Source: a virus
Taxonomy: Duplodnaviria; Caudoviricetes
Strand: one strand, 5' to 3'
IMG/VR virus record: IMGVR_UViG_3300008255_000076
Span: 1-36,311 of that record
Length of the DNA stretch: 36,311 nucleotides
Shown here: positions 1 through 36,311 of the stretch, in pieces
How positions within the stretch are numbered: the first letter of the stretch is position 1
How the letters are laid out: every line of letters starts with the position of its first letter
The notes under the pieces: model-generated
The model's input: the letters and a program-made list of their open reading frames with translations, nothing else
Databases searched by the model: none
What the model was told of the DNA's origin: nothing
Position numbers and translations under genes: made by a program

Positions 1-123
1 ACTGCTTTCTCTGCAAGTTCGTGTAGGTACGCATATACGTCCTCGTCCGTAACTTCAATTTCCTTTTTCATTGGTTTGCCTTAAAGAAAGCCTGCGCGAA
101 GTGTTGAGAGCAAAGCGACCTGA
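1..123. repeat. Terminal direct repeat, left copy (circular assembly overlap)
   Basis: 1-123 is identical to 36189-36311; the ORF 36068..36259 reads across it. Confidence 0.95.
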
Positions 124-306
124 CACAGTGATAACGTCCCTGCCTCCAATCTCAATGCGGAACTCGGGCTTTTGGTCGCGTCCGTTGACGTTCAACTGGT
201 GGCGCTCAATCTTAACGAGTGGACGCACGTTGATTTTGATTTCAACCTTTGCCTCATTCGGTGTCTCGCTCTTAACTTCCAACTTCTTTGCCTTTTTCTT
301 AAACAT
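55..306 (-). CDS. hypothetical protein
   Basis: 83 aa ORF with ATG start, in a tightly packed minus-strand gene run. Confidence 0.7.
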   Translation of the reverse strand: MFKKKAKKLEVKSETPNEAKVEIKINVRPLVKIERHQLNVNGRDQKPEFRIEIGGRDVITVSGRFALNTSRRLSLRQTNEKGN

Positions 307-327
307 AGTGATTTGTTTTTTATTTTT

Positions 328-597
328 TTAATACCCCTGTCTGTCGTCCCCGTCCTCAATGCGACATATGCACTTTTGAGTGCCGACGCCGCGCATAATG
401 TGTCCCTCCCCGTCGCTCTCGTCCGTAGAGACTTCGCCCTCGCCATAACAGAACTCGCACACCTCCTCAACCTCACACTCCTTTTTGCACTTGGAGCAGG
501 TATATATCTCTATCGGGTCGTGGTGGTCTCGGGGATTTTCCTTAAAGTCCTCCACGAGGTCGGCGAGACAACATTTTGATACTTCAATTGTTGCCAT
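328..597 (-). CDS. small Cys-rich, zinc-finger-like protein
   Basis: CC, CSKC, CEFCYGEG (DnaJ-like CxxCxGxG) and CIC motifs. Confidence 0.7.
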   Translation of the reverse strand: MATIEVSKCCLADLVEDFKENPRDHHDPIEIYTCSKCKKECEVEEVCEFCYGEGEVSTDESDGEGHIMRGVGTQKCICRIEDGDDRQGY

Positions 598-601
598 AGC
601 C

Positions 602-757
602 TTATTTGATTATTGCCTGCAATGCGTGAGTGGTAATCGTCCCGACGTAGAAATTGTCTACGGGGCGCTGTCCCGACATTGCCCAAGCGGTGAAGCCTAT
701 AAAGTCAATGACGAGTACAACTACGACGATTGTGAGTGCGATTTGTGCTGTTTTCAT
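602..757 (-). CDS. 51 aa small membrane protein (not in ORF track)
   Basis: Hand translation MKTAQIALTIVVVVLVIDFIGFTAWAMSGQRPVDNFYVGTITTHALQAIIK; fills the gap between its neighbours; hydrophobic N-terminal helix. Confidence 0.7.
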   Translation of the reverse strand: MKTAQIALTIVVVVLVIDFIGFTAWAMSGQRPVDNFYVGTITTHALQAIIK

Positions 758-782
758 AGATTTGGTTAACGAACCTTAATAA

Positions 783-968
783 TTACTTCTCGTTCAATAC
801 CTCCTCAAAAGTGAAACCCAAAGCCTCAAGCGCTTTCATATCTGCCTCCGTCAAGGTCTTGCGACCAGTGAGGGCAGAAATGGACTGCGCGACTTCGGGC
901 TGTTTGACGTAGAACTTTACTACGCCGTACACCCTGTCTCGGTAGAACTTTATTACCTTTGTTTTCAT
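783..968 (-). CDS. hypothetical protein
   Basis: 61 aa ORF; AAGGA upstream of ATG; first gene after an intergenic regulatory region. Confidence 0.75.
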   Translation of the reverse strand: MKTKVIKFYRDRVYGVVKFYVKQPEVAQSISALTGRKTLTEADMKALEALGFTFEEVLNEK

Positions 969-989
969 AGGCGATTTGTCCTTAATTGC

Positions 990-1076
990 TAATATCTATA
1001 CTCTACGGCAAGCCGTATAAGATTGCAAGTAGTAGGGTGTGGATAACTTAACCTATAAGGACTACTATACGGCATA
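990..1076 (-). promoter_or_regulatory. Regulatory region: TACGGCAAGCCGTA palindrome, DnaA box and extra TACGGC half-site
   Basis: Palindrome 1004-1017; TGTGGATAA (TTATCCACA on minus) 1038-1046; TACGGC 1068-1073. Confidence 0.65.
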
Positions 1077-1079
1077 GGG

Positions 1080-1349
1080 CTATGATTGACCGCTTAACTC
1101 CCTGCCAATCTTATTGTACTCGTCGTCCCAAGTGTCAATTGCCATTACCGACACCACATAGCAATACCTATCCTCCTCGGCGCCGTTGACTGCAAACGCT
1201 TTGTCGTACACTCCCGTCGGCTCAATTTCAAAGGTCATAAACTCACCTGTGAGGTGATACCCTTTCTGACCTTTCATTTTTTCGGGCTTCTCAAGCCCTG
1301 CTTGCATTTCTGCAATCACTTCGTTAATGCGATTTTTTCTTTTTGCCAT
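1080..1349 (-). CDS. hypothetical protein
   Basis: 89 aa ORF abutting the upstream gene. Confidence 0.7.
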   Translation of the reverse strand: MAKRKNRINEVIAEMQAGLEKPEKMKGQKGYHLTGEFMTFEIEPTGVYDKAFAVNGAEEDRYCYVVSVMAIDTWDDEYNKIGRELSGQS

Positions 1350-1350
1350 A

Positions 1351-1581
1351 CTACAAGTTGTTTAACGCTGTTAAGTTTTCCTCCCTGTTCGCGTCCACCT
1401 GCATACCTTTTGAATAGAGACTTTTGACCACCTCATTGAACTTTGCAGGCGACATTTTGAAGTCGCATTTGGCTTGGAGGCAGGTAAAGTTTCCTGTGTC
1501 TCTATCCTGCATAAGCCCACCGTTGCACTTCGGGCAACGCATATTCTTAAGGCGCGACCACAATAACTTTTGCTCTGCCAT
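1351..1581 (-). CDS. zinc-ribbon protein
   Basis: CPKC...CLQAKC four-Cys ribbon. Confidence 0.7.
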   Translation of the reverse strand: MAEQKLLWSRLKNMRCPKCNGGLMQDRDTGNFTCLQAKCDFKMSPAKFNEVVKSLYSKGMQVDANREENLTALNNL

Positions 1582-1585
1582 AAAC

Positions 1586-1786
1586 CTATTTCTTTATTGC
1601 TTTTGCCTTGATAATTTCGTTGTCAAACTTCTCAACCACGAAGTCCTTAAACCCGTCAGGGTATCGCTTCTCAACGTCGGCTTTCAGTGTCTCGCCAACG
1701 TATGACTGCCACGCGTCCCACGCCTCAAGAACGAACTGCTTGTTTGCCTTGTGAACCTCCACGAAAAACTTGTCTATTGCCTGCAT
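1586..1786 (-). CDS. hypothetical protein
   Basis: 66 aa ORF, operon packing. Confidence 0.7.
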   Translation of the reverse strand: MQAIDKFFVEVHKANKQFVLEAWDAWQSYVGETLKADVEKRYPDGFKDFVVEKFDNEIIKAKAIKK

Positions 1787-1797
1787 AATGAATTGTT

Positions 1798-2187
1798 TTA
1801 ATCGGTTAATTTTGGCTGACTGAATGAACGTTGCTCGTCCATATAACTATCAGCCTGTGTTGGGTGTACGGTCTGCGCCTTGGTCGGATAACCGAGGTCT
1901 TGGCGCCACTCGTCCTCCTTAATGCCTCGCGCTTTTGCCACTTTCCAATCAGTCGGATAATACTTACCCTCTGCATTGAACTTGGCTCTGACGCGCTTAA
2001 TGTTGTCCTCTCGCGGTAGGTCAATGATGTCTCGCAACCACACACCCTCCTCGCCCGACGCACCCTTGCGGATACGTTGAGGGAAGTAACGGCGCCAAAT
2101 AGCAAGCATAAGCACAATGTCGCTATTTCGGGTCTCGGGGAGGTTACGCAAACATTCCTCAACCATTGTTTTTAATGCTTTTTTCAT
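1798..2187 (-). CDS. hypothetical phage protein
   Basis: 129 aa; ATGA overlap with the upstream ORF. Confidence 0.75.
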   Translation of the reverse strand: MKKALKTMVEECLRNLPETRNSDIVLMLAIWRRYFPQRIRKGASGEEGVWLRDIIDLPREDNIKRVRAKFNAEGKYYPTDWKVAKARGIKEDEWRQDLGYPTKAQTVHPTQADSYMDEQRSFSQPKLTD

Positions 2188-2573
2188 TGTCCGTCTGTTA
2201 GCCTTTTAGTCTCGTCAAGAGGCAACAATTTGGTCTCAATGCCTGCGAGAATGTTCTTAAGCGGTTTCATTCCCGACGGTAATTGTCTCTGATTTTTCCC
2301 ACCGTGGTACTCAATGTCTTGGTAGTTGTGCTGTGAAATACCGTTAACCTCCTCAACGAACCTCAAGCGGCGTTCCTCGTCCTCAACGACAGCAACAATG
2401 AAACTCGGGTTAATCAGTCCTTGTTTGAGTTTGATTATTCCCCCGTCTTTGATACCTGCAATGACACGCTTAATCTCGTCCTTGTCGCATTTCACTTCCG
2501 TTTTGGTTGAGAGAATGACCTTAAAGCACTTGTTGGTCTCAATCAGCACCTTAACCTCATTATTGTTGCTCAT
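2184..2573 (-). CDS. hypothetical protein downstream of the replication initiator
   Basis: 129 aa; overlaps the initiator stop by 14 nt. Confidence 0.75.
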   Translation of the reverse strand: MSNNNEVKVLIETNKCFKVILSTKTEVKCDKDEIKRVIAGIKDGGIIKLKQGLINPSFIVAVVEDEERRLRFVEEVNGISQHNYQDIEYHGGKNQRQLPSGMKPLKNILAGIETKLLPLDETKRLTDGQ

Positions 2574-3435
2574 TTTCGTCCTCGTCTAAGCCAATAATAC
2601 TTTTCCCTTTGCCCGACTTCGTAAAGGAACCTGTTGAGGTAAAGTTCTTGAAACCTGCTCTACTGAACCAAGTAACAAGTCGCTTTTCTACCTCAAACGT
2701 CTTTTGAAGTGTCCACTTTTCCCGAGTGCCTGTGCTGTTTAGTTCCGTCCAATAACTCGCAAACGCTTTAATCTCGTTCCACAAAGCCTGTTTTGATACA
2801 TTGGTATTCTTTTGGGCGATAGCGTTTAGGAACTCTTGGAGCCACGGAACCTCCTGCTTGTTTTTCAGAGCCTCAACCCCCTCAAAGAACTGCAATGCTC
2901 TCTCTTTGGGAGTAGGTTTTTTAACAATCTCTGCTTCTTGCTCGGGTGCGGTCATTGGTTTACCAATGACGGGTTTCTGCTTCACCTTAACTTTACTTGT
3001 ACTTAACTTACCTTTACTTAACTTAACTTCTTTGTCAGTTGGTTTTTCACTCTGCACCCGTTGGTTGTCTTTGGTATACCATTGGGTGTCAAAGGTCTCG
3101 GGAATAGGGTATTTTGCCCTCCTGCCTCGGTCTGACCTGAACGTTTGGTGTTCGTCAAACGCATACACCTCAAAGTATCGTTTGCCATTTTCGTCGTGGT
3201 ACTGCTTGAGCAAGCCAATTTTCCACAACTCCTTAAGGTATTCCTCAACCTGCTCCTCGTTCCACCCACGACGAGGAACGATAAGGAACAGCACGTCTTG
3301 GGTTTCGCCCTCAATGCGTCCATAGTCGTCGGTGTGAGCCTGTATCCAACTGAACAGCAAGGCGGCTTGGTCGCTGACCTCATTGACCTTGCGGCTGTTA
3401 GATATTACGTTGCTGATTATTCGTCCTCTAGCCAT
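2560..3435 (-). CDS. phage replication initiator / replisome organiser (N-terminal winged helix)
   Basis: N-terminus MARGRII...AALLFSWIQAHTDDYGR typical of phage initiators; central low-complexity linker containing DNA repeats; helical C-terminal domain. Confidence 0.7.
   Translation of the reverse strand: MARGRIISNVISNSRKVNEVSDQAALLFSWIQAHTDDYGRIEGETQDVLFLIVPRRGWNEEQVEEYLKELWKIGLLKQYHDENGKRYFEVYAFDEHQTFRSDRGRRAKYPIPETFDTQWYTKDNQRVQSEKPTDKEVKLSKGKLSTSKVKVKQKPVIGKPMTAPEQEAEIVKKPTPKERALQFFEGVEALKNKQEVPWLQEFLNAIAQKNTNVSKQALWNEIKAFASYWTELNSTGTREKWTLQKTFEVEKRLVTWFSRAGFKNFTSTGSFTKSGKGKSIIGLDEDENEQQ
2951..3091. other. putative replication origin inside the initiator gene
   Basis: 9-bp inverted repeat GTCATTGGT-TT-ACCAATGAC 2951-2970; about 10 tandem (A/C)CTT(A/T) units 2980-3030; repeated TTGGT; palindrome TGGTATACCA 3072-3081. 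Confidence 0.55.
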
Positions 3436-3440
3436 AGGAT

Positions 3441-5498
3441 TTAAGCGGAATATCCCTGCAAACGCTCAATGCCTGCGTCGCTTGCAAAGAGCATATCGCC
3501 CTTACCAAGTAACTTTTCGGCACCGTCCTCGTCTAGCATTACTCGGCTGTCCACGCCCTTGCTCATACGCAAGACAACACGAGTTGGGAAGTTAACCTTA
3601 ATATCGCCGTTAATCACGCGTGTTGAGGCACGCTGTGTGGCAATAATGAGGTGGATACCGCACGCACGACCTTTCTGTGCGAGTACCTGAATAAGTGAAC
3701 CAATGTGCGTTTTCATTCCGAGGTCAGCGAACTCGTCAATGATTACGAACTTGTAGCGCATATTGGGCATATCCTCTATGTTCTTTGCCCGAGCCGCTTT
3801 CATTTCCTTGTACCTCTCCTCCATTTCCTCGCACAATGCCTCAAGCGATATTGCGATTGCGGCGTGGTGCGACTGATACTCCTTAACCTTGCCCTCGCCC
3901 TCAAACTGCACCAACTCAACCTGCTTTGGGTCAAAGAGGTGAAGTTCAACACGGGGAATGGTGAGCAACTGGTTTATGAGGTTGTTGAGGAATACTGACT
4001 TGCCCGAACCGCTTGAGCCTGCGACGAGCATATGAGGCGCTTGCCTGATGTCAAAGCGTCGTGCGTCGCCCATTACGGTTTGACCAATTGCAATCTCAAA
4101 CCCTCGTGCCTTTGGCGCCGTTGGGAATGTACGCTCGTCAAGGGGTATCTCAAAGCCTACTAGCCCACTGTCTCTAATTGGCGCTAGGACGCGTATACCC
4201 GACTTTTCTACTACTTGCTCAATGTCCTTGGTGTATGAGGCTATCTTGCTCATTTTAAGCCCAATGGACGGCTCGTAGCGGTACAACTCAACAGAGTTTC
4301 CACGCACTTTTGAATGGAACTCAACCGCAAGCCCGTGTTCGGCGAGCTTCATTTTGATTTTTTCCTCTGTGGTCATATTCTTATAATTTAATGTTTCCGC
4401 AGAAACGAACTTTGCACTGACGGTCTCAAGATATTGCTTCATTGCACCGTCTTTCTGTATTCGCTTCTTAAGGAAGTCAGTAATGTTGTCAACTTTGTTC
4501 TTTTTGAACGCCTTTTCGCGCTCCTCGTCTTGGTCAAGTCGGTGAATGTACGCGAGGATTGAAACCTCTTTGTCGTACATTGCGTACACATTCGGCACGA
4601 ACACCTGCTTGCCGAGCAAGGCGTCCGTAACGTCGTAGTAGTACCGATAAAAGAACTCAAATATGAGAGGGTGGTCGTCAAAGACGATTTCAAACTCTCG
4701 CATTTGTGGTGAATTGTCAGCGTTCTTGCTGATTTTGAACTCCGCGTACACCATTGAGTAAGGCACTTCGCCTGTCTCTGCCGCAACGAGGAAGTAGTTG
4801 AACGCCGCCTGAATGAGTTTTGCGCCGTCAATCGCTTCGGGATTTGAGTACGTTGAGGTTATTTTGTGGTCGCGGATAATCAGCCTGTCTTTGTGGTCGC
4901 GGTACACGAGGTCGGCAGAACCCTTGAGAGGGATTGGCAACACTTTCCCGTCAACCTCAATCTTGTGCTTGAGCATTTTTTCAACAAGCACAACCTCTTT
5001 GACGTACTTTCGGTAATCAAACTCTTTGATGTACCCAAAGAACGCAAAGGCAAACTTCTCGTTCAGTTTCTCTCGGCTTGCAATGACAGTGTTGTATCCA
5101 ATGAAGCCGTCGGAATACCCGAGCAAGTAATCCAAGCCGACTTGGTGAGCAATCTTTATTGCTTCGCCGTCGTCTTGAGGCACTGGCACGTCGGGATTGC
5201 CGCCAAGGTACGTTTCAAGCGCCTTGTGCATTGCTTTCCCGAGAACGTTTGAGGGTGAACTTGTGGTCTCAATTTGGTCGCCGTTAATGTAGTTCACCTT
5301 GAACATAAACGGGTCTGACCCAAACTTGGTGAATGACGAGTACGAGTAATGAGGGACAGGGAAGTTTGCGAACTCCGCAACCAAGCCTGTGTCGTCCTTA
5401 CTGGTTCTTTTCGTTACCGTCGGCAACGTCAGTTTCGCCAATTTGGATTTCCGCTTCACCCGTTGAGGTTTCTTGGTTGTGGTCATTGTCGTTGTCAT
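3441..5498 (-). CDS. PD-(D/E)XK (RecB/AddB-like) nuclease fused to an FtsK/SpoIIIE alpha-beta ATPase motor
   Basis: N-half: SYSS...GKAMHKALE...LKGSADL...IIRDHK...QAAFNY. C-half: FtsK-alpha-like YRYEPSIGLKMSKI...IRVLAPI...GFEIP, Walker A AGSSGSGKS, LFDPKQVEL, Walker B IIDEFADL, GRACGIHLIIATQR, GAEKLLGKGDML. Start uncertain (5498, 5486, or TTG 5384). Confidence 0.9.
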   Translation of the reverse strand: MTTTMTTTKKPQRVKRKSKLAKLTLPTVTKRTSKDDTGLVAEFANFPVPHYSYSSFTKFGSDPFMFKVNYINGDQIETTSSPSNVLGKAMHKALETYLGGNPDVPVPQDDGEAIKIAHQVGLDYLLGYSDGFIGYNTVIASREKLNEKFAFAFFGYIKEFDYRKYVKEVVLVEKMLKHKIEVDGKVLPIPLKGSADLVYRDHKDRLIIRDHKITSTYSNPEAIDGAKLIQAAFNYFLVAAETGEVPYSMVYAEFKISKNADNSPQMREFEIVFDDHPLIFEFFYRYYYDVTDALLGKQVFVPNVYAMYDKEVSILAYIHRLDQDEEREKAFKKNKVDNITDFLKKRIQKDGAMKQYLETVSAKFVSAETLNYKNMTTEEKIKMKLAEHGLAVEFHSKVRGNSVELYRYEPSIGLKMSKIASYTKDIEQVVEKSGIRVLAPIRDSGLVGFEIPLDERTFPTAPKARGFEIAIGQTVMGDARRFDIRQAPHMLVAGSSGSGKSVFLNNLINQLLTIPRVELHLFDPKQVELVQFEGEGKVKEYQSHHAAIAISLEALCEEMEERYKEMKAARAKNIEDMPNMRYKFVIIDEFADLGMKTHIGSLIQVLAQKGRACGIHLIIATQRASTRVINGDIKVNFPTRVVLRMSKGVDSRVMLDEDGAEKLLGKGDMLFASDAGIERLQGYSA

Positions 5499-6273
5499 TA
5501 TCTTTTAATAGGTTGCCCATTTTGAGGTCAGAGTGTTCAGCGAGAGCCTTTGCCTCTGCAATGCGGCTGTCTCTGTTGTCTTTCTCAAACGCTTCGTAAA
5601 TGGTGCTGTTCTTTGGCAGGAACTTCGCCAACTGCTTAATCGCTGTCTTTTTCCACATTGAGAGTTCAGGGTCATTCTTTGGGTTCCAAGGACTGTATTC
5701 GCTTGCCTTGGACTTTGAGAACTCCTTAAACTTCATTACGTCTTTCTCACCGAGAACCTTAAACTGCTTCTCACCACTTGAGAGGGTCGCAACAGCGTAC
5801 ACGCCGATTGCCTTGCCTCTCTCGCCAAACACATTTGGTCGGTGAATAAGTGTCGGGTTCAGTCCTGCTTGGTAGTCAAACTCGTCGTGTTCGTGTACCA
5901 CTTCGGCAGTAACATTTTTCATTCCTGCTCGGTAAAGGAGTGTAAGAACTCCCTGATACCCAAGTTGGAATTGTGCCTCGTCTTTGTAGGGCAGGACATA
6001 AGCCTCGCCTGAAACGCTTGAGGGGTACAGTTCGTACTCCGCGCACGTCATAAAGGCACTAATCAGCGTTTCCTTTTTGCAATCAAGGAGTTTCGGCGTC
6101 TTTTGGAGTGAGTACACTACCGACGACATAAACTTCATTACCTTTTCGTTGTCGCCTCGGAAAAAGTTTGTGATTGCCTTTTGGTGCTGTTTAGAGAGCG
6201 CCACCTTGAAACTGTCAATCGGTGTGAGCGCTCTTGCTTGTCCACTGTCCTTACTATTGTCTTTTGTAGTCAT
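5398..6273 (-). CDS. recT: RecT-family single-strand annealing recombinase
   Basis: PKLLDC...GEAYVLPY...QFQLGYQG...VHEHDEF...GVYAVA...SPW...MWKKTAIKQLAKFLP. Confidence 0.92.
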   Translation of the reverse strand: MTTKDNSKDSGQARALTPIDSFKVALSKQHQKAITNFFRGDNEKVMKFMSSVVYSLQKTPKLLDCKKETLISAFMTCAEYELYPSSVSGEAYVLPYKDEAQFQLGYQGVLTLLYRAGMKNVTAEVVHEHDEFDYQAGLNPTLIHRPNVFGERGKAIGVYAVATLSSGEKQFKVLGEKDVMKFKEFSKSKASEYSPWNPKNDPELSMWKKTAIKQLAKFLPKNSTIYEAFEKDNRDSRIAEAKALAEHSDLKMGNLLKDNDNDNDHNQETSTGEAEIQIGETDVADGNEKNQ

Positions 6274-6316
6274 AGGCTATAATGGAGTTGCTAACTTGTA
6301 AGATTTGGTTTCAACA

Positions 6317-6517
6317 TTAAGCGCCTGTTTCCGCAGGTGCTTTTTGTTTTGGGTGGAACTGGTCGTAAACGCGCCAAGCCTCAAAGAGAGCCTTAAGCCC
6401 GTTCGGGTTCACCCTCTGTAATTCGCTCAACTTCGCCTTTTTAATATCGCCGTCGTACTTCTCAAGTAGAGAGTAAAACGTGATACCTTTTGCTTTTCTT
6501 GTAAGTGTTGTTTTCAT
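6317..6517 (-). CDS. hypothetical protein (start moved to ATG 6517)
   Basis: ATG at 6517 lies 1 nt after the stop of the upstream small ORF. Confidence 0.7.
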   Translation of the reverse strand: MKTTLTRKAKGITFYSLLEKYDGDIKKAKLSELQRVNPNGLKALFEAWRVYDQFHPKQKAPAETGA

Positions 6518-6518
6518 A

Positions 6519-6662
6519 CTAAGTTGATTTCTTTGCGTTTTTCCAACGCTTCTCAACTAACTTTTTCATATGGTCTTTGCCATACTTCTTGACCACCGCC
6601 TTGCCTCCCTTGCTTTGGATACTCGGCTCGGCTTTCTTGGTCTTGAGTTTCGTTTTGCTCAT
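6519..6662 (-). CDS. 47 aa basic protein with a KGG-like motif (not in ORF track)
   Basis: Hand translation MSKTKLKTKKAEPSIQSKGGKAVVKKYGKDHMKKLVEKRWKNAKKST; first ORF after the leftward promoter. Confidence 0.7.
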   Translation of the reverse strand: MSKTKLKTKKAEPSIQSKGGKAVVKKYGKDHMKKLVEKRWKNAKKST

Positions 6663-6717
6663 AAGTTGAGTGCTAATTCTTAACGTTTAATTTGTCGTAC
6701 CGACCTCCGACTTTCAT

Positions 6718-6746
6718 AGTATACTCATACGGCTGTATTACGGCAA
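6718..6746 (-). promoter_or_regulatory. sigma70-type promoter for the recombination/replication operon
   Basis: TTGCCG (6746-6741), 17 nt spacer, TATACT (6723-6718); the -35 lies inside palindrome 6739-6752; DnaA box at 6757-6765. Confidence 0.7.
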
Positions 6747-6789
6747 GCCGTATACCTGTGGATAAGTCCCGAAATGGGCGCATAAAGTA

Positions 6790-6819
6790 AGGACAAACTG
6801 TGTACAGTCAGGGTATAAT
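6790..6819 (+). promoter_or_regulatory. rightward promoter, probably giving a leaderless mRNA
   Basis: TATAAT 6814-6819 with ATG at 6826; weak -35 AGGACA 6790-6795. Confidence 0.6.
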
Positions 6820-6825
6820 GTGTGT

Positions 6826-7176
6826 ATGAAAAATTATTTGGTAGTTCCAAAGACACTCTCAAAATATAGGAACGTGCAAACCGAGTACAAGGGTCTCAAG
6901 TTTATGTCCAAAAAGGAGGCTGAATACGCAATGCAGTTGGACTATATGCGCAAGGCTACCTCCCCCCGTGATAGGGTCGTGGAGTGGGTGCCGCAGATGC
7001 CGTTTCAGGTAATTTTGAATGAAAAGAAAATCTGCAAATACATTGCCGACTTTAAGGTAACGTACGCCGACGGGCGTGTTGAAATTGTGGACGTTAAGGG
7101 GGTGCGCACCGACGTATACCGCCTCAAAAAGAAACTGGTTGAAGCACAGTACGGTATCACTATCGTTGAGGTGTAA
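6826..7176 (+). CDS. DUF1064-family PD-(D/E)XK nuclease (putative resolvase)
   Basis: SKYRN...FMSKKEA...YIADF...IVDVKG...YRLKKKL. Confidence 0.85.
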   Translation: MKNYLVVPKTLSKYRNVQTEYKGLKFMSKKEAEYAMQLDYMRKATSPRDRVVEWVPQMPFQVILNEKKICKYIADFKVTYADGRVEIVDVKGVRTDVYRLKKKLVEAQYGITIVEV

Positions 7177-7208
7177 AACAAAAACACCCCCGAGTTGGAG
7201 GTGTCTTT
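7175..7208 (-). terminator. intrinsic terminator between convergent genes (possibly bidirectional)
   Basis: Minus strand ACACCTCC-AACTC-GGGGGTGT followed by TTTTGTTTT. Confidence 0.75.
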
Positions 7209-7236
7209 GCGCTGATTTCCCTGTCTGCAATATAGG

Positions 7237-7791
7237 CTACTTTATTTTGCCAAGCAAGGTGTCAACCGCCTGTAAATGTGTTCTGATTTCGTCCCTGATA
7301 GCGTCGTTGCTTGGCGTGGTCGGTACGGGGGTGGGGGCAGGTGCCTCCTTGAGGAGGTCTTGTACCCACGCGTCGGTCAATAGGTTCCCATAGCAGGATT
7401 TCTTGGCGAACTTGCGGTGAGGCACGACGTTTGCCATAGATACCCCGTATTGGGTCATTTTTGCCTTAAGGAGGGCTTTAAGCGCCGTTATCTGCTCGGT
7501 TGTCGGTTTAGTAATGTCAAAGTTCCCTGCGAGGCAAATACCGAGGCTAGAGTTGTTTTTACCGATAGTGTGTGCGCCCTCGTCCGTGTCTGCGCGTCCC
7601 TGCGTAACCTTACCCGTCTTGTCTATGAAATAATGATATGCTATATAATAACCTAATGAACTCTTAAAGTTCCAAAGGTGTTTATGCCAATCATTAACAA
7701 TCTCAAAAGTATGATTTGAAGTATCAGCACGAGGGTCGGTATCACTACCGCCTGTGTGATGTACTATCAAAAATTGAGGCACATTTTTCAT
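7237..7791 (-). CDS. N-acetylmuramoyl-L-alanine amidase (Amidase_2) endolysin
   Basis: IVHHT...YHYFI...GAHT...NNSSLGICLAGNF...VPHR...SCYG zinc-amidase motifs. Confidence 0.92.
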   Translation of the reverse strand: MKNVPQFLIVHHTGGSDTDPRADTSNHTFEIVNDWHKHLWNFKSSLGYYIAYHYFIDKTGKVTQGRADTDEGAHTIGKNNSSLGICLAGNFDITKPTTEQITALKALLKAKMTQYGVSMANVVPHRKFAKKSCYGNLLTDAWVQDLLKEAPAPTPVPTTPSNDAIRDEIRTHLQAVDTLLGKIK

Positions 7792-8277
7792 ATGGAAATT
7801 ATACCACTAGAATACATTGCAGGTCTATTTGACGGTGAGGGTTGGGTGTCAATAACTCGGCACAAGCCTTATGTAAAATATGGTCAAAAAAGCATTGTAT
7901 ATACTGCCCGTGTTGGTATAGAAAGTACCGACACAGAACTTCTTGAGCAGTTGCAAGCGCAAGTTGGTGGCTCTCTGCATAAAAGAAAAAATAAACGTGC
8001 AGAAAACAGAAAGATAACTCACGTTTGGTACGTTGACGGTTCAAAGGCAGTACCGTTAATGAGTAATATATACCCATTTCTAAGGACAAAAAAGAAACAA
8101 GTTGAAGTGCTTTTTAAGTACGTCGGACACGCAACAGCATACCGAGAAAAAAATAAACGCAGGTCAACGCCAATGGACAAGGAAACACTTGCTTTCAGAG
8201 AGGAGTGTGTACAGGAAATAAGAAAATTAAACGGATTTCAAGCCTCTAGGCTTTCATTAACGAGTGAAGTTTCTTGA
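7792..8277 (+). CDS. free-standing LAGLIDADG homing endonuclease
   Basis: YIAGLFDGEG motif and PFLRTKKKQ; AT-rich; antisense to the surrounding operon. Confidence 0.9.
   Translation: MEIIPLEYIAGLFDGEGWVSITRHKPYVKYGQKSIVYTARVGIESTDTELLEQLQAQVGGSLHKRKNKRAENRKITHVWYVDGSKAVPLMSNIYPFLRTKKKQVEVLFKYVGHATAYREKNKRRSTPMDKETLAFREECVQEIRKLNGFQASRLSLTSEVS
7798..7807 (-). promoter_or_regulatory. extended -10 promoter for a leaderless amidase mRNA
   Basis: GTGGTATAAT on minus, 6 nt before the amidase ATG at 7791. Confidence 0.6.
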
Positions 8278-9334
8278 TACTCATTGAGGCAAACTTGCCT
8301 GTCGGCAATGTCAGTCCCCAAGGTGCAAGGATTTCTGACGCGTATGCCAACTGAAACGCGTTGACCGCTTCCTCTGTCCAAGCACCAAAGTATTTGGTCG
8401 TGTAATCCAGTTTGAAAAACCCAAGGTACTTGAGAGCGAGTTGCAGTTGCTGTACGTCGTCGCCACTCATTCCCTTTGAGAGGGTGCGTGTGAACACATA
8501 CGACGGCTTCGCAGGTTTTGGCTTTGCGACTTTTACAGAAAGGACACCTTTGACTGCCCACGGAATAGGATAATCCCACGCCAACTTTTTATTGAGTGGG
8601 TCATAAGTGTCGTATGTCAGTGTCGCCGCCTTTGCCTCCGAACCGTGAGAACACGTTGCGTGCTGTACCTGCTCAATGCCGCACGCTTGCACAATGCTCT
8701 CTCTACCCCAACCCGAGCAAACAGGAGTGGCAATGTGAATTGGTGCGTGCTTAAGGTGTTCGGCAATGACAGCAGGGTTTGACTGTCCGTACAGAATGAA
8801 CTCGTACGCAACCTCAAAGAGTTCGCGGAACTTGAGCGCCTTTTCTTTTTGCGCTGTCGTAACCTTAGTGCGGTCAAGCCATTCGCCAATAGTATTAAAA
8901 TCGTCAGGCTTGTATCCGTCCTTTTGAGGCAAGACGCCGTGATTGCGTATGCTGTCCCACACAGAACCGAAGTCATTGCCTTTCTCGGTGGTACCCGACA
9001 TATTTGCAGTGAACCAGTCAGAAAGGTTGAGGTTGCCTTTGCTGTCTATGTAGCCTAACTCGTCCAACTTCGCGTGCAGTTCGTCGCTGACGTACCCGTT
9101 TTTGCGCAACCAGTTGTACTGCATTTCAAGGGACGAAAGCCCCGAGAATGTCGTGCAGGACATTGTGTCGTACTTGCTCGTGTGTTGTTTCTCGCCCGTG
9201 GGTGAGTAATTGAACCAGTCGCCATTTTTCAGGCGCACCTCAAGAGCAACACCGCTTTCGGCGCCCAACTTAAAGGCTTTAGGTGAGAGGGGAACAATCA
9301 GTATGCCTGTGTTTTTTTCTGCGATTTCAGGCAT
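8246..9334 (-). CDS. papain-like (C1-type) cysteine peptidase with a C-terminal peptidoglycan-binding domain; putative endolysin
   Basis: Q...SCTTFS, QHAT, YDTY catalytic pattern; C-terminal FTRTLSKGMSGDDVQQLQ...YFGAWTEEAVNAFQ (PG_binding_1-like). Confidence 0.8.
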   Translation of the reverse strand: MPEIAEKNTGILIVPLSPKAFKLGAESGVALEVRLKNGDWFNYSPTGEKQHTSKYDTMSCTTFSGLSSLEMQYNWLRKNGYVSDELHAKLDELGYIDSKGNLNLSDWFTANMSGTTEKGNDFGSVWDSIRNHGVLPQKDGYKPDDFNTIGEWLDRTKVTTAQKEKALKFRELFEVAYEFILYGQSNPAVIAEHLKHAPIHIATPVCSGWGRESIVQACGIEQVQHATCSHGSEAKAATLTYDTYDPLNKKLAWDYPIPWAVKGVLSVKVAKPKPAKPSYVFTRTLSKGMSGDDVQQLQLALKYLGFFKLDYTTKYFGAWTEEAVNAFQLAYASEILAPWGLTLPTGKFASMSIKKLHSLMKA

Positions 9335-9339
9335 AGGGG

Positions 9340-9603
9340 TTACGCGTCCTCTCTGTCAGAACTTGAGGAAAGGTCTTTAACATTCTTGATAATAAATGCG
9401 TAGAACGCGCCTGCCGAAGCAACGACGCCAATAAACGCTTCCCAATAGCCAAAGGCAAGCAATGCCTGATATGCCAAACCTCCCAAGAGAGAGAGTACGA
9501 CGACAGTTGCCATTATACCGAACGCGGAAAGTTTGAGTTTGTTTTTTACGAACTCAATGAGGAGTGATACCGCGATACCTCCGAACACAAGTGCTATTTC
9601 CAT
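9340..9603 (-). CDS. putative holin (3 hydrophobic segments)
   Basis: 87 aa from ATG 9603; three TM-like segments, charged C-tail, located in the lysis block. Confidence 0.75.
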   Translation of the reverse strand: MEIALVFGGIAVSLLIEFVKNKLKLSAFGIMATVVVLSLLGGLAYQALLAFGYWEAFIGVVASAGAFYAFIIKNVKDLSSSSDREDA

Positions 9604-9625
9604 ATGATTAAAATTATTTGCTAAC

Positions 9626-10165
9626 TTAATAATAAGACTTTTCCTTTGCCCTCCAAGCGTCAATGTCGCTCCAACACGGCTTGCTAGGGTTCCAGTCCCT
9701 TGTACCGTTACTATTGTACAATACTAAGGCGTATAGTGCATTACCCTCCTCTGTGTATATGTCAAAACCGAGACTTTTTGCAGTCTCTGCGTGGTAGTAA
9801 TCGTTTATTTGGTACCGCCCAATATCCTTGCTCCATAGGTACTTTTCTGTGGTTGTGGAGCCGTCTGCGAGGCTGATTTCTCGGTACCGATAGTTGTACC
9901 CAACCTTGCTTTGGTCGTCCCTGCTCTCACACCAAGAAATATCCAAAAGCACTTGGGGCATTTCGGTAGTTACCTTTACAGGAACACTTGGGGATTTACT
10001 TGCCTTTACAGGCGTACTCGTGCTTTCAGTTGCAGTCGTAGTTTCAAGTGGTGTCTCGGTTCCTATTCCCTTACTTGCTACTTGTGGGGTGAAAAGGAAA
10101 GAGACTATGATTGCAATTGTGAGCAATAGTACCGCGAAGTACCACAGCCCTTTTTCTGATTTCAT
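9626..10165 (-). CDS. membrane-anchored lysozyme-like / lytic transglycosylase
   Basis: N-terminal TM, Thr/Ser/Pro linker, then ISWCES...DIGRYQIN...GNALYA...W. Confidence 0.75.
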   Translation of the reverse strand: MKSEKGLWYFAVLLLTIAIIVSFLFTPQVASKGIGTETPLETTTATESTSTPVKASKSPSVPVKVTTEMPQVLLDISWCESRDDQSKVGYNYRYREISLADGSTTTEKYLWSKDIGRYQINDYYHAETAKSLGFDIYTEEGNALYALVLYNSNGTRDWNPSKPCWSDIDAWRAKEKSYY

Positions 10166-10174
10166 TGCTTCTTA

Positions 10175-10227
10175 ATTTTACCATTTTGAGGGGCTTTCAC
10201 ACCCCCAATTGTGGACAGTGTGGACAA
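10175..10227 (-). promoter_or_regulatory. lysis-block promoter with tandem DnaA-box-like motifs
   Basis: Extended -10 TGGTAAAAT (10183-10175); TGTGGACAG 10210-10218 and TGTGGACAA 10219-10227. Confidence 0.5.
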
Positions 10228-10236
10228 AATAGGTTG

Positions 10237-12513
10237 CTATTCTCGCGGTTTTCTGTATCCCCCTACAATCAAAGTGCGGTCTAGGATTTCATTACGAGCG
10301 TCGCTTATCAGTTTCGCTTTCTTTTCGTCGTCAGCCCTCTTGTAGGTAAATGAGGTGGTCAGCGTACCCATTCGCTTGTTGAAGTCGTCCTTGAACTTCT
10401 GTACGGTCTTTTCGTACTTCTCGGGGGTACCCTTTTCCTCCATTTGAGTTTTGAAGTTCTTAACACGGGTTGAGGTCTTTTCAACGTCAGTGATTGACGG
10501 CAGGTTGCCTGTGCTTTGGAGGCGTACCAACTCGTCCACAATCGCATTGTCTGCGGCAGTTTTCACACGAGCGCCAAAGAGGAATGTTGAAATGGCGCCC
10601 TCGTTCTCAACCTTTGCACCGAGTACGTCCGTCTTGATAGGCAAACTCTCGCGCACGAACGGCACCTTTGCCTGTAAGCGCTCAAGAGGGTCTTTGCTGT
10701 CGTATTTTCGCTCATAGTCGTCAGTCGCCTTTCCAATATCGTACACGATTGCAGGAACCACACGGGACGAGAGGAAGTCCACTGCCGTTACGCCGATAGA
10801 GCCGAGTGTGTCTGCTGTTTGCTCCTCAACGGTCTTGGTCTTGTCGGTTGCTTTGTTCAGCCCCTCCTCAAAGTCAACGAGTAGGTCTTTGACGGCTCGG
10901 TAGGCAGGGAACTTGAGCGCCTGCGTTCCGACACCCTGTGCGTATTTATACGCTGTATTTACAAGCCCGTTTCCGTACTTGCGTGCGTACATAATACCGA
11001 CGAGTGGGGAAGCAATGGCACCGAAGTAATCAAGCGACACCCACTTATCGCCAATACGGATTGAGTTTGGCGTTGCGCGTTGCAGTCTTAAAAGTTCCTG
11101 CTCCTTGGCGTTCACAGGGTACTCGCCTATGAAGTCGTCAGGGTCAAACATTGCGCTGACCATTATTGCGAGTGAAAGTCCCAAGCCCGAGCGCACGAAG
11201 TCGCGTACCACCTGCTTAAGCGGTTCACGGTTGCCGAGTTTAGCGCTCTCAAGCGCTCCCTTAAGGTTCCACATAGCGCGGATTGCCGAGACACCCGAAG
11301 CGTCAATACCTGCTCCAATAACGTTTGCAGGGGTCTTAACGAACGGCATTAACTGGTCGCCCAAGCGCACGTCGCCTGTTGCGGTGTTCACGATTTTACG
11401 GATAGCGAGAGCAAGCGTGGAGTAGTAACTGTCGTTCTGATAGGTGGCATATGAGGCGTCTGCGGTTGCCTGTGAGCGCACATAGATACCCTCCTCGGTC
11501 TCGGGGTTGATACTGGTTGCGTCCTTAAAGATTTCCAAGGCACGCTTCTTTGCCGCTTCGCCCTTAAGTCCCTCCTCCTGCGCAATCTTGGTTGACGCGA
11601 GGTTCGCACTGTCTGCGAAGTGAGCCGCAGAGAACGCAACGTCAGGCGACGCCATTAACTTTTTGAAAACAAAGTCCTCATAGAAACGTCCGACGGCACG
11701 AGCCTTGCCCTTTCCCTCTGACTGCACGTTTTCCTCGCCAAGGGTGCGCTGTGTGTCGTCAATATGGAGCATACGGGTAACGTCGTACCCACTCTCCTTG
11801 AACACCTTGTTTGCGTACTTAAAGTATTTCTTTGCGAAGTCCCCGTTGGTTCCCTTGAACTGACGAGAGGAAAGGCGACGCTCAAGCGCCTGTTGGATAC
11901 CCTGTGTGGTGTTGCCAAGAATGTTGGTAATTGGTGATTTTATAGAAAAGAGCATATTGCCTCTCGCTACGGTAGAGGAAAGTATGCGAAGCACAGGGGA
12001 CGGCGCGAGTGAGTTGAGGTAATCAAACATTTCTCGGCGCTCCTTAAAATACTCAACGCTCGGCAAGCCAAAGTCGTTGTCGGCAGGCTTTGCCGCCAAC
12101 TCCTCAAGTTTCGCGGCACGTTCTGAAATGGCTTTTGCTTCCTCTGCGGTAATGGTTACGCCCAACTGCTCTGCCACAAGGTCAGCATAAAAACTCTCGC
12201 CCTCGGTAGGATTTAGTACCCCGAGTTCGTCCAACTGGTTGATTTTACGCATTACGTTCTTGTACTTTGGCGTTTCCTTTGCCTTGGTACCGAACACTTG
12301 CTCTGCCCACGCCTTAAGCGCTGTTTTCTGTTGGCTCACGAGTGCCTTTTCAAAGAGGGCATTAACGCTTTTCGCCGTCCCTTTATCAAGGTACGTCGTA
12401 AAGAGTTCCTGCCTCTGCGCAGAGGACATTTCAGTAAGTTGCTGAATGGTAAAGTCGCCTGCCTTTGCGCCTGCGAGTAGTTTCTTACTTAGTTCTTTTG
12501 GTATACAAAGCAT
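10237..12513 (-). CDS. large putative internal virion / ejection protein
   Basis: 758 aa, helical; PFVKTPAN motif and hydrophobic stretch; located after the tail genes of a podovirus-like layout. Confidence 0.65.
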   Translation of the reverse strand: MLCIPKELSKKLLAGAKAGDFTIQQLTEMSSAQRQELFTTYLDKGTAKSVNALFEKALVSQQKTALKAWAEQVFGTKAKETPKYKNVMRKINQLDELGVLNPTEGESFYADLVAEQLGVTITAEEAKAISERAAKLEELAAKPADNDFGLPSVEYFKERREMFDYLNSLAPSPVLRILSSTVARGNMLFSIKSPITNILGNTTQGIQQALERRLSSRQFKGTNGDFAKKYFKYANKVFKESGYDVTRMLHIDDTQRTLGEENVQSEGKGKARAVGRFYEDFVFKKLMASPDVAFSAAHFADSANLASTKIAQEEGLKGEAAKKRALEIFKDATSINPETEEGIYVRSQATADASYATYQNDSYYSTLALAIRKIVNTATGDVRLGDQLMPFVKTPANVIGAGIDASGVSAIRAMWNLKGALESAKLGNREPLKQVVRDFVRSGLGLSLAIMVSAMFDPDDFIGEYPVNAKEQELLRLQRATPNSIRIGDKWVSLDYFGAIASPLVGIMYARKYGNGLVNTAYKYAQGVGTQALKFPAYRAVKDLLVDFEEGLNKATDKTKTVEEQTADTLGSIGVTAVDFLSSRVVPAIVYDIGKATDDYERKYDSKDPLERLQAKVPFVRESLPIKTDVLGAKVENEGAISTFLFGARVKTAADNAIVDELVRLQSTGNLPSITDVEKTSTRVKNFKTQMEEKGTPEKYEKTVQKFKDDFNKRMGTLTTSFTYKRADDEKKAKLISDARNEILDRTLIVGGYRKPRE

Positions 12514-12524
12514 AATGGTTAATG

Positions 12525-15179
12525 TTAGCAGGTAAGTTGGTCAATGACCGATTGCGCAAGGTCGGCGGCACTCAACTTCTTTTTGACGGTTGCCTTTGCG
12601 CCCTCCGCACCCTCTTTGAGTTTTGCCTGCACGCCCGTTGCCTGACGCTCTCCACGCTGTTTTGCGAGGAACTTAAATGTGGTCTTGCCTGCACGTTCAA
12701 TACGCGCCGCAAGCACCTGTTGAATAAAGAAATGGGGGCTGTTCTCATTAAAGCGTCCACGCTCCGATACGATTTCCTGACCGCGACGGGTCTGCCTCAA
12801 TGAGCGTGAGCGCTCCAACTGTGCCGCAAGCGCATAATCCTTGTTTTCGGTTGCCTGTTCCGCAAGGGCAATGCTGATTGCGGTTTCAGTAACGCCCTCG
12901 GGCGCACCCTGCATACCGAGTGCAATACGCTTCGCCTCTTTCGGGTTTTTCTCAATGAACTCAAGAGCCTTGGCAGTATCGTCAGCAAGGTTCAATTTGT
13001 TGTAGTTCACGTCAAAGTCAGCGTACTCACCAAGTCGCGCCTCTACGCGAGAGAACGCCTTTGATTTCTTGACTTCACCCTTTGTTTTAACGGGTTTTTT
13101 CTCAACCTGATTTTGAGTGGTGTTGCGGATAACAGGGGCGTTGCTCTGTCGCAATTCCCACTTTTTCGTTTCCTTATTGAAAGTTCCGTTGACTGCACGC
13201 TCTACCATAAGCGCACGGTCAGTGGTGCCGTACTTCTTTTTCGCCTGCTCAAGGCTCATACGCACGATACGCTCACCGTCCTTGGTTGCCTCAAAGTAGA
13301 GTTTGCCTGTTTTCTTGGACTTGGTGAACCGAGCCTCTGCCTTACCCTGTGCGTCCCCTTTCTTTGAGTATTGGGTAGCGCGGTACACACCCGTTCCCGT
13401 CTTTTCAACGTTCGGACTTACTTGTTCATTAGACTTTACAAGTGGCTTTTTACCCTCCTTTTGTGGTTTAATCGTTGAGGTTTCTGCCTCTTTTTCTTTC
13501 TTGATTTTTACCTCTCCAACCTTAGTTGGCTTCTTTATCTCGCTTTGGATTTCCTGCAACTTGGCAAGTTCCTCGCCAACAGCATTTGGTAGGCGAGACT
13601 TAACCCACGCAAGGATTTCCTTTTTACCTGCCTCAATAGCCTGCTTCTGCGTCGTATAGGTCTCTGAACTTATGAAAGGCGCCTGCACGCTGTTTGCGCC
13701 AGTGTCGGCAGAGAATGAGTACACAAACTTACCGTCGGGGTATTGGACGGTTTCAATCGTGGCAAGGGGGTTCTCTTGCACGTCGTCAGCGATATACACG
13801 GGGCGCTGTTTGACCGCCTGTTGGTAGTCGCCCAACTGCTCCTGCAACACGCTTAAACGCCTCGTGGCGGTGTCGTTCTGTGGGTCTGTGCGTACTTCTG
13901 CCTCAAGGTCTCTTGCCTCGTCCCTGACGGCTGAAAAGTCGGTATTGAGGGTTCCTGTAACGGTACCCTTTGGCGGTTCGCCCTCTGACTGTAATGACGG
14001 GTCAACTTCAACGTTGGTACCCTGACCAATGACCTTACCTGCTCCTGCGGCAACGCCTGTTATGCCTGCACCTGAAAGTCCACCAATAAGGAACTCGTCA
14101 ACCATACCGCCTGACTTAACGTACTCCGTAACCTTGGCAACAACTGCCTCGCGCTCCGCTTCTGTGCGTGCGTTTTTGTAGTCGTTGGCATACTTGAGAA
14201 ATGTTTGCGACGGCTCGGTAGTACCCTCAACGAGAAAACCTTTACCCATTTGGGTTGCAAACGCCTTAAGCCCTGCCTCGCCACCCTCCTTAATCACGGT
14301 CTTGAGTGCGCTTTCTGCAAAGCCTGAAATGATTGTGTCCCCTACGGTGTCAATCGCAATGTTGCCCAAACTCTCAACGCGTCCCTTGTCCTGTCGTTGG
14401 CTTTCTGCGGAAATAGGTGCGAAATAAGCAAGAGACACCGCACGTCCTGCGTTCGGGCTTCTCGTCGCATATGAGGTACCCACAGCAAGCAATGCGCCAA
14501 TGGCTGACTGTACGCCGCTATCCTGTAAGCCGTACATAATCTTTTCAAAGCGTGAGTTCTCGGGGTCTTTGCTCTTTGCCACGAGCGCTGAATATGCCTC
14601 GTCATAGGTGTCGTCGCCAATAGACTTGACCCGAGCAATTACCTTGAGAGGAATGTTTGAGGTGTTTTCGTACACCGCCCCCGTGATTTTCTTACCCGTT
14701 TCAGAGTTCAAAAACTTAATGAGTGGCACGTCTTGGTTTGCTTCCTCAAGTATCTTTGCCTTTTCCTCGGGTGTTTGAGCCGCCTTGAAAGCGTCCAAGC
14801 GAGGCGTTGAGAGCGTCATTTTGCCAGTGGTCGGGTCTTTGGTATAGGTCTTGTCCTTTCCGTATAAAAGTTCGCGCATAGGCAATGCCGCCTCCTCGTT
14901 CTTTCGGTTCTGCTCTGAAAACCAATTACCGACAGAGGTTGCAACCTTTCCTGCAAGAGAAACAGCCTTGTCAAAGAACCCTGATTTTTCCTCGGGTTTT
15001 GCGACAGTCTCAACCTGCACCTGCTTAGGTGTAGGTTGTGATTTTTTGTCAGCAATGGCTTGGACGTAGGGATTTGCCGAGACAGTGCGAGACTCACTAC
15101 TGTTACTTCTCGGGGTTACGTCTATCTCCTCCTCGTCCGTACCCTTACTTTTTTTTATTGCTTCTGCATAAGGGTTCAT
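12525..15179 (-). CDS. large putative internal virion / ejection protein
   Basis: 884 aa; Gly/Ala-rich hydrophobic segments followed by Lys-rich regions; gene position. Confidence 0.65.
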   Translation of the reverse strand: MNPYAEAIKKSKGTDEEEIDVTPRSNSSESRTVSANPYVQAIADKKSQPTPKQVQVETVAKPEEKSGFFDKAVSLAGKVATSVGNWFSEQNRKNEEAALPMRELLYGKDKTYTKDPTTGKMTLSTPRLDAFKAAQTPEEKAKILEEANQDVPLIKFLNSETGKKITGAVYENTSNIPLKVIARVKSIGDDTYDEAYSALVAKSKDPENSRFEKIMYGLQDSGVQSAIGALLAVGTSYATRSPNAGRAVSLAYFAPISAESQRQDKGRVESLGNIAIDTVGDTIISGFAESALKTVIKEGGEAGLKAFATQMGKGFLVEGTTEPSQTFLKYANDYKNARTEAEREAVVAKVTEYVKSGGMVDEFLIGGLSGAGITGVAAGAGKVIGQGTNVEVDPSLQSEGEPPKGTVTGTLNTDFSAVRDEARDLEAEVRTDPQNDTATRRLSVLQEQLGDYQQAVKQRPVYIADDVQENPLATIETVQYPDGKFVYSFSADTGANSVQAPFISSETYTTQKQAIEAGKKEILAWVKSRLPNAVGEELAKLQEIQSEIKKPTKVGEVKIKKEKEAETSTIKPQKEGKKPLVKSNEQVSPNVEKTGTGVYRATQYSKKGDAQGKAEARFTKSKKTGKLYFEATKDGERIVRMSLEQAKKKYGTTDRALMVERAVNGTFNKETKKWELRQSNAPVIRNTTQNQVEKKPVKTKGEVKKSKAFSRVEARLGEYADFDVNYNKLNLADDTAKALEFIEKNPKEAKRIALGMQGAPEGVTETAISIALAEQATENKDYALAAQLERSRSLRQTRRGQEIVSERGRFNENSPHFFIQQVLAARIERAGKTTFKFLAKQRGERQATGVQAKLKEGAEGAKATVKKKLSAADLAQSVIDQLTC

Positions 15180-15183
15180 ATTT

Positions 15184-16491
15184 TTAATCTATTGCCGAAG
15201 TGCTTACACCAACTACGTCGTAACTATCGGGGTTCACATAAATACGAGCAAATCGCTCGTCAAAGTCTTTTGCAGAATATCCATTGTTAACCCATCTCTG
15301 ACGCGCAACTTTGTAATCCTCTGGTGCAACGTGTCCGTCGGCACCTGTAACAGCACCAAGAGCCTCGCCTGCCATTTTTGCCTCATTTCTTATTGTCTCC
15401 GCTTCACTTGGCTTACCTCCACTGCCTACGTCAACAGAACCAACACGCATTGTCTGCGTAGAGAGTGAGCCGTCCTGATTTCGCATAATAACGTCAACGT
15501 ATTTTGACCCTCCGCTTTCACGGGACGTTGAGGTAACAATGTCTGCTTTCGGGTTCTTGCTCTGCAAAGAGGCATAGAAACCAACGGGCAAACCTGCCTG
15601 CATTTCCATTTTGGTAATGGATAGTTTTTGCTCCTCGCCTATGTCGTCAATGTTCAAGCCACCCTCCTTGATAGAGTTGTAAACGATTTGGGCATTTGCG
15701 CGTGCGTTATCCTCCTCACGCTCAAGGTCTGATTTTTCGCTGTCAGCAATGCCCTTAACAGTGTTGAACAGTTGGAGGTTCTGACTGAATGAAGTGTTGT
15801 ACTGGTCGCTTGCGGTCTGGTAGTCCAACTTCTTGAGGTTCATTATGTTGTTCACCACGTCGTACTTGGTCTTGAGTTGGTTGGTGATGTAATCCTTTTC
15901 ACGAAGCACGGCGTCAAGGCGCTCGTTTGCCGCCTTTTCCTGCTCACCAACGCGACCCTCAATAACGTTCATTGCGACGGGCTTACCCTCCTCTGCGTTC
16001 TTGTTCACGCGGAACTGCGCACGCACCTCATTTTCCTGATTTGTCAGGTCGTTGAGTGAACTTTCAAGGTCTGAAATACCATACTGCCCGAGCAGGCTTC
16101 CGTAGGTACTTTCAAAACTTGGAGCATTTGGCTTGGTTCCAAGTCCTGTGGTGATTGTCTTTTGTAGGTTGGCGAAAATATCTGCATATGACTGTGAGGA
16201 CGAGCGAACAGGAACGTCCGTCGTCTTAGAGGCTTTTGCCTTATCCTCCTCTTGGTTCGCGTTGATGTACGAGGTCGCGGAACCGAGGTCGGTTACTGCG
16301 GTTGCGGTCTTTGGCGCCGAACCCTTTTTAAGTGCGTTCAAAAGCGCGGTGTTTTGGTCTCCTGAACCTGCATAATCTGCAATACCGTACTGCTTGGCGA
16401 GGGCGGCACGGGAACTATAACTACTGTCCTTTCCTGTGGACTTGAGGTAGTCAACGACTGATGTGTCTACGTTAAGTGTTGGTGTTGCCAT
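15184..16491 (-). CDS. putative virion protein with an N-terminal DUF3597-like cell-wall-binding domain and coiled coil
   Basis: SVVDYLKSTGKDSSYSSRAALAKQYGIADYAGSGDQNTALLNAL. Confidence 0.7.
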   Translation of the reverse strand: MATPTLNVDTSVVDYLKSTGKDSSYSSRAALAKQYGIADYAGSGDQNTALLNALKKGSAPKTATAVTDLGSATSYINANQEEDKAKASKTTDVPVRSSSQSYADIFANLQKTITTGLGTKPNAPSFESTYGSLLGQYGISDLESSLNDLTNQENEVRAQFRVNKNAEEGKPVAMNVIEGRVGEQEKAANERLDAVLREKDYITNQLKTKYDVVNNIMNLKKLDYQTASDQYNTSFSQNLQLFNTVKGIADSEKSDLEREEDNARANAQIVYNSIKEGGLNIDDIGEEQKLSITKMEMQAGLPVGFYASLQSKNPKADIVTSTSRESGGSKYVDVIMRNQDGSLSTQTMRVGSVDVGSGGKPSEAETIRNEAKMAGEALGAVTGADGHVAPEDYKVARQRWVNNGYSAKDFDERFARIYVNPDSYDVVGVSTSAID

Positions 16492-16493
16492 AA

Positions 16494-16715
16494 TTATTTT
16501 TGATTAAAAAAGCGCATATCCAAAATGCCTCCTTGCCAACGCAGAATTGCTAAAGCAACCAGTGAAAGAAAAGGTACGCGTTTACGCTTTGGGAAGTTCA
16601 CACAAAGCGTTCGTTTCAACCCGTGCGCATTAAGAGAAATACTGTCGTTAGCAAGGTACTGACGTATCCTGTCGTCAAAAGTAGGTTCTTTCTTAATTTT
16701 TCTTGGCTTTTTCAT
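16494..16715 (-). CDS. small basic hypothetical protein
   Basis: 73 aa ORF ending 2 nt before the next start. Confidence 0.6.
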   Translation of the reverse strand: MKKPRKIKKEPTFDDRIRQYLANDSISLNAHGLKRTLCVNFPKRKRVPFLSLVALAILRWQGGILDMRFFNQK

Positions 16716-16769
16716 ATTGTCTTAATAATATCATTGTTACTTGTAATACCACAATACGGCATAAGTGGA

Positions 16770-17942
16770 CTAATTGCGGAAAACTGCAATCATAAAGTCC
16801 CCATTTACCGCCGCACCCGTGTCGTCAAAGATAATGATAGTGAAGTCATTTGTCCCGAGCGTGGCAACCTTTGCGACATATGCTCCCGACCCCGAGGCAC
16901 GCAAGGCTGTTGCTTGTATGTTGTAGTTGGAACTTCCCCAATTATGGGTCAAGGTGTAGTTCCCTGTTGAGGGATTTGAGAGCGAAAATGCACTCACATT
17001 CTGCTTTGAAAGTGTAGTACCACTACAATATGCAGTATAAATACGAGGGACAGGGACACTATTTACATTGACAGTTGTGCCACTAATCGTACCGCTAACT
17101 GAAAGCGTAGTAAGTCCTGAAACAGTCAAAGCATAAAGTGTCGACCATTTTTTACCTGACGAACCAAGGTCATATGAGTTGTCTGCGCTTGGTATCCAAT
17201 CACTTTCAACTTCAAGGTCTGTTGCAATACGGTCTACTGCTGAACCGTCCCCGAACACCATAAAATATCCACCGTACTTGCCATTTATTACATTGAAACC
17301 ATTTGAGGCATTACCTGACGTATCAAAACTTCCTCCGTTTGAGAAAACTGTTGTTGATGAAAAGGCAGAGGCTCCAACTCCTGTATACACCGACAGCCCT
17401 GCACCATCGTCCTGCGCAACAAGATTTATATACCCGTCAGTACCAACCTTATCAGCCTCAAGCACTCCATAAAGGGTACTGCTATCGTAAAACTCAATAC
17501 TGTTAGCAGGCGAGGAGGAAATCTTTATGCGCCTGCCCGACGTTGCTGTTTGAAGCGTACCTCCTGTAATGGTAACGCCCGTGATTGTACCTGCCGTTAT
17601 TGAGCCTATATTTGCACTAATTGCAGAAAGCCCACCACCCCCAATCGTAGTTTGAACATCACCAACAGCGCCGCCTGTCGGTATATATCCACCCAATGTA
17701 ATGTTGTTCGCAACGACATTGCCCTCCATATCAACAGAGAAAGGTGCTGAGGCAAAAGTTTCTGCCCCAAGCCATAACCCTTGTTGGTCAGCACGCAAAA
17801 CCTTTGAACCCATACCAACCTGCAACTCGTTAACGTCCCTGAAAAAATCAGAGCCATAACGTGTATTACTCTTTTCCTCAAGAGGCTGTGTCGGTATGTC
17901 CGTGAATGGACTGATTATTTCGTTTGCAATTTCTGTTGGCAT
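16770..17942 (-). CDS. tail fiber / receptor-binding-like protein
   Basis: Gly/Ser/Thr-rich; ITAGTITGVTITGG repeats; PSADNSYDLGSSGKKW motif. Confidence 0.7.
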   Translation of the reverse strand: MPTEIANEIISPFTDIPTQPLEEKSNTRYGSDFFRDVNELQVGMGSKVLRADQQGLWLGAETFASAPFSVDMEGNVVANNITLGGYIPTGGAVGDVQTTIGGGGLSAISANIGSITAGTITGVTITGGTLQTATSGRRIKISSSPANSIEFYDSSTLYGVLEADKVGTDGYINLVAQDDGAGLSVYTGVGASAFSSTTVFSNGGSFDTSGNASNGFNVINGKYGGYFMVFGDGSAVDRIATDLEVESDWIPSADNSYDLGSSGKKWSTLYALTVSGLTTLSVSGTISGTTVNVNSVPVPRIYTAYCSGTTLSKQNVSAFSLSNPSTGNYTLTHNWGSSNYNIQATALRASGSGAYVAKVATLGTNDFTIIIFDDTGAAVNGDFMIAVFRN

Positions 17943-17943
17943 A

Positions 17944-18063
17944 TTATTTTTCTCTTTTTTGCTTTCGCTTCTCTATATTTCCAACAATCAAAAGTTGTCT
18001 TTTCTGCACGATTTTTTCACGCTCTTTCTTTGTGATTTTTTTTGTTGGTTGTTCTTTTGCCAT
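17944..18063 (-). CDS. 39 aa Lys-rich peptide (not in ORF track)
   Basis: MAKEQPTKKITKKEREKIVQKRQLLIVGNIEKRKQKEKK; exactly fills the gap between two tail genes. Confidence 0.55.
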   Translation of the reverse strand: MAKEQPTKKITKKEREKIVQKRQLLIVGNIEKRKQKREK

Positions 18064-18068
18064 AAATA

Positions 18069-19487
18069 TTATGTGTTTACACCGATTTCCACGACCTCAA
18101 TTTCAGGGGCGGTGTTGCCTGACGCAATAAGGCTCGTCTTAACCTGCGCTCTCGTTGCGTCGTTGATGTCAACCGAGGTTGCGACCAACATACGCTTCGT
18201 ATCAACCTTGGAAGTGATTGCCGAACTGAACACGGTGTCGGCGTTCACTTTCTTACGAACCTCAATGCTTGTATTTGCAGGCAAGAGGCGATAGCAAGAC
18301 TGCACAAGCCCGTAATTGAGGAGCGAAGTACGGTCAGCCATAATCACTCGCGTAACGAAGTACGCGACGGTTGCCTTTGCGGTGAGGTCAAGCACGTCCA
18401 CTCCGTAGGTGGTTCCTCCCGTGGTGTCTTTCCACCCCACGAGGAACTGGTCAGCGCTTAGTTGGCAAATAGAGCCTATTTCAACGCCTGAAAGGTTGCC
18501 TGTTGAAATTGCATACTCAAGGTTCAGCACGAACGGATAGTTGCGGTTGGTACGCGCAAGCGAGTACACGCCTTGGTTCGTAGGATTGCCCGAGACATTG
18601 GAAAGCCCAAAGAGGGGCATACCGTTGAAGTTGAACTTTGCGTTGGGGTGAACGTACGCCTTTGCAGAGCCTGTATACACGCCCTTAATGGTCTTATATT
18701 CCTCAAGCGAGGTTCCATTGTAAAAGTAGAGATTTCCCTTGGTTCCTGCGTTCACAATCACGTTATTGTCCGTATCAAGGAAGCAGTTAACGCCCACCTC
18801 GGGGATACTGTCAGAGGTTGAAAATGACACACTCCAAGTGTTCCACCTGATTATTTCAGTCTCGGTAACGTTGTCTGAAACGTAGGTACCAATGAGCAAG
18901 TCAGTGTTCATTTTGCCGAGGCTCTTAATCCTCAAAGGAGCCGCAATATCAAGGGCGTTTGCAGAGAACGTGCCTGCGTCAACCTGTGCGACGTAGTTCT
19001 TGTCTCCGATATACAGCACGAGGCTCACAATTTTCATTGGGTGCCAACTTGCGTCTGTGTTTGTAAATGTTGCCCAACTGTCATTTCGGGTACTCCACGC
19101 AGTACCGATTTGCCAACGTCCAAGACGCGACTGCATAGCGTAGTAGATATAGCCTTGGTACTCTGCGGCGTCCAAGATACCGACTGCGCCTGCCGCAGGT
19201 GCCGCCGTTGCCTCCAATGACCAAGTGCCACCGCTTGTGCGCTTCCATATCTTGCCGTTGGTTGAGCCAAAGTGGTATGTATTTCCGTCAGAGCAAGAAA
19301 CCCGTGCCTTAACAAGGTCGTCAACGGTAGAGCCACTGTCCTTTGTCAGTTTTTGGTTTACCTTAATGACACCGCCCTCCGAGTGAATGTCCAAGCCCAC
19401 CATTTCAGCAACCGAGTTCTCGGCGCCCAAATAATCACTATCCGCTATGCCGCCTAAGTTTAGGTTCTTAATTTCAATCTTAGCCAT
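18069..19487 (-). CDS. tail nozzle / tubular-B-like beta-rich structural protein
   Basis: 472 aa, beta-propeller-like composition, tail module position. Confidence 0.6.
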   Translation of the reverse strand: MAKIEIKNLNLGGIADSDYLGAENSVAEMVGLDIHSEGGVIKVNQKLTKDSGSTVDDLVKARVSCSDGNTYHFGSTNGKIWKRTSGGTWSLEATAAPAAGAVGILDAAEYQGYIYYAMQSRLGRWQIGTAWSTRNDSWATFTNTDASWHPMKIVSLVLYIGDKNYVAQVDAGTFSANALDIAAPLRIKSLGKMNTDLLIGTYVSDNVTETEIIRWNTWSVSFSTSDSIPEVGVNCFLDTDNNVIVNAGTKGNLYFYNGTSLEEYKTIKGVYTGSAKAYVHPNAKFNFNGMPLFGLSNVSGNPTNQGVYSLARTNRNYPFVLNLEYAISTGNLSGVEIGSICQLSADQFLVGWKDTTGGTTYGVDVLDLTAKATVAYFVTRVIMADRTSLLNYGLVQSCYRLLPANTSIEVRKKVNADTVFSSAITSKVDTKRMLVATSVDINDATRAQVKTSLIASGNTAPEIEVVEIGVNT

Positions 19488-19917
19488 AAATGTATTTTGG
19501 TATTAACTTCGCGTGCTTACGACTGTTGCACGAGCCGCAAAGCGGTTGGATATTCTCAATGTTGTCAGAGCCTCCTTTTGAGATAGGCACAATATGGTCT
19601 TGAGTAAGGATAATTTCAGGCTCACTTTTACAACAACAAGGACACGTCCAATTATACTGCGCCTTAAGTGTCTCCCACTCGTCAAACGTGTGTGAACCTT
19701 GGGCGCCTCGTATGCTCGTCTTGTATTTTGACTTATAAAAACGTATATATTCTTTGCTTTTTGAAATACCCCCCTTGTAGTTGTGAGGAACAACACCTTT
19801 TGGGAAATGGGTACGACCAGAGTTTGTCATTACTGACTTACCCTTATTCCAAGGTACATTACCCTGCTTAAAGTGGGTTCTGCCTGTATTTAGTGTTTTG
19901 CCTTTAATTTTAGCCAT
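19480..19917 (-). CDS. HNH homing endonuclease with NUMOD-like N-terminal repeats
   Basis: CPCC...DHIVPISKGGSDNIENIQPLCGSCNSRK; two GRTHF.KG..P.N repeats. Confidence 0.92.
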   Translation of the reverse strand: MAKIKGKTLNTGRTHFKQGNVPWNKGKSVMTNSGRTHFPKGVVPHNYKGGISKSKEYIRFYKSKYKTSIRGAQGSHTFDEWETLKAQYNWTCPCCCKSEPEIILTQDHIVPISKGGSDNIENIQPLCGSCNSRKHAKLIPKYIYG

Positions 19918-19920
19918 ATA

Positions 19921-20229
19921 TTACCGTGTTAATTTATCCAAAATGACTGCTTGTTGCGTCTGCAATACGTTGATTTGAGACTGCTGTGCCTCAACCAGTC
20001 GCACCACGTCCTTAACCTCTTGTGAGAGGTCTTGAATGTGCGCAGAGTGGTTTGAGTTGATTATTGCAATGTCTTTTTGAATGAGTGCCAAGTCCTGTTT
20101 CATTCCGTAGTACGGCGCGACCACGCCAACAACGAAACCAACAATGCCAATCACAAACTTTGCCTCACTTGAGAGGATTGCCCTTATCAAGTTTGAGGTG
20201 TTGCTTGTGTTTTCGTTGGTCTTTTTCAT
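19921..20229 (-). CDS. single-TM coiled-coil protein
   Basis: FVIGIVGFVVGVVAP followed by a heptad pattern. Confidence 0.7.
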   Translation of the reverse strand: MKKTNENTSNTSNLIRAILSSEAKFVIGIVGFVVGVVAPYYGMKQDLALIQKDIAIINSNHSAHIQDLSQEVKDVVRLVEAQQSQINVLQTQQAVILDKLTR

Positions 20230-20248
20230 AGCGAGTAATGGTTAATTG

Positions 20249-22333
20249 TTAAACGGCTCTTGGTTGCGCAGTCCATTCTGCGTCCCCGTTCACACGAGGT
20301 TGCGCAGTCCACACGCCACCGACCCTACGAGGCGTCTGCACCGAGAACGTTGCTGTCAGCACCGAGGCGCTGACTTCAACGTTCATAATCGCGGTTACGG
20401 TAGGAGTAGGGAGACTGAATGTGGCAGTCAGAACGCTTGGTACTGCGATTGCATTTACCTCACCTGTAACAGTTGGAGCAGGGATACTGAACGTTGCTAC
20501 CAACGCGCTCGGGCTGACCGTGATATTGCTTATGGCGTCAATCGTAGGGGCAGGGGTAGAGAATGTGGCTGTAAGGACTGTAGCGGCTATTGAGGCGTCA
20601 ATTTGGACGCTTGAAGCAGGCATTGAGAACGTTGCCGTGAGTACGCTTGCTTCTACGTTTGCGGCACCCGAAACGTCAGGAGCAGGTGTGCTAAAGGTCG
20701 CTGTAAGCACGCCTGCGTCCACTTGAGCGTCAGGGGTAATGATATTGACCGCAGGAATACTAAACGTCGCTGTGAGGGCATTTGGAGCCACATTAGCCCC
20801 TCCTGAAATAGCAGGGTCGGGTGCGTCAAAGGTTGCTGTCAGGACGCTTGGGCTGACCGTCGCACCTCCTGAAAGAGAGGGAGCAGGAGTAGAGAGGGTC
20901 GCAGTAAGCACGGTTGCACTCACCGAAACGCTTGTTGAAGCACTGAAAGCAAGTCCTGACCCGTCGTTATAGAGGTCAAGAATATCGCCGTAATGGAGCG
21001 CCCTGCCATAAATTGCAACCTCGTCCAAAAGTCCGTCGTAGAAACCTGAAACTCCAGTGTCATACGCACCAATCGTGAGTTGTGCTGTACCACCCGTATA
21101 CATTGAAGTATTTAATCCACTTGTTTGACCCATAAGGACACCGTTCACATACGCGTAAAGTACGCCTGTCTGAAAAACCCAAGCCATATGGTACCAAGTG
21201 CCAGTAGATAGAGTTCCAACGTTTACTTGAATGTTACCTGTCGTTGTTGCGTTACCGCCACCTGACGAGTTGTAGGCACCCATAAGGTGAGCACCACCAC
21301 TCTCAAATACACGCAAAGCCCAAACTCTGTTTGCGTTGTCGTCAGGGTCTCGGTTTGCAACCGTTATGTTTCCACCTCCTGTTGGTAGGGTTTCAAAGTT
21401 AAACCACCCTGCAAAGGAAAAGTCGCCTGATATTTCAAGCGCGGCGGCGTCTGCCTTAGATAGATACTCACTGTTTGAAGCCTCAAAATCTGCGGCATTA
21501 CTTATTTTTCCAGTACCACTTAAAACTGTGTTGTTGTCAGTAAGGTCAAGGTTGTTCGCGGTACTGTCCTCTCGTGTACCGCTTGTTTCGTCCATATCAT
21601 AAAAAGCAACGAGGTTTGTTTCAAGATATGTACTACCTGAAATGTCAGGTGCGTCCTCCCAAGGAATGTTCGTTGTGAAAGTAGGAGAACCACTTGCTGT
21701 GAGCGTATTGCCACCACCCGAGGCGTCTGTATATGCGTTGTTTAGGTTCCACTCGCCCTTTAGGTTCGCATTACTGACACTTTCAGTGTGTGCGTCTGCG
21801 GCAATCTCTGCGGCGGTGCGCAGGTCGTCAAAGAAACGTACGTCCTTAATTTGACCGTCAAAAAACAGAGCAGGGGTTGTTGCTTGGTCGGCACCAATAC
21901 CAAATGGGCGTCCTGTGTTTACAACAGAAGCCGCCGTTGCCACGGTACTTGCCATTTCTTTCCCGTTAAGCCAAATCTTTACGGCTGTATTTCCTTGAAA
22001 AGTACCTGCGACGTGATACCAAACACCAACGTCAAGAGTTACTGTTGCGACAGCGTATTTACCGACCCCTGACTGACGAACACCGAACACAAGACGCCTA
22101 GCGGTGTCGTTATCGTACCAAAGTCCGTACTGCCAAGTGCTGTCGCTTTCTGCGATAGAAATGCCACCCTTACAGGCTATAAAATAATAACCGCTTGAAG
22201 CAGGCAGGCTCTCAAGTTTAATCCACGCTTCAAGCGTAAAGTCCCCTGACGGGTCAAGTCCAGTTTGCGAAGCGTCAGCAATACTCGCGTATTGGCTACT
22301 GCCGCTTTCTAGGTCTAAAGAGTGGGTTTGCAT
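20249..22333 (-). CDS. tail protein with two LamG (concanavalin-like) domains and a C-terminal repeat stalk
   Basis: FTLEAWIK...WYHVAGT...FDGQIKDVRF and FSFAGW...WYHMAWV...YDGLLDEVAIY; start moved to ATG 22333. Confidence 0.85.
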   Translation of the reverse strand: MQTHSLDLESGSSQYASIADASQTGLDPSGDFTLEAWIKLESLPASSGYYFIACKGGISIAESDSTWQYGLWYDNDTARRLVFGVRQSGVGKYAVATVTLDVGVWYHVAGTFQGNTAVKIWLNGKEMASTVATAASVVNTGRPFGIGADQATTPALFFDGQIKDVRFFDDLRTAAEIAADAHTESVSNANLKGEWNLNNAYTDASGGGNTLTASGSPTFTTNIPWEDAPDISGSTYLETNLVAFYDMDETSGTREDSTANNLDLTDNNTVLSGTGKISNAADFEASNSEYLSKADAAALEISGDFSFAGWFNFETLPTGGGNITVANRDPDDNANRVWALRVFESGGAHLMGAYNSSGGGNATTTGNIQVNVGTLSTGTWYHMAWVFQTGVLYAYVNGVLMGQTSGLNTSMYTGGTAQLTIGAYDTGVSGFYDGLLDEVAIYGRALHYGDILDLYNDGSGLAFSASTSVSVSATVLTATLSTPAPSLSGGATVSPSVLTATFDAPDPAISGGANVAPNALTATFSIPAVNIITPDAQVDAGVLTATFSTPAPDVSGAANVEASVLTATFSMPASSVQIDASIAATVLTATFSTPAPTIDAISNITVSPSALVATFSIPAPTVTGEVNAIAVPSVLTATFSLPTPTVTAIMNVEVSASVLTATFSVQTPRRVGGVWTAQPRVNGDAEWTAQPRAV
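20330..20935 (-). repeat. nine 22-24 aa tandem protein repeats (V..sVLTATFS.PAP)
   Basis: Counted in the translation; the DNA copies are diverged at synonymous sites. Confidence 0.85.
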
Positions 22334-22347
22334 ATCGTAGTTTGTTT

Positions 22348-22456
22348 TGAGCGTTCCAACGCTCACCACTAACGGTTACGGTATGGCGATTTACTTTCTC
22401 AAGTATACACCGTACCCGTCAGGGTGTGAGGATTTGAACAGGCGCCTATCCACCCT
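22348..22456 (-). ncRNA. candidate structured RNA B (intergenic)
   Basis: AGGGTG/CACCCT stem enclosing GTTCAAATCC; 13-nt helix 22372-22384/22407-22419 capped by TACTT-GAGA-AAGTA; hairpin 22348-22365. Confidence 0.55.
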
Positions 22457-22467
22457 CGCGTGTCGGC

Positions 22468-22890
22468 TTAGTTGAGGTTCAAAATACCCTCCGCATTCCA
22501 CGCAATCGTGAATGTTCCTGCGGTAGAGATTTTATCAGCCAGAAAGTCAACATACGCAATAAGTGCAGAAGTGCCTGCGACACCTGTGTCCTTGTAGATA
22601 ACTGCGGCACGCGCCGTTATCGTAGCTGTTGTCCAAGAGGTGTCAGCCGCGTCAAACACACCCTCATTGTCGGTGTTGTCTGCCGTTACTGTTACGCTCC
22701 CGAGCGTTGCACCACCTGCCGTATACCCTGTTCCCGTTACTTCGTTAGTAACGTCAGAGAACATAGTGTGCAGGTCTTGGTCAGGGGCGTAGGTAGAGGT
22801 AACGAGAGCAACCTTTATGGTGTCGGTGTCAAGGTCAATGCCTCCACTCATTATCAACTTTTTAAAGTTGTTGAATATTACGTCAGCCAT
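22468..22890 (-). CDS. phage tail-associated structural protein
   Basis: MADVIFNNFK...IDLDTDTIKVALV...GYTAGG...FTIAWNAEGI, a pattern common in phage minor tail proteins; start ATG 22890. Confidence 0.75.
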   Translation of the reverse strand: MADVIFNNFKKLIMSGGIDLDTDTIKVALVTSTYAPDQDLHTMFSDVTNEVTGTGYTAGGATLGSVTVTADNTDNEGVFDAADTSWTTATITARAAVIYKDTGVAGTSALIAYVDFLADKISTAGTFTIAWNAEGILNLN

Positions 22891-22891
22891 A

Positions 22892-23215
22892 TTAGTTGTC
22901 GTTATCTCCACCAAAACGCTCTGCAAGTTCGTCCTCCTTTTCAGCAATTTTCGCGTCCAACAGAGGCAAACGAGCCTCGGTCTCAACGCGCTTTTCATTG
23001 AGCCTAGCAATTTCAGCAACAAGTGCCTCCTTTGTCAGTTCAATTTCGCCGTTAACACGTCGGAAGCCACGGCGTCCCTCAAGTATCTCGCGTACCTTAG
23101 CCTGCACGGGTGCAGAGAGGCTTGCGAGTTCCGCCTGTCCCTCCTCGGAACGACGGTAAGACTTGTCTTGGGAGCAGTAGGCTTCTGCCTGTGCTTTGAT
23201 GTCCTTTTTTTCCAT
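22892..23215 (-). CDS. coiled-coil hypothetical protein
   Basis: Start moved to ATG 23215 (MEKKDIK). Confidence 0.7.
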   Translation of the reverse strand: MEKKDIKAQAEAYCSQDKSYRRSEEGQAELASLSAPVQAKVREILEGRRGFRRVNGEIELTKEALVAEIARLNEKRVETEARLPLLDAKIAEKEDELAERFGGDNDN

Positions 23216-23234
23216 AGCGTTATGGTTAGGTTGG

Positions 23235-23951
23235 TTAATAATTTGAGCCGTCATTGTAGGGAACGGCACCCGTGTTCTGCCTGTCTAGGTTTGTACCCTT
23301 GATAGAGTTCAAAACCAATTGCAGGTCTTTGTCGTAAGACAATTCCTTTTCAGTCAGAGGTATGGGCTTTTCCTTAGAGTTCTTGTAATCAATGATTACC
23401 GCCCTCGCCCATATCTCGTGCGCCTCTCTTGGCATACCGTGTGTGGTTGTAGTTGGGTCAACTGACATATCGTCAGTAGACGCCAATTTTGCCTCCGTAA
23501 GGTCAGCAGGAAACTGGATTGCCCAAAGTTTCAAGCCGTTAGTTACGTCCAGTATCGCCTCGCCTGTGTAGAGCCACAGAGACTTGCGGAAAATATCAAA
23601 TTGATACTTGCCACTGAAAGCCAACCGTATGTCTGCCTCAACCGTCGTACCCCTGTACGAGGTCATATCAAACTCGGTAAACTTTTTGAACTCTGCACCT
23701 CCGTTTGCAACACTCGCCTCCACCGCTTTGATGTTGGAGAGAATTGACGCAGGGAATGAATACTCACGCACGTCAGCCTCAAGGTCTCGCAGGTACCACA
23801 TTCCGAAAATATCCTCATTGGTCTTTGCGATTTCCTTTGCCAAATCGTCTTTTTTGACGTTTGCCAAAGCAACCAACTCGGCGTCAGTCAGCGTTGTGCT
23901 GTCCGTTTTCGTATGGAACCTTATGTATGTTGCGAACTCGGTGTATTTCAT
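23235..23951 (-). CDS. putative head-tail adaptor / tail tubular A
   Basis: 238 aa; first gene after the head module; helical N-terminus. Confidence 0.55.
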   Translation of the reverse strand: MKYTEFATYIRFHTKTDSTTLTDAELVALANVKKDDLAKEIAKTNEDIFGMWYLRDLEADVREYSFPASILSNIKAVEASVANGGAEFKKFTEFDMTSYRGTTVEADIRLAFSGKYQFDIFRKSLWLYTGEAILDVTNGLKLWAIQFPADLTEAKLASTDDMSVDPTTTTHGMPREAHEIWARAVIIDYKNSKEKPIPLTEKELSYDKDLQLVLNSIKGTNLDRQNTGAVPYNDGSNY

Positions 23952-23981
23952 TGAGGTTTACGTTAGAACTCTGATAATGGC

Positions 23982-24030
23982 TCCCTGTCCCACCCCAACC
24001 CCCCGTGAGAGGGGCTGAAAGGGACAAGGA
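23982..24030 (-). other. long G-U-containing RNA hairpin at the head/tail module boundary
   Basis: Minus strand TCCTTGTCCC...GGGACAGGGA with inner TTTCAGCCCC/GGGGTTGGGG; no U-tract. Confidence 0.6.
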
Positions 24031-24040
24031 ACTTGATAGG

Positions 24041-24394
24041 CTAGGAAGTTGTAACTGTGAGCGTCTTTGGTAGTACACGAACAGTTACGGTAGTTGACGC
24101 AAGGTCAAGAGTACCGCCTGTTTCGTTCTGAATACGAACCGTTACGGTGTTTGCTGATTTAACAGCCGCCGAAATGGTCATACCCTGAATGTCTACGCCC
24201 AATGAGGCAACCGCAAAGTCTCCAAGAGCCGCACCTGTTACGGTAACGTCCTTGCTTTCACCTGCGGCGTCAACTAAAGAGCCGACGTCCCAAGTTGCTG
24301 AACCTTGGAGTCCTCCAAAGTCTGCGAGCATTGCTACCAAGAGAGCTTTAAGCTCTGCGTGGGACATTGCACCGCTATCTGTGATTACTGGCAT
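24041..24394 (-). CDS. putative capsid decoration / head fiber protein
   Basis: 117 aa, beta-rich (VTVTGAALGDF...ANTVTVR), near the capsid gene. Confidence 0.55.
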   Translation of the reverse strand: MPVITDSGAMSHAELKALLVAMLADFGGLQGSATWDVGSLVDAAGESKDVTVTGAALGDFAVASLGVDIQGMTISAAVKSANTVTVRIQNETGGTLDLASTTVTVRVLPKTLTVTTS

Positions 24395-24431
24395 AGTAGT
24401 TTTTAGTTAATTGGTTAGTAATGTTTTCGGC

Positions 24432-25049
24432 TTATCCAAGCGCCTCGTCGGTACTCATACCGTCCTTGAAACGTGGGCGGTCAAGGCGAAACGCCTCTCC
24501 TGCTTCCGTGTTCTCGGGGGTCATATTGTAGTGAGCCTCAATGATGTCAGCGACACCCTGTGGCACCGTACAATACTCGCCTTTCGGCAGTACCATTCTG
24601 TAACCGTTTATAGTTACGCTTTCAAAGGCGCTCTTTGAGCCTTTTTTCTCGCCAATTCCAAGCGGAATAAAGATACGAACCTTTGGCTGTTTTGCGAGTG
24701 CCGCCTTAACAGTCATTTGGTCTGCACTGATTTCCGCTTCAATGGAACTTGCAGAGCGACGCTTTGGCGCTTCCCTCTGAATGAGGGGCTTTTCCTCCTC
24801 GTCGTCGGCTTCCTCGTCCTCCTCAACTTCGGCTTTCGCCTTAGCCTTAGTGGGCTTGGTTGCCTTGCCTCCCTTTGACGCCTTTGCAGGCTTCTTAGCA
24901 GGCTCCTCCTCGTCGGCTTCGTCAGCCTCGTCGGTCTCGTCCTCCGCTTCCTCCTCGTCGGTTTCAGCGTCGGTGGTTTCCTCCTCGTCCTCAAGAACTT
25001 CGTCGTCCTCAAGAGCAGGATTTGCCTTTTTCTTAGTGTCCTTTGGCAT
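24432..25049 (-). CDS. protein with an acidic disordered N-half and a folded C-terminal domain
   Basis: D/E tracts, then VTINGY...PKG...VPQGVADII; directly follows the MCP gene. Confidence 0.75.
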   Translation of the reverse strand: MPKDTKKKANPALEDDEVLEDEEETTDAETDEEEAEDETDEADEADEEEPAKKPAKASKGGKATKPTKAKAKAEVEEDEEADDEEEKPLIQREAPKRRSASSIEAEISADQMTVKAALAKQPKVRIFIPLGIGEKKGSKSAFESVTINGYRMVLPKGEYCTVPQGVADIIEAHYNMTPENTEAGEAFRLDRPRFKDGMSTDEALG

Positions 25050-25107
25050 AATTTTAATCGTTATATGCGGTTAATAATTGTGGGCTTTGGCTCCTAAGTT
25101 ATAGGGC

Positions 25108-26079
25108 TTACGCCGTTACACCGTGTTCAATACGAGTAAGGAAGTCGTTGTTGAGGATTTTAGCCACAAACGTAATCTTCCAACCCGAAGTTGCACGCTG
25201 GTCAAGTGGGTCGTCAGTACCTGCGGAACCAAGAGGCTTCACAATGTTTTTGACGGCTTCACCTGAAACACGAGTTGTACCGTACGCCTCTGCACCGAAA
25301 ATAATCGTTGCGTAAACGTCAGCAGAACTCTCTCCCTCGCCTGTGAACACCTTAGCGTTAGGGCTTTCAACGAAGCGAACCTCGTCTACTGCTCCAACCT
25401 CGTTGTCCATAGCCTTTTTGGTACTTGCGTACTTCTCAACAGGCACCCAACCAGTTACGCCCTTGAGGTCGTAAGTAGTGTTTGGGTGAACCAGTCCAAT
25501 GAAAGCCGCGTTGATAGGGGTAGTGTTAATACCAGTATCAGCGTTAATCATTCGGCTGATTTTGCGTGCCTTGTTGTTCTTAAGGAGGCGTACTGCCTTT
25601 TTAATGAACACGTCAGTAATGATGTCGGTTGCCGCAACGTGTGAACGCTGTGTTGAACCTGACCCGACGTAGAACACAGAAGTACCTGCGGCAAGAATGT
25701 CGCGAGTAATCTGGTCAATCGTGTCTCCCATTTGGTCGCCGAGGATTTCCGCAGTTTCCATAAGGATAGGGTCTTCGCTTTCGTAGTCCAGTACGTCAGT
25801 AATGGTTACGAAGTCTCCGTACTGCGCCACTGTTGCAGTGATGTCAGTAACAGAAAGTGAAGAACCTGTCGGGGTAACTCCCTCCGTGAGTGCGGTTGTA
25901 GCCGCAGTAAGATTGCCGTAACGTCGGAACTTGATAGTTGACGTACCTGCCTTTCGCGGAATGTCGCGAACCTGCGCCCACTGCGCGTGTATAAACGCAG
26001 GTACGGCACGCATAAGAAGTGTCTTGTCATAAAAGACGTTCACTTCGGCAGGGATTTGAGTACGAGTTGTATTTCCCAT
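25108..26079 (-). CDS. major capsid protein (N4-gp56-like family)
   Basis: TIKFRRY...LTEGVTP...QYG...DPLDQRATSGWK. Confidence 0.9.
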   Translation of the reverse strand: MGNTTRTQIPAEVNVFYDKTLLMRAVPAFIHAQWAQVRDIPRKAGTSTIKFRRYGNLTAATTALTEGVTPTGSSLSVTDITATVAQYGDFVTITDVLDYESEDPILMETAEILGDQMGDTIDQITRDILAAGTSVFYVGSGSTQRSHVAATDIITDVFIKKAVRLLKNNKARKISRMINADTGINTTPINAAFIGLVHPNTTYDLKGVTGWVPVEKYASTKKAMDNEVGAVDEVRFVESPNAKVFTGEGESSADVYATIIFGAEAYGTTRVSGEAVKNIVKPLGSAGTDDPLDQRATSGWKITFVAKILNNDFLTRIEHGVTA

Positions 26080-26122
26080 TTTAGTAATGCTTAGACTTAG
26101 TAATGTTGTTAATCAGCCAGTG

Positions 26123-26881
26123 TTAACGGTCAGCGAGTTTTGCGCGAACTTCCTGTTGCTTTGCCTCCAACTCCTCCCTTGATAGGTTGGCGTTAGATTT
26201 GACACCGCCTGCGTCAGCCGCACCTCCTCCGCTTTTCGTTTTCTTTGCTTCTTGGTCTGCGATTTTGCCCCTCTTAGCGCCGATTTTTAAGAGGTCTTTA
26301 CCTGCTACCCCGTAAAAGATTTCCTCAATTGGAACGTCCTTACGGGACGGGTGAGACATATACTTTCGGGCTTTTGCCTCATAGGGCTTGAAGTCAGGGT
26401 TGTCCGTAAGGAAAGTTTTAATTTCCTGTTCGTCCTGTGCCTTGGCTTCTTTTTCAACGAACGGTTTAAGGGCTTTCTCCACAACCTTGCCGATAGTTTC
26501 CTTGTCAGCAGGGTCAATGTCGTCGTCCTCGTCGTCGTCAGAGGCTTTGTCCTTATCTTTCTCGCCACCCTTAGTTGCCTTGCGGCGTTCTTGGCGCTCC
26601 TTGATAAAGTCAATCGGGCGTTTACGGGTTGGAGGTTCTTTGTCCTCGTCCTCGTCGTCGTCCTTGGAGGTGGATTTCTTGGACTTTTTATCGTCCTTTT
26701 CTTCCTCGTCGTCGTCAGTTTCCTCCTCGTCGTCGGAACTGTCGTCGTTGTTTTCGTCAGTGTCGGCACCCTCCTCGGTGTCGTCGTCTGCGCCGTCGTT
26801 GTCTTTTGAGGTGTCGGTGTCCTCCTCACCTGCTTTTTCCTGCTCGTCCTCGGCAGGTTTGGTGGTTTCAATCTCTCCCAT
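26123..26881 (-). CDS. capsid scaffolding protein
   Basis: Very acidic N-terminus, helical C-terminus, immediately upstream of the MCP gene. Confidence 0.75.
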   Translation of the reverse strand: MGEIETTKPAEDEQEKAGEEDTDTSKDNDGADDDTEEGADTDENNDDSSDDEEETDDDEEEKDDKKSKKSTSKDDDEDEDKEPPTRKRPIDFIKERQERRKATKGGEKDKDKASDDDEDDDIDPADKETIGKVVEKALKPFVEKEAKAQDEQEIKTFLTDNPDFKPYEAKARKYMSHPSRKDVPIEEIFYGVAGKDLLKIGAKRGKIADQEAKKTKSGGGAADAGGVKSNANLSREELEAKQQEVRAKLADR

Positions 26882-26909
26882 ATGGTTGTTTTAAGTTTAC
26901 CTTTTTAGT

Positions 26910-27101
26910 AATACTCGCTTCCTTGTAAAAATGGGGGTAAAAACAAGAAAACGGACGCTCGTTTCGGTGGGACTAGCACCTAACGGGATTGCGATTTGTT
27001 ATCCCGAGCCTATCGGCTCGGTGTTGAGGGGTAGCAGGTTGCAAAGGACAAATCGCCAAAGCCCAAGCATTACTACTCCCCAACACCGAACCGACAGTAT
27101 T
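26910..27101 (-). ncRNA. candidate structured RNA A with loop-loop pairing, upstream of scaffold/MCP
   Basis: 20-bp helix 27078-27097/27010-27029 with three G-U pairs on minus; apical GCGAUUUGU complementary to hairpin loop ACAAAUCGC (26991-26999); further 11-bp stem; closing AAUACU/AGUAUU. Confidence 0.7.
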
Positions 27102-27127
27102 TATTTTTCAATGAACTTCGGCACACC

Positions 27128-27526
27128 TCATTCCTTTTGTCCGACCCTACGCACCTTTGCATAGGGGTCGTACTCGGGAACTTCGGTGTCTTTTTGGTTG
27201 AACCTGCCTATGATTTCATTTGGCTTGTTCAGTAACTCCTCAAGGTATGCCAAACGGTCTCTCAGCCTGTCGCACTCCTCCTCCTTAAGGGCTGTCTTGC
27301 CGTCCTCGGGGTCAACCTTTCGCAAGATTGCCGCCTCAAGGGTTGCAATGTTGCCCTCAAATATCTGTTTGAGGAGCAACCAACCCCTGTCGGACTGCAA
27401 GGACTGCAAAGCGTCAATGATGTCTGCCGCCTGCTCTGGTCGGTCAACGGAAAGGTCAAACTTCTTATGACGCTTTACCGCCTTGACCGCCTTTTTCGTA
27501 TTCTTTTTTGTTGGTTTGGTTGCCAT
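27128..27526 (-). CDS. head-module hypothetical protein between portal and scaffold
   Basis: 132 aa, helical, with a Lys-rich N-tail. Confidence 0.75.
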   Translation of the reverse strand: MATKPTKKNTKKAVKAVKRHKKFDLSVDRPEQAADIIDALQSLQSDRGWLLLKQIFEGNIATLEAAILRKVDPEDGKTALKEEECDRLRDRLAYLEELLNKPNEIIGRFNQKDTEVPEYDPYAKVRRVGQKE

Positions 27527-27531
27527 AAGAG

Positions 27532-29496
27532 TTACATTGTTATATTCGCCTCGTTAACAGGCGTCTTGGTACCTGACCCCTGTTGCATACCCTGACCGCC
27601 CGTAGGGTTCTGTGCGCTAGGCATTTGAGGAATGATGTCAGGACGTACCCGAGCAAGGAGCATAGCCCTCTTGTGAGCCTCTATGTGGGCATACTTGGCA
27701 GGTATGTCGCTCAACTTGTTATGGATTTCAAGGTGCGTAATGTGGTCGTCGGTAGGTAGCACCTCAACGAGTTCGTCAATCTCAAGTTGGCGGTTCTCGT
27801 CCTCTGCACGCAACTCCTCAATGGTAGGCGGCAAGAGTAGGTCAATCTCGTCCTTTTTTAGTCCCTTGAGTTTTCCCAAACGCTTGAACGCATAGCGCAG
27901 GTTTGAGGTAGGGTCTTGCGCAATGATTGAGACATAGCCCTCAAAGTTTCGGCTCTTGTTGAACTGCTTTGCCTCTGAAAGCACACGGCTCTCAACCGAT
28001 ACGTCCAAGTCAGTTTTAGACACAATGTCCTCACGTCTGAATGGTCGGTACTGTGCGCCGAGAGCGCCAACAACGCGCACAATCTTTTCGTCAATGCCGT
28101 CCTTGAAGTGGTCGCGGTAGAGGCGGTGCCACTGTTGCCAAAAGCGCTTTTCTGACCACCCGAAAATCTTTGCCGAGAGGCTGTAACGGGTATCAACTTT
28201 TTGGTTCTGCAATGAGAGTTCCGTTGCGGTACGCTTCGTATCGCTCTGAACGCCCTGTTGAATGTCAGGGGTGGCGGTAGCCTTTTGAGCCGACGCGTCA
28301 AGCACGTCCATAATGTATTGGACTTCCTGCTTAACTTGGTCTTTTGGCATTACCTGAACAGCGTTTGAAGTGTCGCCGTCAACAGGAATAAACTTATTGA
28401 AGTCAAAGTTGAGGTCAGCGCGGTTCTTAATCTTGTTCGTGTTGAACAGGTACATTGGGTGCAGGTTCGCCTTGGCGCCCTTAAGCCCGAGGTTCTGCAA
28501 CACTGCACGCGCTCTCTGCTTGTCCTCTACAAGGTCAGGGATAGAAATACCGTCAAAGGAGTTTGGAAGTGGGTATATGCGACGGTCAATAACGGGAATA
28601 TCGTTTGTCTTGAGTTCGTGGTATCGGACTACCTTGCGACGATTGTTTGCGAGAGTAACGAACACACGCTTGCCATTCCACATTGTGAACCACTCCAATA
28701 CGCGGTGGTCAACGTTGTCGCCCTTAAGTCCTGTGAACTTAGAGGTCTGTTGGAAGCCTCGTGCCTCCTGTGAAAGGGTCTCTGCTTCGTCAGTGAATGA
28801 CTTAAGGTCTTTGGTCTCATTCTTGAGTTCGTCAAAGCCGAAGTACACGCCTGCCTCTTTCATATCGCCCTTGGTAAGGCGTGCCTCACGACCCATAAAG
28901 CGTGCGCGTCCACGTCCTCTCAAGTCGCCGTTAACGCTCGTTGCGCGAGGGTCAACAATTACCGTCATTCGGTTCCAATACTCGGGTATTGGCAACATAC
29001 GGTCTCGGTCAAACTCCATAAGGCACACAAGTCCAGTGCCGTAAAAGGTAGCGTCCCAATCCCAATTGTAGTCAAGTATGTCCTTTTCCATTTCGCCGTT
29101 GTCGTATTCGGCGAGGGTAGTGTCATTCTCTGCAACGTCCTCGTCGCCTTGTTCACGCGCAACGAACGTAACGTTGAGTTTGTCGTCATAGAGCGACGCA
29201 AGTACGGTCTGGTGAATAGTGAAAAGCAGAGGGTCGCCCACAGCCTCTTTGTCGCGCTTTTGGTTGTTATAGAGTTTGAGGCGTACCCCGAACTCGTCAA
29301 ACTTAGGCTTGAAACTCCACCAACCAAGTTGGTATTCGGTCTCAACCTGCTCAATGAGGGACGTAAAGTCAGTCTTGCCGTACTTCTCAAGTTCTGCGGC
29401 AAGAGCGTCGCCCTCCATTTCGTCAGTCGTCAAAACAGGCTCGGCTTTCGCCACCTTTTTGACTGCCTTTTTCTTTTTGGTAATTGCTTTGGGCAT
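27532..29496 (-). CDS. portal protein (P22-like)
   Basis: 654 aa downstream of TerL; GISIPDLVEDKQR, TATE and DDHITHLEIH motifs. Confidence 0.85.
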   Translation of the reverse strand: MPKAITKKKKAVKKVAKAEPVLTTDEMEGDALAAELEKYGKTDFTSLIEQVETEYQLGWWSFKPKFDEFGVRLKLYNNQKRDKEAVGDPLLFTIHQTVLASLYDDKLNVTFVAREQGDEDVAENDTTLAEYDNGEMEKDILDYNWDWDATFYGTGLVCLMEFDRDRMLPIPEYWNRMTVIVDPRATSVNGDLRGRGRARFMGREARLTKGDMKEAGVYFGFDELKNETKDLKSFTDEAETLSQEARGFQQTSKFTGLKGDNVDHRVLEWFTMWNGKRVFVTLANNRRKVVRYHELKTNDIPVIDRRIYPLPNSFDGISIPDLVEDKQRARAVLQNLGLKGAKANLHPMYLFNTNKIKNRADLNFDFNKFIPVDGDTSNAVQVMPKDQVKQEVQYIMDVLDASAQKATATPDIQQGVQSDTKRTATELSLQNQKVDTRYSLSAKIFGWSEKRFWQQWHRLYRDHFKDGIDEKIVRVVGALGAQYRPFRREDIVSKTDLDVSVESRVLSEAKQFNKSRNFEGYVSIIAQDPTSNLRYAFKRLGKLKGLKKDEIDLLLPPTIEELRAEDENRQLEIDELVEVLPTDDHITHLEIHNKLSDIPAKYAHIEAHKRAMLLARVRPDIIPQMPSAQNPTGGQGMQQGSGTKTPVNEANITM

Positions 29497-29501
29497 TGTG
29501 T

Positions 29502-29864
29502 TTATTTGTCAAACCGTGAACCAGTACCACCGCTTCGGCGCTTGGCATAGTCCATTTCAAAGGTCTTGCCTGCGACGGTGCCTTTCTTTGCTTTCGCGTC
29601 CTTTTCCTCACAGCCGACTTTCATAACCTTGAACACGGCGCGTATCTGCTTATCAACTTCAACCTCACCGCCCCACTCGTTGCCTTGTGCCTTGCTCTTG
29701 ACCTCCACTTCCATTACGAGGGTGTACTTTTTGCCAACCTCCATATCCTTGAGTTCAGGCAGGTCGTCGTCGCCCAAGCGAAACGTAGGGTATATCTTTA
29801 CTTTCTTACTCTCACTCATTGAGGGGTAAGTCTCGGGAACCACTTTGTGCATTTTCTTTTCCAT
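29502..29864 (-). CDS. hypothetical protein
   Basis: 120 aa ORF ending 5 nt before the portal start. Confidence 0.75.
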   Translation of the reverse strand: MEKKMHKVVPETYPSMSESKKVKIYPTFRLGDDDLPELKDMEVGKKYTLVMEVEVKSKAQGNEWGGEVEVDKQIRAVFKVMKVGCEEKDAKAKKGTVAGKTFEMDYAKRRSGGTGSRFDK

Positions 29865-29875
29865 AATGAATAACG

Positions 29876-29971
29876 TTAAAAGCCCACTGATAAAGTGGGG
29901 TTAATAAATGACCGAACACCGCGAGAGGTTGCGGTTGAGAGGGTTGCTACTTGTGAGGTGTTTTTCGCCAT
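29876..29971 (-). CDS. possible 31 aa peptide
   Basis: MAKNTSQVATLSTATSRGVRSFINPTLSVGF; preceded by the same 17-bp element found upstream of recT. Confidence 0.35.
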   Translation of the reverse strand: MAKNTSQVATLSTATSRGVRSFINPTLSVGF

Positions 29972-30028
29972 AATCTTTAGCGCTAACTTGTAAGATTTTG
30001 GCGATTTCTCACTGTTTACATATGAAAA

Positions 30029-30298
30029 TTAAGGTTTCTTTCTTTTGACGATTTTGTTACTCCTCACTGTGTCAATGGTTGATTGCGCAACACCAACACA
30101 ATACTTGGTAATGCTGTCCAATTGCTTTTTCGTGTAGTCCTTTCCAAGGAGCCTTTGCGCGAACGTGCGCGTGGCAACAATGTGTCCTCGGTGCAGGTTT
30201 CCGTCAATGCTCATTACGATAATGAACACCGACCCCACGTTAACAATTGTGAACGGGCAACCCTCGTATGTTTCTGTGATTAAGTCTCGTACTTGCAT
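30029..30298 (-). CDS. hypothetical protein
   Basis: 89 aa; first ORF after an extended -10 promoter. Confidence 0.7.
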   Translation of the reverse strand: MQVRDLITETYEGCPFTIVNVGSVFIIVMSIDGNLHRGHIVATRTFAQRLLGKDYTKKQLDSITKYCVGVAQSTIDTVRSNKIVKRKKP

Positions 30299-30309
30299 TG
30301 TCTTAAATA

Positions 30310-30320
30310 ATTATACCACA
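30310..30320 (-). promoter_or_regulatory. extended -10 promoter for the head operon
   Basis: TGTGGTATAAT on minus, in the TerL-downstream gap. Confidence 0.65.
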
Positions 30321-30370
30321 AGTATTACTTCAAGTAGTAGTACCAGTGGCTGTTGATAAATGCCTCTTGA

Positions 30371-31903
30371 CTACGCATAGGGGTCAAAGTTAATTTTCTC
30401 AACACTCTGATTTCTTTTCGGCAGAGGGAACCATTGCGGCTCTTGAATGAGAATACGTCCCAAGTCCTCAATAAGGTGGTCGTCCTTGTCAATCGGCGCG
30501 TTCGGTACTCCCTTGGTCTCGCTTGAGCGTCCCTTAAGTTCCTGCCAACGCCAGTGTTCAACTTCGTAAATGAGCCTTTGGCAGTTCTCAAAGACGTATA
30601 GTTCAGGAGCCATAATCATTTCGCCGCCCTCAATGCGCTGATAGGCAAGAGCGTCAATGATACGTTGGTTGGACATTGTACGAGCCTTGGTACCGTCCTC
30701 GTACGACAAACCGTAGTCGCCAAGGCGCTGTGTGAGGCTCTTACCGTCCTCGTCGTGCTGATTGACGATAGAGGCAGAGGGGTCAATAAGGTGCTTCACA
30801 ACGCGGTATTGGGCGTCTTTCTGCTTGATGTAGTAGGCAAGTTCTTTGGTACCGTTCTCGGGCTTAAGCCACAACTCGTCAACGACGAACTTACGACCCT
30901 TGCGGTCAATGGCTACCCAAAGTCCTGCGTCATTGGTGCGAGGGTGAGGGTCAAGAGCGTGCCATACAACATAGTCGGCAGGGTCAAGCGCAAACGGCTT
31001 AATAACGTGTATGTTCCTATTCCACCGCTTAAACACAAGCCCAACGAGGTGTTGGAACTTACCGTAAATACGGGCTTGCTTCTCGTCCTCTGAATACTCC
31101 GCAATGATGTTCATTATGTGTTCGTGTTCAAGGTGTCCACGCACACCGTGTTGCTTACACGCACTTTCAATACCTGCCTCAATGTAGGCAACCTTACGCT
31201 CGTATTCGGCTGTTACGCCTCCCTCCTCGCTCGTTACTTGTACCTTGTAGTTGCCCTTAGCAAACGCGTCGTAGAGGTACGCAGAGCCTGCAAGAGGGGT
31301 TGCTGTAATGATTATTATACCGCCCTTACGCATACGGGAAACGGTAGCCTTAAAGATTGCCTCTGGTGGCGGTTCGTCAAACCACGCCCAACCAAGCGTT
31401 ACACCCTCAAACTCTCGGGCGTCCTGCTCATAGGTCATAAGGTCAAACTCAAAGCCTGTGTCAGTTTCAAAGATACTCTCAAAGGTCTTGTTGCCCTTGT
31501 GCGTCGTATACCTGCCCTCGGGAAACCAAAACTTGAGTTCAGGAATGATGTTTTTGGTCAGGTTGGTCGGGTCAGAGACAATACGCCCTTTCTTTTTCCA
31601 AGGGAACTCCTTAAAAATACCCTCATTAAAGTACATATTCTCGCCCGTGTTCCAAAACATATGGGCAAGAATGTTCGCACCTGTCGCCGTCTTTCCCACA
31701 CCGTTTGCGGCAGAGTAGAGGACAATAAAGTTCTCACCGCAGGCAACAGCGTCAATAAACTCCTCACCAACACCTGTTGGCTCGTAGTATCGGTAACGCT
31801 CACGTTCAAGACGCCTCAACATTTCCAGTTGAAGCGCACGCCACTCCTCGTCCGTCATTTCGGGGTCGCGTTCTATGACCTGTTGCTCTGCTTTCTTACT
31901 CAT
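30371..31903 (-). CDS. terL: terminase large subunit
   Basis: Walker A AANGVGKT, Walker B AWFDEPP, motif III TATP, RNase H-like ALDPH and DDHLIED. Confidence 0.92.
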   Translation of the reverse strand: MSKKAEQQVIERDPEMTDEEWRALQLEMLRRLERERYRYYEPTGVGEEFIDAVACGENFIVLYSAANGVGKTATGANILAHMFWNTGENMYFNEGIFKEFPWKKKGRIVSDPTNLTKNIIPELKFWFPEGRYTTHKGNKTFESIFETDTGFEFDLMTYEQDAREFEGVTLGWAWFDEPPPEAIFKATVSRMRKGGIIIITATPLAGSAYLYDAFAKGNYKVQVTSEEGGVTAEYERKVAYIEAGIESACKQHGVRGHLEHEHIMNIIAEYSEDEKQARIYGKFQHLVGLVFKRWNRNIHVIKPFALDPADYVVWHALDPHPRTNDAGLWVAIDRKGRKFVVDELWLKPENGTKELAYYIKQKDAQYRVVKHLIDPSASIVNQHDEDGKSLTQRLGDYGLSYEDGTKARTMSNQRIIDALAYQRIEGGEMIMAPELYVFENCQRLIYEVEHWRWQELKGRSSETKGVPNAPIDKDDHLIEDLGRILIQEPQWFPLPKRNQSVEKINFDPYA

Positions 31904-31908
31904 AATGT

Positions 31909-32220
31909 TTATGGTGTCTCTTGGGTGTCAATGGTTGGCAGTGGTACGACAATGGGTGTCTGCTTACAAAACTCCTTGATTACGGAAATATCCTTTGAAA
32001 TAGTCTCTATTTTGGCGTCTATTTCCGAAGCCACAAGCGCTGTCTGCTTGTATGTTGAACGACCTTCGGCATTAAACATAATGCTCCAAAGAGCAAAAGC
32101 CACGAGAACCGCAGAGACAACCCAATTTATCGCCCTGTGCGCTCTTGTCGCCTCGTCCCTATTGGGTACCTGTACCTTTGGCGCCACCCTCACTACTTTC
32201 ATTTTTGGTGATTTGTTCAT
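31909..32220 (-). CDS. single-TM membrane protein
   Basis: AINWVVSAVLVAFALWSIMF; start at ATG 32220 or 32202. Confidence 0.65.
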   Translation of the reverse strand: MNKSPKMKVVRVAPKVQVPNRDEATRAHRAINWVVSAVLVAFALWSIMFNAEGRSTYKQTALVASEIDAKIETISKDISVIKEFCKQTPIVVPLPTIDTQETP

Positions 32221-32629
32221 TTTGGTTTTGCTTAACTTGTAATAGTTCGGGGTTGCTGACCGCACACCCGATAATGCGAGAGTTGGACACTTTGAACTCC
32301 TGACCTTGCAGTTGAGGGTTCGCCATAATGTTTACGGTGAACGCTCCTCGTGCTTGGTTGTATTGCATAATGCCTCGCGCCTTAACGTAAGACGCAGGCA
32401 TACCCTCAATAAAGAACGCAGGCACGTCGCACTCAATCACGTCTGCCTCCCATATACTGCCGTTAACGGCTTTCTGACCTGTGTTGAGCATAGGTACGAA
32501 CTCACCTTGCAACTCCTCAAGGCGCCCGTCCTCGTGCTGAAAGATAGGCAACTGATTTGGCGACAGTCCTGCGCCGTAAATCATTCGCTTTTCTTTCTTG
32601 TCCCAAAATCGTAAGTCGTAACGTAGCAT
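32159..32629 (-). CDS. YopX-family protein
   Basis: RFWDKKEKRMI...MLNTGQK..NG.IWEADVI...IIG....NPELL. Confidence 0.8.
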   Translation of the reverse strand: MLRYDLRFWDKKEKRMIYGAGLSPNQLPIFQHEDGRLEELQGEFVPMLNTGQKAVNGSIWEADVIECDVPAFFIEGMPASYVKARGIMQYNQARGAFTVNIMANPQLQGQEFKVSNSRIIGCAVSNPELLQVKQNQNEQITKNESSEGGAKGTGTQ

Positions 32630-32633
32630 AGGT

Positions 32634-32915
32634 TTATTTTACGCCCTTTTTCGGGTTCTTAACACCGTTCTCTTTTGCCGCTTTCTTGGCTATCTCAACA
32701 GCCCTCATTGCGCACTTCGCAAAGCCCTCAACCGCCTCAATGTTTGAGAGTTCAAAGTGATAGTCTCGCGCTTTGGCGTTGCCTCCGAAACTGTCAGGCT
32801 TTGAGAGCGTAAGACGAGGCTGTGCTTGTGTGAGGTCAAGGCTAACTACCATAACGAACGCACCCTCTGCGACGGTGTATTGCTCGTGTGTCTTTACCAT
32901 TATTTCTTTTGCCAT
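32634..32915 (-). CDS. hypothetical protein
   Basis: 93 aa, operon packing. Confidence 0.7.
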   Translation of the reverse strand: MAKEIMVKTHEQYTVAEGAFVMVVSLDLTQAQPRLTLSKPDSFGGNAKARDYHFELSNIEAVEGFAKCAMRAVEIAKKAAKENGVKNPKKGVK

Positions 32916-32919
32916 AAGG

Positions 32920-33606
32920 TTATTTGTTATCAGGCTTGGTGCCTGCGTTCTTGTAAGGTTTGGTTGGCTGTCTGTCCTCGCCGTCCCCGAAGTACATATC
33001 TATTCCGAACGAGTGGTCAATCTCGTGTTGAAAGACGTGAGCCTTAAAACTCTCAACCTCCTCGGTTACGGTCTTGAGCCACTTAAAGCCCAAGAATGAA
33101 CGTAAAATCTGATACCGAACGACAACAGTGTGGTACCGCTTCGTGTTTTTCTTGGTGCGGCTAGGGTACGACATACAAGCGTCAGGTGCCTCAAGTAGGT
33201 TTGATACCTTTTTCCAAGCCTTAGTGATTTTTGCTTCGTACTCGTGAGAGTTTTGCTTACGCTGTATCTCACGCTTAGGTACCAAGCGCTCAATCTCGTC
33301 CAACGCCTCAACGACTTCTGCGTTGAATATCACTTGAGCAGGGAAGTAAAAGTTTTTACTGTTCTGTTGGCGCGTGTGCTTCTTGCTCTTTGCGACTAGT
33401 TCGCTTGAGATAGCGAACATTGCAAGTGGTTCCTCGGATACCTGACAGTGGCTTATTGCGACAGCCGACTTCCAGTTTCCCGTGAAACCTGCCTTGTTGC
33501 CCTCCTCAATGAATGAGGCAAGCGCCTTAGCCTCCTCGTATGCACGTCCGAGGTTCTTGCGCGTAACGCGCTCTGACGGCTTGTGGTGAGGCTTAATCAG
33601 TTCCAT
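32920..33606 (-). CDS. def: divergent peptide deformylase
   Basis: Motif 1 AVAISHCQ, motif 2 DACMS (canonical EGCLS), motif 3 QHEIDH, in the correct order. Confidence 0.8.
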   Translation of the reverse strand: MELIKPHHKPSERVTRKNLGRAYEEAKALASFIEEGNKAGFTGNWKSAVAISHCQVSEEPLAMFAISSELVAKSKKHTRQQNSKNFYFPAQVIFNAEVVEALDEIERLVPKREIQRKQNSHEYEAKITKAWKKVSNLLEAPDACMSYPSRTKKNTKRYHTVVVRYQILRSFLGFKWLKTVTEEVESFKAHVFQHEIDHSFGIDMYFGDGEDRQPTKPYKNAGTKPDNK

Positions 33607-33925
33607 TGTCGTTTGGTGTGTCCTTAGCCTCTGCGTCGCTTACAGGGGCATTTGGGACAGGATTAAAGTGCAGTGAGAACGACGAGGCGGTAGGCTGAAC
33701 CTCAACCCAATCCTCTACGACCTCATAACCAACTGCGCTCTGTTGCTTGGCTTGGTACGCCTCAAGAGCAACCTTGTTATCAAAGACAGCAACAGGCACA
33801 CGGTCAGTGCGTGTGATTTCCTTGCCGTCCTTTTTGCCGAGAGGCTTAATGACGTTCTCGTACAGGGTGTAAACCTTGTATTGCTTTACGTCGCGGCTCT
33901 CGGGTGCTTGTCCTGTTTTTGGCAT
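33593..33925 (-). CDS. hypothetical protein
   Basis: 110 aa, operon packing. Confidence 0.7.
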   Translation of the reverse strand: MPKTGQAPESRDVKQYKVYTLYENVIKPLGKKDGKEITRTDRVPVAVFDNKVALEAYQAKQQSAVGYEVVEDWVEVQPTASSFSLHFNPVPNAPVSDAEAKDTPNDNGTD

Positions 33926-33930
33926 AGTGT

Positions 33931-34209
33931 TTAAGCGTTAACGAACTCCTTAAAGGCTTTCGCAGGGGTGAACTTGACCTTGGTGCGAGGTGCGACCTTT
34001 ACGCTCTCACCTGTGCGAGGATTGCGCCCCACACGTCCTTTCACTCCTTTACTGGTAAAGATACCGAAGCCTGCAAGACTGACTTTTTCGCCACCCTTGA
34101 CCTGCTCCTTAACGGTATCAAGCACGAGGTCAACGACACGCTCTGCGCCTGCGCGTGAGCCTCCGTTTTCCTTATGCACTTCGTCTACGAGATTTTGCTT
34201 GTTATACAT
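33931..34209 (-). CDS. hup: HU/IHF-family DNA-binding protein
   Basis: VSLAGFGIF...GRNPRTGE...VKFTPAKAFKE. Confidence 0.95.
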   Translation of the reverse strand: MYNKQNLVDEVHKENGGSRAGAERVVDLVLDTVKEQVKGGEKVSLAGFGIFTSKGVKGRVGRNPRTGESVKVAPRTKVKFTPAKAFKEFVNA

Positions 34210-34240
34210 AGCAATTTGTTAAATGACCTTAATTTTTAAT

Positions 34241-34401
34241 AACTTCTGCCTCTGACGGGTCAGTATCGTCAGCGACAGGAGGCTTATACCTCTCGTGCAT
34301 ACGCGCTGTGTGCTTCATTCTCGCGGCACGCACGAGGTCTATGAGCGTCCACAGCACGCTTTCCCAAAAGAGGTACCAATGCAATTTGAGGTAGGCAAGT
34401 T
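34241..34401 (-). ncRNA. candidate structured RNA C upstream of HU
   Basis: Outer stem 34241-34251/34393-34401; 11-bp stem 34292-34302/34326-34336 with G-U pairs; hairpins 34252-34272 and 34344-34360; loop GCUGUG complementary to CACAGC. Confidence 0.6.
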
Positions 34402-34404
34402 TTT

Positions 34405-35022
34405 TCATAGTTTTGATACTGTCGGCACCTTATCAACAACGGCGCTCTCAACGATTATGAATTGGTCTGTGCCTGCCTCCTTGAGGTCAGGGTGCGCCTC
34501 AAGGTACTTACCGATTACCATTTCAGAGTTCTTGCGAACCTCGGTCAAAGAGCAGGTGAAATACACCTTGTCTCTCGTCCCTGCGTGGATAATCAGCACG
34601 CCGACCTTTTCCTTGCTCAAGCGGTTAATGATTACCGCCTCTGCCTTGGTGTCCTCGGGCGTGCGGTTATGTAGGTCAAGGCGGTTAACCTCAACCTTTA
34701 CGTCTTGTCGCCCGTCCTCGTGTCGGGTAATCGTGGTCTTTTTCCCGTCCTCGCTCTCGTCTACTTCAACGAGTGGGTGTTCCCAACGACTGCCTTTGTG
34801 GGTCTGCTCAATGGTCATTTGCTTCTTGAAAATGAACGTAGGGACAAGCGACCCTGCGTGTTCGGGGCTTGCTTGCCACTCAAACTCGTCGGCGCGGAAT
34901 ACCTTACCGTCGCTAGGGAAGCGAACCCCGTAATTGTGCTGACCGAAATAGTCGTCAAGCCACTCTGCTGTCTCAAAATGCAGGTCTAGTGGGTGTTGTG
35001 TTTTTCTTTGATATGAACTCAT
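34405..35022 (-). CDS. hypothetical protein
   Basis: 205 aa ORF with phage-like codon pattern. Confidence 0.75.
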   Translation of the reverse strand: MSSYQRKTQHPLDLHFETAEWLDDYFGQHNYGVRFPSDGKVFRADEFEWQASPEHAGSLVPTFIFKKQMTIEQTHKGSRWEHPLVEVDESEDGKKTTITRHEDGRQDVKVEVNRLDLHNRTPEDTKAEAVIINRLSKEKVGVLIIHAGTRDKVYFTCSLTEVRKNSEMVIGKYLEAHPDLKEAGTDQFIIVESAVVDKVPTVSKL

Positions 35023-35046
35023 AGCGATTTGTTGTGATTATTAAAA

Positions 35047-35370
35047 TTAAGCGAACCGTGGAGGCATAAAGAACGTTGACAGCAAGCCGATACCGAACCC
35101 GAAGCCTGTGTCGCTATCGTCGTCATTACCCTCGTCCTCGTCGTCCTCCTCTGCTTCGTCCCCTCCGAAGTCGTCAGGGTCTCGGTTTGGGTCAAGAACA
35201 GCAATACCTCCGTCAGTATCAAAGCCTTTGTCGTCTGCTCCTTTCCATTCGTCGCTATCAGGGTTCAAATAGGGAAACGGGGACGGTATCATTCCTTGCT
35301 CCTCGGGTGTCTTTGGTATACCACTGTCAACCACTGGTATACCGTTTGTGTTGTCTCGTGGAGTTTCCAT
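35047..35370 (-). CDS. highly acidic small protein with a hydrophobic C-terminus
   Basis: 107 aa, D/E-rich. Confidence 0.65.
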   Translation of the reverse strand: METPRDNTNGIPVVDSGIPKTPEEQGMIPSPFPYLNPDSDEWKGADDKGFDTDGGIAVLDPNRDPDDFGGDEAEEDDEDEGNDDDSDTGFGFGIGLLSTFFMPPRFA

Positions 35371-35371
35371 A

Positions 35372-35986
35372 TTATTTGCCTGATTTCTTAGTAAAGAAGT
35401 TCTTGCCTGCCTTAATGCGTTGTGCCAACTCCGTATCGGTCAAACCTGCATACGGTGTTGTGTCGCGCACCTCAACCTTATCGGTGAGGCGCTTATGCAG
35501 TTTGAGCGCCATTTCAAGAGCCTTGTTGCGGCTTTGGTTGTCAGGCTGAATATAAAATACGAGTTTGCCCGTAGGGATTTCAACCACCTTTTTAACCACA
35601 CAGCCGACCTGCTCCATAAGTTCAAAAATGTCCTCGTCGTCTACCTGCTTTTGAAAGAGCATTGACTGCAACTTCCACGATTGCAACTGTTTTTCGTGTA
35701 TGTCAAGCAACTTACTTTCGGGCATTATGCGGTCAAGCATTTGTTTCCAACTCTCGGTCTTGGTTACTTTGCTCGGGCTGTTCTGTACGGTCTCTGAATA
35801 TCCGCAAGCCTTTAGAGCCTCTTTCATAGAACACCCATTATCTGCCATATACTTAAGCACTCTCTTATGCTTAATCTGCGTAGGCGAAAGCAACGCAGTT
35901 TCTTTTTTCTCTTTTGTTTTAGGCTTCGTTTCAGCAACAGCCTTACTAGCCTTTTTCTTTTTATTACTCTTTGCAGGTGTAGACAT
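35372..35986 (-). CDS. terS: terminase small subunit (putative)
   Basis: HTH-like SMKEALKACGYSET; RNKALEMALKL; C-terminal LTDTELAQRI. Confidence 0.7.
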   Translation of the reverse strand: MSTPAKSNKKKKASKAVAETKPKTKEKKETALLSPTQIKHKRVLKYMADNGCSMKEALKACGYSETVQNSPSKVTKTESWKQMLDRIMPESKLLDIHEKQLQSWKLQSMLFQKQVDDEDIFELMEQVGCVVKKVVEIPTGKLVFYIQPDNQSRNKALEMALKLHKRLTDKVEVRDTTPYAGLTDTELAQRIKAGKNFFTKKSGK

Positions 35987-35999
35987 AGTGATACTACAA

Positions 36000-36047
36000 A
36001 GTATACCTCTACGGCTTGAAAAAGAAAAACCTTATTTGTGTGGATAA
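36000..36047 (-). promoter_or_regulatory. promoter region for the terS operon with TACGGC half-site and DnaA box
   Basis: TATACT (36005-36000); CTCTACGGC 36007-36015; TGTGGATAA 36039-36047. Confidence 0.6.
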
Positions 36048-36067
36048 ACAAAAAGAGCGCCCTTTAA

Positions 36068-36259
36068 TTAAGCGCTCTCTTGCTTCTTTGCTTTATTCGT
36101 TCGGTAGATTGCACACAGAGCCGAGTACACCACCGCTACTCTGTCCCCTCGCGTCCACCTCCCGACTTTCTCTCCCTCCTGTATCGTTACTGCTTTCTCT
36201 GCAAGTTCGTGTAGGTACGCATATACGTCCTCGTCCGTAACTTCAATTTCCTTTTTCAT
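36068..36259 (-). CDS. hypothetical protein (last gene of the early operon across the circular junction)
   Basis: 63 aa; its start corresponds to position 71, overlapping the end of ORF 55..306. Confidence 0.7.
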   Translation of the reverse strand: MKKEIEVTDEDVYAYLHELAEKAVTIQEGEKVGRWTRGDRVAVVYSALCAIYRTNKAKKQESA

Positions 36260-36311
36260 TGGTTTGCCTTAAAGAAAGCCTGCGCGAAGTGTTGAGAGCA
36301 AAGCGACCTGA
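36189..36311. repeat. Terminal direct repeat, right copy
   Basis: Identical to 1-123. Confidence 0.95.

Follow-up and report, generated by a model that had tools for sequence, protein, structure and literature searches.

A late-operon hairpin RNA predicted to pair through its loop with leaders of the phage's own genes

The window, that is the whole 36,311-nt stretch of DNA analyzed here (IMG/VR record IMGVR_UViG_3300008255_000076), is the complete genome of a 36-kb phage and carries a 123-nt terminal repeat. It is about 92% coding and its minus strand carries all annotated genes, including those for the terminase, portal, a scaffold-like protein, major capsid, tail proteins, RecT, an FtsK-like protein and HU. 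The genes at 3441-5498 and 32920-33606 (minus strand) encode, respectively, a PD-(D/E)XK nuclease fused to an FtsK ATPase domain and a peptide deformylase. Two spacers, 969-1079 and 6557-6858 (minus strand), both hold an inverted repeat, ATACGGCTTGCCGTA, and a TTATCCACA box, which we take to be a DnaA box; before g61 these elements are kept in four relatives, and they likely form an operator or origin. The second of these spacers also contains an unlisted small basic open reading frame (about 6682-6557, minus strand, apparent start ATGAGCAAA), and the reading frame at 6317 has its probable start at 6517.

Shine-Dalgarno (SD)-like 5-mers are nearly absent from these genomes (0/45 leaders of the window and 12/919 leaders of the family), so that the AAGGA ahead of g61, noted in the original prediction, is not an SD site. 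A relative of the terminase (55%) lies in host-gene context in a Patescibacteria bin (L188), and the anti-SD motif is reported in only 48% of Parcubacteria in excerpts of PMC9297842. Together with the SD-poor leaders, this suggests that the phage host probably belongs to the Patescibacteria; the assignment is no more than probable, since L188 contains neither the portal nor the RNA described below and the remaining three genome matches are in bins with other labels.

Between the gene that follows the portal and the scaffold gene, the late operon contains a 243-nt spacer (folding z = -4.9) that holds a long hairpin, here named RNA A (Table 1). We extracted 58 distinct portal-capsid spacers from relative loci and assigned an RNA A loop in 51 of them, 42 by exact word and 9 by hand; one of the seven others is an artefact inside a scaffold gene. 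Two-sided changes occur at 14 of the 21 consensus stem pairs across 15 aligned relatives. The coding-sense strand folds lower in 41/51 loci and has more G-U pairs (310 vs 150), and a decoy on the opposite strand was ruled out by these counts and by the wobble bias of the sites. The word TTGGCG is found in 39/51 loops and a YUNR-type word, as this motif is generally defined, in 50/51. Loop seeds fall into GGCGAUU (30 loci), GGCGAUA (7), GGCGACG (5), GGCGAAU (3), GGCAAAU (2) and four singletons. The loops of L046 and L095, assigned by hand and lacking clear targets, are kept in these n=51 counts and were left out of the site survey, gate energies, loop ranking, held-out test, post-capsid tests and count of scaffold and capsid leaders.

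An 18-nt loop pattern has 34 exact matches in IMG/VR. Rfam yields no match in the window at the gathering score and only weak unrelated ones at E up to 10, its sole match in eight relatives is one tRNA located elsewhere than RNA A, ARAGORN calls no tRNA, and blastn against 50,697 annotated phage records returns no match to it. We found no description of RNA A in the literature, judged from titles and the starts of abstracts. Four loop words are absent from six supplement files of a phage structured-RNA screen (PMC10690425), of which three more files, outside the search, may hold RNA A as an unnamed candidate. Sequences from RNA libraries (4/23 listed runs, all of them contigs, which cannot show a transcript) span the locus about evenly.

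A promoter scan requiring a -35 box called no sigma-70 promoter before RNA A. The boxA-like pattern upstream occurs in 35/51 loci vs 2% of random windows, with the pattern fitted after the data were seen; 31/51 loci are at most two mismatches from the consensus GYTCTTTAANA given in excerpts of PMC5725501, a raw count without a null against a consensus that may not be the host's, the Patescibacteria bin containing no 16S from which the host boxA might be read. The 3' strand of the RNA A stem may also form a small alternative hairpin (27021-27004, minus strand), and it can alternate between 5' GGUUC and 3' GGCUC partners, a triple kept in 35/51 loci that may serve to switch the fold or to signal processing. 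Ahead of the scaffold gene, the loop of a third hairpin (26953-26916, minus strand) is complementary to the scaffold start (26881-26877), and the two covary, CCCAU going with AUGGG and GGCAU with AUGCC; 32/52 spacers contain the exact complement (raw count without a null). By its sequence, this hairpin is likely a cis pseudoknot operator of scaffold translation.

Table 1. RNA A, its complementary sites and neighboring features in the window
Feature	Position	Strand	Remarks
RNA A	27004..27097	-	Long stem (arms 27097-27073 and 27034-27010) with an apical hairpin on top
Guide region of RNA A	27044..27069	-	11-nt loop (27060-27050) and both weak apical stem arms
boxA-like element before RNA A	27105..27116	-	Putative function
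Cis complement in loop of next hairpin	26991..26999	-	Complementary to RNA A guide; possible latch
Post-capsid site	25081..25091	-	11 nt, complementary to 5' half of guide; 31 nt before next ATG
Gate site	29997..30007	-	5' arm of hairpin; matches all 11 loop nucleotides
31-aa leader ORF	29876..29971	-	Last codons overlap terminator-like hairpin 29899-29883, which immediately precedes g120 and portal
Extended -10-like element before g89	30310..30318	-	TATAAT and upstream TG in 7/7 relatives
g61 site	970..983	-	14 nt; touches the g61 ATG
g61 (target)	783..968	-	61-aa phage protein; 15 close homologues
g205 site	35024..35032	-	Touches the ATG of g205 (34405-35022)
HU-leader site (weak)	34211..34219	-	One G-U; 2/8 orthologues
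RNA B site	22384..22392	-	One-sided bulge of RNA B, leader of a LamG-domain tail gene (likely start 22333)
g51 coding site (doubtful)	738..746	-	Codons 4-7 of g51

The original prediction proposed that the loop of RNA A is complementary to several leaders, and all the complements that it named are present on the minus strand, including the HU-leader site with its one G-U and the perfect 14-nt match before g61, which ends 1 nt short of the ATG. A perfect 14-mer is expected 0.0017 times anywhere in the genome (order-3 Markov model). When 1500 sets of 44 leaders were simulated under each of two Markov orders, 12 nt was never reached, and the probability of two leaders with at least 9 nt was at most 0.003. 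The word ACAAATCGC has 4 copies vs 0.22 expected, and AAATCGC, counted as had been proposed against a Markov null, has 10 copies vs 3.5 expected, 5 of them in the small non-coding fraction. The claim that the hits are mostly non-coding is borne out for the longer matches but not overall, because four copies missing from the earlier list (1329, 9321, 23827 and 26259) are coding, as is the one in g51. Likewise, only the first 11 nt of the 17-mer described as the loop (27060-27044) are unpaired, the remainder being the 3' arm of the weak apical stem, and the best-conserved site, that following the capsid gene, had been overlooked.

Compensatory changes were sought in the relatives, where loop and sites were found to change together, not independently. 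Non-coding DNA holds the cognate 7-mer at about 10 times the density found in coding DNA (68 copies in 86.6 kb vs 54 in 685 kb), and the matrix of seed classes is near-diagonal in non-coding sequence but not in coding sequence. Variant loops are found on separate branches of a quick portal tree, and several are matched by variant gate sites (L088/L186, L089/L091, L036, L041, L106 and the L053 clade; the gate is described below). We count by eye about 7-9 independent loop changes on this unfinished tree; shared ancestry inflates all counts given here, which overstate the number of independent events because the loci are related. In an unbiased ranking among 21 loops, the phage's own loop is in the top three for 26/43 loci and, among the variant-seed phages, first in 7/12 and in the top three in 10/12. 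This ranking and the fixed post-capsid window used below are the unbiased versions of the cognate ranks from the shuffle-test set, which are not independent because gate positions were picked from earlier output. One-letter internal departures from the complement are G-U compatible in 17/25 non-coding sites and of the opposite kind in 1/25, compared with 27/76 and 11/76 in coding DNA.

From these sequence comparisons, the loop almost certainly pairs with many of the phage's own leaders. The original prediction had left room for a protein-bound AAAUCGC leader motif, and one could also think of a DNA motif, a host translation-context motif or chance, with the loop as a decoy or inverted copy, since AAATCGC looks similar to the A-rich ...CTATG context in which starts of this genome generally lie. 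However, the sites follow the loop and its arms letter for letter in at least six arm classes, departures on one strand are predominantly G-U compatible, and leader-trained nulls reject chance. Loop-site covariation and the G-U-compatible departures thus argue for RNA-RNA pairing rather than a protein motif; covariation refutes the protein-bound motif in particular, and this whole group of explanations is scarcely credible.

The site that lies between terminase and portal, which we call the gate, has an ATG behind it in 37/44 loci, the other 7/44 being without a gate site that has an ATG. In the window, the 3' arm of the gate hairpin is ATGGCGA, the start of the leader ORF, and 14.8 kcal/mol is needed to open the start region, a cost that site occupancy reduces to 5.4; this gate exceeds all 40 shuffles. 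The median opening cost at gates is 10.8 kcal/mol vs 3.7 in 595 control leaders, and site occupancy lowers it to 4.0, with a drop of at least 2 in 30/37 (the L067 start was set by hand). Among gates picked from earlier output, L106 being left out and L016 lacking an ATG, 21/31 exceed all 40 shuffles, while folding finds no hidden start at L044 and L067. Gate hairpins follow three designs, and in each of them the site is on or within the start-hiding strand. The partner of the site is ATGGCGA itself in the window, L009, L035, L069 and L142, and a copy of the loop word immediately ahead of the AUG in the L053 clade, L052 and L102; in L056, L088, L089, L124 and L036 the site occupies the loop plus the 5' arm of a short AUG-containing hairpin. 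Since the site is usually inside the start-hiding hairpin, pairing is predicted to activate at the gate.

The energy model, which ignores loop topology, gives a net binding of RNA A of -4.1 kcal/mol at the window gate and a median of -5.6 in 31 relatives (below -3 in 20/31, positive in 4). Such a near-balanced energy could fit a threshold switch, capture during transcription only, or no capture. A leader ORF of 28-31 aa followed by a hairpin is present in 6/6 close relatives examined, the window included. The hairpin has a CCCAC/GUGGG stem with a short U run and was not flagged by a terminator scan. The promoter scan, which needs a -35 box, does not flag the extended -10-like element ahead of g89; from its sequence, this element is likely where the transcript extending to the gate begins. 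The minus strand carries the word AAATCTTACAAGTTAGC within the gate hairpin (about 29999-29982) and again before the RecT gene (6307-6291).

Other sites touch a start codon. The g61 site is kept in 5/5 orthologues, one of them through a G-U change, and the g205 site in 7/7, with modeled net binding of -10.9 and -8.4 kcal/mol, respectively. The product of g61 has no Pfam or PHROG match, and the idea that it is a repressor found no support; its predicted structure (pLDDT 83) matches uncharacterised phage proteins only. In the early region, AUG-touching sites lie in open leaders (median 2.4 kcal/mol, n=19). A strict rule by which early sites touch the AUG and late sites sit in hairpins fails, 9/28 AUG-touching sites being in the late region, among them those of g89 orthologues and of a glycosyltransferase-like gene. 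The latter, a tail-region gene, carries such a site in four relatives (L056:14457-15209, L093:9491-10249, L132:19738-20556 and L099:10189-10968). Held-out regions of eight distant phages (about 170 kb) contain 7 non-coding vs 37 coding sites and, at the threshold used, no AUG-touching site, which suggests that a repression arm would be largely confined to close relatives.

Conservation of the other sites named in the original prediction is uneven. The RNA B site is kept in 5/5 close relatives folded, mostly as a bulge, with a modeled net binding of -8.7 kcal/mol. RNA B itself (22467-22345, minus strand), a structured leader that is conserved, contains the T-loop-like word GTTCAA and the palindrome AGGCGCCT, and its stems are kept among five close relatives. 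The HU-leader site is present but poorly conserved, and its modeled -4.1 kcal/mol is not better than that of some coding 7-mers. The copy within g51 has a modeled net binding of -6.1 kcal/mol, compared with -1.4 to -6.4 for four coding 7-mers; it is found in 2/3 orthologues shown, and both relatives hold a leader site that is lost in the window. The cis complement downstream of RNA A, proposed as a latch on its loop, covaries with the loop in L041, L089 and L091, but support is otherwise weak, with 27/51 spacers containing it under a loose rule without a null. Further sites are found at the portal, at an SU10-adaptor-like gene and at tail genes, and many sites of structural genes lie 17-54 nt upstream, in open A-rich leaders.

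We propose, at even odds, that RNA A is a trans-acting two-way switch: it would unlock the portal operon, and it would block those genes in which a site reaches the start codon. The UUGGCG word of the loop, which is of the U-turn type, would mediate a rapid kissing contact, and pairing would then extend into either arm. At the gate, where the target strand would normally be paired with the start region, pairing with RNA A is predicted to free that region, and in the clade of the window the freed 31-aa leader ORF might then be translated across the terminator-like hairpin. Because RNA A is itself downstream of its gate, positive feedback and a sharp late switch may follow. At g61, g205 and similar genes, a duplex over the AUG-adjacent nucleotides would block initiation. 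Of the antisense network that was originally predicted, covariation thus upholds the pairing of loop and leaders, whereas general silencing fits the AUG-touching sites only. In its most ambitious form, RNA A would be the master early-to-late switch of the whole family without a protein regulator, silencing early genes, opening a gate with positive feedback and serving in trans as a ribosome-delivery tag about 30 nt upstream that replaces SD pairing in Patescibacteria; we consider this improbable.

The post-capsid site was examined in a fixed 70-nt window directly after the capsid stop codon in 45 phages. A perfect complement of at least 9 nt is present in 35/45 phages vs 0.12 expected, and it follows each phage's own variable 5' arm in a near-diagonal class matrix, with matching sites for GGCUUU (18/20), GGGGUU (6/7), GGGAUU (2/3), AGGAUU (3/3) and GACUUU (2/2). 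The few off-diagonal cells are mostly between classes that share five letters. Among 33 loops, the cognate one gives the longest or tied run in 26/45. The site precedes the AUG by a median of 30 nt (range 8 to 65 nt), and folding predicts an essentially unchanged accessibility of the start when it is occupied (3.8 to 4.1). Within the two-way switch, the post-capsid site and others 17-54 nt upstream might conceivably serve protection or processing of the downstream message.

The most conserved site shares the strand of RNA A and lies 2 kb downstream of it, immediately beyond scaffold and capsid, and a boxA-like element precedes RNA A in most loci, as would suit a long-range architecture in cis. 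RNA A, held on Nus-modified polymerase via boxA or folded back in the late message, would pair with downstream sites for processing or stability, and the upstream and early sites would be secondary. This reading is of low probability given that the gate, about 3 kb upstream, covaries too, and that the conserved g61 and g205 sites are on other likely transcripts. Alternatively, RNA A could recruit ribosomes, other conserved parts of it binding the small subunit or an initiation factor and tethering it to the leaders of an SD-less host, with the AUG-touching sites blocked as a side effect. Near-zero SD use, the position of many structural-gene sites in open A-rich leaders, the post-capsid median and the conserved stem-base words of RNA A, which are free of any other assigned role, all accord with recruitment. 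Spacing, however, varies from 8 to 65 nt, and scaffold and capsid, the most highly expressed genes, have no sites (a perfect run of at least 8 nt occurs in 0/49 scaffold and 0/47 capsid leaders), and we regard recruitment as very unlikely.

The same absence of sites at scaffold and capsid, set against their presence at the portal, SU10-adaptor-like and tail genes, would suit a pure brake on virion stoichiometry. In that model RNA A, made with the scaffold and capsid message, would repress everything else (portal, neck, tail and early genes), whether through kissing contacts with target loops, by masking AUGs, or by occluding the A-rich loading zone that lies upstream in SD-less messages. Classic plasmid antisense targets present their site in a hairpin loop, as does one of the gate designs, and the strand that carries the post-capsid site does not hide a start. 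In the other two designs, however, it is the target strand itself that pairs, either with ATGGCGA or with the 20 nt ahead of the AUG; binding must therefore free the start, and the gate site is then 25-52 nt upstream, beyond the ribosome footprint. A brake of this kind is unlikely, though a serious contender. The two-way switch, our preferred model, combines the predicted opening of the gate with repression where a site touches the AUG.

Several known RNAs resemble parts of this model. RNAIII of S. aureus, DsrA and RprA acting on rpoS, and synthetic toehold riboregulators cover the starts of some messages and open hairpins of others; these are host regulators or designed parts, whereas RNA A is predicted to use one loop for both roles on SD-less phage messages. 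The C4 RNA is a tRNA-like cloverleaf with two guide loops, and the specificity of C4 and CI RNAs changes by paired mutation. RNA A, in contrast, is a single long hairpin with one guide and no Rfam match, its sites are at the portal operon, after the capsid gene and at tail and early genes rather than at an immunity (icd-ant) operon, and no antirepressor or integrase was found among 51 window proteins scanned. Inc and RNAI lie on the strand opposite to their one target, to which they are fully complementary, whereas the sites of RNA A are 8-17 nt long, kilobases away and on the same strand as the guide. RNA A does share with Inc/RNAI of I-complex plasmids (PMC10724649; titles cited in PMC3753616) a hairpin loop with the kissing word 5'-UUGGCG-3' and upper-stem interior loops, but here the word is borne by the guide and the targets are many, short and distant.

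C4 of P1/P7 and CI RNA of P4 are, like RNA A, encoded by phages on the same strand as their targets and pair through short exposed sequences (parts of PMC8198154 and PMC4825925); as presented there, they repress one immunity operon to keep lysogeny, while RNA A addresses late structural and early genes with predicted activation at the gate. The closest parallel for activation is IsrK of the Salmonella prophage Gifsy-1, which, in the account available from PMC4825925, targets in trans a transcript of its own operon that is inactive, unfolds a structure covering the start of an upstream ORF and so turns on a downstream gene. RNA A is likewise a phage RNA that would act in trans within its own operon by a predicted opening of an upstream ORF start, but IsrK is the 5' end of its one phage target reported in that account, whereas RNA A is downstream of its gate and has sites at many genes, and we noticed no sequence likeness between the two. 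By its short seed complementary to several unlinked messages and kept by covariation, RNA A resembles trans-encoded sRNAs at the sequence level; it would work most like IsrK and C4/CI, yet by these tests it is a member of none of the families compared.

Taken together, the phage antisense RNAs compared here (C4, CI, IsrK and the single-target cases in the accessible text of a 2025 review of phage sRNAs, PMC12197685) each control one or few genes in these accounts, whereas here a single loop addresses numerous genes of the phage that encodes it, in a family with terminases down to about 47% identity. The natural paired changes of loop and site are ready-made specificity controls, and variant loop and leader pairs constitute natural orthogonal riboregulators testable in vitro without culturing the host. 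If the model is true, an RNA would set the timing of late genes in these phages, and the family would provide a handle on translation control in SD-less Patescibacteria.

Follow-up and report, generated by a model that had tools for sequence, protein, structure and literature searches.

Introduction

In the leader of the lambda N gene, RNase III modulates a repression that depends on Nus factors. The pRNA of phi29, an RNA of near 200 nt that neighbours head genes, pairs a loop with a distant strand, and dicistrovirus IGR-type IRESs start translation independently of AUG through a codon-anticodon-like pseudoknot. GP20, a phage protein whose genes are preceded by structured RNAs, is a scaffold. 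These RNAs include GP20-a (RF02991), GP20-b (RF03003) and six further candidates upstream of GP20 genes (Fremin et al. 2023, PMC10690425). In lambda, nutL lies about 200 nt upstream of N, and Nus factors repress N translation (PMC5725501); the same source gives the E. coli boxA consensus as GYTCTTTAANA. The ideal substrate of RNase III is a 22-bp duplex (PMC3867540), and rules for the E. coli enzyme have been scored over 11 positions either side of the cut (PMC6212723). The pseudoknot of E. coli rpsO is an autogenous operator for S15 (PMC3985624), and autoregulation of the P22 gene 8 scaffold provides a precedent (10.1101/2022.12.13.520362).

Here we describe a leader RNA of about 235 nt that precedes the putative scaffold gene of a phage. 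The leader is a real, conserved and apparently uncatalogued structure that assembles parts of known types in a new way; its function is inferred. Like the lambda N leader, it has a boxA-like box about 200-300 nt before a start codon, followed by a long structured spacer. Unlike the lambda N leader, it leaves no room for boxB, the box and helix of the window being only 7 nt apart; it belongs to a late head operon of a phage with a probably Rho-less host rather than to an early regulator; and it adds a selected hairpin downstream of a predicted cut and a predicted AUG pseudoknot. PHROG matches among the 36 ORFs scanned suggested no lambda N-type protein. The leader resembles GP20-a and GP20-b in being a structured cis RNA directly upstream of a phage gene at the scaffold position, and differs from the GP20 RNAs in lacking a covariance-model match, in length (72-107 nt for theirs) and in a downstream protein without a Pfam match.

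Results

Genome setting

The window, the whole stretch of DNA analysed, is a complete 36,311-nt phage genome with terminal repeats. The genes around the leader are listed below.

30371-31903, minus strand: large terminase
27532..29496, minus strand: portal protein (phrog_1216, PF23899)
27128..27526, minus strand: conserved 132-aa ORF with no assigned function, ending 11 nt before the boxA-like box
26123..26881, minus strand: acidic 252-aa protein, putative scaffold
25108..26079, minus strand: major capsid protein (phrog_1357, E 4e-76)

The leader occupies the 246-nt gap that separates the 132-aa ORF from the putative scaffold gene. The acidic 252-aa protein matched no Pfam, PHROG or NCBIfam model, none of 17 proteins at the scaffold position matched a Pfam family at E 0.05, and its assignment as a putative capsid scaffold is drawn from position and composition alone. 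It carries a conserved basic patch (P83-R86...R96). In the ESM Atlas, the scaffold-position protein fell into unnamed viral clusters; a Phage-scaffold cluster at 0.88 offers no more than a lead. Elsewhere in the window, a 685-aa fusion of an exonuclease-like N-terminus and an FtsK/SpoIIIE-like domain (3441-5498, minus strand) lies beside a RecT-like gene, and a peptide-deformylase-like ORF (32920-33606, minus strand; phrog_2890) lies between the terminase genes. No tRNA was found in the window.

Relatives of the phage occur in 11 GTDB genomes, five of which are Patescibacteria; the closest genome match, a contig of phage size, comes from a Bacteroidia bin. In a Kerfeldbacteria bin an integrase is the last of the phage genes, and Elp3 and a methyltransferase come next, the arrangement expected of an integrated prophage. 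To judge from these relatives, the host probably belongs to the Patescibacteria. Four RNA runs contained only relatives, as contigs, at low depth. An SD-like word was found for only 1 of the 34 genes in the window and for 25 of the 397 ORFs from related loci; because the genes of these phages are mostly without such a word, accessibility of the AUG should matter.

Conserved leaders among relatives

Capsid searches supplied 22 loci, the best 80 of 158, 11 loci, and the best 80 of 214. The resulting 189 sequences were reduced to 166 with a scaffold-profile match, to 148 with a usable start and upstream DNA, and to 91 distinct leaders; omission of L069, which has a frameshift, left 90, with L110 representing the window. 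Scaffold starts were set by rule, except in L086 and L100, where they were shifted by hand to the second ATG. The scaffold ORF is frameshifted in the records of L004/L114 and L069, probably through assembly errors.

The first-pass annotation had placed at 26910..27101 a multi-helix RNA that it did not recognise as a member of a known family. The minus (mRNA) strand folds with -80 kcal/mol and z -6.69 (0 of 200 shuffles as good), compared with z -2.57 for the plus strand, and conservation and co-variation, sought in the portal-scaffold gaps of relatives, were found in the 90 distinct leaders. The element is larger than first drawn, extending upstream to a boxA-like box (27116-27105) and downstream to the start codon at 26881. 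The covariance models of Rfam 15 gave no matches in the window or in 16 related loci, in line with the earlier statement on family; the best local E value, 0.19, was far below thresholds, including those of GP20-a, GP20-b, pRNA, the ZTP riboswitch and EGFOA. Resemblances to the ZTP riboswitch and EGFOA were dropped for want of an Rfam match, and two 21-nt blastn matches between the leader and cultured phages were attributed to chance. A literature search, which stopped short of the 8,495 alignments of Fremin et al. 2023, found no description of this leader RNA; a fragment of it may be among those 8,495 candidates (PMC10690425).

A predicted pseudoknot at the scaffold start codon

Two modules had been missed in the first-pass annotation, namely the boxA-like box and a start-codon pseudoknot, predicted to involve the following features.

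26916..26953, minus strand: last hairpin, 11 bp including two G-U pairs (stem 26953-26943/26926-26916), with a 16-nt U-rich loop
26935-26931, minus strand: CCCAU in the last-hairpin loop, predicted to pair with the scaffold start
26875..26881, minus strand: scaffold start AUGGG(A)G, pseudoknot partner (5 bp, a bulged A and 1 bp)

The 11-bp G-U-containing stem had been seen before and is upheld. The closing helix that had also been proposed (27101-27096/26915-26910) is not supported: its pair probability is about 0.002, and in the 10 closest leaders the sequence of its 5' strand is free to vary. Bases in the last-hairpin loop complement those of the scaffold start, and the two change together (CCCAU/AUGGG, GGCAU/AUGCC, GCCAU/AUGGC, UCCAU/AUGGA). 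Loop and first five coding bases form perfect Watson-Crick matches in 59 of 90 leaders, compared with 23.3 ± 3.5 (maximum 38) after permutation; when G-U pairs are allowed, the match is found in 73 of 90 and in 46.6 permuted. A sequence-only alignment of 89 distinct rows gave 90.8% paired loop-AUG cells versus 78.7% in shuffles and 60 double changes versus 24.5, whereas slid controls were 27-45% paired; the double changes fall in only 2 of the 6 pseudoknot pairs, and much of them reflects one clade split. Because kinship inflates such counts, separate events on the capsid tree matter. On a quick capsid tree, loop and codon switch together separately in L090, which is AUGGG/CCCAU inside an AUGCC/GGCAU clade, and in L063 (AUGUC/GACAC), L092 (AUGGA/UCCAU), L102 (AUGGC/GCCAU) and L169 (AUGCA/UGCAU). 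A DNA pattern later brought in eight more scaffold-linked leaders, six of them with a perfect 5-bp pairing; the other two are 4-bp variants, one of them pairing ACGG. These comparisons predict that the last-hairpin loop pairs with the scaffold AUG in a pseudoknot. The loop-AUG duplex alone is weak (-6.7 kcal/mol), and in L016 the pairing is reduced to 3 bp. Near-identical leaders L038 and L125 differ in that single changes in L038 break strand b, strand c (both defined below) and the last loop, which points to decay or assembly error.

The pseudoknot recalls autogenous operators (rpsO/S15, the T4 gene 32 pseudoknot and P22 gene 8) in its predicted position over an initiation region. It differs from these in using the AUG as one strand of the predicted pseudoknot, on a message that lacks an SD site, and no sequence relation to them is shown. 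Repression of initiation by the pseudoknot seems to us moderately more probable than activation, and the scaffold protein can be proposed, tentatively, as its ligand. An activating element would have the folded leader recruit or position the 30S subunit on an SD-less message, with the CAU:AUG helix marking the start in the manner of an IRES, by mimicry of a codon-anticodon pair. Such a role would suit phages that lack SD sites and need abundant scaffold and capsid, and several conserved loops suggest a compact fold. In eight leaders (the L044 group, L056 and L264) the loop pairs with ACGG, which stands in place of AUGG and remains in frame one or two codons past the AUG. All eight, however, retain an in-frame AUG just upstream, which distinguishes them from dicistrovirus IGR IRESs and suggests that normal initiation is needed. 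The loop carries CGU instead of CAU in 19 of 89 leaders, AUG pairing normally blocks initiation, and other SD-less genes of the phage manage without such a leader. Activation is on balance distinctly improbable.

Two mutually exclusive helices and a candidate RNase III site

Upstream of the pseudoknot the leader is dominated by a long helix, P1, and by a hairpin that competes with it.

27071..27097, minus strand: 5' arm of P1 (20 bp, an A-C mismatch and 6 bp), holding strand a (GGUUC, 27092-27088)
27010..27036, minus strand: 3' arm of P1, holding strand b (GAGCC, 27019-27015)
27004..27021, minus strand: competing hairpin b:c, CCGAGCC-GAUA-GGCUCGG, predicted 5'-terminal hairpin of a processed scaffold/capsid mRNA
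27020..27021, minus strand: predicted RNase III cut in the 3' arm, with a staggered partner cut predicted at 27085/27084

P1 contains the 20-bp helix noted earlier for its G-U mismatches on the minus strand (27097-27078/27029-27010, three G-U pairs) and continues for 6 bp after the A-C mismatch. The a:b pairing is present in 73 of 90 leaders, and the helix was not found in the other 17. P1 has a median length of 26 bp, with at least 22 bp in 56 of the 73 and less than 20 bp in 17. Of the a:b cells, 94.9% are paired, versus 88.4% after shuffling, with 37 double changes versus 12. The competing hairpin, which the first-pass annotation had correctly described as exclusive with the long helix, also co-varies: an anchored test found a perfect 5-bp b:c in 54 of 89 leaders, compared with 15.4 when permuted. 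A plain MAFFT alignment misses this signal (80.3% versus 75.9% shuffled, not above shuffles) because loop lengths differ. Strands a, b and c vary jointly as GGUUC/GAGCC/GGCUC, AGUUC/GAGCU/AGCUC and GACUC/GAGUC/GACUC, and as CGUUC/GAGCG/CGCUC in L063 and L231. By this comparative evidence, both helices are under selection.

The b:c state is weaker than P1 by a median of 7.7 kcal/mol (73 leaders; 7.9 in the window, with a probability of about 0), so strand a must be removed by something. When the 3' fragment is folded alone, the competing hairpin forms. Among the 61 helices of at least 18 bp, the start of strand b has 14 bp of duplex above it (10th percentile 13) and 11 bp below; b:c reaches outward by only 0-2 nt in 60 of 61. 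P1 has the duplex dimensions of an RNase III site (~22 bp, ~11 bp on each side of the cut), and it resembles T7 RNase III sites, which span about two helix turns between genes of a polycistronic message (PMC3867540). The E. coli enzyme prefers A-U pairs at proximal-box positions D and D' (PMC6212723). An A-U pair occupies position D in 61 of 61 helices, where the base belongs to the anchor pattern, and position D' in 35 of 61; the window has A-U at both. With the invariant A-U set at position D, the new 5' end falls one base before GAG, at the start of the competing hairpin. These features tilt us slightly towards cleavage of P1 by RNase III, and the competing hairpin would then stabilise the processed mRNA.

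The genes nusB and rnc (RNase III) are adjacent and co-oriented in four of the five Patescibacteria MAGs that carry relatives, at these sites.

G001:C55:11570-12534: nusB-rnc pair
G002:C40: nusB-rnc pair
G004:C58: nusB-rnc pair
G005:C108: nusB-rnc pair

Rho scored above the cut-off in none of the five MAGs, which are incomplete.

Apical loop and movable partner strand

Three smaller hairpins accompany P1.

27046..27064, minus strand: apical hairpin with conserved loop UUUGGCGAUUU (27060-27050)
26984..27006, minus strand: hairpin specific to a subclade, with ACAAAUCGC (26999-26991) as the strand that matches the apical loop
26966..26980, minus strand: short hairpin with conserved UAGUC loop and a co-varying variable stem

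A 9-bp kissing loop had been proposed between the first two. The complementarity is present, GCGAUUUGU (27056-27048) matching ACAAAUCGC (26999-26991) with CGGGAU/AUCCCG inside it; three of the bases lie in or beside the apical stem. Because 20% of 2000 shuffled 192-mers also contain a perfect 9-mer complement, the pairing needed support from relatives. The apical GGCGA loop is conserved, and a 6-bp partner is found in 38 of 76 leaders (14.6 expected), in zones picked after inspection. By clade the partner occurs in 9 of 10 leaders of the window's own, and in 6 of 15, 3 of 24 (clade C, 2.8 expected) and 20 of 27 of the others, so the kissing loop does not hold family-wide. A stricter, energy-based search found a partner at p 0.05 or less in only 12 of 66. 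The partner changes position with clade: it may follow c, follow the next hairpin or lie on the 5' side of the helix. The hairpin that encloses it is present in only 5 of the 10 closest leaders. Variant apical loops have matching variant partners in L067, L087, L108, L148, L152, L061 and L063. To judge from these patterns, the apical loop and its partner form a real but optional long-range pairing. A pattern for the apical hairpin, limited to its window-type form, had no matches in 401 Patescibacteria genomes. The UAGUC loop is kept on a freely varying stem in most leaders and shows G-U-tolerant complementarity to parts of the apical loop region.

Loop pairing of this kind had suggested a structural or packaging RNA akin to phi29 pRNA, which would be released and would multimerise through intermolecular loop-partner pairing. 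The leader shares with pRNA a loop that pairs a distant strand, a size near 200 nt and proximity to head genes, here the portal gene region. The apical loop sits ~26 bp above its partner and would seem hard to pair within one molecule, and the partner shifts between the 5' and 3' sides of the helix base. Against this, no promoter or terminator of its own bounds the RNA, it has no Rfam match, the loop pairing is dispensable in clade C, and the 3' module co-varies in cis with the downstream start codon. We consider a pRNA-like role very improbable and have set that suggestion aside.

The first-pass annotation had also proposed a switch regulating scaffold translation. Co-variation of a loop with the start codon and selection on two exclusive helices bear out part of that proposal; the energy gap argues against a freely equilibrating switch. 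A triggered switch in an uncut leader would have a protein, or the ribosome ending the upstream ORF, displace strand a so that b:c forms, and a tertiary rearrangement of apical loop, UAGUC loop and partner strand would open or close the AUG pseudoknot. In addition to the co-varying helices and the seven leaders with matched loop variants, such a switch could draw on strand a abutting the upstream stop codon in L015 and L101 and, in part of clade C, on a further upstream hairpin that can capture strand a in a 1:2/2:3/3:4 layout. The stop codon is 20-100 nt from the helix in most leaders, however, and a trigger would have to overcome the 7.7 kcal/mol gap. Riboswitches and attenuators likewise have two exclusive selected helices, but here the alternative helix is neither a terminator, there being no U-tract after the competing hairpin, nor placed over the initiation site: it lies ~120 nt from the AUG, and neither conformer overlaps the last hairpin or the start codon. 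The start of the hairpin in mid-duplex would be a coincidence. A triggered switch is in our view rather unlikely, and we favour cleavage within P1 as the event that releases strand b.

A boxA-like box upstream of P1

27105..27116, minus strand: boxA-like single-stranded box GUUCAUUGAAAA, candidate NusB-S10 site

The box precedes P1 within one mismatch in 47 of 90 leaders, with 1.2 expected and 1 of 90 in coding controls; the pattern was derived from the same leaders in which it was counted. In the remaining 43 it is missing or has more than one mismatch. It resembles the E. coli boxA consensus, which the box of L066 matches exactly. Exact copies number one or two per genome in five phage genomes; a second exact match in the window (14968-14979, minus strand) lies inside an 884-aa ORF, has no long helix after it and may be due to chance. 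The box has no consistent pairing partner among the leaders. Two other assignments were rejected: an arm of a long-range stalk, as there is no shared partner position, and a -35 hexamer, as no -10 lies at the right distance.

As in the phage, rRNA leaders of Patescibacteria carry a boxA-like box. Of three MAGs that include a 16S leader, two have a similar box there, 173 and 96 nt upstream of 16S, and one 23S is preceded by such a box at 73 nt. In one 16S leader (G001; L191:1335-1365) the box forms one side of a 26-bp stalk whose other side is the 16S 3' spacer (-33 kcal/mol), unlike the unpaired phage box. An extended box pattern gave 20 matches in the five MAGs, versus 11 for a reversed control, with only 2 at rRNA leaders. 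Identical extended boxA-like 19-mers were seen 2.4 kb apart at G002:C148:2977 and 5414, with no Rfam RNA near the first. These resemblances make it likely that the box binds NusB-S10.

Co-occurrence of the two modules

The 5' module (box and P1) and the 3' module (last hairpin and AUG pairing) occur together in most of the 90 leaders at similar spacing. The leader RNA is absent from L093, L095, L103 and L107. A promoter was looked for in all 90 leaders, and a sigma-70 match was found in three, two of which are L093 and L107; in these deep relatives without the RNA, it lies 65-69 nt before the scaffold start. In L277 (1345-1380), another deep relative without the RNA, the gap ahead of the scaffold gene is 17 nt long, and a promoter-like site separates scaffold from capsid. 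Some deep relatives (L022, L041, L074, L092, L169) have another type of 5' part and yet retain both last hairpin and AUG pairing. Together with the lack of any pairing that joins the modules, this would fit two elements with no relation to each other: a stalk for processing or stability of the upstream portal message, and a small operator hairpin that serves the scaffold gene independently. Yet the modules co-occur in most leaders, and the selected competing hairpin lies downstream of the predicted cut. We regard unrelated elements as very unlikely.

Discussion

Comparison of the leaders establishes their helices, the co-variation, the complementarity of loop and AUG, the box, the mid-helix position of the competing hairpin, and the lack of SD sites and promoter. 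The reading we put forward, to which we give about half of our credence, is a two-module leader in which a boxA/P1 processing site and an AUG pseudoknot that limits initiation tune the output of scaffold and capsid. The boxA-like box and the ~26-bp helix would form a processing site for host RNase III, and a cut within P1 would free strand b, allowing the competing hairpin to fold as the protective 5' end of a separate scaffold/capsid message. The last loop-AUG pseudoknot would limit initiation, perhaps upon binding free scaffold protein. The purpose would be to raise scaffold and capsid far above portal and terminase of the same transcript, with scaffold matched to need. No secondary-structure path leads from the 5' module to the AUG pseudoknot, and the model leaves the UUGGCGA loop, the UAGUC loop and the movable partner strand without a role. 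A bolder picture, to which we give little weight, is a head operon disguised as an rRNA leader, in which Nus recruitment in a Rho-less host, an RNase III cut and a CAU:AUG ribosome-recruiting RNA would have replaced an ancestral promoter.

The leader defines an RNA family without an Rfam entry that combines rare triple co-variation with a predicted start-codon pseudoknot. It bears on the role of boxA and NusB where Rho appears absent, on how one transcript that has no internal promoter could yield more capsid and scaffold than portal, and on control of translation in messages that lack Shine-Dalgarno sites, all in phages of a bacterial radiation whose gene control has hardly been studied. The leader may, in addition, be the type of RNA operator that has been missing for scaffold autoregulation.
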